A DNA stretch of 61,850 nt, counting the filler, from Dirinaria sp. TL-2023a (taxonomy: Eukaryota): assembly GCA_051941275.1 (NCBI GenBank). It is 5 parts of 5 records of this genome, joined end to end, with 100 filler letters (N's around TTAATTAATTAA, not from the genome) between each part and the next. Parts side by side here need not be neighbours in the genome. Positions count along the whole stretch, not along the records: positions 1 to 12,297 come from JAVEBF010000774.1; 4 more parts are not named here. One strand, written 5' to 3'. Made by a program: the position numbers and the translations under genes. Below are positions 1 through 61,850 of this stretch, in pieces. Position 1 is the first letter of the stretch; the number at the start of each line of letters is the position of its first letter. Below the pieces are notes generated by a model. The model did no database searches, was not told the DNA's origin, and worked only from the letters and a program-made list of their open reading frames with translations.

Positions 1-192
1 GGGGGATGGAGGAGTTATGAGGGGGCGGAATTGCTCATATCTTTGTTTTGGTTCTAATATACAAACAGAGAATTTTCAAGTCCGTTGTCGTTTTCGTCGC
101 TTTTTGAGTGGCTTGATATTTTCCATTCGAACCGCATCAAAATCGAAAAAAAAAAAAAAAAAAAAAAACCAAAAAAGAGAGAAAAAGAGGAT

Positions 193-2476
193 TCACGCAT
201 TGCAGGCATCCAGCGCAGCGGCGACTTTCCAGCACAGCAGCTCCTGCACCTTGGTATCGCTCTCGTCCCGGCTCACCTTCAAGCACGTCGTGACCACCTC
301 CGCGTACAGCTTGCCCACCTGGCCCGGCAATTCCTGCCGGGCGATCTTCAGCAGGTGCTCGTGCGACACGTACGGGTCGTTGGTCAGGTTACGGGTGGCT
401 CGGAAGGAGGACAGGGGCTGCCAGAGGCCGATTTCGAGGAGGACGACGCCGAGGCTGTTGTACCGTCCGATTTTTGGTTTGTTGTTAGTTTATCTCTCTC
501 TCTCTCTCTCTTTTGTGGGCATACGGGGATCTATGCAAGATTTTTTCTTCTCACTTACGAATACAGATCGAATGCTTGAGTATATTCAAGTAACGAGTCT
601 ACCCGCTTCGCCGGGTGGTGATATTCGTCCAGGGTGATGTTCCAGTAAGTCTTGGACCTTGGCGGGCTTATTCCAGGATGCGGATCTTGCTTGGAAGGCT
701 CTTGCTGGCCTGGCCTGGAATGCCCGAATCCACAGAGGTAAGGTTTCGTCATGTATTGCGCATTGCTCGCCGATCTTGACCGGTGCGGGAAGAAAGTGAA
801 AGACGACGACCGGATGCTAAGGTTCAAGGTAAGCTATGTCGCGGTGGTTGTGGTTCTGCAAAAGCTACGCTAGAGCATAGAGATAGGACCCACTTCTTAT
901 GAACCCAGCCAGCTGCATGCAGTACATAAAGGCATTGCGCGACTGTACTGGCCAGCTTGAATCGATCGCCCAGTGGCCAAACGAGCGGCTTAGGTGATTG
1001 ACTGTCTTTGTTCACCTTTTCTAGGAGAGACATGGGTATGTGGTCTCCAATACTTCGATGGCCTTCCAGGTCTTCGACGCTTTCGGGATGTGCGTACACG
1101 AGTCCAAAGCGCTCCCGTCGGTCATCCCTGAAAATCCCGAGGAAAGGCAAAATCCGGAAAGCTGCTGGCCGGTCTTTCACGTTGAAGAAGTCGGAGAGCG
1201 CCATAATGTCATCCTCCGCCTTCTTGTCCTTGATTCGTTTCGTTTTAAAATCAAAATCGTCTGTCTCCGTGATCACCTCATAAGCGTAGGGTTTCCATTC
1301 CTAGAGGTGGATTCAGTTCGAGACCCTTTCATTTGATGATCGACTTACAATGTAGCGGGTCTTCTGGGCAGTCTTATCCTTGGCCAAGGCGATTTGTGTG
1401 CTTCCGGTTTCACTTGGACTCTCCTTGAAGTCGAAATTGTCTACATTTAAGTACTCTCCTGATAGGAGGAATGATTTTTCATTTAGCATTTCATCCTGTT
1501 GAAGCGCGGTGCGCCTCCTTTTCACCAGTTGCTGTGCGCTGGCTTTGAAAGCAGCAATATCCCGGATAAGCTCTGGACCTTGAGTGTGCTGACCCGCTTT
1601 ACGTCGTCTCTCTGCTTCTTCACCATAGATTCTGCTCACGGCTCTAAGCTTGTCGGGATCGCGATTGCTGGAGACATGATCTGGTAACGATCGTTCGAGT
1701 TGCTAGTATGTCATCATTAGTTTTGGCGGTAGCCCGATTGGAGCTAGAGGTTCCTACTATGGCTTGAAGTTCGGAACATATGTTACGCAGCGTTGCAATA
1801 AATTCTTTGAGGCGCTCGATGAAGGTGTCGAATTTGGCGGTTCCTTCCAATGAAAAGCGACATCTTCTGAGGATACTCATGTGTTGCCGACGGCTCTTTA
1901 CCTTGTTCTGAATTTGGTCTACGTGTTTTCGATCTGCCAGAATTTTCTCGGCGGAAAGGTGATGCAAGGCCTAAAATGGTTAGAAATAGAATGCACTTCT
2001 ACCGTCAAAGTCCCTACCGGATCTTTCTTTGTCAGACGTATTCCGTACTTGTTCTCAAGATCGTGGACGTCGGCAAACATATTCGAGATTACCGAGAGGG
2101 TTCTTAACATCTTATAACCCGTCTCATGATCTCTATCGACGAATCTCTGTAGTTTCGAATTCGTTCTTTTTTCGGGTATCACGGGAGGAATCTCCCAAAC
2201 ACGAGCCCATGCTAAATAAGATCAGTACAGTCTACCTGAAAGTGTCCAATGGACGTGCGGTCGTACCATCGAGATCCTAAACAACGAAATGAGCATTTGG
2301 CTAGACTTTGATCGGGTGATACTTACGTATTGCTGCACTTCGATTCTGATTAACTGCTCTTCTGCGTGATGATGCGCTTTCACAATGCTCCCAATAAAGG
2401 CGCATCCTTTGGCGCAGATAGGAAGCAAGCCAACGACGCCAGTAACAATCCCAAAAGCAGCCATACCCTCGGCCAT
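193..2476 (-). CDS. HeLo (HET-S-like N-terminal) domain + C-terminal pseudokinase; 8 exons
   Basis: N-terminus MAEGMAAFGIVTGVVGLLPICAKG...RIEVQQYDLDAWARVW and RCRFSLEGTAKFDTFIERLKEFIATL resemble HET-S HeLo helices. C-terminal kinase-like motifs LHAAGWVHKNIRSSS, PYLCGFGHSR, YHHP, DLYSLGVVLLEIGLW. GT-AG introns at 2277-2326, 2212-2266, 1971-2017, 1703-1757, 1301-1348, 817-893 and 455-558 give one open frame to TGA at 193-195. Confidence 0.8.
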
Positions 2477-3562
2477 TAAGCAGATGCTAAATAACTCGAA
2501 GGACTTTCAAGCAAGCGTCTAAGCGATGAAAGCAGAGCGGTGACGCGGTAGCTCAGTCTAGATTATCGGTTAGAACAAAAGAGCTTAGGACTTGAGCAAG
2601 GACTTTAGACACACGCTTTTTCCCTTGCTTTCGCATCACCTACTGAGTCTGGCAGCGTAGTATATATATATATATATGTATGTATATCTATTGCCCCTGA
2701 AAAGATGTATAAAGGCTTCGTAGTATGATCACCAAGTGCACCCTCGAGGCATGCTACGCCGAGCTCCAGATTCTCGAATCGCGAGGCGGAATGGCTTGAT
2801 TATGTACATGGATATCAAGTTTGTCAGCTACTTCATCATTCACAGCCTCGTCGAGCAGCCATTGCGGCTCAGCCTCAGGCGAACGGGCTAGACTGCTAAT
2901 GGAACGGCATGCATCTCGGAGGTAAGGCTTTCTGCGAGGTAAGGTCAAGAGACCTGTTGTATCCGTCCAATGCGACCATGATGCAGAACGCCAAAACCGA
3001 GTAGCATAAGGTAAGGTATTGCTCAGGCTCGTAGTCTTGAATGCTTTCTGGTGATGCCGTACTACACAGCACAGCGAATGACTGGTCCGCGAAGCGAGGC
3101 CAATTATGTAATGTCAGTAGCTCTCATTTTCCAGCTAGGGCCTAAGTAGGACTAGCGACCCTACTGCATCCTGAGGTACGTTTGATGGTGACTTCAGTTG
3201 GAAGGTACTCGTGCCTTACTTTAGTAAGGGAAGGTCCTTGGTCGACTCCAGGCATTACCTTATTACCTTCCGGGAATACATGTGGTACCTGCCTCATGAA
3301 GCACCGCATTGTGATCCTTCGCCTACACAGCTTCCCCGAGCAGGATACTTTCAAGCGGGCCTCTTAGTGCGCGGTCACTATGTACTTGCACCTCTATCTC
3401 TGTGCTCCATTGCCTCAACCTCTTCTATTCCCGAAGCTGGCTCTCAATTGCCTGCTGTGTAGCGAAAGTTTCTTCTCCGCCTTCTCCCGAGTGTCTGATT
3501 GACCCCAACATTGCTCTTATACAAGCTCCGACCTTCTCTTCTCCTTGCCGCGTCAAAGAACC

Positions 3563-5316
3563 ATGTTCCTCTCTTTCCTTTTCACTCCCTACAGCATCCT
3601 GCTGTTGCCATGCATCTTCTATATCCTACCCTACCTTCGTGCCCATACCATTCTTGATGTTCCAGGACCACTTCCTGCCGCCTTCTCAAATCTCTGGCTC
3701 CTGTACCAATGCCGACGTGGTAGACGCTTTAAGGCAGTCGACAATGCTCACAGGAAATATGGCAAATTGGTCCGCATCCAACCCAACCATGTCTCGGTTG
3801 CAGATCATGAAGCAATTCCGGTCATCTACAGCCACGGTGCCTGGCTGAAAAGGTGCGTTGTGCCTGCTTGACGTGTAGAACAAGCGAGATCGAAGCTGAC
3901 AAACCTCGTGCAGTGATTACTACGATGCCTTCGTCTCCATCCGCCGCGGTCTGTTCAATACACGCGATCGAGCCGAGCACACTAGGAAACGTAAAACAGT
4001 GTCGCATACCTTTAGCGCAAAATCGATATCGCAATTCGAGCAGTACATGGCATACAACCTGCAAGAGCTGGTCAAGCAATGGGATCGCATTTCCATGACT
4101 GCAGTGAAAGCTGGGCAGCAGTATGCGGAAATTGACTCGCTCCATTGGTTTAATTATTTGGCCTTTGATATCATTGGAGATCTGGTGCTTTGCCCCAACT
4201 ACTATACTGTAACGAGGAAGAGTACTTGAATTGACGAGCTGATCCAGGCGTTTGGTAAACCGTTCGGCATGGTCCCAGCGGGTCGCGACATTGCCGAGGT
4301 CAGGAAAACACCTTCATCCCCTTCCTCATATGCTCCCGCAGTTCAAGTACTCAATCGCCGCGGCGAGGTCTCTGCTACACTTGGCTGCTATCCGGCCCTG
4401 AAACCTTATGCAAAACAGCTTCCCGACGCTTTCTTCAGCAACGGACTTCAGGCCGTCGAAAGCCTTGCTGGTATTGCGGTCGCCAGGGTGAACGAGCGAC
4501 TGGAGGCGCAGGCTGAGAAAGCGAAGTCCGGAGAGAATACGGGGAATGGGAGGGTGGACCTGTTGGCACGTTTGATGGAGGGCAAAGATGAGCGAGGGGA
4601 AAAGTTGGGTCGAGAGGAACTGACAGCAGAAGCGCAGACCCAGCTGATCGCGGGGAGTGACACAACCAGTAACACGAGCTGCGCGTTGTTCTACTGGGTG
4701 ACGCACACTCCAGATGTCATGAAGAAACTGCAACGAGAGCTCGACGAGGCGATCCCTGAGGGCGTTGAAGTGCCCGCATTCGAGCAAGTCAAGGACTTAC
4801 CCTAGTATGTTTTTCCTCTTTCAAATTGACTCTCTTCCTCCGCTTCCTAAAGCTTCATTTGTCTTGATAACATCATGTCCTAGCCTCCATAACGTCATCA
4901 ACGAAACCCTCCGCATCCACTCCACCTCCTCACTCGGTCTCCCACGTGTCGTGCCTCCAGGCGGTGTCACGGTCTGCAACCACTACTTTCCTCGCTCGAC
5001 CGTGCTCTCCGTACCCGCCTACACCATCCATCACAGCCCCTCTATCTGGGGGCAGGACGCCGATTCCTTCCGCCCGGATCGCTGGGATCCGGATAATCTC
5101 ACCGAGACCCAGAAAGCGAGCTTCATCCCCTTCAGCTCCGGGCCGAGGGCCTGTGTCGGGCGCAATGTGGCGGAGATGGAATTGGCGCTGATTGTGAGCA
5201 CGATCGCGCGGCGATATCATCTCGAACTCAAGCAAGAGAAGTGGGAGACGAGGGAGGGGTTTTTGAGGAAACCGCTGGCGTGTAGGATGGGGATGAGAAG
5301 GAGGCCGAGGGGGTGA
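3563..5316 (+). CDS. bphA: Cytochrome P450, benzoate 4-monooxygenase (CYP53 family)
   Basis: CYP53-typical segments (VRIQPNHVSVAD, YDAFVSIRRGLFNTRDRAEHTRKRK, NRRGEVSATLG, QLIAGSDTTSNT), ETLR, heme motif FSSGPRACVG. Introns near 3853-3913, 4185-4247 and 4805-4883. Confidence 0.9.
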
Positions 5317-6038
5317 AGAGGGATTTTCAGATCCTGGAAGGTCAATATCGAACCCTCCCCTGCAACTCTTACATGGGGTCCTGCGTGACATGCCTCCATG
5401 CATACCCCCACCCAGCAGGGAAGATCATCAAAAGCAACTAAAGTATTTTTGGCCGACCAATCCACCAACTGATAGGCTGTTTATCTTAGCGGGCTTCAAA
5501 TGATTATTTGCTTGTTTCTGTGGAGTGCACACCCTCAAGGATGATGACAGTTGAAAAGAACTCGTCATTATTTGCACAATTTCGCAGTATGAAGATAATT
5601 GATAGTGGCCGATTTGCTGGTGGAAGTCCTCTAAATTTGTCCTCATCTTCGATTCCCTTGAGAATTCGAAGTTTTTCGTCTATCAGGTACGTCCCGTATC
5701 AATTGAGCCCTAGAAAAGCCCTAAACAAAAGACTTTATGCCCCTGAGTCACCTTATGTCATCCACAGACGCACAAATGGAGGTGTAGACGGGCGATCCTT
5801 CACGCGATGCCAGAACGCCACATCACTAGATCTTCGTGTCGATCCTTTTCTAAGGAGATCTTACCCAGGAAATTCAAGCGTCATGCTGTTCAAGATTTAT
5901 CGGCTGATCCAAATGCAGCCAGTCCCCTGTTCCGTCACGTTATTCTATCTCCTGTCGAAGAAAACTCTCGCCGGCGCCGTGTGATCAGTGTACTCTGTAT
6001 AGATTCTCGACAGATGTTGTGTACAGCAATCTTTGCTC

Positions 6039-8099
6039 ATGGCTTCCAACGACGCGTCCAAAGCATCCGCTGCGATCCAATACGCCAAACACTCTGAAAA
6101 ACTGTCTCTCCTACCGCATGATGCACAGACCGAAGACGCTGACAGCACCAGCGCCCTGCAAGCAAAGTTTATCACCCCTCAAGACCCTGTGATTGAGACG
6201 TCCAACGGGGGCCGGCTACCCGCTATACCATTGGCAGAAGCTGTCAAGCTCAATGAACTCAAGGAGCAGGTGGAAGGTCCTGGCGCTACAGAAGAAACAC
6301 TTGTCCGACTTGATCCCAAAGATGGGGAGGAGGTCGTCAGTATTGACGGTCAGAGGTCGCAACCATCAGAGCGTGCAGAGGCACCTCTACGTACCGCCGT
6401 ACCCTCTTCCAGGACCAACCCACTGTTTCCAGAATTGCCCCTGTACGGGCCTCCTACACTGATGCGCGATATTCAATGCATTGCCTTCCGAATTTCCTCG
6501 TCGATACTCTCTCTCGCATTTCTAGCAGTCATTGTCCTTGGCTCGGCTTTTACAAGTATCCCACTGATGTTCAAACATATCGCCATTCGCTTGACCTTCA
6601 AAGACCCTGATGCCAGGCGTCCGTTCTATGAAGAAGAAAAGAAACGCCAGAGACTGAGGAAGGAGCAGAACGACGAGTGGGGGCGGCGCAAACGGCGTGG
6701 AAGGGCTCCATACAATGTAGAAGCGCATGGCCAAGCTCAACATTATGAGCCAATGGAAGGAGGAAAAGATCCGTTGGTATGCGATGTTGGATACTATGCG
6801 CGGAGGGTAGGTTTGGACACGGAAGAGTTCAAGGTGCAGACGGAAGACGGGTTTATCATCAAGCTGTTGCATCTCTATGATCCAGCAGCTTACACACCCA
6901 CGCCCAATCAGGAACGCGATTGCAAGTCACCTAAAGTGTTTACTAATCATGATGCAGAGAGCGGTTCCTCTTCGTCAACCAAAGGCAGGTTCCGAGGCGG
7001 GCAACGACGCTACCCAGTTCTCCTGATGCCAGGTTTGTTGCAGAGCGCAGGCGCATACTGCTCGAACGATGACGAAAGTCTGGCATTTTTCCTGTGCAAG
7101 AGCGGGTACGATGTTTGGCTGGGCAACAACCGCTGTGGTTTCACTCCTGAGCACCAACTGCTCACGTACGGCGACCCGAGGATGTGGGCGTGGAACATCC
7201 GACAAATGGGCGTGATGGATCTCCCAGCGCACATCTCGCGCGTGCTGCTCGAAACCGGGTTCTCGAAGCTTGGGCTCATCTGCCATAGTCAAGGAACAAC
7301 TCAGACCTTCGTCGCTCTTGCAAAGGAGCAGCGGCCTGATCTCGGCAACAAGGTCAGCGTTTTCTGTGCCCTTGCACCCGCTGTGTACGCAGGCAGCTTG
7401 ATCGGCAAGATGTACTTCAAATTCATGCGAATCATAAGTCCTGGTATGTTCCGGATGATGTTCGGTATCCATGCTTTTATACCATTCATGATGACCATGC
7501 ACTCTTACCTCCCTGGGAAACTCTACGGCGCACTGGGCTACCGTGTCTTCTCATTCCTTTTTGATTGGACCGACGATCGCTGGGACCAGGGCCTTCGGGA
7601 CCGCATGTTTCAATTTTCACCCATCTACGTGAGCAGCGAGTGTATGCGCTGGTGGCTGGGCAGGGAGTGTTTCGCTAAGCAGCGATGCATTCTGGCGACT
7701 AGGATTGAAAACGAGCATGAGGATCTAGAGGACGAGGAGGAGGACAGCCATACGTGCAACGGCATCCATCCGGCGGGAGTTAATGGAGAGCCCGAAACAA
7801 GAGGCAGCAAGGCATGGTACGACGAGCAAGTGCCGCCATTTGCCATCTGGGTTGCTGGATCGGATAAGCTCGTGGATGGAAGGAGGCTGCTGCGACGGTT
7901 CGAACGAGGAAGGGAACCCCATGTGAAGGTTGTACATTCGAAGATCATTGAGGAATACGAGCATCTCGATGTCATCTGGGCGATCGATTCTATAGAGCAG
8001 ATCGGAAAAGAGGCGCGGGAAGTTCTGTGGAGAACGGCGCCGAGGGAGGCGAAGGACGTCTGTCGCATACCAAAAGGGTGTGAGAACATTCAAGCCTGA
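6039..8099 (+). CDS. Alpha/beta-hydrolase lipase / sterol esterase (Tgl1/Yeh-like)
   Basis: Single long ORF with a hydrophobic segment, VQTEDGFII, PVLLMPGLLQS, GYDVWLGNNR, nucleophile elbow CHSQG and C-terminal YEHLDVIW. Confidence 0.85.
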   Translation: MASNDASKASAAIQYAKHSEKLSLLPHDAQTEDADSTSALQAKFITPQDPVIETSNGGRLPAIPLAEAVKLNELKEQVEGPGATEETLVRLDPKDGEEVVSIDGQRSQPSERAEAPLRTAVPSSRTNPLFPELPLYGPPTLMRDIQCIAFRISSSILSLAFLAVIVLGSAFTSIPLMFKHIAIRLTFKDPDARRPFYEEEKKRQRLRKEQNDEWGRRKRRGRAPYNVEAHGQAQHYEPMEGGKDPLVCDVGYYARRVGLDTEEFKVQTEDGFIIKLLHLYDPAAYTPTPNQERDCKSPKVFTNHDAESGSSSSTKGRFRGGQRRYPVLLMPGLLQSAGAYCSNDDESLAFFLCKSGYDVWLGNNRCGFTPEHQLLTYGDPRMWAWNIRQMGVMDLPAHISRVLLETGFSKLGLICHSQGTTQTFVALAKEQRPDLGNKVSVFCALAPAVYAGSLIGKMYFKFMRIISPGMFRMMFGIHAFIPFMMTMHSYLPGKLYGALGYRVFSFLFDWTDDRWDQGLRDRMFQFSPIYVSSECMRWWLGRECFAKQRCILATRIENEHEDLEDEEEDSHTCNGIHPAGVNGEPETRGSKAWYDEQVPPFAIWVAGSDKLVDGRRLLRRFERGREPHVKVVHSKIIEEYEHLDVIWAIDSIEQIGKEAREVLWRTAPREAKDVCRIPKGCENIQA

Positions 8100-8601
8100 G
8101 GTATCGGCCCCGCTTGAGGTTTGGATTTGGGTATTGATGTTGGATAACCAGTACATATGGGAGCATTTTCAATCACCTTAGGATCGACAGCGTGGCGCAA
8201 GTTTAGGTTTGGTTTTTGCATAGCACAATAATGTATGAAAGGAGGCTGCATTATGTACCTACATGTATGTGAACGTTGGACGGACTCAAGAGTAATAATG
8301 GCTGCACATTACATGCTGTTAGGGCAGAAGGAATTGCACGACGCATCAACTACTGGATTCGACATACCAGTTCTCTTGTGACTAGTAAAATATGGTGCTT
8401 ATGGTCGGATTTCTGTAACCCGACATCTATCTAGTTCGGAGTAAAGTACCGAATATACACATATCCCACCCCTTCAAAAACGAGTGCTTCGCCGAACTGT
8501 TTTTCTACCTACAATCTTCAAAGGTGATGAGAATGAGAGCGCACACACAGTAAGTAGTAGTAAGGTAATTAGCAAAAAAAGGGCAAAAGAAATTCAATCG
8601 T

Positions 8602-8700
8602 CTCCCCCGGGTGGGCTCGAACCACCAACCTCCTGATTACTCTGTTTGCTTCCGGAGAATGCTAACAGTCAGACGCGCTAGCCAATTGCGCCACGGAGGA
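8602..8700 (-). tRNA. tRNA-Asn(GTT) with 25-nt intron (8638-8662)
   Basis: Reverse complement TCCTCCG TGGCGCAATTGGCTAGCGCG TCTGA CT GTT A [intron] A TCAGG AGGTT GGTGG TTCGAGC CCACC CGGGGGAG. Acceptor, D, anticodon and T arms pair, and oligo-T Pol III terminator runs follow downstream. Confidence 0.93.
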
Positions 8701-9440
8701 TTACTGACTCAAATTGCACAATTAAGTAATATATTTTAACTACGCTCAACAAATCTGTTTGAAAAAGTTCCGTGTGATAAACGAGCCCATTTCGAGGCGT
8801 TTGCATGACGTTGATGGCTATCTAAAGCTTAACAATGGATTATGAACTCGCCAGGCATAAGTGCAATACAGTACTATCCGTGATCGAAATTTCAATTCCT
8901 GCCTACGAATCTTATCACATCAGACGAATATTGTGTCGAAGGAAGTATTCGTAATGATGGACTACACAATTACGATAGGTCTAGCGAAATCTTCTTTGAG
9001 CTTGTCACACTACTCTGAGAGCATGACAGTCCATCGACTGCTACTTAGGTACTCTCTAAGCCACTCTCCTGAGTGTGTTTCAACTTAGGGGTACCTGGTT
9101 TAATCTCCGACGCTAAAACGATGCCGGCCCAAGCTTCAAGATGGCCGGCCCTGGGATGATTTAGTAATTCTTCAGCTCCCTAAGCCGACGAAACTCTAAG
9201 CCCATGAGAGCTGGCGATTGGTCCCTCTCAGCAAGGGGGAATCCCTGGGCCTCTACAGCTCAGCCTCATCCGGCAACTATGATCAAGCATCATACTCGAG
9301 TAAGTCGAACACGCTATCGGTGCCGCTTCTCCGAGGCGAGCCCATAAAGCCTAAAATGCAATTGAATCCTTCTGCTCGCCTGCTTAAAAGGTTGGTTTCT
9401 CTCCTTCTCTGGCCATGTTTTGACGAAGAATCGCTCCGGG

Positions 9441-12128
9441 ATGAAGTTGGATCGTAGAAAATGGCTTTTGCAGCTCCTTGTGGCTCGATCAGGTATATAC
9501 TTGGTTCTTCGTTCTTGCGCGTTCATGATCTTTGTATGCCTAACAAGAATAGCGAATGTTACTTTTCACGCCCTAGCAAGAGCAGCGAGCGTGTTTTTGA
9601 ATATAATATGTGGCTCGTTTTACTCATACTAGAATGAGGAAAAATCAGTTTCCCGCGTTGTGAACTTTCAATTGCTCTTTTCGATGCAAGGCTGCAGAGA
9701 ATTTGCTAACTGATTCATTAGGTTATGCCATTCCAAGTAGCACAATAACGTATTCGAACATTACAGCAACGCCTACACATAGCTTTCCGTTCTCCGAGAT
9801 TACGGGTTACAGTTATCTATACAGCGGCATCTCTGATGCAAGCTTGCGACATTTCTGCGAGTCTGCCTATTTACAAGCTTCTCTCGACTTGCCGCTGGTA
9901 ACTTCGACATTTTCGATAAGTGAAGATGATTCAGCGATCATCGGGACCGTAACAAATGTGAAGCCTGGAAGCACTATCAAAGCTCAACCTCCTTGCTGTG
10001 GACAATGCTCTATCTCGGGTTACCCGGCGGAACTACGTTACTTTCCTAGTGCCAGCTCGAACTCGTCAGCTGTCGCAAGTACCGCAGTTTCAGATGGATT
10101 CACATAGTGAGTGATGGTGCCAGAATGAGCGAACTTCTCTAAGAGATATCAGTACTTCTCCGTCAGTCTACCTCGTGCTGTCATCTGTGGAAGCAACCGA
10201 TCTGTGCGGCGCTGTTGGAAGCGAAGCAACGCAGAAAGTAACCCTTTCCTTCCCACCGAATTACCTATATACGTACAATGGCATGGTTGGAGCCCTAGGC
10301 GCCACCAACGGAGGTCCATCGGCGCTTTTCAAACCCACAGATCTAGACAATTGCACAACGACTCACACCAGCGTTGACGTTGGTCCACATTTTGCGGACA
10401 ACTGTAGCCCCTTCATTGTTGCCCCGTCCCAATTGCTCGACGTCGATCCAGCATGGAGCACATGCACGGTGAGTTCGATTGCAATGCAATGGAGGAAGCG
10501 GAGGCTTCCCTCGTGATATTCGCTGACACGACCATCAGCGAGTCGCACTTGGTTTTCACGATCCGCCTAGAACCCTCACACCCGTTGCTGCTATAGCCCC
10601 AGCAAGTGACACACCACAGCCTGCCTCAGCAATCCCGGCTGTCACTCCAGATCCTACTCCGCCTTCGACCAAAATACATGGAATCCCGGGATTACTCCCG
10701 GACTTCGACCCGCAAGCCTCTACCAAACCAGACGATCCAGTCGCACCCAAGTCTTCCTTGGCTGCTGCTACATCTGAAGCTGACCCGCCGCCTTCAGCGA
10801 CAATCGATCCTGACTCTTCGGCGTCGAGGGTTAAACCTCAACCAGCCCCGTCGGCTGAAAAGTCCGCCGGAATATCCGATGCTGGTGGTTCACATGTAGA
10901 CCCGCAGCCCGCAATCCACCGTTCTAGCTCGCGATCAACGGTTGGGTCTTCATTTAGCCATGATAGCAAACCTCAGGCTCCTGAAAAAACTGTCGCATCG
11001 GCTCTTCAGCCTCAAGATGCCCCTGATCTTACGGTTTTGGGGCAGACATTCAGAGCCAAAGCCGGATCTATCTACGAGGCACCATCGGCAACTCTCACAC
11101 CTGGGGCTCCAGCTATCACTATTTCCAGCACCCCTGTTTCGCTTGCCTCAGCAGCCGACTATATCGTAATCGGTTCAAGCACGCAATTCATCCCTGCCAG
11201 TTTGACGGCAGCTCCGGCCATTCTACCGCTTGGAAAAACCCCTATCACCGCCAACGCTGCCTCAAAATTCATTATTGGATCTCAAACTCTGACCCGAGGT
11301 GGCACAATCACCGTCTCAGGGACTGCTGTAATCCTACCTCCATCAGGTTCTCACGCAATAATCGGCTCATCAACCGTCGCACTCGGCAGAGCCTCATCAT
11401 CGCCTAAGCAAATCCTAACGTTCGGCGATCAGGCATACACTGCTGATCCCACAGATGCACGGGACTTCATAATCCAAGATCAGACACTAACACCTGGTGG
11501 CGCCATCACCATTTCCGGCACACGAATCTCGCTCCCAACCAGCGGCTCCTACGCGATCATCGGCTCCTCCACCGTCGCACTCGGCACAGTACCTAAATCC
11601 CTCATCTCTTCTCCTGCAAAGATTTTAACTTTAGGCGATCAGAAATATACCGCTGATCCAGCGAACCCACAAGATTTCATAATCCAAGGCCAGACACTAA
11701 CACCCGGCGGCGCCATCACCGTCTCGGGCACACAAATCTCGCTCCCAACCAGCGGCTCCTACGTCGTTATCGGCTCCTCTACACTTTCCCTGGCCACTGC
11801 ATCTCCATCGGCAATAGAAAGACTGACTCTCGGAAGCTCCACCTACACAGCTGATCCCTCAGGGGATTTCGTTCTCGGCAGCCAAACGCTGTCTCCTGGG
11901 GGCGAGGTCACGGTGAGCGGTACCAGAGTCTCTCTCGCGCCGGGGGATACAGAGGTTGTGGTGGGGACGAAAACGGAAGGGCTGGGAGGCCAGATCATGG
12001 CTCCTTTCACGGGGACGATCACGCCGTTCGAAGGCGGCGCGGGGGGTATACGGCGGAATCTGGACTGGCGGAGGGCGGTGGTGGTCATAGGGTTTGTTGG
12101 TATAGCCATAGCGTTTGGGATGATGTAG
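9441..12128 (+). CDS. Ser/Thr-rich surface protein, probably GPI-anchored, with Cys-rich N-terminal domain and internal ~60-70 aa repeats (start and first exon uncertain)
   Basis: Exons from 9722 (GYAIPSS...PPCCGQCSIS), ~10153 (SPSVYLVLSSVEATDLCG...DVDPAWSTC) and ~10540 (HDPPRTLTP, continuing into ORF 10758-12128). Repeats FII.SQTLTPGGAIT.SGT.ISLP.SGS. Small-residue omega-like site (EGGAGG) followed by a hydrophobic C-terminal tail. Confidence 0.7.
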
Positions 12129-12297
12129 ATGTGGATAACTTGTATAATAAGGGTTTTTAGCCAGGTTCCAAGAACGAGAAAAAAGGGGCAAAAAAAGAGA
12201 AAGAAGAAGGGAATCGAGAAATATATCCACAAAAAAAAAGGAAAGCATCCTCTCTATCTCATTTATTCATAAAATCAGCTTTTTCTCACTCCAACTC

Positions 12298-12397
12298 NNN
12301 NNNNNNNNNNNNNNNNNNNNNNNNNNNNNNNNNNNNNNNNNTTAATTAATTAANNNNNNNNNNNNNNNNNNNNNNNNNNNNNNNNNNNNNNNNNNNN
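12298..12397. other. Artificial contig spacer (44 N + TTAATTAATTAA + 44 N)
   Basis: Identical 100-nt spacer with a six-frame stop linker occurs four times in the window. Confidence 0.98.
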
Positions 12398-13421
12398 TTT
12401 CAAGAAAAATATGTATCTGAACTTCGGCGATCTCGGAGGCAACATTAGAGATTATCTCGAACAGTACCAGTCCAAATCCAAGAACAATGCCAGCATCGAG
12501 TCTATAGCCGACATGAAACGGTTTGTCGAAGATTACCCGGAATTCCGAAAGTTATCCGGAAACGTCAGCAAGCACGTGACTCTCGTAGGCGAACTCAGCA
12601 GGCGTGTGGGCGCGGACAGTCTTTTGGACGTCAGCGAGCTGGAGCAGAGCCTCGCGTGCAACGACAACCATGCCAGTGATCTAAAGGTACGTACGAGAGA
12701 TCCCTATGCCGAAACTTCTCCAGGCAGCGAGCTGATGACGATCTCTCTCTCTCTACAGACTTTGCAAAAACTGATCCAGTCGCCCAAAGTCCCCTCAGAC
12801 GGCAAGCTCCGCTTGGTAGCCCTGTACTCGCTGCGCTACGAGCGGCACCCATCAAGCCAGCTGCCCATGCTCCTAGACCTCCTCTCCGCAGCAGGCAACG
12901 TGTCCCCGCGGCGCGTGGCCCTGGTACCGAAACTCCTCGCCTACCACCACTCCCTGCAAGCCGCGCCCGCGGCGGGCGGCTTCTCGGACCTCTTCGAATC
13001 CGCATCCATTTTCTCCGGCGCGCGGGACCGCTTCAAGGGCCTCAAGGGCGTCGAAAACGTCTACACGCAGCACTCGCCCCGCCTCGAAGCGACGCTGCAG
13101 AACCTCATCAAGGCCCGCCTGAAAGAGCAGCAGTACCCCTTTGTCGAAGGGGGCGGTGGCGGCGGATCCACGCGCGACAAGCCCCAGGATATCGTTGTTT
13201 TTGTTGTTGGCGGCGCCACGTACGAAGAAGCGAAGATGGTCGCCCAGGTCAATGCCAGTTCGCCCGGTGTTAGGGTCGCGCTTGGCGGAACGTGTATTCA
13301 TAATAGTGCGACTTTCTTGGAGGAAGTCGATGATGCGGTTTCGGGTTGGCCGGATTCGACCTCGGAGTTGGGCAGTACTGCGGCGGGGAGGTTGAGGGGG
13401 GAGGTTGTTGGTAGGAGATAG
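12398..13421 (+). CDS. VPS45: Sec1/Munc18-family protein Vps45, 5'-truncated by contig start
   Basis: MYLNFGDLGGNI, IESIADMKRFVEDYPEFRKLSGNVSKHV, GLKGVENVYTQH, PQDIVVFVVGGATYEEA. In-frame 72-nt intron at 12687-12758. Confidence 0.92.
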
Positions 13422-14166
13422 ATAGGTAGTATACATGGTTAGAGAATAAGGCTCATTTACTCCTATCATCTTATCTTCCGAAGTAAGTAGAAGTAAGTAC
13501 CCTTTGTTTTTTATTTCCATGCCAAACCTAATTAAGCTACTTTATCCTATCCTATCCTATCTTAGGTGTACCTTCCTTTTCCCCCCTCTCCACCAAAGTA
13601 AATAAAATGAAAAACGGCGAAGGCGAATCTTTCCCGCACCCCCCACACCTCTCTCTCACCGTATTATTAAGCCACAAACATACACATCAGAAAATCAACC
13701 CCTAAAACTGATCTATTCGTTCTATTCGAAATAAAACCCCCTTACCCTTCTCTTTTTAAACTTCTGGGCCTTTTTTTTATGTCGGAACATTATTATATCG
13801 GCACAGAATGGATTTAATGCGCGCGCGCGCGCGGGCGAGAGGAATTTCATGTCAGATGTTAGATGGGATCATCTTCTCATCGTTGTTGATAAGATTTACC
13901 TTACCTTAGATGCGGGGGTTTTTTTCTATTTCTGTTTCTGCTGTGGGAAGGGGGAGAGGGAGAGGGGGGAGAGTAAGAGCCTTGTTGTTGGAGCAATGGT
14001 GGTATGGTGGGAGATGGGAAGGTTAGCACGACTGAAGGGGTAAGGGTAGGGATAGAGTAGGTAGGTCGATTAATTATTGACAGTTTGGGTTTTGTTAGGT
14101 TGAGCTTTTTGATTTAGGGAGATCTAGCAGAGGAGGGGTATTTGAACTTAAGGGAAGGGAGGTGGT

Positions 14167-14985
14167 ACTGTATGTGAATCTACCTTAAGGACAATCGGTG
14201 CGGCTTTCATTCTGTCGGGCCGTGGCCGGTTGATGTTAGACGGAATAGAGTTGGAAAGCTTGATTGGGTTAGACTCGTTTGAAGTAAGGTAAGAAGGTCA
14301 GGTAGGAGTGTAATTCTTACAAGTGTATGTGAGTCTCCTTTAAGAAAGAAGAATTTGTGTTTCTGTCTGTGCTCTTTCAGACTCTGCCGGCAGAGAATGA
14401 ACAGATTACCTTTGGAAATCTTGATCAGGTTAGCCTGATTGGAACTAAGAGGTAAGGTTGGGTCTGTTCGGTGCTCTTCAGTTCTGTCGGGCCGTGGCCG
14501 GTTGACGCTGAACAGAATACCTTTGGAAATCTTGATCAGGTTAGTCTCATTTGAAGTAAGGTACTAAGGAGGTCAGGTAGATCTTATGTGAATCTACTGT
14601 GCTTTAAAAAAAGAATTTGTGTTCCTGTCGATGCTCGTCCAGACTGGGCCGGCAGATACTGAACAGAGTATCTTTGGAAAGCTTGATCAGGTTAGCCTCA
14701 TTTGAACTAAAAGGCCTTACTGTATGTGAATCTCCTTTTAGAAAAGAATTTGTGTTCGGTGCTCTTCAGTTCTGTCGGGTCGTAGCCGGTTGATATTGAA
14801 CAGAATACCTTTGGAAATCTGAATCAGGTTAGCCTCACTTGAACTAAGAGGTAAGGTACTTCAGGTAGGTCTTATTGTATGTGAATGTCCTTTAAGAAAG
14901 AATTTGTGTTCCTGTCAGTGCTTTTCCAGACCGTGCCGGCAGAGAATGAACAGATTACCTTTCAAAAACTTCGATCCAGCTAGGC
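14167..14985. repeat. Degenerate non-coding tandem array, six ~110-160 bp units alternating A/B
   Basis: Shared core TTGGAAA(T/G)CTTGATCAGGTTAG(C/T)CTCATTTGAA at ~14251, 14412, 14523, 14674, 14811 and, degenerate, ~14961. A-type CTGTCGGGCCGTGGCCGGTTGA at ~14212, 14483, 14772. B-type GCCGGCAGA(G/T)A at ~14386, 14648, 14935. Confidence 0.85.
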
Positions 14986-15459
14986 TTGTCACTGGAATCT
15001 TCACACCTATCTGTGCCCTACCTTGAGTACTGGATTTTCACCTTACCCAGGCACCTTACAGAAGGGATGTACCTAGGTAGATACGTAGGTATGTAATCTC
15101 TGTACCAACAGATAGTTAAATCATTTCAGTGTAGAGGTAGGGAAACAGCTATAAAGGCAACGTAAAGTAGGATTACCAACTTTATGTAACAGGAGTAGCA
15201 GCAGCAGCAGCAGTAAGAGAAAGAGGAGGGAGGAAGGAAGTGGATAAAATTTCAGGGAGCCTCTTTTTCTTTTTTTTCCTTTCTTTTCTGTCTGTTTTGA
15301 TCTTTAGGGTGGACTGTGAAGACCTAGGTCCATGGGATGAAAGGGCCTTCTGGGTGTTGAGCAAATCTTAGAAGTCAGTCAAAAGAATACTTTTGGGTAA
15401 GGTAGTCATGACGGGAACCCCCCAACCTGTGGGCCATATTTATATGCAGACAGTTTGTG

Positions 15460-17043
15460 CTAAGATGTTTGATGGCCAGGCGAACGAGGGAACGTTGACC
15501 GCCTCTGTGGGTCAAAAAATTGAGTTGCTGCTTCAAGGCCCGAAGCTTGCGATCTACCTCCCATCTCTGTATCGACTCGTCGTGGCGGCTCTAGATGCTC
15601 AGCGTTCTCATCTGGCCCCTCCAAAGCGCCGCTCATCTCAAAATCCTGGCCAGCGTGTGAGACGGGCGTTGAGGTACTTTCATCGTGAAGAAGGTGATTA
15701 TTGATAGGCGTATTCGCTTCCGAAAGATGCTCGGACATCTCGATTTTGACATCTGTCTCTCATTTCAGGTTCACCGAATGAGAGTTGAATATTTGTTACT
15801 TACCTTCGTAAGCCTCCCTGCTGACAAAGATTGTCGAGCTCAGGAGAAGGATTGGGACAATCTGTCCAAAACTCATTGCGTTCTCATCCCCGTCCATGTC
15901 CGAGCTTAAGATATTTCGGTCCTGCAGTAGATAGTATATACCGGTGAAAAAGAAGCCCATGCAAAATGATAGACTGAGCCATCGCGAATAAAGCGCAGAG
16001 GCGATAATTGAGTACAGTGCAGAATGTACAGAAGCAAAAGTTCGCAAACACACAATACAAGCTGAATAAAATGCTCTTTTAGCTTCGGTCCGGAAGTGCG
16101 GTCCAGCATTAACGAGAAGCCTATCATGATTGGCTTTTTCAATCATTCTTTGCATAGTATTCTGTGGCTTGGTGTAGAGCCATTGTCTAAAGAAATTCGG
16201 TGGCCCTTCAAACAGTACTAGTATACTTGGAATATATCCTGTAGTGATAAAGCCAACATTTACAAGCATTGCAGAGCCTGGATGGCCGCCAATACTCGAT
16301 AAAGTAAAGTCGTCAAACACGCATTGTGCATTGTAAGGCCAACTTGCGTACCATGCAGCGTGACCTTGCAAGATCGTAGACGCAAGAAGGAAGATGGCCA
16401 TACATGCCATTAGGATTACCCGCCAATTCCGAAGGATGGGCCTATCTTGCAGGTACTTTTGGAGCACAGAAAGTGTTATTAGGTGTACATTTGAGGCGAA
16501 CCAAGCCAGGTCACTTGAGAGAGCGAAGTGGTAGACGGATATTGAATAGTGGGTCCAGAATCCCGCGACGAGTATGGCTAATCCGGTGAGAAGTAATTGG
16601 TCGCTAAGATTCAGGATAATCTTCTCAATGACTCGTACAGCAAACGCCTGCCTTTTCGCTGGCTTTCTAGAAGGCTGGCTGCTCAAATATCTGGCTGCGC
16701 CAGAGAGAGCTGTCATAGCCCCTTGAACGCACGGAGTTACGATTGTAGAGAACCCATAGTCAAAATAGTTCTCATTTCGGTCTTGCGAAGGTGTCAAGTA
16801 TGTGTGCATTAGGGATAGTAACAAGGCAAGAACACTGCTCGCTATGAATGCAGTGACAATCTGCGGCAAACGAGGTGGTGAGATTCAGCTGGCAGCGCAA
16901 GACTACAGAATGAAAGGACAACACCAGAAGGGATATTATGTACGAGTACTTACCCCAAGCCCAGCAATATCAGGGTCTGCTTTGTACCTCATGGGAGCGC
17001 GAGTTCTCCAGGCAGTGCAATTGTTCTCGCACCCCATGATCAT
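15460..17043 (-). CDS. Uncharacterised multi-pass fungal membrane protein
   Basis: Exon 1 ends ADPDIAGLG (intron 16861-16953). Main exon has LSDQLLLTGLAILVAG, YHF..SSDLAWFASNVHLITL, WRVILM and MSFGQIVPILLL, a pattern typical of a common hypothetical fungal membrane family. Intron ~15753-15803 leads into the last exon, stop at 15460. Confidence 0.75.
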
Positions 17044-18248
17044 AGAATCTTATTGACGAACACCTGTCGTCATGTGAGGCTCTCTTAGTCTTAGGAGCTT
17101 GACCAAAGACGTAATTTCCAGCACCAGCGAGTTGTAATTCAGGTCATGATCTTATAGCCCTGCCTTGTACAGAATCTTTTGACTCGCCGAAGCGCGTTTG
17201 ACGAACATCGATTAGCAGAAACCAAAGTGCTCTGACATGTAAGTTTCATATATACAGCTTCCAAAAAAACCTCCATATATCAGGGTAGAAAGTACGTCAG
17301 AGTGTAAGGAAAGTTTCGAGCCTAGAGCCTACCCACCTTACTAAGGTACTAGTGCCGTCGTTCTGTATGTAACCCTAAAATAGCCCTGAGAGGTCTTATA
17401 ATACCTTTTGGTAAGGTAAGCCGACACAGTTATCCTATCTGGCAGTGGCAGGAATTAAACTGGCCTTGAGTAATAGGGCGATGAATTGATTTAGGAATTC
17501 TACCTCTAGTGATCTAGTCTTGCTCGCTTTGTGTCCATCAGCATGTCCCAAACCCCATAGGACAACATTTGAAAAGAAGGGACCTCAACTGTCCCTGATC
17601 CACATTGTGAGACACTTAGTAGACGCAAGCACCCTCTCATGTAACACATAGTAGGGGTAAAGGATCATTAAGGTGAGAATGAGAGTTTACCTTATCTACA
17701 GCGAGCACGGCTCCATGCATAATCTTGAATCTCAATCGGATGCCTGTAGTGATACTGGAGAGAGCTGGGTTTCTGGGGTTGCTCGTCCGACCGATTTTGT
17801 GAAACAGCTTTCACGCAAAGCTCATTCAACAGGATTGCGGCTGCGTAACTTTTCTCTCATTGCTCGAGAGCAATCTTGCAAGGATAGGCAGGGGTTCAAA
17901 ACTTCATTTTCTTTTGAGGGTGGTATGACTGCTAGTCTCTATCTAGGACCAATCCGTTATATCTAGCGATAGAGGGTGTGCTGCACAGCTTGCTTAGGCG
18001 GTGATGGATAGGATATCGAAATATAAGGATAAAACTTGTGCCTTCAAAGCGGTGTCATCCTAAGCAGAGTCAGTCTGTGGTGCTCATTCGCCCGCTCGGA
18101 CGGATAACATACAAACTCAAGCAGAAGTGGAAGGCCTGGTGCATGTCAGTGACAGTGTCTCAAATAAAATCTGGGCTGTGTGGCGTAACCTTTCATCTCA
18201 TTGACATTGGCTCTTGTGCTCCCACTTCCAACTCTCCGAGCACTCTTA

Positions 18249-18779
18249 TCATCTTTCGCTCGCTCTTCCCCTCAATAGCTTCCTCCGCATGATCTCCGCA
18301 GCTCCGTACGGTAGCGCTTGGGTACTGAACTCGGAGGTGTTGGTGTTGCGGGGGTTGCGGGTGTTGTCATTGTCAAGACCATCCTGGCGCCTAGTCCTCT
18401 TGTTGCCAACACCCCCGATGCCAACAAACCATCTCATCGGACCATGGCTAGTCCTCACCTTCGCTCGGGCTAACTCCTCTTCCTGGGTCAAGGCAGCTTC
18501 CTGTGCTCGGGTGTGCATGTTGCCAGCACCCCCAATACCGCTGCTGAAAAATCTTGAAAGGTGAGAGCGATGTACTGAGCGACGAGACGAATGTGGAATG
18601 GCGATATCTAGATCGTTGACTTTGGAGACTTTACGGTAGTTGCCGGCCCCGCCGATACCGCCATGAAAGTAGACCTGCTTGGAGCGATTTTCGCTGCCTT
18701 GCACAAGAGAGGACGTGGAGGAGGAGTTTGTATGCATATCTTCGTTGAAGGAGTTTTTGGATTCTGGTTCGGAAGACAT
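18249..18779 (-). CDS. Small protein with three G-I-G-G-(A/V)-G-N repeats (DUF3602-like)
   Basis: HGGIGGAGNY, SSGIGGAGNM and VGIGGVGNK resemble the GRGGAGN motif of DUF3602. First ATG at 18779. Confidence 0.7.
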   Translation of the reverse strand: MSSEPESKNSFNEDMHTNSSSTSSLVQGSENRSKQVYFHGGIGGAGNYRKVSKVNDLDIAIPHSSRRSVHRSHLSRFFSSGIGGAGNMHTRAQEAALTQEEELARAKVRTSHGPMRWFVGIGGVGNKRTRRQDGLDNDNTRNPRNTNTSEFSTQALPYGAAEIMRRKLLRGRASER

Positions 18780-20298
18780 AGCGGGCAATAAGCAAGAAGG
18801 TCGACCGGTTCGATATGCACTCCGTATTTGCGGGGATGATAATGTCAAAGCGTTGGCAAGATGATGTGAGGATAATGCAGGTACCGGATAATTTTCATGG
18901 AGATATTGGAGCGGGTGAAATAGTAGACGCGAGTGAGCGTGCGTAGAGCCCTGAAGATGCGCCTAGACTGACCATGGAAAAGGGTCTGGGGTAGTGGACA
19001 AAAGTGGAGTGAGTGGGAGAAAAGTGGGAAAATTGTGTGTAGGGCAAGCTACACATGGACTTTCAACAGGAGATTAAGGTATTATTGCTTCAGGCGGCTG
19101 GAAAGGAGCCTCCTAGAGGATTCAGTCTCCCAAATCGGGATTGAGTACATGGTTTCTCTTGGCACTGCAATGGAGAGGAAGCGCACGCCATGTTTTTCCA
19201 GTTCCAGGAACACGAGACCTGCCTCCAGCTTCGAGCTTTGTTCGTCGAGGAATTGTGATGGCGTTCAGAGCAGTCTGGTGATAACACTGTGTTACGTATT
19301 TTTCAGTGTGCGAATTCTCATAGAGGCTCCAGTAGCACACGGCTCTAACTGCTTCGTGACATTGGTTAAAGGGCGTGTTACCTAATTAGAGGAAACGAAG
19401 CAGCTCGTTCTTGGTCCTACTTGTACTGCAATAATGGTTATGGTGGAGGTCTAGCAGGCTAGTAGTGAGCGGTAGGGGGCGGTAGTGGAGCGGATATACT
19501 GTACGCTCCCTATCCGCAGCGGCAAAGCCCGTCGATTTCGGGGTTTCACAGCTAATCCTGCACCCCGCACTGCACTAAGGTACATCCAGTACAGTGTGTT
19601 CACTGTTCTCTGACTGATGCGAGTATCATTGGCTGATATGCCTTCCGACTATCTGCTCCGTGCTCCCGTACAGGTTCTTCTCCCTTACTGCCTCAGATAT
19701 ACCCGATATTCAGTGACTCGGCACTCTGATCACGCTGTGATCCTTGTGGATGATGGAATCGTGGGGATACTTCCGGAGATTATTCCCACGTATGTATGTA
19801 CTCCGATCATGCCAAGATTGGTGGGAAGAGGGAGCGGCAGAGCAGATACTTCGTAGTATTGCGGGATCATGTGCCTTCAGATCCTCATTTATTGGCAACG
19901 CTATACATTCGAGTTTTCTGCTGACTTTCCATCTCGATATTCAACCATGTCCACAACATCTGACGCAACTCAAGCCTGTAAAGATGCCATCTTGGAAAGC
20001 GATCTAAAAATCTAGGTGCATCATCGCGAAAATAAAAGGTGGTCGCCAAATGCTTTCCCGGTCTGCGCCGATATTTTGAACCCGCACATGTCAAAGCACA
20101 GACTCTTCAACGATCGTACATACGCGCGCGCTGTCAGAAACAAGATGATGCAAGACCGTTGCTGCCCTTCCCGATGGACGTACCCGTGAAAATATCCCCC
20201 AGGAATGCATCCGGGTGGTAGTGGGTACTACCTTAGCGCCTTCTGATGTGCCCCCGTGAAATTTTTGATACAGTATAAGTTGTACAGCACGATCATAT

Positions 20299-22405
20299 TT
20301 ATAGGCCAGCGTATTGCTCCTTCTTTGCTTCGACCGCTTGCCACAGATTCTGCCGCCTGTCTCTTTCTCGTGCTCCGCGCACGAATCCGAGCAGTCTCAG
20401 AGCGCCTGATGGAGTGACTCCTTCACATCTTCTCGCCATCCCCACGCTCTCCGGTTTGACGAGCTCCAAAACCCTTCTCTCCTCCGCGCTGAGGCCATGA
20501 ATGGCTGAATAATCGAGATCCGGCGGGAGTTTTAGCTGCTCATCTCGCTCGAAGACACCAATGGCTGCTTTCTGTTGGGCCACATAAGGGGCATATACGG
20601 CTTCAATAGCCACGCGCTCCCTTATCACACGCGGGTATTGCATGACATCCGGCAGTTGTTTGGAGAGCGAGTCAACGGTGACCCCAGTGAGCCGCAACAA
20701 GTCATAAGCAGAGCGAACCGTGGTATCCAGATTGACCCGGAAGCCTTTCGCAATCCACTCTTGAGAGCTCGCTCTCTTGCCTTGTAGCAATTGCTTGAGC
20801 TCTTGCATTTGAGCCGTCAGCGCAGTGAAAGCGGTCCAACGTGTGTCACTAACAACACCGGCTTCTCGGCCTTTCGTAGTCAAGCGTAGATCGGCGTTAT
20901 CAGCACGAGTGCTCATTCGATACTCGCTGCGAGCCGTGAACATTCGATATGGCTCGCTGACCCCCTTCGTAATCAGGTCATCAATCATGATGCCGATGTA
21001 GCCATCACCTCGTCCAATTGATATCTGCCCTTTTCCCAGGGCGGCAAGACCAGCATTGATGCCCGCTATGACACCCTGTCCAGCAGCTTCCTCATAGCCC
21101 GTGGTCCCATTGATCTGCCCGGCCAGGTATAAGCCAGAGATCAGTTTGGTCTCAAGCGTAGAGCGCAGGTTGCGCGGGTCAACATAATCATACTCGACTC
21201 CATATCCAGGTTGAAGCATGGTCACGCTTTCCAGGCCGACGATGGTACGGAGCATCTGCTCCTGCGTGTCTGCCGGTACAGTCATTGAAATCCCGTTTGG
21301 ATAGATGACGTCGGTATTAAATCCCTCCGGCTCAAGCCAAATCTGGTGGTAGTCCTTCTCGTGGAAACGAATGATCTTCGATTCCAGTGAAGGGCAGTAT
21401 CGAGGTCCTTTGACAGTCTCCCGAATATGGATACTCTTGTCCAGATTGGCTCTTACAATGTCGTGAGCAGCGGGATTAGTTCGTGTACTGTAACAATGTA
21501 ATTGCTTCTGCACGGTGACCGAGTCATTTAGATAAGAGAAAGGCAGAGGCACTTCCTCGCCAGGCTGAATCTCCAGCCTGTCAAAGTCGATAGTGTTTCG
21601 ATCAAGTCGAGGTGGTGTCCCAGTTTTCAGTCTGCCAAGCTGGAACCCAGCTTCTTTCAGCGACCTGCTGAGCCCAAAGGTGGCTGCCTCTCCCATCCTG
21701 CCACTGGGAAACACGTCGAGACCAATGTGAATCTCGCCCCCAAGAAAAGTCCCTGTGGTGATGACGACTTTCTCGCAAGCCATGACTTCCCCTGACTCGA
21801 GCTTGACCCCGACTATACGTTTCTGCATGTTTGCTGGGCTTGGATTCACGACAATATCTGCGACCTTGCCTTCCAAGACAGCTAGTCCGGGCGTACCAAG
21901 TACTTCAGCTTTCATCTCTTTCTGGTACAATTCCCGATCAATCTGCGCTCTAGGCCCCCATACAGCCGGACCTTTCTTTCTGTTCAGGACTCGAAAGTGA
22001 ATGCCTGCTTTATCCACAGCCCGCCCACAGACCCCATCCAGCGCATCGATTTCCCGTATCATTGTTCCCTTTCCAATCCCGCCAAACGATGGATTACAGG
22101 AGCAAATGCCAAGATTCGAGAAGGACGGTGTCACTAGAGCTGTCCTGGCGCCTGAGCGGGCGGAGGCCGTGGAGGCCTCAGTACCGGCATGGCCACCCCC
22201 AATTACGATCACATCATAACGTCTGAAGGTAATCCTTAGTCAGATACCATCTACCATTGTGGGTTTACCGTTGCCAGGACGTTAAGGCTCACCTAGTGTT
22301 CTCAGATACCGTGGCGAACCAACGGGTCCGAATACAAGATTGTGACCTCACGCGTGGACTGTGGCCCCAGTGCAATAGCACTGGAGTACGCCGAGACAGC
22401 ACCAT
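20299..22405 (-). CDS. MTO1: Mitochondrial tRNA uridine modification enzyme Mto1 (GidA/MnmG)
   Basis: [15 protein letters not shown]-binding motif, [63 protein letters not shown]. Arg-rich presequence exon, intron 22223-22292. Confidence 0.95.
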
Positions 22406-22642
22406 CACGATAGTTGATGCGGTCGCAATCCCCGACTCCCAAATCTTCAAGGACTTAAGCTCATACTGAGGGAGGGAGGCTCGGAGGTAAGGTACGACCG
22501 CCAAGACATCAAGCGAGGATTAATGCCAAGCCTGACCGGGATCCCCTCCGACTTCATCAACTCCTCGAGCCTCGCAGTCTGGCAGTCTCCTCATCCTAAA
22601 ACAGCTTCAACGACCAGACCACACAACCCACGTCGATTGACA

Positions 22643-23514
22643 ATGGCAGCCAGTACAATAACGATACCACCCTTCCTCCTCCCACGGACAAGCTGGAAAG
22701 CCGTTGCACCAAGAAACCCAGCTCTAGCGCATTCCATCCTCCCTAGACCCCCTCCGCTGCATCCACTCCTCTCTCGCCCAATCTCCTCAATCCACCATCC
22801 AAGCCGTAATGGAAACACTTCGCCTATCGCTCGCAGGCAGTCGCTCCTCTTCAACCCTTCGCTTCCCCTCCGCGCGTTCTCCACCACCCCCTCCAGGCCT
22901 CGGGACCACCACTTCGACACACTAAAATTCGTGCAACGTCTCCGCTCAGAAGGCTTCTCCGAAGCTCAATCCACCGCTCTAATGAAGATTCTCTCGGATG
23001 TAATCGAAGAATCGATCCAAAACCTGACCCGCACCATGGTCCTCCGCGAAGACGCCGACCGCAGCACCTACACCCAGAAAGTGGACTTCACGAAACTGCG
23101 CTCAGAGCTCTTAGCCCAAGATAGCAGCGAAACGAGCCAGACACTGGCGCAGTATGAAAGACTGGGGAACGATATCCAGAAACTGAGTAGTAGGGTGAGG
23201 GATGAAGTGGAGAGGGCGCAGGCGAGTGTGAAGCTGGACTTGAATCTTGAGAAGGGCAGGATAAGGGAGGAGGCCAAGGGCCAAGAGTTGAAGATTAAGG
23301 AGACGGAGACGAGAATTGAGGAGGTGGCGGCCGGGTTGAGGGAGAGGGTAGAGGGTGTCAAGTTCTCGACTTTGCAGTGGTTGATGTGAGTTATTCCCCG
23401 GACCCTTCTTCGGCGTAGATAAGAAGCATGTGAAGCTAATGGCCGTGTGCATTCAGGGGCGTGTGCACAGGTACGGCGGCGTTGATCTTGGGTGCATGGC
23501 GACTATTGATGTGA
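22643..23514 (+). CDS. Mitochondrial coiled-coil DUF1640 protein (Fmp32/CCDC90/MCUR1-like)
   Basis: Presequence ending RAFSTT, then HHFDTLKFVQRL..EGFSEAQ and LDLNLEKGRIREE. C-terminal TM TLQWLMGVCTGTAALILGAWRLLM after intron ~23386-23456. Confidence 0.88.
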
Positions 23515-24690
23515 ACTTTGCGGTGTAAGAGGGTGGTATTGGAAGGCTGAGCAGCATTGGTAGGGTTTTGAAACGGATCGCAATGGAGTACCTCACGATA
23601 CCCAAAATATAGTTGAGCATATATACTTTTCGCTTGTGTCGCATGCACCACGCAGGAGTAGGACTTACCAGCAGTCGATTGTCTCTCGAAAAAAAGTCCA
23701 AAAAGAATTGCACATTCGCTTCCATGGAATTCGACCCACGAGTTTCCAGGGAAACAAGAAACTGGCGTTATGCTGGCGTGATAAATACGGAAAGCCATAA
23801 TTTTGCGGATTCATGCCGCCAGCCTACAATCGTCCTATAGGAATCCTCCCATGGAAAAATTATGTCAATTTTGGTATATACGAAACCAAATTCGAGTAAG
23901 TAAACTCAAGTTATTTTTGACTACGCCGACAGTTCGCACACCCACGTTATGATCTTAGCTACAGCGAGTTGATCGGAAATTGAAAGGTAAATTCTGTATA
24001 ATCATGACAACAATTGCAACAAACAACTTATCACCACAAAAACACCTTATCAAAGACCCGCGTGATACCTCAGGGCTAAGGCGAATCCACTGCCAAAAAC
24101 GCCAGAAAATGTCAGGGCGTAAATAGGGGGTTCCTGGAAGTGTATCGACGGGCCCATCACGAAGATCTTCAGCTATATCGTATCTATCAATAATATCTAC
24201 CTGTATTACAGTGTATATACAGGCATGGAATGCCACTCGCAAAAACCGTCTAAAGAAAACACAGGCCCCGAACAACAAAATACTTCAAAATCAACTCTAT
24301 CCTCCCCTCCGGTCGTTGCAATCAAAGTTACATCCACCGCCGCTTTCCCAACATATATGTGGCAAAACCTTTGTGTGTTGCTGCGACTTGAGTTCTGGGT
24401 ATCTCTGAACTCGCTGTTAACATGATGTACAGAATCCAGACGCTTTGCATGAGCTCTAGATTTTCATGAAAGGGGGGGGAGGGGTGCGCAGGCTCGAGGG
24501 CATTCGATTTTCGATAGCTGTCTTGAAATGAAGTCTTTACTTTCTACCCCCCATACGCCTTTCAGGATCGAGATCATGGCGCGAAAAAAGAGCATTGTGC
24601 GCCCGTGCTCCATTGCCAGTATCTTTCCCTTTGTGTGATGAAACCTCCCAAGATTGGAGGGGTTTTCAAAGCTGTATGTACATGTCAGTC

Positions 24691-24790
24691 NNNNNNNNNN
24701 NNNNNNNNNNNNNNNNNNNNNNNNNNNNNNNNNNTTAATTAATTAANNNNNNNNNNNNNNNNNNNNNNNNNNNNNNNNNNNNNNNNNNNN
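24691..24790. other. Artificial contig spacer
   Basis: 44 N + TTAATTAATTAA + 44 N. Confidence 0.98.
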
Positions 24791-26280
24791 TCTGCTGCTA
24801 CTGATAGCTATATATATAGGCTCCTGTGATCGAGTAATAGCCTGCACTATTACTTTTGCAATATGATCCAAAGTTGATATTCGGCCGCGATCCCTGACGT
24901 TGCAGTTCTCTATAAGTTGGATCAGCGATAGCGATAAATCGAAGAACATTTCTGTGCTCCTGATTCATGAGATCCAAGAGCCACAGAACTCGCGAATCTC
25001 TGCCTTCGACATTTTGCCTCAGCTTGGCCCTTTCGTTATTGCTGGCATACGTTCCAGTGTCAATTAGGGCTTGTTCTCTGGTTTTGCTTCTCTTGCAAAT
25101 ATTGTAAACTCAAGATTCCTGTTTGCCGTCAGTCATAGATTTCGGTACGTAGCTCTGTAATTTCATAATGTAGTTTGCAAGTCCCTTAATTCGAGCCAGA
25201 GTAATTGAGGAATATAAAATATGAGAACCTCTTCCGCCCGAAGATCAAAACGCAGTCGGCTTTGGAAAATTGGCCGAACGAGGAATAAAGCAGTAAGCAG
25301 TAGTGCCGTATCTTCTGCGGCACAACTAATATATTTTACCTCGAAACAGGAAGGGGGGAAGAGTAGAAACGGGTATATAATAAAATAGCAACTGGATCGT
25401 CATGAGTGCTAGCTGACTATCAAAATTGCTCTGTCAGTCAACACTGGTATCATTGAGTCTCTCATTTCTCCCTGGTTTCAACTACGGGGGATTGATCTTG
25501 AACTTGACCTAAAGTAATAAAAATGAGCGCTGTGAATGTATAACACAAACCCTTTTTTAAAGTAACAGAGCTTTATACCTTGTTATCTTAAATTGTTGGA
25601 CGATTTATTGAGTCACGCTTTGATTCTTGGTTGGTTGGTATAATTTTGCATCTGAACACATACTTATGCTTTTGAATGTCTGAATTGAAGGCAACGTCTC
25701 AAAAGAGGTCATGCACTTCAGACACAATGTGTTGGAAGACATCATCTTACATCATAGGCATCTAAATCTCTTTCCATTATGTCGTAACCGTGTGCGCATG
25801 TTTTCTTCTCGTGATGGATCATCAGTGCTTGTGCTCGCATACTAAACGACCCTTAAACCAGACACCTGTTTCTTAGACACAACCCTTTTAAAACGAGAAA
25901 CAGCGAATGTTAGAGAACATTCGACTGTGACTCTAAATCCAAATATGAGCACGTGATAAATGTTTAATTCATAAATGTTGTTGTCGGAGGAGGATATGAC
26001 AGAGACATACTAAATCGCGAGATGTTTAAAGAGAAGATTGAGAGATTCCAGAGCTCTTAGTGACGGAGATCCGCCGATCTATTCTCTCGGCAAAGATACA
26101 AGGAGAAACTACTTATGCCGCATACCTGAGACCGGAGGGTGTCTTTTCCATGCTCGAATGACCTAGCTGAATTGGAGTGTCTCTTTGCTGGAGCTTTCGA
26201 AGGAATCATCTAAAATCCTCCTATACTCCCGCTCGGCCTGCTTCAGCTCTTCACTTTCAATCAATTAGCATCGGGACCCT
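24791..26280 (-). pseudogene. Possible decayed multi-exon gene of unknown family
   Basis: Exon-like segments flanked by splice-like signals read EELKQAEREYRRILDDSFESSSKETLQFS*VIRAWKRHPP (~26125-26253) and DDVFQHIVSEVHDLF*DVAFNSDIQKH (~25665-25745), each interrupted by a stop. Confidence 0.3.
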
Positions 26281-26817
26281 CAATGGATGTTCCCGGTGGG
26301 TGACTTCATGGCCCTGAGTAGTCTTTCGATCAAAGATCTAGGCGTTCTTGCGTGATGCTAATCCCACCCACCCCGAGCTGCATCGTGCCGTGAACTTTGC
26401 TCAGGTTGCTTGCTTTTATATGCCTCGCCGAAGCTCCTGAACGTGGAGCATCCGAGAGCTTGAGTTTCGTGTTACCTGGCCGTAATATGTAGATGAAGGA
26501 GCATAACCATATGCGTAGAATTTAGCATAGTAGAATTTGCGGGAGATGAGAAGACGAAAAAATCGTAAACTTGACGAGACTGCAGGCGGTCAAATGAAAC
26601 CGCCGCTTGGCATTGCAGCTGAATAGATTATTCTACCGAAGCATTGCTAAGAGCCGGTAAGCAGCGAAGTACAGTACTAGCTGATAGCTTCAATAAAATT
26701 TTGGCCTCCATGCAAAGCGAACATCCGTCTTAATCACGAAATGTCAGTCATGAAGACCAGCGTGAATAGAAAAAGAATCTTGCCCATTCATATCACCCTC
26801 TCCAATGCTTTTTTCGA

Positions 26818-28547
26818 TCAGCAACGTGTCATTGCTACTTTAACGCCGTTCGCAGAGCTGCAGGTAGCTCCTATGCTCTCGGTCCAAGGCTCCGAATCTC
26901 GACTTTCGATTCCTGAGAATTCTTGAATCAATCGAACCGCAGTGTAGGAGGCTTCGGTAAGCGCAAATTGCTCTGGGATCAGGCGTGAGCTAATTTCCTG
27001 CGAGTTTTCTAACGAGATGTGTAATTCATGCTTACGTCCGATACAATTTCGAGGGCCTCCACCGAAAGGCAAGAAGTTCTGTATCTTTGTTAATCCAATT
27101 TCAAAGTGACAATGATGGAGCCTGTAAAAGGAGTCTAACCCATGACGATTTTTCATCCTGCCAGCGCTCTGGGCGAAATTCATCTGCATCTGGACCCCAG
27201 ATGTCCTTGCGCTTATGAAGGGCGAACATGTGATATACCACCAAAGTTCCTTTAGAAACTAAGACCGGGAATTCCCCATCTTCTCCTCCACCTTTCGGAA
27301 GAATAATGTCCTTCATCGCGATACGAGATAATCCTTGAACTATAGGGTATAGCCTGAGAGCTGCGGGAAACCCACATCAGCACAATATCAGGCCACATCA
27401 TTACAACCTTCTTACTTTCGTTCAAACAAAAGCCGAGGTATCTCAACCCTTTCAGCTCATCCAAGGTTGGCTTTCTGCCGTTAAGAGAATTGATTTCTTC
27501 GCGTAGCTTTTTCCAAACCTCCAGATTCCGAGCGAGGACAAAGAATATATTTGACAATAGAGCAGCTGTGGTGTCGCGTCCTGCCATGAAAATAGCCAAC
27601 AACTGGTCACGTAGTACCAGCCTATCGTCTGTCAGCTTGGCCAGTTCTTTTGAAAAGATGAATCTGCCAGTGTCTGAAAGTCCATCTCCCTCAAGTTCTT
27701 TTTGCGCGCGACGCTGACTAAGGGTTTTGTCGACGTGTGCATCCATGTAAGCATGCACTTTTTTGAGTGCTCGGTAGAAGGCTCGATTTGGTACGATATC
27801 TGCGAAGACGCCCAGACGGAACCTATGCTCCGCTCCGAGTTGCGCATCTCGACAAGCGTTTGTCAAATCGCCTGCGAAGGCTTCTGGTTGTGGCAATGAA
27901 AGTATTGATTCGCCAAACATGAAGTCCGTGGTCACGTCGGCGGTATAACGAAGGAAAAGCTCCGCCAAGTCCATCGTCGATCCATCACGCGGCATAGCTT
28001 TGATTAGATTCTCTACATGGACCTCCAGCGTCGCCAAGTCACCAACTTGGCTCCTGGCAAAGCTTGGTTTCAGAAAGGCTCGCGAATGCTCCCATTCAAC
28101 GCCGTCGGCCACCAGGATACTTTTAGCCATGAAGGGACCGAAGGCCATTCTGCGAGAAGTGCCGGTGACAAAGTCCTTGAAATTCGTTGATATAACAGTC
28201 TTGATGTTCTCCGGCTCAATAGTACAGAGGACAGGGTAGGTAGTGAGTCTGGACGTGTGAGTATTGCCATATTTCTCATAGTGCGACTTGGTATCGCTCA
28301 AGAAGGTTTTGCGCTTGACGGAACGAATTGCGTTGTAGATCACGTCTAATCCAAGTAACGGGTCTCGAACAGGGAATCTTGATGGAGGTTTACAGCCGTG
28401 CTGCAAGATCGTCTTCCGCCGCTCCTTGTAGATGTTGAAGCGAAGGCGAAGATAATAAAGAATTCCTAGTATCAAGCCCCCAACCGCGAGGCTAGCGGTC
28501 TTGCCGGTCCCTTCGAGCGAAGGGGTGGCCACCGAACGAAAATCCAT
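26818..28547 (-). CDS. Cytochrome P450, CYP52 clan (alkane/fatty-acid hydroxylase-like)
   Basis: TIEPENIKTV, WEHSRAFLKPSFAR, AGRDTTA, spliced NETLRLYP, WGPDADEFRPERW and FLPFGGGPRNCIGQQFAL. Introns 27361-27415, 27079-27139, 26973-27035. Confidence 0.9.
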
Positions 28548-29021
28548 TCTCACAATATCATGAAGTCAATCAAAGTGGTCGAAAGACTAGACACAGGATA
28601 AGTAGCGCAGCTAGTCCAAAGTCTCCGCTAGCGAGATCGATTCCATGAACAAGAGAGAAAAAGGAAAAATGGTAAGGCTATTGACAGAGCCGTGGCATGA
28701 AATTTCGAAGTGAGGGATGAGTGAGATGAAGGTGATGTGTAAAGAGGTAGTAGTAGTAGTAGAAGTAGAAGTAGTGGTGGTAGAAGGAGTATCTTCATAG
28801 ACCGACCTACGCGCCTAGGGCGTGTGCGGCATCTAATTTGTGTACCTTATGCGGTCTTCGCCAACATCTCGGGCAATCCGAAGGCACACTGATGTCATAA
28901 CGAATCCTAGGCGTTTCTGTCAACCCGAACAAATTGTCCTTGGCATCCCAATACACTAACTAAAGCTAACGACTAAAGCCGTGTCTTCCGAAGCTGTGAA
29001 GTTTTAAGAATCCTTCAATGA

Positions 29022-29060
29022 TGAAAGTAGATTGTGAAAGTAGATTGTGAAGGTAGATTG
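29022..29060. repeat. 13-bp direct repeat x3 upstream of the CYP52-clan gene
   Basis: TGAAAGTAGATTG TGAAAGTAGATTG TGAAGGTAGATTG. Confidence 0.85.
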
Positions 29061-29953
29061 GGCACCAAATCGCTGCTTTAGCGAGTGAACCGAAGATTCG
29101 CCTGTTGTAAATTACAAACACCCTGTATTCTGTCTAAGGTACTTGTCAAGTCTCGAGCGTGCTACTGCGAAAACTACTTCGGGAGGTTCGGGAGACTCGC
29201 GAATGCTCTGTCTAAAGAGTAGTCGAATTCTCTACTTAAGATTCCAACAGAAGATGTCTACAGTAATCGTGATTGTGTTGACAGATGCTGAGACATTTGC
29301 ACAGACTCCGATGCAGTGAGGTGTCTGTGTATTGTAGCGATGTTCGCATCTTCTGCGTCAACGTATCGTGAGCCGAACAGAGCATTTTTGAGCGTTGTGA
29401 TCGTAGTCTCGACGATTCAACTGATGATGTGTAATGAATGTAAAATTACACTACTTCAGCTTCCATGCAGTGGCAGTTCCGGGATCTCTCTAGCCACGCG
29501 CCAAGACTAGATATGATAAGGCAGATAAACCGAACCTAGCGCCTCTTTTAGAGACAAATAAACCCCCGATTCAGGCCGGGGTAAGGCGATGTATGTAATG
29601 TATGTATTGCGTGAAGGGCAAATAGGAAGGGAGGCTGCACCACGCAGAGACTTTGCCCACGAAAATCCTATCGGATCAACAAGGTTTGGTGATCGATGCG
29701 CTCTTGTTGGAATATTGGGAGCCTTCCATCTTCGTCGACGATCTCGATGATAGATCCCAAAATACCTCAAAATTTAATCAATTCAGCGTAGAGATGTTGA
29801 GGCTTCGGATTTAGAAGTCATCGATCAATTATCATTTCCTGAGCTTCTTGTATTTGGTCGCTTTCCTTTCGGAAACTGGTCAATCTGATATCAAACATTC
29901 CAGAGAGTGACTTGGCACTGTATTCCCTCCTTCTTGTCCTCATGCTGATCTCG

Positions 29954-30805
29954 CTACTTCCTCCCAACCGTCAATCCAACGGACATTATAAATTCTTTTC
30001 CGTCTCCCCATTGCTCCCTCACTACTTTTTCTAACATTGGCCTCACATCTTCAGCATTTCCTTTCCACGCACTTTGCGCCTTCACCATGCCTGGGTTCTT
30101 CGAGTTAAACCAGTAATTCGCAAACTCCTCCGCACTCTCAAACCGCAGAGGAGTCTTCGCGGCCTCACTCTTCACCTCCTGGAAACCGACCTCCGTCAGC
30201 GCTGCTTCGATCTCCTGCTCCACCACCCAAGCACTTTCATCGAAATGTTTTACCGGCTCGAAGGTCGGGTCCAGCCGCTTACAAGCCTCGTTCCATGGCC
30301 AATTAATGGCGACATCGGTCCAAATCGCTAGCCCTACCACCCCGCCCGGGCGCAGAATGCGATACATCTCCTTCACGGCTCCATGGGGGTTGTATGTATA
30401 TTGCAACATGAAACTACTGAGCACGTGGCTAAACGAGTCGCTTCGAAGTATCTCAGGGTGGGGGACGCAAGAGTCTAGGACGTGCGTCCGTACGTTTGGA
30501 AGGTGCCGCGCATCTAGCGCCGCGACCATGCTGGGCGCAAAGTCGGTGGCGAGGATAGGGACAGTTGGGTATCTGGCGCAGAGTGCAGACGTGAGGGAGC
30601 CACTACCGGCACCAGCGTCCAGGACAGAGGCGGTGGAGGGGGTGGGTAAAGAGGAGCTGGGCTCAAGAATATCTATTGGCGAAAGCGTCTCGACTAGATC
30701 GATAAGCGCGTTCGAGGCTAAAGACGTCGTCAATGCTACTTGCGCAGTATAGGGCGTAGCTGCGACGCTCCAGGTATTCGAAGTATTGAAGTATTTTATA
30801 CCCAT
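29954..30805 (-). CDS. Class I SAM-dependent methyltransferase
   Basis: Motif I VLDAGAGSG, ILATDFAPSMV, SFSHVLSSF, EMYRILRPGG. Intact 283-aa ORF. Confidence 0.88.
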   Translation of the reverse strand: MGIKYFNTSNTWSVAATPYTAQVALTTSLASNALIDLVETLSPIDILEPSSSLPTPSTASVLDAGAGSGSLTSALCARYPTVPILATDFAPSMVAALDARHLPNVRTHVLDSCVPHPEILRSDSFSHVLSSFMLQYTYNPHGAVKEMYRILRPGGVVGLAIWTDVAINWPWNEACKRLDPTFEPVKHFDESAWVVEQEIEAALTEVGFQEVKSEAAKTPLRFESAEEFANYWFNSKNPGMVKAQSAWKGNAEDVRPMLEKVVREQWGDGKEFIMSVGLTVGRK

Positions 30806-31875
30806 GTTTTCGTGTGAATTCGAATTATCGTCTTGAGAAACAGAGTCAAAGGAGTTGAAGGCCTAAAGCAATGGGCATTGGAACAGAATTTATGTTGGTG
30901 TACATGGGTTAAATGGCGTCAACAGATCCCGCGTTTTGACCAGGACGAAAGTATTCAGCTCTGGATACATGGCACGGGAAGAAACCGCTACGCCACCACC
31001 TCGCGAGCGCAGCGAAGGTATCTCATGGTGGACTGACACACGCGCATGTGCATCTCAGCTAATGTCGGTATTTTTTTCGGCACAATATCCGTCAAAAAAC
31101 ATGGTAACGGGTAGACAGGTCGCCTGCAGGGAGAATTGACATGCATTTTAGTGAGCAATTTGGGGGTTGACATAGCACCCTCTCGTCTGTGCTCCAAGCG
31201 TGCACAATATCTTATCTACTGAATGCAAGTTGTGCGAGCCACGCTGGGACAGGATGGAAATCTGGAGTATCCAATTTCAGCATGGCCTTCCACAAGCGCA
31301 AGCGCAATTCTTGATAGTAGTGCTTAAGCTTTCACAGGAAAGACAACAGCTGGAATGTTTGTAGGAAGACTATTGCTGTGATGGTACCTGCTGCATTCGG
31401 ATCGTATGCGTTGACTAGGTGGCTGGAAGTGGTGAGATCCATGGCCATGGCCACGTAGCTGATGCCGCTGATGCCGTTTGAAGTAGTAGGAGGATCGGGA
31501 CAGTTCATTCTCTAATGCTATCATAGACGGCATGCAGTGTTCGGGTGTAGTTACTCCGAATCAATAGTGAAAGGCCAGGATCGACGAGTCTTGCTCACCT
31601 GATAGCAACCAGTGACAGTGGGGGCGTGGGGGTTTGACCATCAGCTTGCCTGGATCCAACACCACCAATTGGAAGATCCAATAACAAGCTGTACTAGCCG
31701 CCGTGGTAGATCAGGGTAAGAAGATCCTGCCGCGCTAACTTTAGTAGATAATCAAGGATTAGGAGCTCGGATGCACAAGAACTTCGTGCTGACCTCACGC
31801 CTCACCATTGTAACGCAGGTCATTTAATCGCTTGTGTCTGATGGAAGTTGCCCTGTTCCCTCCTCTTCGTAGCCG

Positions 31876-33054
31876 ATGCGACCCAAGTTGATTTCAAGAA
31901 GTGGATGTGATTCCACAGCCACTGACGCAATAATACTTTCGGATACCCTCGGCCATGAGCAAGCCTACGAAGAGCGAGCTTCGCGAATGTGGGATAATGC
32001 CAGGCTAGGCCACAATCAATGAACGTCATGTCCGTATGCTTGCGGCCTGTGCCGATTTAGACACTAGAGCGGAAAAATCGGATTGCGATTCTATAGACTC
32101 GTTGGTTGGCCAGCATTGGATCCACTTCTCGAACGGGCATGCAGTGTACTGACAGTATCGAGATCAAGACGCGGCCATCGTCTGGGCAAGAGTGCGAGAG
32201 ATACAGGAAAATGAGGCACTTGCAAGCAAGTCACGATGTCCCTAGAAGATACAGCCAGCTGCAATTCTGTCATCATTTATGAACCCGGGGTTGATGTCAC
32301 CGTTGGCCCTCTACTCCGAGGCCATAAGATTTACCACTGTCGCTCGCTATATATCTGCATCTGTCAACCATCCAGAGAAGGAACTTGTCGACCATATGGG
32401 CTTCGAGGCTTTCTTTTTCTTTCTTCCTGAATGGAAGACGCATGTGCCATCACGCCATAGTCCAGGAATTCGAACAATGAGTCAGCTGCTCTCCCACCCG
32501 TACACGCGACTTTTCACCCGCAATCTCTACAGCTAGGGCTAGCAACATCTGCGAGATTGGAGACACCGAGACACTACCCGAGTACGACACCTTTCTTGAC
32601 TCACTTGTGAACTGGATTGCTGCTGTCGAAGGCAAAGACATTTTCGTCCGCATCGCGCGAATGCACTTCATTCTCGATCAGCCCTCTGTCGAAAGGCCCC
32701 AGAGTCCGATTTTGCCCCGAGTCGAGGCAGGGCCGCCGAGGCTGACTTGGCTCTTGGATTGGACTGTGAGGTTTGGAAAGACGTTGGGGCGTGGATGGAT
32801 GGGCCCGGTGGATCACCGAAGAATCGCTGCAGAAACTCTGGAAATCACCGAAATGCCATATGGACGACTATATTGTGCCTGACCGCTGCTGGCGGATGTT
32901 TAACGAGTTTTTTTCACGTATGCTCAAGGCCGGGCGACGGCCCATAGCCGCCGCGGGAGATTCTACAGTGGTTGTCAGTCCTGCAGATTTCATGCTTAAC
33001 AGACAAATGGAAATCAAACTAGACTCAGATGTAGAGATAAAGACGCTCAAGTGA
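31876..33054 (+). pseudogene. Probable pseudogene of unknown family
   Basis: Protein-like segments YRDQDAAIVWARVREIQENEALASKSRCP*KIQPAAILSSFMNPG..., EYDTFLDSLVNWIAAVEGKDIFVRIARMHF and RWGVDGWARWITEESLQKLWKS lie in shifting frames with internal stops. Boundaries approximate. Confidence 0.4.
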
Positions 33055-34491
33055 CAGATTTAGGAATTTTTGCCTTATAGGCCTCATAAGGAGCGTTTCA
33101 GAGGAGGACATCGGATGCACAGCTATCTATAGCCGTCTAATTACCATCACGTACATGCCCCTGCCGAGTTCATCTTTGGACAGCAATATTCGAGATCAAA
33201 GCGAAGGATACAGACAGTAAGCGGAACAGCACGCGGAATAATACGTGCCATGGAAGCATCGAGGAAGAACGTGGACCGTACCTATGCTCGTCGGGAGTTA
33301 GAGGCACTTGATGAGCTTGGCTTTCAGTTCTTGCAGTCTAGAGGTACCTTATGATCCCACTCGATACCGCTCATGGATCAATGGCGGTCCTGCCGGTTGG
33401 ACTGGGTTGTATAACATTGGTGATGCGTACTCTGGACGAAGGCCAGTGTGGAGACTTTTGCGACTCCAGAGGCACCAATAAGGTACCTTAGTCTCAGGCA
33501 TTTCAAGGGTACTGTATTTAATTTTCTCTCTGATTTCTCTTAGGTTGTCTTCCTACTACTCTATCGAGTCTACTTACATTAATATCATTAAGGTACTTCG
33601 GGGAAAATGCTCGGTCCGAGGTCGGCAGTTGCGATCCGACACTAATCGGAACCTTCCTGAAAATCGACAAGCGCGCTTGCCTTATTATTTGGGGTCCCCT
33701 CGGGCCCGCCTCGGCCTCAAGGGGCTTCCGATCATATCCTCGCTCCATCGTCACAATTCCATCAGGCTGATGTAGCACGGCACTTGCAATACAGGACCAC
33801 AGTTGATCACTCATGCTACTCACCTGAGTCGAATACTTCCACGAGATGACCAATGAGGATCCATCTTCTATGGGAGAATGGGGGAATTGGTGGTGGGAGG
33901 GCGGCTCTATGAACACCACTCGAAAACCATTGGAATTAATTCATTAGTGGGAGTGCTACACTGTAAGTACACGACCATCACAGAACTGTCTCTCGGTGCC
34001 TTCATGTCAGCTGCATGCATAGAGGCACGGGCTGATGTTTATATTTCGCAATATGTGCCCATCGGCATCCTAATAAATCTTCAACGTAATCGCGCAACAA
34101 ACATGAACAGCGGAAGACTTGTAATTGCCAGATAATGCAATTTCATAGCAAGCCTGAAGACATTCGTTGTGTAGCTGTTGAAATGGAGCATCATTCTTAA
34201 AGATTACACCTGCATGTGCTGCATGTTTCCGTCCGAGGGCGTCCTTCTACCTTCTGTTCCGCACCCGCCTCATGCTAAGTGACGACAAAGGGATGGTCCC
34301 AAATTACTGCCACGTTTAATTTGGACCGACCTCAAGCTGTTGCATTTGCATGTAGGATTCTCTTTCGTTCCTTTACCCTCTCAATCTTGCAAATTAAGCA
34401 TATTTAGTCGCATTCATACCAACATCTGCTTCCACTTTCTCATATCCTTAAGTCCCTCGTTCTTAGCTCGAAGCATATCCTGTATTGACCA

Positions 34492-36011
34492 ATGTCACTA
34501 CCACACGATGTGCGCATCGGTTTGGCCTGTGATCTTGTACTCTGCATCGGAGTCAGCACACTTGCAATTTGTACTCGCACGTACGTAAAACTGCGCATTA
34601 CGAGAATCTATCTCTCAGAAGACTGTGAGCTGTATCCAGCCTACAAGTAGGTGAATAAGCCATGTGCTGAAACAAAGCAGATTTTTCCGTCGCTGGTTAC
34701 GTGAGTTCAGCCTCGAACATTCCCTGGAGTGAAAAACTGACCTGTCATGAATAAGCTGGGCTTTTTAGCTTATTCGGGACTGGGCATCATAATCGGAAAG
34801 AATACTGAAAGTGCCCAACACAAAGCCTATGTATGTTTGCACGAAAATTCGAACCTCAACAATGTCGGACAGGACGCTTTGCTAATTGAGTCTTGGAGTA
34901 GCTCTCGGTCATAGAAAAGCTAGTCTATATGCCTATTATCGTCTTTGTCAAAACATCTATCCTGCTGCAATATGTCACCATTTTTGTGGTACACCGAAGA
35001 AGCCTTTTCCATTGCAGTATCCACATTCTTATCTGGGCCAACGCCATTTTCTATATTATTATGTCTTTCCTTTACCTATTTCGAGTAAGCGTTGCGCCTA
35101 ATATGTGCCTCAAGCCTGCGCATAGCTTACCCCTCGATAGTGTACTCCGTCTGAAAAGCTGTGGAATACCGACGCATACGGGCAGTGCCATTATAAGCTT
35201 CACGGCAGCATCTTCAGTGGGAGCTTCAACGTTGCGCTGGATTTTCTGATACTCATGCTGCCTTTTCCTGTGCTCTTGCGCCTGCAGATGTCTTCAAGCA
35301 AAAGATTTAGATTGCTATTCGTCTTCGGATTTGGATTATTTGCGTGTATCGCAAGCGTCGTGCGTCTCACTTACAGCGTTCAGCTACTCGGAAGAGAGGA
35401 CAGTCCAACCTTTCAACTGCGAATTGATAAAGAGGGACTCTGGGCGTAAGCGAGGCATAGCCTAGTCTTTCCCTTTGACACTGACACAGTTTAGGACCGT
35501 AGAGATAGCGATTGGCATAATCGTGGGTTGCATGCCCCATATCCACAAGATGTTCAAACACTCTTGGTTCAAGACGCCAAAGATCCCCATACTCAAGATA
35601 CCTTCCAAGAGCCAAAATGGATTATCCTGGCGTAGGGCTTTGGGCCCGGAAGCGGGGGATTCGCAAAAGTTGTTCGAACCCAATGTTTGCCAGCCCACCG
35701 CGCCACATATTAGCGCCTTGATCTTGACGCGCGCCTCGCTTTCATCACTGGAGAGAGAACTTCCAAGATTTCCACCATCGGCATACAGCAGAGGGTCTGT
35801 GGCGGGGAATGCTATGTCTCGACCGAGCTTTGAGGACCAAGAGCTTCCGGAGAAGACTCAAGACTTGAGAAACACAGTGTCTACTGCAGAGAAAGCCACT
35901 ACGCCGGATATAGAAAGACAGGTGCTGGCTTCTTTGCAGCCATGGCAGAAGCACGATTGCATACTCGAGGATCGAACGAAGCAAACGAGACGAGCCCGGT
36001 ATGATCTATAA
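34492..36011 (+). CDS. PTH11-like (fungal rhodopsin-domain) integral membrane protein without CFEM domain
   Basis: MSLPHDVRIG...ICTRTYVKLRITRIYLSED, FVKTSILLQY, FNVALDFLILMLPFPVLLRLQMSSSKRFRLLFVFGFGLFACIASVVRL and VEIAIGIIVGCMP, spread over several short introns. Confidence 0.82.
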
Positions 36012-36162
36012 GCTTTATCCTAGGAGGGTCTTCCTTGCAACTCGAGTCTGCAAAGAGAGTAAGCGTCGAGCTCGGCGTGAAACCTCGTACCGGTCGAATG
36101 TGAAACTTTCGCCACTACATCAGAGATTCGTTGCAGATCATAACATCATCGATATATACCAT

Positions 36163-36166
<4 letters not shown>

Positions 36167-36207
<41 letters not shown>
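36167..36207. repeat. (AT)n microsatellite between convergent genes
   Basis: About 20 AT units. Confidence 0.95.
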
Positions 36208-36210
<3 letters not shown>

Positions 36211-36241
36211 CGTGTCATGCATAGCAGCATATACGATTGCG

Positions 36242-36929
36242 TTATTCCTCAACAACCGCAGAGGCCTCAATGTCCGGAGCTTTATTGCTCTTGCTCTCGC
36301 TCTGTCTCGATATCCACTTCCATCTCTGATTTTGCCAGTCCTGGGCCTCGGGAAATTCTTCCCACGTCATCTCCGCTTCCTTCATTCGCTTCCTGATTTT
36401 CCTCGTACGGTAAAGCCAGATACCTTGCGATATGAAGATGGTCGATTCTATAGAAGCACTGCCACCCGAAGATGAGCTTCGTTGTTCAGGAGCGTACAAT
36501 GTTCTCCCTTCAGATTAATTGAAAAGAACCTTTCTTACCATCCAATATAAGTCGCGCCACCAAGAGCGTCAAAAGTTTGTTGCGCCACTAAACCCAGCGT
36601 AAGCTGCCTCGCTGCAATCACCACTCCAACAGACCCAACGGTAAAACGTACCGAGAGCCATCAACGAGAACACCGCGCCCAGCCAGTCAATGGTAAGGAA
36701 GCCGAAGTCAATGCCGATGACCCGGCCTCTCCGTTTCAGAATCTCGAAGGGGACAGGCACGTAGCCGCTGACCATCAGAACGGCAGCCAAGATGCCCACG
36801 AGCGTCACCGGCCACGAGACGCCTTTGCTATAGGGTTTTCGGATTACGTAGACGAGCAAGAACTCGACAGCCGCGAAAAGCATGCCGAATGCGGCGGTCA
36901 TGAGCATCGCGGTCCACGCTCGCCATTTG
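36242..36929 (-). CDS. PQ-loop repeat membrane protein, 5' part missing at contig end
   Basis: GILAAVLMVSGYVPVPFEILKRRGRVIGIDFGFLTIDWLGAVFSLMAL / VAQQTFDALGG / IESTIFISQGIWLYRTR, typical of the yeast YDR090C-like fungal PQ-loop family. Confidence 0.8.
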
Positions 36930-37035
36930 CTGTCCTCACACAGAGCCTCTGTCAGTAATCGAACCGATGGCTTATAAGACAAATCTGACGATTTCTTGAA
37001 GGATCATCATCGCTGCAAGAGCCCCACAAAAAAAC

Positions 37036-37069
<34 letters not shown>

Positions 37070-37082
37070 TCAACAAACCACC

Positions 37083-37182
37083 NNNNNNNNNNNNNNNNNN
37101 NNNNNNNNNNNNNNNNNNNNNNNNNNTTAATTAATTAANNNNNNNNNNNNNNNNNNNNNNNNNNNNNNNNNNNNNNNNNNNN
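37083..37182. other. Artificial contig spacer
   Basis: 44 N + TTAATTAATTAA + 44 N. Confidence 0.98.
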
Positions 37183-38046
37183 GTTGGCGTTGGGGTTTCA
37201 CTTACGGATGGGGATGAATTCGGGTGCGAGGGCGGAGAATGTCCAGGCTTTTTCGGGGGATATGTCGATTGGGGGGATATCATCAGTGGCTGGGAGAGCG
37301 TTGTCATCCTTCTTCGCATCAGGCTCGGATCCTTCGGAAAGCACGGGTGAGAGTTGAGTGGTGAGCTGCTTCTTCACTCCAACAGTGGATGTTTTGCCGT
37401 TGGCTTTATGATCGAACGGATTCTTGGATGTGGCTCGAGCTGCTGATGAGCTTCGGAAAGAGGATATGAGCGTCACTGGCACTTTTGGTCTTGGTATACC
37501 GTTGTAATGACGGATTTCGTTTCGCTCGATCGCTGTTTGACAAGCTCCCTGAATGATGCGCCTGTTCTTCTCCCTACAGCCGTTTTTGCCTGGTGTGTAA
37601 AGAGTAGAATCTTTGCTCGGCGTTGCTGCTGTCGAAGCTGCAACAGGAGTTTCTGTGAAGGTTTCTTCAGGTCTCTTCATGCTTGGATCAGTGGAGGAGT
37701 CGGTCGAGCGTGAATCATTCAGCAATTCCGCTTCCTTAGTGTCAGAGGTGTCAGGAGTGTTAATGTCTGGGTCTTCTATGGCACTTCCATCTGGATTCTT
37801 CAAATCCTCCTGGTTTGATGCTTCTTCCGGACGCGGAAGAGTGCTTTCTGATTCCTGGCCTCCATCGTCAGCTTCCGTAGGGACATTGCGGTTTTCAAGG
37901 CTGGCAGAGTCAAGTTCATCCCGAAATTCTTCCTCTGCAGATAGATAGACAGACTCGTCAGAAGATTCAGTATCTGACATGCTGCTTTCGTTCACTCCCA
38001 TAGTTAATCTCAGGGGTTCAGGTTTCTGGCTGGTAGTATTCACCAC
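37183..38046 (-). CDS. Acidic low-complexity hypothetical protein, 3'-truncated (start uncertain; ATG at 38001)
   Basis: 282-aa open frame rich in S/E/D/T, ending at a GTAAG donor (~37205) just before the contig end. Contains PAM2-like FSALAPEFIP. Confidence 0.55.
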
Positions 38047-38514
38047 ACAACCGAGATGACGCTAACTTAGCGCTTCACCTGGACTCTAGATGTGCACACG
38101 AATGTGCATTTTTCTTTGAATTCCTCTTTCAAGGAAAAGCCGCAGCCAGGGAGACTGCCAAAGGGATTGCAGATACATGTCGACCCTGTAAAGATGTTTG
38201 AACCTTGGCGATCAATCAAATCAGGAGCAAGCGGTTCATGGTGTGATCATCCAAAGCACCAATTGTTATCACCTCCCTGTCAACACTCTCGAACGCCAAA
38301 GTTCTGTAACAAGGCTGTTGTTTTACTGGTCTTACTAGAATGGAAAGATCAAACCGTGTTGCGTGGCCAAGCTATGTTAAACCGGCATGCCTTAACGTCG
38401 AGGGATGCCAAAGCAGACATGGAAAGGTGTGAGAACACAGGCCTTGAAACAATGGAGTAATGCTATAAGGTTTGATACCGTCCCTGGCCTTACGCTAAAA
38501 CACAGCATTCATCC

Positions 38515-40176
38515 TCAGAATTTTCGTTTCTTCTTATTTCCAATTTTACCTCTACTTTCTAGCTCTTCTTGCAATCGCTTTCTATTCCTATCAGCCTGTT
38601 CTTCGGTGATTTGGCGAGGAGACCGTGGCTGGTGTCCCGGCTGGGGCTTCGTATAAAGCGGACTGGCAACATCGCCCTGCTTCGAGTTCCGAGCCCCTGA
38701 GATCTCCGCGGACTCCAGTTTTCCAACTGTACTCCCGGTATCTGAGCCTGTATTGGGAGTACTTTCCCTGTTTTGGACCTTGGCTGTTTCGCTTTTAGCA
38801 TTCACTATTTTATTTCTACCACCAATTTTTCCAAGTCTATGTTTCGGCTTGGCAAGTCCTGACAAACCTTGGCGCTGAAATCCATTAGGTGAGTTGTCTT
38901 CAGATTCCCCTCTTTTCAGAGTCGGTTTCTGCCTTGAGCTTAGGCCTGTGGCGTAATCTGATGATTGTGGGCTAGAGCTGCTGCGGCTCCTTGCTGATAT
39001 ATTCGCCAATCTTTCAATACGGCTGGAGGACGCGTCCACAGGTTCGGCAGGCTTGTAGGAAGACTTTGATTTCCCGGATGTCTCAACCAAATTATCCTCG
39101 TCACTTTCTTCTGTTGTACTAGGATCACCTATCCGATCAACTCCTTTCTTCTCGGCAAGAGACTTTTTTGTTTGTGGCTCGCTTGGCAAGACGTTCTTTT
39201 TGAGCTGTGGCGGAGTAGACTGTCTCTAAAAAAACATCAGTTCATGCTGGCGATTGCATTCCTATATGGTCGGGGCGACTGTTCTCACTTCAAAGTCGTC
39301 GGCTTCTGCTAGCTGGGCCTGATCAGAATCTACTGCCTGAGCATCCTTTAATGAACGTTTTGGTAGGGCTTGTGAAGATGTAGCTTGGTTATGAGTCAAA
39401 TTTCGCCACGAGGAACCACCTTCATTGAAAGACAGGTCTGGATTTTGCGACGACGCCAAATCCGATTCAAAGACTGAAGATAAAAGTGTTCCAACATTGC
39501 GATTAGCAGCAGGGGCAGAAGAAGAATGATGACGCCAATGGTTTTCGTCGAAGTCCGAAAGCCCTTTAACGGACTTCCCCAGCGCTTCTCTCGCGTTGAG
39601 CTTTGATCCGATTCGGACCGTCGATGCTCCAGGAAAAAGTCTGGACAGATCGCTTCCGTCAGAAAGGATTTTCTCTGTGAGCTTGCTTATGACATGGTCT
39701 TTCTCTTTGAGATGCTGTAAGAGTGAAGCTACTTGAGCTTGAGCTAAAGAACATTTTCCGAGAGCTGGTAACACGAATTGCTCAGTGAACACAGATGGAG
39801 AGGCTTTTTCCATATGAAGTGGCCATTCAAGTGGAGATAAAGGAGAAGGTAAGGCAACGCAAACATTAAGATTAAGCTCTTCAGGCTCGTCATTGGCAGA
39901 TACTATCATACTTGTGCCTTCACGCCCTTCCAGGGCCTCTCGCACGTGACGTAGCAGCAACTGCATTTGAGTCGCATCTTCGCTGGGATCTATGGAGGTA
40001 TTTAGATTCAAGGCCCGTTTAATAATCTGCTTCCTGCCGAGTGACTCGGCCCAGATGAAGGTCAAATCCGTCACGTAGATCGTATAGCTTGCTGGACCGA
40101 ACTCGTAGCGTGCAAGTAGCGGATGCGGTTCCTTATCAACGATCGTGATCGTGAGTGGTTTCCAGAGCGCGCTCAT
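38515..40176 (-). CDS. XLF/Cernunnos (Nej1-like) NHEJ factor
   Basis: XLF head domain WKPL...LLARYEFGPASYTIYVTDLTFIWAESL...SIDPSED, coiled coil LLQHLKEKDHVISKL, disordered tail ending in basic KKKRKF. Intron 39226-39288. Confidence 0.85.
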
Positions 40177-40610
40177 GTTTGGGTCCTCCATACAGCATCT
40201 GATACATGAAGGCCAGGGAAGGAGAGGGATGACTTGGATTAGATACGGCGCTGAGAACCGCGCGCAGTAGCGGTCATCAGTGTCATTGCCATTCACAATA
40301 TGGTAGATGATTGTACGCGATAATCAAAGGGTGGAAATATGGCGACTTACTGTAGTGAAATGCCTGTATGTACTGTAGCTCGTCACGTGCTTGTGTAGAT
40401 ACAACTGAATGCTCATGGGGTGAGCATCAGAGTGCGCTAGGCCGAATCAAGGTTTTAACAAGTCACCTTCGGGCATCTGGTCTGAGGCCCGATGCGGGTT
40501 AGTCACTGCTTACCTTATCACTACGAGCCTTGGCACCATCCGCAACTCGGATGTTGTAAAATCGTGCTCTGGTCGTTGAATGCTCAAGGCAGCCAGATCT
40601 ACGCCTCACC

Positions 40611-42441
40611 ATGGACACTCCTCCAAACCGCCTCAAGAGATCCTCTCCGGCACCTGCACCCTGGCAGCAGCCAAACAAAGACCATCGGCGTAGCAGCATA
40701 CAAACTGGACCTCGTACTGTACGTAATGGGGAAGACGACTTGGCGAGAAGGAAAGAGCAAGAGAGTTTCACGAAGAAGCAGACGCGTCTCAACCAAATAC
40801 AGGAAGCGGAACAAATGAGAGAGTGGGTCTCGAAAGAGGATGAATTTGTACTAAAGCAATCCAAAAAGAAGGCTAGGATACGTGTTAAAGATGGGCGCGC
40901 AAAACACATTGACTGGCTTGCTGTTACGTTGAGCGTCTTGGAACCCTCAAGCGACGAACTAGAAGACGATGGTACAGAGTCTGAGATCGAAGTCGTAGAT
41001 CCGACCGCATTAATTGAAGGGCTGAGTCAGCCCCAATTACAAACATTGCTTAAGGACATTGATGCCTACTTGATTTTGGAAACAGCGGGGAGGAATCGAA
41101 GGTACTGGACCGTATGGCTAACTCATGTCTGTGCCTGATCTAGTTGCATACTAACAGGTTAACAGGCACTGCAAGTCTTGTGTCAGGAGCAGTATCGCAC
41201 ATCGGCCCATGTTGTGTCTCACGAACGCTCAGTTAACGCTGTCTCTACCGATGTTGACAAATTACTGCAACCTAAGAATTTATCTGAGTTGAAAGCTTTA
41301 GAAAGTCAAATCAACAGTAAATTGCAGTCGAACGAGCCTATAGATGTAGAGTACTGGGAGCAGCTGCTGCGTAGCATTACGGTGTACAAGGCCAAAGCTG
41401 AACTTGACAATGTTTACAAATCCGTCGTTGATGGTAAACTGCAGCATTTCAAGAGAGAGCAGATAGCAGACGCAGAGCTTACGAAGGAGAAGCTCGGTCT
41501 GCTGTTAGCCGATCGAGGTGCTTTCGAAGCCTTGGAACACGATTTGATTGGACCTAGATTTCAGTATTCACGCTTCCTTGACCCAGAGCCCCACCTGAAA
41601 TTACATGTAGAGGACAAGTCTCTCGAGATCACGACTGAAGAAAACTTCTTAGACCGCATCGTAGGTTTATACAGAGCTTCGTGTGCATAAGAATGTGCTA
41701 ATCCGACACAGATTTTCGAACGGCGAAAGGTTTCGAAAATGGGTTATGTACCTCGAAAGCGGCTGCAGCAGGACAAGCAGTTCCTAGTACCAGCGAGTAT
41801 TTCCATTCAGCCGAGCGCAAAAAGCCATCCAGGGATCTCAGCAACTCCCAGTGAGGATTTCTCCCAAGCTACGACAGCACTCTACGAGCGAGAGGTTGCA
41901 CGAGGCGTCCAGGAAAACGAAGAGATATTTGCGGGTGAAGAGGAGGTTTCGGCATTCAAACCTCAATGGGCAAGCAAGTACAGGCCTCGAAAACCTCGTT
42001 ACTTCAATCGTGTGCAAATGGGCTACGAATGGAATAAATACAACCAAACTCACTATGACCATGGGAATCCCCCACCAAAGGTCGTCCAAGGCTACAAGTT
42101 CAACATCTTTTACCCAGACTTGATCGACAAGACCAAAGCGCCCACCTACCGCATCGAACGCGAGAACGGCCGAAAACGAGGTCAATCGTTCGCACCTGCC
42201 GGCGAAGAAGATACTTGCCTTATCAGATTTGTCAGCGGTCCACCATACGAAGATCTGGCTTTCCGAATAGTGGACAAAGAATGGGATTATAGCGCGAAAA
42301 GAGAGCGTGGTTTCAGAAGCAGCTTTGACAAGGTATTCAAATGTGCAAAACATTCACTCTGGGATGAAGACTTACGTACATTTGTTCCAGGGTATTCTTC
42401 AACTGCACTTCCAATTCAAAAAGGTGTACTACAGGAAGTAG
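40611..42441 (+). CDS. Cactin (spliceosome-associated)
   Basis: EDEFVLKQSKKKARIRVKDGRAKHIDWL, IDVEYWEQLL, KYRPRKPRYFNRVQMGYEWNKYNQTHYD..NPPPKVVQGYKFNIFYPDLID, GPPYEDLAFRIV, final exon GILQLHFQFKKVYYRK*. Three introns (~41112-41167, ~41661-41711, ~42333-42390). Confidence 0.93.
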
Positions 42442-43667
42442 ATGGCTTCGCCGCCAACATAGTAGGCTATACTCCTCAATGCTGTTTTCTTAGTATGAGG
42501 TGCCTATTATATGACGCTCAACCCGCTTATCGGGGGGATAGTGCCAACAGAATACCCATAGACTATGGAAACGCTGGGCGTGTGAAAGGCATGCGGATTT
42601 CCTACTCGGGAGTTCTCATCTCAGCATCTTCCTTTCAAGCTTTTGAACTTGACAAGTAGGCTAGGCATGCCACAATTTGCGACGCCATCAAGGTTAAGGG
42701 GCTCACAGAATCTATGTGCAGTATACGGCATGGCAATTCATCAGATCGTCATGGGTGGGGTGCATGTCCTTTCATTTTCAAACGCACGCCCCCAACATAT
42801 GTGCTACACATACACTTAATCCCAGCAGCTTCCGGTACAAGGAAAGGTACATGTACATGAAGTAGCTCGGCGACTGTCGCCCTGCTGAGGCGCAGCCTAT
42901 CTGAGGCTGACTAATTGTCAAATTACTATGAGTGTGTGAGACCGATGGATCGTGTCATGGCTCTCTATCAAGCCTTTTCGGTACGTGTCCAGCGCCTCAT
43001 CAATACTTCATATCACTATCTGATCAATTCGGCTTTCCAAATGTTCCATGCAGTCTCTAGAAGCCCAAACATACCCACAGTATACGGTTGGGCAGACGGT
43101 CCAATGCAGGCAGCCTTTAGCCAACCAGAACACCTGGATTTCAGGCACCGAAAATCCAATACGCTGGAGGGGCGAGCAGGTAGCCACCCTGTGCAAAACC
43201 GCTAAGGCTGAGGCGCTGTCAAAAACTGAGTGGCTTGCTTCATCCAGTCACTACCATTCCAACACAGGTAATGCGGAATGAAGGGGTAATGATGAGGTTT
43301 GCGCAACGTCACGTACGTCCAGTCAAATTTGGGAAATCCTACGTTTAGCGCCTGCGGCCATAAAATTCTCCGGAGAGTACTTCGCTTTTCCGCTGGCTGT
43401 TTGCTTCTACGGCGCAGACACGGCCTGATGCACTAAGCCCTCTGCCATGAGTTGTCTGGGGGCTGCCGCATGACCGGGACCTATGTTAATTATCCCAGCT
43501 CCCCTTGCGAAATCAGTAAGCTATCTCATATTATCTGCCGTACTGTCTCACAAGAGAGCCCACTTGGTCCTTCACTAGGCTTCTCCTCATTTCGTTGGTA
43601 TTTCTACGACTGAAACACCTGTTTAACATTACAAAGGAAGATATCCCACAGTCTTGTTTCCAGACTG

Positions 43668-45265
43668 ATGATGATGCACATTCACAATAACACTCCTAAA
43701 CCACTTTGTAATGATGAAGACAGCGGGCTTTTTGCTCTATCCGCATCTTCTGACTCACCTTCCGCCGGATTTCGGCCGCTTGGGGGTAATGCTGAAGAGG
43801 TTTTGTCTTCGGAAATGACTCATGCTGTGGATACGGGCTCGCAAAACTGCTGGAACAATGTTCCCTACTATGAAGATGGAGCAATCCTAGCTCCCACAGG
43901 TCCGTTGCTGGACTGGCCATTCCATCAGACTGCGTCAGGATCAGCAAGCCAAAGTCCTACTATGCAACGCGACTGTCCAGGTTCGTTCTTGAGCGGTAGC
44001 TTCCACGACATTCCAGATATTACCTGGGACCAAATGACTCCGGACACAGCTAACCCGTCCACACCCCCTTCACCTTACTACCGCAGTCTCCAAACAGGCT
44101 ACGGACAACAAGTGGAAAGCAACTTCGATCCGAGCGAAAATCATCAATCCAGCTGTGCACCTAAACCCTTTTCAAGACCGTATCAGCCTTTGACAATGTC
44201 TCTACAACACAGATTGCGGAGTCAGAAAATAAGGAACGCTCGACAACAGTCCCCAAAGCTGGACCCTATACTTGGAGAGCATCTTAACTTCTTACCCCAA
44301 GCTATCCCTTCACCTTCCAATGTGCGCAAACCAGACTTCTCGCCTAACCTGGCTTTCACTGCTGCAAGCTCTTTTAATGATGATCGTGGCACTCCGGATT
44401 CGCACCTCGATGAGCCTGATGGTGACGCCACTCCCGGCTCTGAGCCATATGCTCAACTGATCTACCGCGCCCTCAAAAGCGTTCCTACTCATTCTATGGT
44501 ACTCAAAGAAATCTATGAATGGTTTGAGCAAAATACCGATAAACCACAGACCTCCACGTCGTCCAAAGGATGGCAAAACAGTATCAGGCATAACCTATCA
44601 ATGAACGGCGTAAGATTTGTGGCAGCTTACACAATTGCACAAAATATTGGCTGACTGTGAAGCAGGCGTTCACCAAGGTAGACCAGGTCCCGCCTTCTGA
44701 AGATGCAAAGAAGGGATTCATCTGGGTCCTTGCCGAATCAGCACTGCAAGAAGGCGTCAAATCTACGACGAGGTATAGGAAACAGAATCCGAACAAAAAA
44801 AGCTGCCGAACCGAACATCCTGCGCCGCAAAGACAGATATCTGGGGCGAAAGGCGGTAAAGCAGCCAAAAAGTCTGCGTTGTATGCGTGCAAGATGAACT
44901 CTCAAAAGCCGAGGAGGATACCACGAACTGGCAAAGGCTTATCCAGTTATTCCAGAGCTACCCCGGCTACTTCGCCTCTCCTTTCAACCATGGCTTTCGA
45001 AAACCCGCTCCAGGTTGAACCTCGTTACGAACAAGAACCAATACAGCATTATCTCCATACCCCATCAGCGACACCAATTTCCTTAATCTCGGAGCCCAGA
45101 TCGTTCTCAATCAGCGATATCGTAGGTTGCACTGATCTAGGCGATGCTCCGCTATTCTACGACGAGCCGGTGGGCACGCGCGAAAATGGAATACAGTTTA
45201 ACGAACCGACCTTTACACAAAGTGAGAACGATATCGGATACGAGTATCCGGGTGTCGCCATTTGA
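43668..45265 (+). CDS. Forkhead (winged-helix) transcription factor
   Basis: PYAQLIYRALKS...MVLKEIYEWFEQNT...GWQNSIRHNLSMNG / AFTKV...KKGFIWVL. Intron ~44609-44665. Confidence 0.9.
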
Positions 45266-45999
45266 AACGCTAAGGCTCTGTACAATGCAGAATCTCAGTA
45301 TTGGCAGATTTCGGCAATTGTTCCAGCTTAGAATATTCACCAGTTTGCAATGTCTTTTCTAAGCTTTGTAAAAAAAGAAAAAAAAAAAAAAAAATTAGAT
45401 CTCATTTTTCCTTATCTGAAATTTCGACATGCAGCACTACTTGTAGTTTCTGCAGGCTTTTTCGTCCAAGGCGCTTTTGCCAATCAAGAAGTGGTATGCA
45501 TAGAATCAAATCACTTGCAATGATTTTCGGGCTGTCCACTTTGCACAAAACGCGAGTTAGAATGTGATGCTACTGATTATCGCTGCACATCGGCACCTCG
45601 GATTGACATGGGAGTGAGAAGATGTTGGCCTACAAGCTCAGCTAAGAGACAATATCGGTGCACGGACTTAGTAATTCTCAAGCTCATTATCGTCATAGCT
45701 TCCGGTATCAATTACTTGAAACAGCGCTAGGGTGATGACGCGTTTATGAATATACCAAATATCGTCAACATTTCATATCAAACCAACCTGATCAGAAATC
45801 CGTGCCCTGATCGATGCTTCGTCTAAGCTCAGGAGCCCCTTGAGCCTAGTACATGTCACATTCGACATCTCTGCAGCACGCTCGTGGATCTACCGATGCA
45901 GCGATAACTAATATAACACCGGTCTTCATCTTTGACCAGGCACGGCGCACCAAAGCCAAAACTCCAGATTGGTCATTGGAGAGGTAGGGGTAATCGCTA

Positions 46000-48560
46000 T
46001 ATTGTGGCAGACAAGAGGTACTTACAATAGCTGTTTAGAAGCACTGGACCTCTTATTCAGCAAAAGGTATCATGGCCTTAGTACCAGAACGTCACGTCCC
46101 ATAAGCACAAGTCCAGTTATCCGACCAGCCCCTGCGAAAGCGGGAAGGATGTTCATCCTTTACTAGGGCGGTGGAGAAGAGCATGGAGAGCCTGCCTTTT
46201 ACTCCTGGCGGACTGCGGGCAGCCATGTGCCAGCAGCGCGCTAATACAGCGCTCAGCAGTGTCGGTCTGAATCCTTCATCGATCTCAAAGTTAGCTTTGG
46301 AAGCACTTCTTCTGTATTGTCAAGTCCAGGTTCCCCTCTGATAACTTCTCAACTGAGGCAGTCTCCGTACTGAGCACAACGCTACGACTTTTCTGTCATG
46401 CCTTACATGACAGTGTGTTACACGGCAGACCCTCAGTGACGATGCCCAGCTTTCTGCTACCATCTTCTAGTATGGCATCGATCCGACTAGAGTCCAGACC
46501 ACTGCGAACGGATACGCACATGAAGCCAGCCGCATGACGCTAAGAGATGCTCCAATTATAGAGGATGAAACCTGTCATGCTTGCATTATGCAGCTTCTCC
46601 CTGAGCGAATTTCCATGAAGATTTGACGATTATTGGCCATGGCTGACCTTGGCAATAGCCAACCTCCTATCAGCCACGGGAATTATGTCACCTTCTTGCA
46701 GCGCTAGGGCATATTCGAAATACTCCGCGATGGCTCCGTATGCATGAACCTGCTGTTATCACCATCCGTGGAGATACCTTTCCTTCGGGTTCAGAAAGGG
46801 CTACTACGCGAGAGGTTGTCGCTGTCGATCACTATGGCACGCTACCTGCCCCGTTACGCCTTTGACATATAGCGCTACAATTTCACCAGAGCTCTTCTGC
46901 AAGGATCTAGGGTAGGTGCCAAATGTTAGCTAGCTCATAGTTGATGCTCAAGCGTTAACGTACTTGGGCCCATGCTCGATTCAGCCCAGCAGGGACATGG
47001 ATGGTGGCTAGAAGCTCTAGCAGCGAATTTGAATCCAGCAGGAAGTGTCGCAGTGTCCAGCTGTTCCGGCGAAGCAGATAATGCTGGAATCTTCAAAGCG
47101 CACTCCGTGGTAGCAAATGGTCCTCATTACTGCCCATCCTTCACCTCTATCGCTAATAGATCTGATCTGTCATCACAATCAAACCACTCGACAAGCTGCT
47201 CAACGCCAATGCTTGTCGATATCTTATCGGCTAAAGCCATGGAACGAACTCTTCTAAGTATCCCAAAATGGTTGATGATTACCTGTGCATAAATCGTCAA
47301 GCTAGCTCAACGCGTGCATACGCATACCAACCGGATTCTTGCCCGAGAGCCCGCTTCAGTCAAATTCATCTGAGGCTGTCGCCACCCGCGGGAGGATCAA
47401 TAAGCATAAAAGGAGTGGAAAATTGGAATAATTCGAATCCTTGCTTTTGAAGAGAACGAATGATGGTGGAATGCAGCTGTTCCAATGCATCACCCGCAGA
47501 TCCCAACCTGCGAGCCCACCTCGGCCATGAACGAAGCAAAACGAGTCGCTCGCCAGCCAATGATGCAGCATCACCGGCAATGCCCAAAATGGGTATCATT
47601 TCCCTCGTAACGACTTACACGCTAAATACCGTTGACCGTGGACACATTTTCGCATTTGAAGCGTCCTTCGAGCCATGGCACCTGTACCTCTGTCAATTTT
47701 TCGCGGCTAACTTAAAGCTTCTTCCTGAAAAATAAGCTCAATGACCGCCAGGCTCGTCATTTCTCCGGAATCCTTATGAGGCTTAGACGTAACTTGCTCC
47801 TGTGGAGCGCACGCGATCATTCTCGGTCCACAGACGACGAGCCTTTGCATTATCGACTTCAGTCCCAGTAAAGGCTTCTAGCACATATCGAACCAGCGAG
47901 ACCTACCGACCTCCTAGCCATTTAAAGATCATGCAAACGGGCTTGCGGACTCTTGACTATGTTCAACCAAGGACCGTGGCTCGCCTTCTCCTTTCCTACG
48001 GCAGCAGTCGTGCTCCTAAAGTACCTCGCCATACCAACACATCTATGGAAGAGAAATACCTTCTTTATGGGCTAGGCGCGTCCCTCAATATAGCTCGCTC
48101 CTTTCAACAGGGCAGGAGGAGAGAGGAGCGTGTGGTATAATACGATACCAAGCAGATGTTGTTGCGCTATTTCTACGCTTCTAGAAATATTCAGAGAATA
48201 CGCCATCTTCGGCGATGATGCTCAAAGCGCAAGTGGTTAACTCCGAGATACGAACATAGACCCTTTCCAATTCGTGCACGAAGCGCACCGTCAAATCCAA
48301 TTTCAAAGCATTCAGCGTTGCCGTTTTGAGCCTCTACTAAGCAGCGGCAACGATTTTCACCAGGATCTGCTCTTGAACATCGTATGGGGTTTGCCGAAGA
48401 AGAGCACTGTCGCTGACAGCTGCGCAGCCCCTGGAAATGCTATCCGCTTCACATACACTGGTGGCTGCACTGAGGGGGACAGGAGGCCGATCATAAGCTA
48501 CTGGGTCTACAAATTGTCAAGTAAACGTTCTGGCCATCGGTACCCAACAAATCTTCCATG
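46000..48560 (-). pseudogene. Decayed multi-exon gene of unknown family (boundaries approximate)
   Basis: Long protein-like frames with scattered stops: LLRQTPYDVQEQILVKIVAAA**RLKTATLNALKLDLTVRFVHELERVYVRISEL (~48180-48400), RFQHYLLRRNSWTLRHFLLDSNSLLELLATIHVPAGLNRAWAQ|ILAEELW* (~46885-47095) and AIAEYFEYALALQEGDIIPVADRRLAIAKV (~46640-46735). Intact-looking introns at ~46907-46963 and ~47283-47320. Confidence 0.5.
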
Positions 48561-49472
48561 AAGGACCCTCGAGAACGTGCATTTACTGCTCGTAGGTAAA
48601 ACAGATTTGCGCGATTGATTCATACGAACATGCGCTTCTTATAATCTGCCGACTCGGCCGGAATCCGACCGCTTTCAATCCACAACCCACCTCCCTCTAT
48701 AATAGCAGGCGGCGATCATGGTCTTGAAGGGCCCACCTTCCTCATACCATGGATAATTGCCGAAGAAGAACATCATCGCTGTCGCCTTCGCGCGACCCTA
48801 GATACGAGTACAGCTTAGCGTTTCACACATTCTATTGGCTATGACTATATTTACGGACGGGAAGTAGTTACCAGAACAAGTGACTGATGAAGGACGAACA
48901 TAATCGGGTAAAAATCACGCACTACGTGCAGATTGAAGCTCTTAAACCTCAAAGATCCCCCTTCATACCTGGCTAGCACTTTTCTGCTTCTTCTCCTCCT
49001 CCTACAACATCACCGGCAAACCTCTCACTCATCACCGAACGAACCTTAATCTCGCTAGCACCAAAACCCACCTTGAGATCCTATCTAAAAAAAAATGCCC
49101 CACGCATAAAAAGCATAACAGGCACAGCAGCATACAAGTAGTATCAGACAGAACCAACAAAGCGCGGTCGAGTAGATTCTAGCGATGCGCCTCATCGTCG
49201 ACCAACGACAAGCAAAGATAATAAGACAGATATGTGTGATCATACGGAACAATGACTTCCAACGTAATCTTACATTCTTTAAAGCGCGCCTAAGTCTCCG
49301 TTTCGACACTAGACGCTCAAGAAAAGGATGCAACCTTTCTTCTCTTCCCGAACACCACTGGTGCCCTTCATAAAATTGGCCCAACGCATCTCTCCCATGT
49401 TATAGAAACCCAGCTAACAGAAAAAACAGGTGGAACAGAGATACAGTAGTAACATCCTCTACCTCCCTCCCC

Positions 49473-49572
49473 NNNNNNNNNNNNNNNNNNNNNNNNNNNN
49501 NNNNNNNNNNNNNNNNTTAATTAATTAANNNNNNNNNNNNNNNNNNNNNNNNNNNNNNNNNNNNNNNNNNNN
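49473..49572. other. Artificial contig spacer
   Basis: 44 N + TTAATTAATTAA + 44 N. Confidence 0.98.
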
Positions 49573-50121
49573 TTATATGGGTGAGGAACTATGACATTCT
49601 ATCTGGGCCTTCTGCTGGAGGTTTTCCCTTCTCTCTGGGACATTATCATAGCAGGGGAGTGTGGTTCTTTGACTGAAGAGATGGTTGATATTTTTTGTTT
49701 GGGAGCTATGGCATGCTATCTAGGCCTTCTGGGGGGGGAAAGTTTTTTTTCTCTTCGAAGGAATCTGCAGGCTTGAGGGATGTGCACCCACACCTATCAA
49801 TGACTAGCGTTCAAACGTAAGTGGGTTAAGAAAAAGAACCAAGACGTTTTCAAGCAAGTGTTTCATGCCTCCTGTTCACGGTCACAACATGCTTCCGCTA
49901 AATACCAAATTCGGTTCTCGGGAATTTTCAATGCGTATCCGTTGTTTGGATATCGCTGCGCTAAAGGGGTATCAGAGAAGACCTCCTCTTCCTTCGGGGG
50001 AAAAGAAACCAAAATCCATGCTGAAACGCTCCAAATCGCCACTCTAAGTTATTTTCGGCCGTTAAAACCATGTGCTGTGGGAAGTTGAACCTCCCTTCTA
50101 TGGAGCTGCGCAAAGGATGTA

Positions 50122-53100
50122 CTAGCGGAAAAGGCTCCTCAATTCCTCCATACGCTGCTTGGCTGCCTCGGCTTTGTCAAGCTTTCCACGGTTCATTGAC
50201 AGATCGGCCAGATTCTTCTTCTTCTGTTGCAGCTTTAACATATTCTCCTCAAAACTGTTCTCCATGATGAAACGAACGGTGGTCACCTCTCGCTTTTGAC
50301 CGAGACGATGGACTCGGTCAACAGCTTGAGCTTCCGCAGCCGGGTTGAATTGGGGCTCCATGACATACACCTTGGAGCCCGTGGTCAGGTTGAGACCCAG
50401 GCCTCCAGCCATCATAGAAATCAAGATGATAGTGGTGTCGGGATCGTCGCGGAATGCATCGAGAGAAGCATTGCGCTTTTGACGCGACATTTGCCCGTCC
50501 AAACGCACATAGCTGAGGCCTGCATCTTCAAGAGCGATCTGAATAAGATCAAGATGCGACGTCCACCCAGAGAACACGACGCTCTTGACAGGCGGTTCTC
50601 CCAGCTGCCGAAGATTCCGACTCTCTTCTTCATGCCCAAGCAGGGCAGCGACGAGTGCTTTGGTCTTAGTATGCGGTCCTGAATATCGAGCCATGATTTT
50701 GGAATGACGCGGATTGGCGGCCGCTTTAGCCTTTGCCGCCTCTGCGGCTTCAATGCCGGTTTGAGTGAGCTCGAACATGGCTCCTCGAACATACTGATCG
50801 CAGAACGGGCAGCTGAAACGGCCATCCACACTACGCGCCTCGATCACAGCCTTAGTGTCCTTGCTGCAATAGGAGCAGATTAATTGAAAACATGGTAGCA
50901 TATAGCCGATGTTGTTATCCTTGGGCGCTGGAGTGCCCTCGTCCTCCTTCGGCGCGATCTTTCTCGCGCACGAAGCACAAGTATCTGCATCGGTTTCTTT
51001 AAAAAGCATGAGCATTTCGTACACTTGACGAGGATTCATAGCGGGGATCTTATCTGCGTGCTCATCATCATCGCTCAAATCAATCGCGTTGCTGGCGTTG
51101 AAGCCTTCAGTCATCTTCAGATCCTCTTCGCTCAAAAGCTCTCTCCCATGAGCGCAAATCAAGCGTAACCGCAATATTGCGCGAAGGATATGAACGTATG
51201 TCCTACCTCCCAAACTCTGCTTTTGACCGCCTGCAATGGCTTTCACTTTCTGATTGGAATCCTTCATGAACCAATCATACAGCAAGGCTTCTTCCTCGGT
51301 GAACTTCAGCTTGACGATTTGATCGTGTCGTGGAGGTAGGTCAATCTTGTCCTTGAGCCGTCGGAGCGTAATGCTATCCACCAAGAGTCGAAGTTTAGGC
51401 AAGATTTCAGGATCAGCATTCTTAAAGGGAGATAAAATGAATTGAGCAAAACCACTCTTCTCGAAGGGTTTAACGCGGAGAAATTTGATTAATGCTCCAA
51501 GGTCATCAAGTCGATTCTAGAGAGATTCAGTAAAAAAAGAATCTACACGGGAAGCATCGCTGGGGATGCGAAACTTACCTGGACAGGAGTTCCCGTTACA
51601 GCCCATCTTCTCTGTGCAGAAAGCCTACAGACTGCCTGGGACTGCATTGTCCCCTGCTCACGTATCATATGGGCTTCGTCGAGCACTATGCGGAAGAAAT
51701 TGAGCTGAAATAGGGGACTGACATTCCTTTTCTTGCTCCGGCGGCTGTACTCGCTTGAAATAATGCTGTAAGTGGTAATGATCATATCGTAACTCGCAAG
51801 TTCATCCAGATCTGTTGTGCGATTGTTGCCATGGTAGATGTAGTAGCTAAGAGTGTCCTTTTCGATATGGGCTCGAATCTGCTCTTCCCAATTGTTGAGT
51901 GTGCTTAGCGGCGCAATAAGCAGCGTAGTCCCGGCGTTCAGTTCGAGGGCAGTTTCTGAGTCTTCAAGTTTCGGAGGATCTTGGGTGGTCCATCGAGTTG
52001 TTTGATCTAGGCTGTTTACAACTAGAGCAAGGATGCTCAGGGTCTTTCCAAGGCCCATCATGTCGGCAAGGATGCCACCAAGCACCTCCGGAGGCTTCTT
52101 GTCTTCTTCTCGACCACTGATTATGTCGTAGTACACTTGCCGACCATTGGGATTACATTTCAATCGCCAGAGGGAAGTGTTATCTTCCTCTTTGTCGCTA
52201 AACACCCGTTCCTTCTCTTTCTCGGTCATAAAATATAAACCCTGTTTTTGGTGCTTTAATAGTGGCGTGATAATGCGTTCATCGGCTTCCATCTCAGGCA
52301 GGTCCTCCGACGTTTGCAGAGAGTCAAACATTCCAAGCACTTCACTGCGCGTTTCCTCAACGGTGCGATAGACGTATGCCTCTCTAGGCACAGTTGAAGT
52401 GGCTGTCGATCTAGGCTTAGCTGCCTCCTTGCTGTGGGGATTGCAAACTTCCACTCCAGAGTCCGAGGAGACTGGTGTTCTAAGCCATAAATTCTTAGAT
52501 CCTAGCCATTGTCCCACTGCTGCTGCTTTAATTCTGGGCCCGTACAGATTGATGAACATGTCGAAGTACGAGGAACATGGTTGACCGACTGCCTCATTGG
52601 GTGCTTTATTCCTGATATTCAGACGGGCTTGAACTCTGATCTTAGGATTTCGAGAGTCCATGAGGCGCGCAAGGCCCTGTGAAGTTCTTACATCGACATT
52701 GCCAAAGTCCTTATTGGTAGGATCAAGTACACGTATGATGTTGTCTCGGCCAGGCAGCCGATGCAGCTGCAATTTCATGGCTGGCCAATGAGCCCGGCCA
52801 AGATAATTCACCTTTGAACTAGGATTTGGTATCAAGTGAGCATTCACCTTCGCGTTTAGCATACCATAGCAAATTTGTCTGTCTTGTGCATCCCTAACGA
52901 TAACGATATCGTCGTCATCACCTAAATACCTGGATTAGGCGCGAAATATTCAAAGACCGGGCCACATACCGGCGGTCAGATCAATCACAGCTCCGTTCGG
53001 GCCCGAATCCGCAAGAGCTTCCTTGCGCTTCTCACGCAGGTAATCTCCAATCTCGGTGCCCTTCCCTCCGCCTTGAAACGTAGCCTTTTGTTGCTGATCT

Positions 53101-53678
53101 TCCTCATCGGGGTCCGCCTCGGTCTTCTGCCGCTTGCGCGGGCGTTCTTCACGCTGTGTAATGCCGTGTACACGCTCGATGAGATTGCCCATGCCTTGAC
53201 CCTCGGGTTCCTGGGATTCGTGCGTTTGAGGAGTAATTTCTGGCGTGTCAGAACGGATAGACTTCATGTATTGTTTGTGCTGTGGTATATTCAAGCTTCT
53301 GGGGTCGAGGAGTTGCCTTGGATTGAAGCCCGATTGAGGATGAAGTGCAGTCTGCGGCGCTGATGTCTGCGAGCCTCGACCTTGCCCTTGGAACCTATGG
53401 TCAGTATGATGCTTTGAGAGTGGGAGGCTTGATTCAAGATTGAGAGCAAAAATCGATAGAACTGAATATAATGCGCGCTACAAAGCGGAGCGAAACAGGG
53501 TTGGATGTTATGGTGAGATGATGGTGAAGGAAGGCCTACCATTGACAAGATGACTCTTATTTGCCCGCGGGTCCATCAACATTGCAGACATGCTCGGTGC
53601 ACTCCCAGTACTCGAAGGCATATTGTAAGGCGCTTGTCCAGTCGAACGCGCAGATTGCCCGTTAGTCAGGTCGGTCAT
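50122..53678 (-). CDS. SNF2-family helicase with internal RING finger (Rad5/Rad16/HLTF-like); 5' exon structure uncertain
   Basis: HIRAN-like ICYGML...IIRVLD, GGILADMMGLGKT, LDEAH, RWAVTGTPVQ/NRLDDL, RING-like CASC...CFQLICSYC...CPFC, helicase C-terminus GGLGLNL...EPQFNPAAEAQAVDRVHRLGQ. Confidence 0.9.
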
Positions 53679-54533
53679 GCTATCCGAAGTGGCGGCATGG
53701 AGAAAGGTTGAAGTCGTGCGCCTCAGTATGAGAACGCTGTTCTATTCAGCAAGACGAGAGCCAGTATACGGAGCTAAGAGGTGGTGGGAGCGAAGGCCAG
53801 GCGCGAGGTAATATTAAGATACCTTAGTTTCTTCAAGTGAATGATGCAATCTCATCCACGAGTGAGAAGTGAGCGCGGATCCGAGGTTGAAACTGCAGGT
53901 CTAAGGTATTATTGTTCTGGCCCGGCACATCCGGAGCATGCGGGCGAGAGGCAGGCAGACGCGCTAGGCGGAACGAGGGAAGTTTAGCGGCGGGGATATC
54001 CGAGATTTCGCCAGACTTTTGGGCCTTTTGGCGAGATTCAAAAGCGCCCCGAGGATTAAAAGGGGGCTCCTCGGCCCGAGGAGTTCCCAAAGGTAAAAGT
54101 AGGAACCTTACGGATACCTCATGCAGGTACCTACTATAGTCAGTGGGATGTGCGTTCTTATTCCATATTAAGTTCGATTTCTAATGAGATGGCGCTGGTA
54201 CAATGGTGTCGTGATTAAGTTAGGTGGAATTCTTCCTACTTACTTAGGAGGTAAGGTAATCTTACGTCCACTTAGTAACCTACCTCCAGTAGTGGGCGGC
54301 CTCTTCGAGGTTCGGAGTATGTGGAATCCCACCGGAATTGTCTTCTCCGGCGAAAGAGAAATTTTCTTGTCACAATCGTTACAAGGTGGCCATCATCAGC
54401 ATTCCAGAAGCGGACTTGAATCAAAGATGTACAGATCCGCAGTGTATGCGCAGCGCTTCATCTCTCAAATCAATGCGGCACAACGCCTTGCCGTGCCATT
54501 ATCTATGCGAATACACCACTTCATGCAATATCC

Positions 54534-56929
54534 TTAGCACCAAGTAAACACAGGATTTTTGCTTTTCACCGTTTCCAGTCGCTCAACAATGACTTTTCGT
54601 TGATGCCCTTCCATGCCTTCGGCTGCCGCATAACCCAGATCGCCTTCCAAGTCGTCGGCATCGCCCAAGAACGCCGGATCTCCATGCCTGTTCGAATAAG
54701 AGTACCGCCGACGGGTGCTGCCACTGCTAGGATGTTTTCGGTGTATCTCGAAACTAAGCCGAGTGCGTGACCGAGCCGCTCCAGGCCGCTCAGGCTTCAT
54801 AGGTGAGTCCTGCAGGTCGAGCGGGTGCGTGTCGTGATCCATAGTGACGCCTTCGATGGTCGCAGGCGACTCGGGGCCGAATTGGCCTGCATCGGAAGCG
54901 CTCTCGTTGCTCGCTAAATCAAAGCGATTTGGATTTGGTAAGTCGTTCACCGGCGTTGACAAGCCAAGCAGATCGTGTTGTTTCGGTGCTGGAGCATTAA
55001 TTGTCCCAATATCCATCTCTTCCTCCTCAAGTCTACCCCCTAAGTCAGCATCTCTGCGGCGTCGCATTTCATTCGAAGGGACTCTCATAGGTATCGCGAC
55101 GGGAATATCGACGAGGTCGTCCCACACGCAGACCCGAGCACGCCGAGTGAGCTCGAGCGGTCCATGATCTCTTGTCTTCAAGGTCTCGACGACGTTCCAC
55201 GCCTGGCCTTTCATAACGGCAATCTGGCGAGCAAACATTCTCTCCTTGAAATCAGAATCCGCAGCAAAAATTCGTCGTAGAGCCATCTGAGTCTCGCTCC
55301 ACCATTGCTTAGAGGTCAGCAATGGAAGGAAGTGGTCTCGGGACTTCTGTGAGAATGGCTGGCCGATGAGCGAAACCGGCAGAAAGAGCCATCCGAAGGG
55401 GAAGCTGCGCCACTGCATAAAATTCAGCACGTAATGTAGGTAGTTGCTAAGACTGGGAGTGGGCTTACCGCGTCTGGGTGTTTCCAAGGCCACGACAGAC
55501 TGTTGTCAATGGCTCCTATGGCTATCGAGCTACCTTTGCCTGGGTCTGACATATTTGATGGTGTTCCGGACCTGCTCATTGCAGTCATAGATTCTTGCCG
55601 CTTATACGGGTGAACGTCGGTTGGTAGTGGCAAAGCATTTGAATTCGTAATACCGTTCATTTTCGAAGGCTCAGAGACGATAGAGACCTCTTGACTTTGC
55701 GAGTCTACTCGGATCATCCAATTGTCTAAACCTCGATCTGTGTTGCGCATGATGTAGTCGAGAATCACAAGTTTCTCCAGCTGCTCTCGGAATGACTGCT
55801 GTAATCTTTCAGTCCAGGCAAAGCTCCGTCCCTGGGAATCGTGCTCTCCACTCGTCGACCTAACTTCACTTGTAGATTCATCTTCATACTCTTCGTCCGA
55901 TCCGGGTCCACCAGGCCGGCAAGTTTCGCCCCAAGGCTTCTTCTTCGCTCTTGGTGCATCTTGCGGCCGGAAACCAGTGTTTGCCTGATCAGGCCATGGA
56001 TGGTCGCGCAGGAACAGATTTGCATCCTTGAAGCCTTTCAAGAATACCTGAAAGCTTCCAACTTTGGCCGGTAGCGGCTTCCCCTTGCGGTAGTATCTCG
56101 AGCGGTCCCAGAAGTCGTAATAGAATGATTTCGAAGAGAGGTAGACGATATCCGTGTAGGGCACGAGATGTGTCCGAAGTCTAGTGTCAAGAACGTACGC
56201 AGCTGCTTCCGAAACATAGGAGAGATTAGGTATCAAGCACTCTCTACCAAAGAAGCACGGGAACAGATTTCTGTGTATCCACTTGGTCCATTTGGGGTTC
56301 CGAGAAGCATACGGTTCTTCGTCCTTGGGCTTGAAGACTCCGACCACTTTGCCGTCGCTGTTACGCGCGAAGTAGCTACCAGAGCTGCCTTGGGATATCA
56401 TCTTCGGATGCACACCAAGCTCAATGGCCACTTTCACACTCTCTACCACGTCATCGAAGCCAAGTTTCGTCATCCGCTCGCCCTGCTCCTCTGAGAAGTC
56501 GGATGCGAGTGTCTCTGCGCTGACTGGCCTCATACCCTCAGGCGCTTGGAACACTGAATGCTGTATCTCCAATTGTTCTTCCTCGTCCGTTTTGCCTTTG
56601 ACTCTATTGATCTTGAATTTGGAGGCGATTTCCTCCGCCCATCGCTCGAGTCGTGCATTGATCGCTTTGATGTCCACTCCTGAGGAATTCCTTCGCAGAT
56701 GTCGCTTCCTGGTCGGCCTTTTGTTGCTTCCATATGGGCTACCTGATCTGCCAGCATACATTTGTCTCTGAGGCTGGGGTTGTATAGGGGCATATTGCGG
56801 TACTGATGTGGAGATGGTTGGTGGAGCGTGGTGGGGATCCTCATCGTCAAAGTCGTCAAGGTAGCCTGTCTCTTCATCTGCTTGAGAGATACGGGCGTAC
56901 CCGGATGTTGCTGGTCTATGGCGTGGCAT
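54534..56929 (-). CDS. LSB6: Type II phosphatidylinositol 4-kinase Lsb6
   Basis: ISQGSSGSYF, GVFKPKDEEPY, CFFGRECLIPN, KLVILDYIMRNTDRGLDNW, AIDNSLSWPWKHPDA/WRSFPFGW, C-terminal PVFTWC. Intron 55413-55468. Confidence 0.94.
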
Positions 56930-57555
56930 GCTTCACACGATTCCATGAAGGCAGAATTTAGGGCTCTTATGAGTGATTTCCTTGACGACATGTCCGAGTT
57001 GTATAATCCGGAAATTCTTCGGGAAATTATCTTGGCGTTCACCAACGTGCATGAGGCAGGGTATTCTTTCTAGCAAAATACTGCGATAGAAGGTAAAGTG
57101 CCTGAAGTCTAAGCTTGAAAAGATCAGACTTCTTTGTTTCGAAAGCTTTTTCTGCTCTAAAAAAAAAAACAAATATTAGGCAAGAAGTGAGGTGGTACAC
57201 TTTCAGCCTTTTAGGACTTAACCCCTGAAGCTCTCAATACTGTAAGATTACTATCCAACGCAGCAGTCAAGGATGAGTCTTTTGCCTTATCAACTTTCTC
57301 CAAACATCTTTTGCCATCTTCACTGAGCTTAGCAATGGCATCAGGCTTGACCGAAGTCATCAATCCTACCCACTGTTCGTTGGGATCAGAATGTACCCTT
57401 GATCACATCCGAGCCTTCGAGATGCAACAATCAAATTTCCCACCATAAGCCTTTTAACGAAGGATCTACGGACTGGATATGTTCAAGCAGTCCACCTTTT
57501 CGACAGCACAATCCCGAGATCGAAGCCTGAGTTTGGTATGTGGCAATATGTATCT

Positions 57556-58308
57556 TTACATTGTCTGCCAGAAGTAATTTGCATAGAAGAATCTCGAGAA
57601 TTTTGGATCGATATTGACAACATGAACATCGCCCTTCTGACTGTTCCGAATGATGGCTTTGTTGTAGTTGCCCGCGCTGTCTGGCTCGACGTCTACACCA
57701 AGCGAGCGGTATATTTTCAGCTTAAGTCTGGAGATTGCGTCAGCGCTTACTACTCCTGTAAAAGGTCCTGCATGGGCCTACACAGTGGGGTCGTCTTGTT
57801 CTCGTCGAGCTCTCGCCATCTCATTTCCCTCAACTCCTTGCATGTCAAGCTCATGCAGTCGGCCTTTCAATCCCTCTAGCTCCTGTTCTAGCCTTTCACT
57901 TTCTATCTCTAGATCTGATGCAAGTTTGGCGATTCGGAATTTTTGTGTGTCGAGCTCGATAATATGGGACGCATGATCAGCGCTCTTATGTGATAGCAGG
58001 GTCTCGTTGTGCTGCGTTGTCATGGTTGAAAGGTTCCTGGAAAGCTCTAATTGTTCAGTCAGCGAATGCAAGTCCTGACTGCATTCTCCATACTCTTGAG
58101 AGCGCTCTCTGCCTCCCTAATACGCATGTCGCGAGCCTGTTGGAGGGTAGAGAGGGATTCATTGATACGTGCGATCGCCGTCTTATCAGGATGAATATTG
58201 AAGTTGCCAATGGTATGATGAATCAGCTATTTATTGCAATCAGTATCCATAGCCTAAATTCGCCGTACATTTTTCCCCTACCGTTGCCGGATCCTCGTCG
58301 AGCAACAT
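57556..58308 (-). CDS. SPC24: Kinetochore Ndc80-complex subunit Spc24
   Basis: Spliced MLLDEDPAT/LIHHTIGNFNIHPDKTAIARINESL...IIELDTQKFRIAKLASDLE...DDPT/LKLKIYRSLGV...FSRFFYANYFWQTM*. Four exons. Confidence 0.9.
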
Positions 58309-58706
58309 GGTGGCAGACGCAATATAACTTGTAAGCGTTGCCGATTATGGTGGTCGTGATCGGTCGCTGGGTATCCAAGCGCTCAAAATTTTTAGCCTAT
58401 GGGCTTTGAGTTTCTGCCAATCCACGTCGGCGCTCGTTGCTACAATGTTGTGGTATAAAAGAAGAGTAAAGTAAACAATCGATAAACAGTTGGTCGGACG
58501 GGGCAAGGCGGGCAAACAATTGGCGGGAGATCGGCATTCCGCTGTGGCTGAACACCAATGTGGCTGAGAGGCTGCATAGCTGCACCGCCACATCATTGAG
58601 CACATGCCAAAAGTCGCAATCACACTGTGACGGTTCAGGCTGCCAATGTTCGGACCATCCTCGAAGCCTCTCACATCTTCCTACTTATTCACGATTACAT
58701 TTGGAC

Positions 58707-59372
58707 ATGGGGTCTAACTTACCGTGTGTGTAGAACTTTCCTCCTTCCTTACCTCAACGCTTCCCAAGCCTTGGAGCTGGACAGCCGTTTGCTAACATGT
58801 CTTTTCGCCTTCCAGATGCTGCAGATGCTGACAGGTATCTCTCGATCGAGCCTATGTGGGTTTCCTCAGCATACTGATAATGCGGGCAAATCCGTAGTCC
58901 CCTCAAGCAGGACGAGCTTCAAGTACTCCGAGCGCAGTACGAGAAAGAGGGCGAGTACGTCGGCGTGCAGACCAAGTTCAACTACGCATGGGTGATACTT
59001 GGTACGTCAAAATGGCTTTGTAAACTTACTGAATATTCCTAGGGCCTAATCAAATCCTCTTCACGTAATGAACAGCAAGACGGTGTGCGTCTCCTTTCAG
59101 AGATATTTAGAAACGCTCCAGAAAGGCGACGGGAATGCCTTTACTACCTAGCGCTGGGCAACTACAAGCTCGGAAATTACGCAGAAGCAAAGCGGTATAA
59201 TGAGTTGCTCCTGGATCGTGAGCCGGCGAATCTGCAAGCGACCAGTTTGAGAGGGTTGATTGACGACAAAGTGGCCAAAGAAGGTCTGATGGGTGTTGCA
59301 ATAGTGGGTGGTCTTGCTGTCACGGCGGGAATCGTCGGTGGCATGCTGTTCAAGGGTGCAAGGCGGAGATGA
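58707..59372 (+). CDS. FIS1: Mitochondrial fission protein Fis1
   Basis: Spliced [49 protein letters not shown]...[21 protein letters not shown] fold, C-terminal TM plus RRR. Three introns, including a 19-nt exon at ~58816-58834. Confidence 0.95.
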
Positions 59373-60344
59373 GGCACAGCCGGGAGTAGTGATGCCACTT
59401 AAAGACATCCATTGAAGAAGCCTAGTATAACCAGAACCGTAGCGCTTGTCTAATCAAGCCTGGATTGCCGCAATGAAGATTCATGCTCAAAACTTATGTA
59501 GTAGACATGGTCGGTCCTGGGGATTTTCCCTGTTAGGGAAGAGGGCCATAGTGGCGTATCTGCTCCCTTGCTTGAAAATTCGTAATGGGTTGTACATATG
59601 TATGATCGTCGTTTGGATTTGACGCGGTAATTCATCTTGAGAAATATGATATTCATTTACGAGCTTTGAATGAATCAAGGTTACCTTACAGCGGCTATTG
59701 GCGCTAGCTGTAAGTCCGTCCACAATTTTTTGAGTCGTGGTTTTGTATTTCTGACTTAACAAATCCTCGTGTGGAATATTCTGGAAGAGTTGCCCGGCTC
59801 CCCTTGGTCAGTCTGCTTTGCAACTTCATCGGCCCTTCCGTTCTGCGCACTCTGGGGCACTGCTGCTTTCATCATCTTCCAAGTGGTGCCGGGGATGTTG
59901 TCTCGCCTAGAGCGTCGCCACTGCCCAAGACAAAATTTACTAAGATAGAAGATCTACCGAAGATTACCTTATGACTGTGCAAAGCGAATGGAACTACGCC
60001 AATATACGCTAAGCCTTAAACATCATCGGTAGATACAAGGCGCGGTGGCGGCAGGTATCAGGCGATCATTCGACTTCACAAGACAACAATTCACTTGATG
60101 TCAGATTCTTGACCCTGCACTCTTGTCTGCTCTAGAATACTTCAAAGCACACCTTTAAATCGATGATCCTACATTTAGCCTTTCACTTCCCACTCCGCAT
60201 TCCAGCCTTATACTCAGCATACGGCCACATATCACAAACCCGAGGCTGAATCAGCCGCTGGCTTGTTAAGCAACCGCCAGTCTTTGATGACAATTTCCGA
60301 ACCTCCTTGAGTTGACCTCAGTTTCTAATCTAGTACGTGTGATC

Positions 60345-61850
60345 ATGGCAGATCACGCCGGGCAACAAAGGGAGCTCGTTTTCTGCCACCAGTGTGAAAA
60401 TGAGTGGCATCGGGACGAGCATGGCTTACAATGTCCGCAATGCCATTCCGAATTCGTCGAGGTGGTGAGTATACATCCTTCCATTCCGCTCACCTCGTCG
60501 AGCCTGGAAATAGGTATCTAAGAGGCTAATTACTTTCTAGATCGAGGCAAGCCATGACCCGCGTAATGAGCGCATCGCCGAGAGCGATGATAGCCCAGAA
60601 AACAACCCCGACAGACCGCCTCCTCATCCTTCACATAGAACAAGTCCATTCCACACATATAATCCTTGGACGCTACCCGACAACGACGGAGGCGGCGTTA
60701 CCCATGTCGAGTGGAATGCGGGGCCTGGTTTGCACTTCTCACGCACATCGTTCAGGTCGACCTCACCAAATTCAAGGCATGTTCAAGGCATGCCCGACCC
60801 TTTTGCACCCTTTTTTCAAAGCTTCTCAACAATGTTAGCAGGTGCTGGAAGATTCCCCCACCAGAACGTGGGTCGAAGTAATGGGCGGATGCAACCACTC
60901 AGTCCAGCCGTGTTTCAACATTTTCAGCACGGCTCTGAACCGACAAGTCCTTTACAGGAAGGACCTGCAAGACAAGGTTTTGCAAGAAGTGGACTCGCCA
61001 TGCCGGCTAGCCCGCATCTGGCTCCGCGAGATGCAGACAACGCACAACCGAACGCTTTCCCACTCGACAACCTGCATGGGTAAGCTTGAAAACCCGCCTT
61101 TCAGTCATGTTGTGCTAATAATGAATCTTCAGATTACTGGGCACTCTTTTCCGTGGCATGCAAGACATGCATGGGGGCCCTGGAGCTTCCCAAAGCAATC
61201 CAGGAGCGCCAAATTTCCCGCCTCTGCAGTTCTTCGCCCATCTCCTAAACCCAGCTAATGCACGGCACGGTGACGCAGTCTACAGCGAGGAAGCTCTAGA
61301 CCGGATCATTTCACAGTTCATGGAAGCACAGAATGGGCACACCGCGCCTGGGCCGGCTTCGGCGGAGGCCATCGCTCAACTACCCAAAAAGAAAGTAGAC
61401 AAGTCTATCCTTGGACCCGACGGCAAAGCAGAATGTTCTGTCTGCATGGATAATGTTGACCTTGGAGACGAGGTGACGGTGCTGCCCTGTACCCACTGGT
61501 TTCATGGAGAATGTGTAGGAGCTTGGCTGAAAGAGCACGATACCTGTCCGCATTGTCGGCAAGGTATCATGCCGAAGGAGAGTCAGGAAGGCTCCGACAT
61601 GCCCAGACATCCTAGTCAAGAGCCCAGGAATAGCCAACCGCCTTTGAGCCCTCCTGACGGAAACAACGGCTTTCATTTTACATGGCACGCGGGCCCAGTC
61701 CATGCATCGCCATCTACCAGTCCACAGTCACCTCCATCCGGCTGGAGCCGGCATGAGAGTCGAAGTCGGCGGAGATCTGCGGCGAGAGAGTCAAGAAGGA
61801 GTAGCGGCGATGGCAATGGGGGCAGCAGTGGGGGTGGAGGAGGTGGGTTG
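60345..61850 (+). CDS. RING-H2 E3 ubiquitin ligase with N-terminal zinc ribbon (RNF126/RNF115-like), 3'-truncated
   Basis: FCHQC...LQCPQCHSEFVE, HGDAVYSEEALDRIISQ, APGPASAEAIAQLPKK, CSVCMD...LPCTHWFHGECVGAWLKEHDTCPHC. Introns ~60465-60540 and ~61080-61132. Confidence 0.9.

Follow-up and report, generated by a model that had tools for sequence, protein, structure and literature searches.

In the literature as available, the fungal HeLo death proteins described so far are either switched by amyloid templating or built into NLRs. Killing by HET-S proceeds via its N-terminal helix (PMC10197012, available text), and in HET-Vb the HeLo domain is fused to a TUDOR domain (PMC9262711, available text). 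The kinship between HeLo and the 4HB, amyloid control and HET-Vb are covered in the accessible parts of PMC9815663 and its preprint, PMC10197012, PMC1325252, PMC9262711 and PMC5485727, and those parts contain no HeLo-pseudokinase experiment. The plant MLKLs (AtMLKL1-3) consist of a HeLo domain, a multi-helix brace and a pseudokinase and are auto-repressed; HeLo plus brace proved toxic and, in the full-length tetramer, lies buried under the brace and pseudokinase, immunity is separable from cell death, and the plant proteins were judged convergent (10.1101/681015, in the part available). The RIPK3-activated vertebrate MLKL combines a helical killer-type domain, brace-like helices and a pseudokinase.

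The architecture closest to the gene described here is that of fungal proteins which join HeLo/HELL to a kinase or pseudokinase domain (PF14479 + PF24476), and which share its motifs. A 2025 review, in its available portion, mentions the HeLo plus kinase/pseudokinase architecture as well as the HeLo-4HB kinship, and lists how much is conserved with animal necroptosis among the open questions. A search of the accessible literature returned no experimental study of the HeLo-pseudokinase family and no paper on DUF7580. Hence, as far as found, the gene adds a member to an architecture that is already mentioned in the literature and is apparently uncharacterised.

Gene structure and splicing

The stretch of DNA analysed (61,850 nucleotides, here called the window) opens with contig G000:C774 (window 1-12297), and the remaining window is other DNA joined via N runs. 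C774 begins at the first place of the window, so that the contig ends 192 bp past the stop codon of the gene, in agreement with the figure of about 190 bp given in an earlier reading of the sequence (the first-pass annotation). Joining the exons gave a minus-strand gene of eight exons and 615 aa in which the sole stop is terminal (Table 1), and all seven introns (47-104 nt) are GT..AG. The first-pass annotation had described an intact eight-exon gene, and the open frame, the canonical introns and the RNA joints described below agree with it. Its four quoted motifs were also found, FGIVTGVVGLL at residues 8-18, RYIEWK at 305-310, HKNIRSSS at 441-448 and GFG at 472-474. Intron 6 splits HKNIRSSS and, as in the unspliced window, HKK is read at the catalytic loop in the fragments of seven of eight relatives, which suggests that the position of this intron is common to the gene and its relatives. 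The transcribed 5' region holds a pair of short upstream frames that open with ATG, at 2752 (7 aa) and at 2636 (27 aa).

Table 1. Window coordinates of the HeLo-pseudokinase gene and its head-to-head neighbour
Feature	Position	Strand	Content
Transcribed 5' region	2477..2796	-	at least 270 nt; RNA contigs extend to 2748 (X1) and 2796 (X3)
Exon 1	2327..2476	-	residues 1-50; Gly-rich hydrophobic helix, residues 4-22 (window 2467-2411); covered by RNA contigs
Exon 2	2267..2276	-	10-nt micro-exon, residues 51-54; between joint ends in RNA runs X1 and X3
Exon 3	2018..2211	-	residues 54-118, HeLo helices; Pfam HeLo E 0.016, model 50-105; RNA joint
Exon 4	1758..1970	-	residues 119-189, HeLo helices; Pfam HeLo E 1.1e-4, model 125-180
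Exon 5	1349..1702	-	residues 190-307; end of HeLo-related helices, brace-like helices to ~259, beta-1 to beta-3 without GxGxxG; AlphaFold model covers 149-615
Exon 6	894..1300	-	residues 308-443; E308-W-K310, beta-hairpin insert, alpha-C, N-lobe strands, alpha-E, catalytic-loop His-Lys
Exon 7	559..816	-	residues 443-529; N443 at catalytic Asp, GFG 472-474 (window 731-723) at DFG, variable activation segment, YHHP at APE
Exon 8	193..454	-	residues 529-615 and stop; alpha-F (DLYSLG continuing from exon 7) to C-terminal helices; DUF7580 E 0.011
Benzoate 4-monooxygenase-type (CYP53-like) cytochrome P450	3563..5316	+	head-to-head neighbour; Pfam p450; many top matches named benzoate 4-monooxygenase

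The public protein for this locus (P0001, from an assembly that NCBI labels a lichen fungus, Dirinaria sp.) is identical to residues 149-615. It begins at Met149, inside exon 4, and the hydrophobic helix is absent from it. Public gene models can lose a functional N-terminus in this way, and here the loss amounts to 148 aa.

RNA evidence was drawn from three runs, all of a single sample from one study, which is labelled lichen metagenome; no more than 10-11% of sampled words are shared. The contigs assembled from them are ~94% alike to the gene (95 other letters in 1,673 bases of exons 3-8 in X1). Introns 3-7 are skipped at their predicted ends (CT..AC) in contigs of the three runs, and in two of these runs 13 additional letters, the 10-nt micro-exon among them, are found across introns 1-2. 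The first-pass annotation had proposed RNA data as a check on the splicing, and the joining of all seven introns, micro-exon included, is seen in this close relative, which is a different strain from the Dirinaria source.

The relative has a 15-nt deletion in the activation segment. Of its 132 differences from the gene 40 are listed, all in exons 6-8, and comprise 28 synonymous and nine non-synonymous codons, giving a rough between-species dN/dS for these exons of 0.13 (214 synonymous and 710 non-synonymous sites), which would rise to ~0.24 if some ten further, unlisted differences in exons 6-8 were all non-synonymous. By this estimate the pseudokinase region looks to be under purifying selection. 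An artefact or pseudogene was considered and rejected on the open frame, the canonical introns, the RNA joints and this constraint.

The N-terminal HeLo domain

When exons were scanned singly, the Pfam HeLo model (PF14479) matched exons 3 and 4 collinearly with 15.5 and 22.6 bits, each below the cut-off of 23.2, and the closest full-length relative, P0003, scored 44.9 bits, above it. With a family profile built from 110 sequences, the globular domains of HET-s/HET-S came first in the whole PDB sequence set (E 1.4e-17 to 1.3e-15), the match spanning profile positions 1-196. PDB searches with a single sequence or a shallow profile (P0006, A4) gave no significant match and, hence, a deep profile is needed to see the kinship with HET-s. 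The HeLo domain that the first-pass annotation had read from the helices alone is thus recovered by profile, with the exon matches in the right order. Pfam matches to Hanta_nucleocap and DHC_N1 were below cut-off and were taken as helical noise.

Residues 4-22 have a mean Kyte-Doolittle hydropathy of 1.99 (19-residue window), the maximum for the protein and a computed membrane propensity. The corresponding value is 1.43 in the genome's own HeLo protein with an amyloid motif, and among 37 relatives the median is 1.55, with 17 at 1.6 or above. A proline, P19, lies inside the helix and is common to seven of 36 aligned relatives. Between the HeLo domain and the kinase fold the AlphaFold model predicts helices at residues 185-193, 196-201, 205-224 and 230-259, and part of this linker region also aligns with the end of the HET-s globular domain.

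Compared with HET-S and the other amyloid-controlled HeLo/HELL effectors, the globular domain is homologous, N-terminal helix included, but a 345-residue pseudokinase stands in place of the C-terminal amyloid motif. The seven exon pieces and P0001 gave no amyloid-motif Pfam match, the joined protein has no N/Q/G-rich window, and the C-terminus is taken up by the kinase fold.

The pseudokinase domain

The model of residues 149-615 (pLDDT 87.9, pTM 0.90) consists of helices to about residue 259 followed by a complete two-lobed kinase fold with an additional beta-hairpin between beta-3 and alpha-C, and the linker helices and pseudokinase are predicted to form a compact unit. The kinase fold matches tyrosine-kinase and TKL-type domains, the best being MerTK (Z 22.1, rmsd 3.2, 275 aligned). 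The order HeLo, linker, pseudokinase proposed in the first pass is thus borne out by the HeLo homology, the predicted linker helices and the modelled fold. P0001 passes the cut-off for DUF7580 (PF24476; 33.6 bits versus 27), and P0003 passes those of both HeLo and DUF7580.

When aligned to kinases, N443 and G472 fall in the columns of the HRD and DFG aspartates. Among 123 aligned relatives with a length of 280 residues or more, Asp is found at the HRD column in nine, at the DFG column in three and at both in none. GxGxxG is absent ahead of beta-3 from all 81 relatives with a locatable beta-3 motif, and the glycine loop is also absent here. The modelled kinase fold is thus one from which the HRD Asp, the DFG Asp and the glycine loop are all missing.

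The family pattern at beta-3 is V-L-V-E-W-K, with E308 in 110 and K310 in 61 of the 123 relatives. Profile alignments to canonical kinases gave no clear beta-3 register; the consensus spacing from beta-2, which we take as our guide, would place the lysine position at E308. Most likely, then, a Glu replaces the beta-3 lysine in this family. An Arg or Lys is found at the alpha-C column alongside the E308 position in 65 of the 123 relatives, and in these the Glu and Arg/Lys possibly make a charge-swapped beta-3/alpha-C pair. The alpha-C residue is usually Arg in the family but Asp in the clade of this gene, which also differs from the rest of the HeLo/HELL-kinase family in the first-helix proline and in the beta-hairpin after beta-3. 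Conservation is poor in the activation segment, where S476 alone is common (85 of 123).

Resemblance to MLKL

The first-pass annotation had likened the catalytic-loop and DFG motifs to those of mouse MLKL, and the likeness is real: PDB 4m68/4btf read HRNISSSS and GFE in the alignment, so that both this gene and mouse MLKL have Asn in place of the HRD Asp and Gly in place of the DFG Asp. Mouse MLKL was also the best kinase-type PDB match of two family profiles (46.1 and 42.6 bits). With the second profile, mouse MLKL (42.6 bits) was followed by IRAK4 with Asn at the catalytic Asp (41.8) and ordinary IRAK4 (39.4). At those two columns the profile's preference for Asn over Asp is worth 1.9 bits and that for Gly over Asp 2.8 bits, 4.7 bits together. 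Hence, the lead of 0.8 bits is smaller than the contribution of the two degenerate columns, and the score for MLKL falls to ~37.9 bits, below IRAK4, when that contribution is taken away. With the first, 110-sequence profile human MLKL (30.8-31.7 bits) was no better than IRAK4 (31.9).

In the structure comparison with MLKL proposed in the first pass, a search of 48,161 representative chains put rat MLKL at rank 49 (Z 17.6, rmsd 4.2, 245 aligned), with Csk (Z 20.5), FES, BRAF, IRAK1 and RIPK3 above it. MLKL was not among the matches listed by Foldseek or by a second look with VIA, and a chordate MLKL cluster came up weakly in Atlas (0.83, rank 29 of 30).

A special tie of this gene to MLKL is therefore not supported, as the motifs are family-wide, two columns explain the lead and the fold is nearer to many active kinases. 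By these scores the resemblance is one of architecture with parallel catalytic decay, the two motifs being real but not specific, and the MLKL-like motifs are likely convergent, the protein being most likely a separate fusion and not an MLKL orthologue. Kinship of the N-terminal domain with the four-helix bundle of MLKL would follow from the HeLo homology and the published relation between HeLo and the 4HB. Other features differ. The N-terminal domain here is a longer, HET-s-type HeLo domain of ~200 aa, and MLKL retains its beta-3 lysine (VTIK; PMC12463104, available text), whereas the family here has E-W-K with, probably, Glu at that position. The plant proteins carry a serine-rich tail and their tetramers have been solved; the likeness to them is by architecture.

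The wider family and fused kinases

A search with P0003 returned 2,853 clusters (50% identity) at E <=0.001, though the weak end of this set may include ordinary kinases. Named close relatives are from records of Heterodermia, Lecanora, Cladophialophora, Geoglossum, Apiosordaria and Scytalidium. The top Atlas clusters were ascomycete, and those at 0.99 are ascomycete proteins with HeLo and DUF7580. On the alignment evidence, the degenerate catalytic motifs are a property of a large ascomycete family and not of a single gene. UniRef names the relatives 'Protein kinase domain-containing protein'.

From 152 relatives, 75 longer proteins were picked and scanned at E 0.001; 37 include a HeLo domain, 31 an N-terminal canonical kinase and the others neither at this threshold. 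For 30 of the kinase-fused relatives, hhalign pairs the middle region with the HeLo region here (95.5%, E 1.5e-8), so that the 31 are kinase-HeLo-like-pseudokinase fusions, in which the HeLo-like-pseudokinase cassette sits behind a canonical kinase with its DFG kept in every case (31 of 31). The HeLo-like bundle is thus internal in this group and its first helix is not free. In a quick tree (74 rows) the kinase-fused relatives fall on one side of a branch with support of 99, and the clade of P0002 and P0003 is orthologue-like (support 100).

Genomic neighbourhood and sibling loci

The P450 gene (Table 1) lies 1,087 bp from the HeLo-pseudokinase gene and is followed by a lipase and then a Ser/Thr/Pro-rich protein. 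Among the ORFs scanned on the 12.3-kb contig C774 there was no NLR, kinase or amyloid-motif gene, as the first-pass annotation had remarked for NLRs and amyloid motifs. No NLR adjoins the gene on its upstream side; on the other side the contig stops. The first 140 bases of C774 matched C774 alone and gave no extension of the contig, and the best overlap of its end with five kinase-bearing contigs was 4 G's, shared with C2029, where a kinase-ankyrin gene lies; this is at chance level. Two scans of metagenome contigs produced 202 and 219 pattern matches, none confirmed as a relative, and in a search by the P450 neighbour neither the organism of P0002 nor that of P0003 was represented in the best 120 of 992 records.

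The Dirinaria genome includes at least eight HeLo loci, five of which carry HeLo-pseudokinase genes. A canonical kinase adjoins two of the five copies: the C49 copy is head-to-head with a TPR-array kinase, and the C359 copy is tail-to-tail with a canonical kinase ~100 bp away. The C359 partner lies downstream, and the same side of the C774 copy is off-contig. The other three copies have no adjoining kinase in the DNA fetched, namely the C774 copy, which thereby also differs from family members with a head-to-head kinase, the C1903 copy, which faces an aconitase-family gene, and the C206 copy, where 16 kb were fetched. Of the other HeLo loci, C899 encodes HeLo with a Ses_B amyloid motif and is head-to-head with a TPR-bearing NLR-like gene, and further HeLo fusions include ankyrin and NACHT-type domains.

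Discussion

The reading we favour, to which we give a probability of about 0.45, is that the protein is a self-restrained effector of cell death or non-self response, whose dead kinase domain would answer to a partner kinase, freeing the N-terminal helix to attack the membrane. By analogy with HET-S and with animal and plant MLKL, the linker helices and pseudokinase would restrain the HeLo domain. Phosphorylation of the pseudokinase by the partner would be the trigger, and oligomerisation, release of the N-terminal helix and membrane damage would follow. What the data show of this picture is the gene structure, the splicing seen in the relative, the HeLo homology, the loss of catalytic residues, the constraint and the linkage to kinases at the level of the family; the strongly hydrophobic first helix, the confident model of the kinase fold and the HET-S and plant MLKL precedents also speak for it. 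As 31 of the 75 long relatives have a canonical kinase ahead of the cassette and two of the five genome copies adjoin kinases, a partner kinase is the likeliest trigger, and this evidence went unremarked in the first-pass annotation. Against the mechanism stand the contig itself, which carries a head-to-head P450 and no kinase, NLR or amyloid motif in its 12.3 kb, the three of five genome copies without an adjoining kinase and the variable activation segment. The proline P19 in the helix, the internal HeLo-like bundle of the kinase-fused clade and the separability of plant MLKL immunity from cell death, noted above, also count against it.

A kinase-gated HeLo-pseudokinase, if true, would represent a fungal RIPK3-to-MLKL-type step that is otherwise missing. 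Tentatively, and with more doubt than confidence, one might go further and propose that ascomycetes possess a kinase-gated, amyloid-free necroptosis-like pathway that arose via a third independent MLKL-type fusion. TPR-, ankyrin- or fusion-linked sensor kinases would there switch charge-swapped, ATP-independent HeLo-pseudokinases, and this gene would be an unlinked executioner, its kinase encoded elsewhere, in the non-self defence of a lichen-forming fungus.

It is possible, though we consider it unlikely, that the protein signals without lysis, with the HeLo bundle used for docking or oligomerisation, the pseudokinase exerting allosteric control over a real kinase, and no attack on the membrane. 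The fusions in which the bundle is internal behind an active-type kinase are what such a role would look like, purifying selection and the orthologue-like P0002/P0003 clade would fit a housekeeping function, and plant MLKLs are able to act without cell death (10.1101/681015, in the part available). However, the HeLo proteins characterised in the cited papers are death effectors (PMC10197012, PMC9262711 and the 2025 review, available text). The free N-terminal helix in this protein is, moreover, strongly hydrophobic and Gly-patterned, like those of HET-S-type effectors.

Slightly less likely again, in our view, is a death effector in which the pseudokinase itself serves as sensor or decoy and a foreign protein, or an incompatible allele, binds or modifies it, with no need of a dedicated host kinase. 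Diversification is what one expects of baits and allorecognition genes, and the pseudokinase looks constrained instead (by the rough, between-species dN/dS of 0.13). The lack of a linked kinase on C774 and the variable activation segment favour a bait, as do the varied sensing domains found on HeLo, which include TUDOR in HET-Vb (PMC9262711, available text) and the ankyrin and NACHT-type domains in this genome, but fusion to and adjacency with canonical kinases recur across the family.

It is very improbable that the gene is a true MLKL orthologue inherited from an ancestor that fungi and animals share. The top rank of mouse MLKL among kinase-type matches to two profiles, its similar catalytic-loop and DFG residues and the weak chordate Atlas lead speak for it, but the first of these does not survive removal of the two columns (~37.9 versus 39.4 bits for IRAK4). 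The human MLKL scores and the structure rank of rat MLKL likewise tell against it, as do the probable loss of the beta-3 lysine and the verdict of convergence on the plant proteins (10.1101/681015, in the part available). An active atypical kinase, as the UniRef names imply and as K310 might permit if it were the beta-3 lysine in a shifted register, is scarcely credible given that the catalytic Asp, the Mg-binding Asp and the glycine loop are all missing and that none of the 123 relatives has both aspartates.

With respect to the favoured, kinase-switched effector, the C49 and C359 copies have a linked kinase and allow the trigger to be tested directly; for that purpose the C774 copy is not the best entry point. 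For work on toxicity and auto-inhibition, the C774 copy offers an intact and clean construct, expressed in a relative.

HeLo-pseudokinase paralogues and kinase genes

At two other places in the same genome, a paralogue of the HeLo-pseudokinase gene lies beside a gene for a canonical kinase (Table). On contig C49 the partner is a long open reading frame with TPR repeats and the canonical kinase domain at its end, and on C359 approximately 100 bp separate the paralogue from the kinase gene, which runs off the start of the contig. A kinase on C2029 has intact catalytic motifs and is a candidate trans-acting kinase; it begins approximately 340 bp from the contig start, and any head-to-head partner would be off the contig.

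Features on the HeLo-pseudokinase contig and at related loci of the genome
Feature	Location	Strand	Remarks
HeLo-pseudokinase paralogue and TPR-kinase ORF	G000:C49:10876-16836 (L015, L016)		head-to-head
HeLo-pseudokinase paralogue and canonical kinase gene	G000:C359:1-3156 (L017)		tail-to-tail
Kinase with ankyrin-like tail	G000:C2029:344-2134 (L024)		tail read by eye
HeLo protein with C-terminal Ses_B amyloid-type motif and TPR-bearing NLR-like gene	G000:C899:6773-9742 (L021)		head-to-head
Alpha/beta-hydrolase lipase gene	window 6003-8099	+	Abhydro_lipase
Ser/Thr/Pro-rich protein	window 9664-12128	+	internal repeats, hydrophobic C-terminus

The HeLo/Ses_B protein and NLR-like gene on C899 are a classical amyloid-signalling pair. 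HeLo-ankyrin and HeLo-NACHT architectures, both identified by eye, also occur in the genome, as does an 1100 aa open frame with a weak HeLo domain, the pseudokinase of this family and a long tail (loci C246 (L002), C13 (L005) and C206 (L007/L019)).

Gene models and sequence variation

The public gene models of the clade look faulty: P0001, the model of the gene itself, lacks residues 1–148 (compare exon 1, window 2327-2476), P0002, from a related protein, lacks most of the end of exon 3 together with the exon 4 region, and P0003, from another, includes approximately 50 extra residues at the position of the last intron. In the activation segment of the relative found in lichen metagenome RNA contigs there is an in-frame deletion of 15 nt, corresponding to window 685-699 (approximately residues 482–487).

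Neighbouring genes

The window consists of five separate pieces of approximately 12.3 kb with runs of N between them, the first at 12298-12397 and three more further along, so that nothing encoded past 12297 is adjacent to the HeLo-pseudokinase locus. The Ser/Thr/Pro-rich protein on the same contig, the last exon of which had no Pfam match, is probably a cell-wall or membrane-anchored protein.
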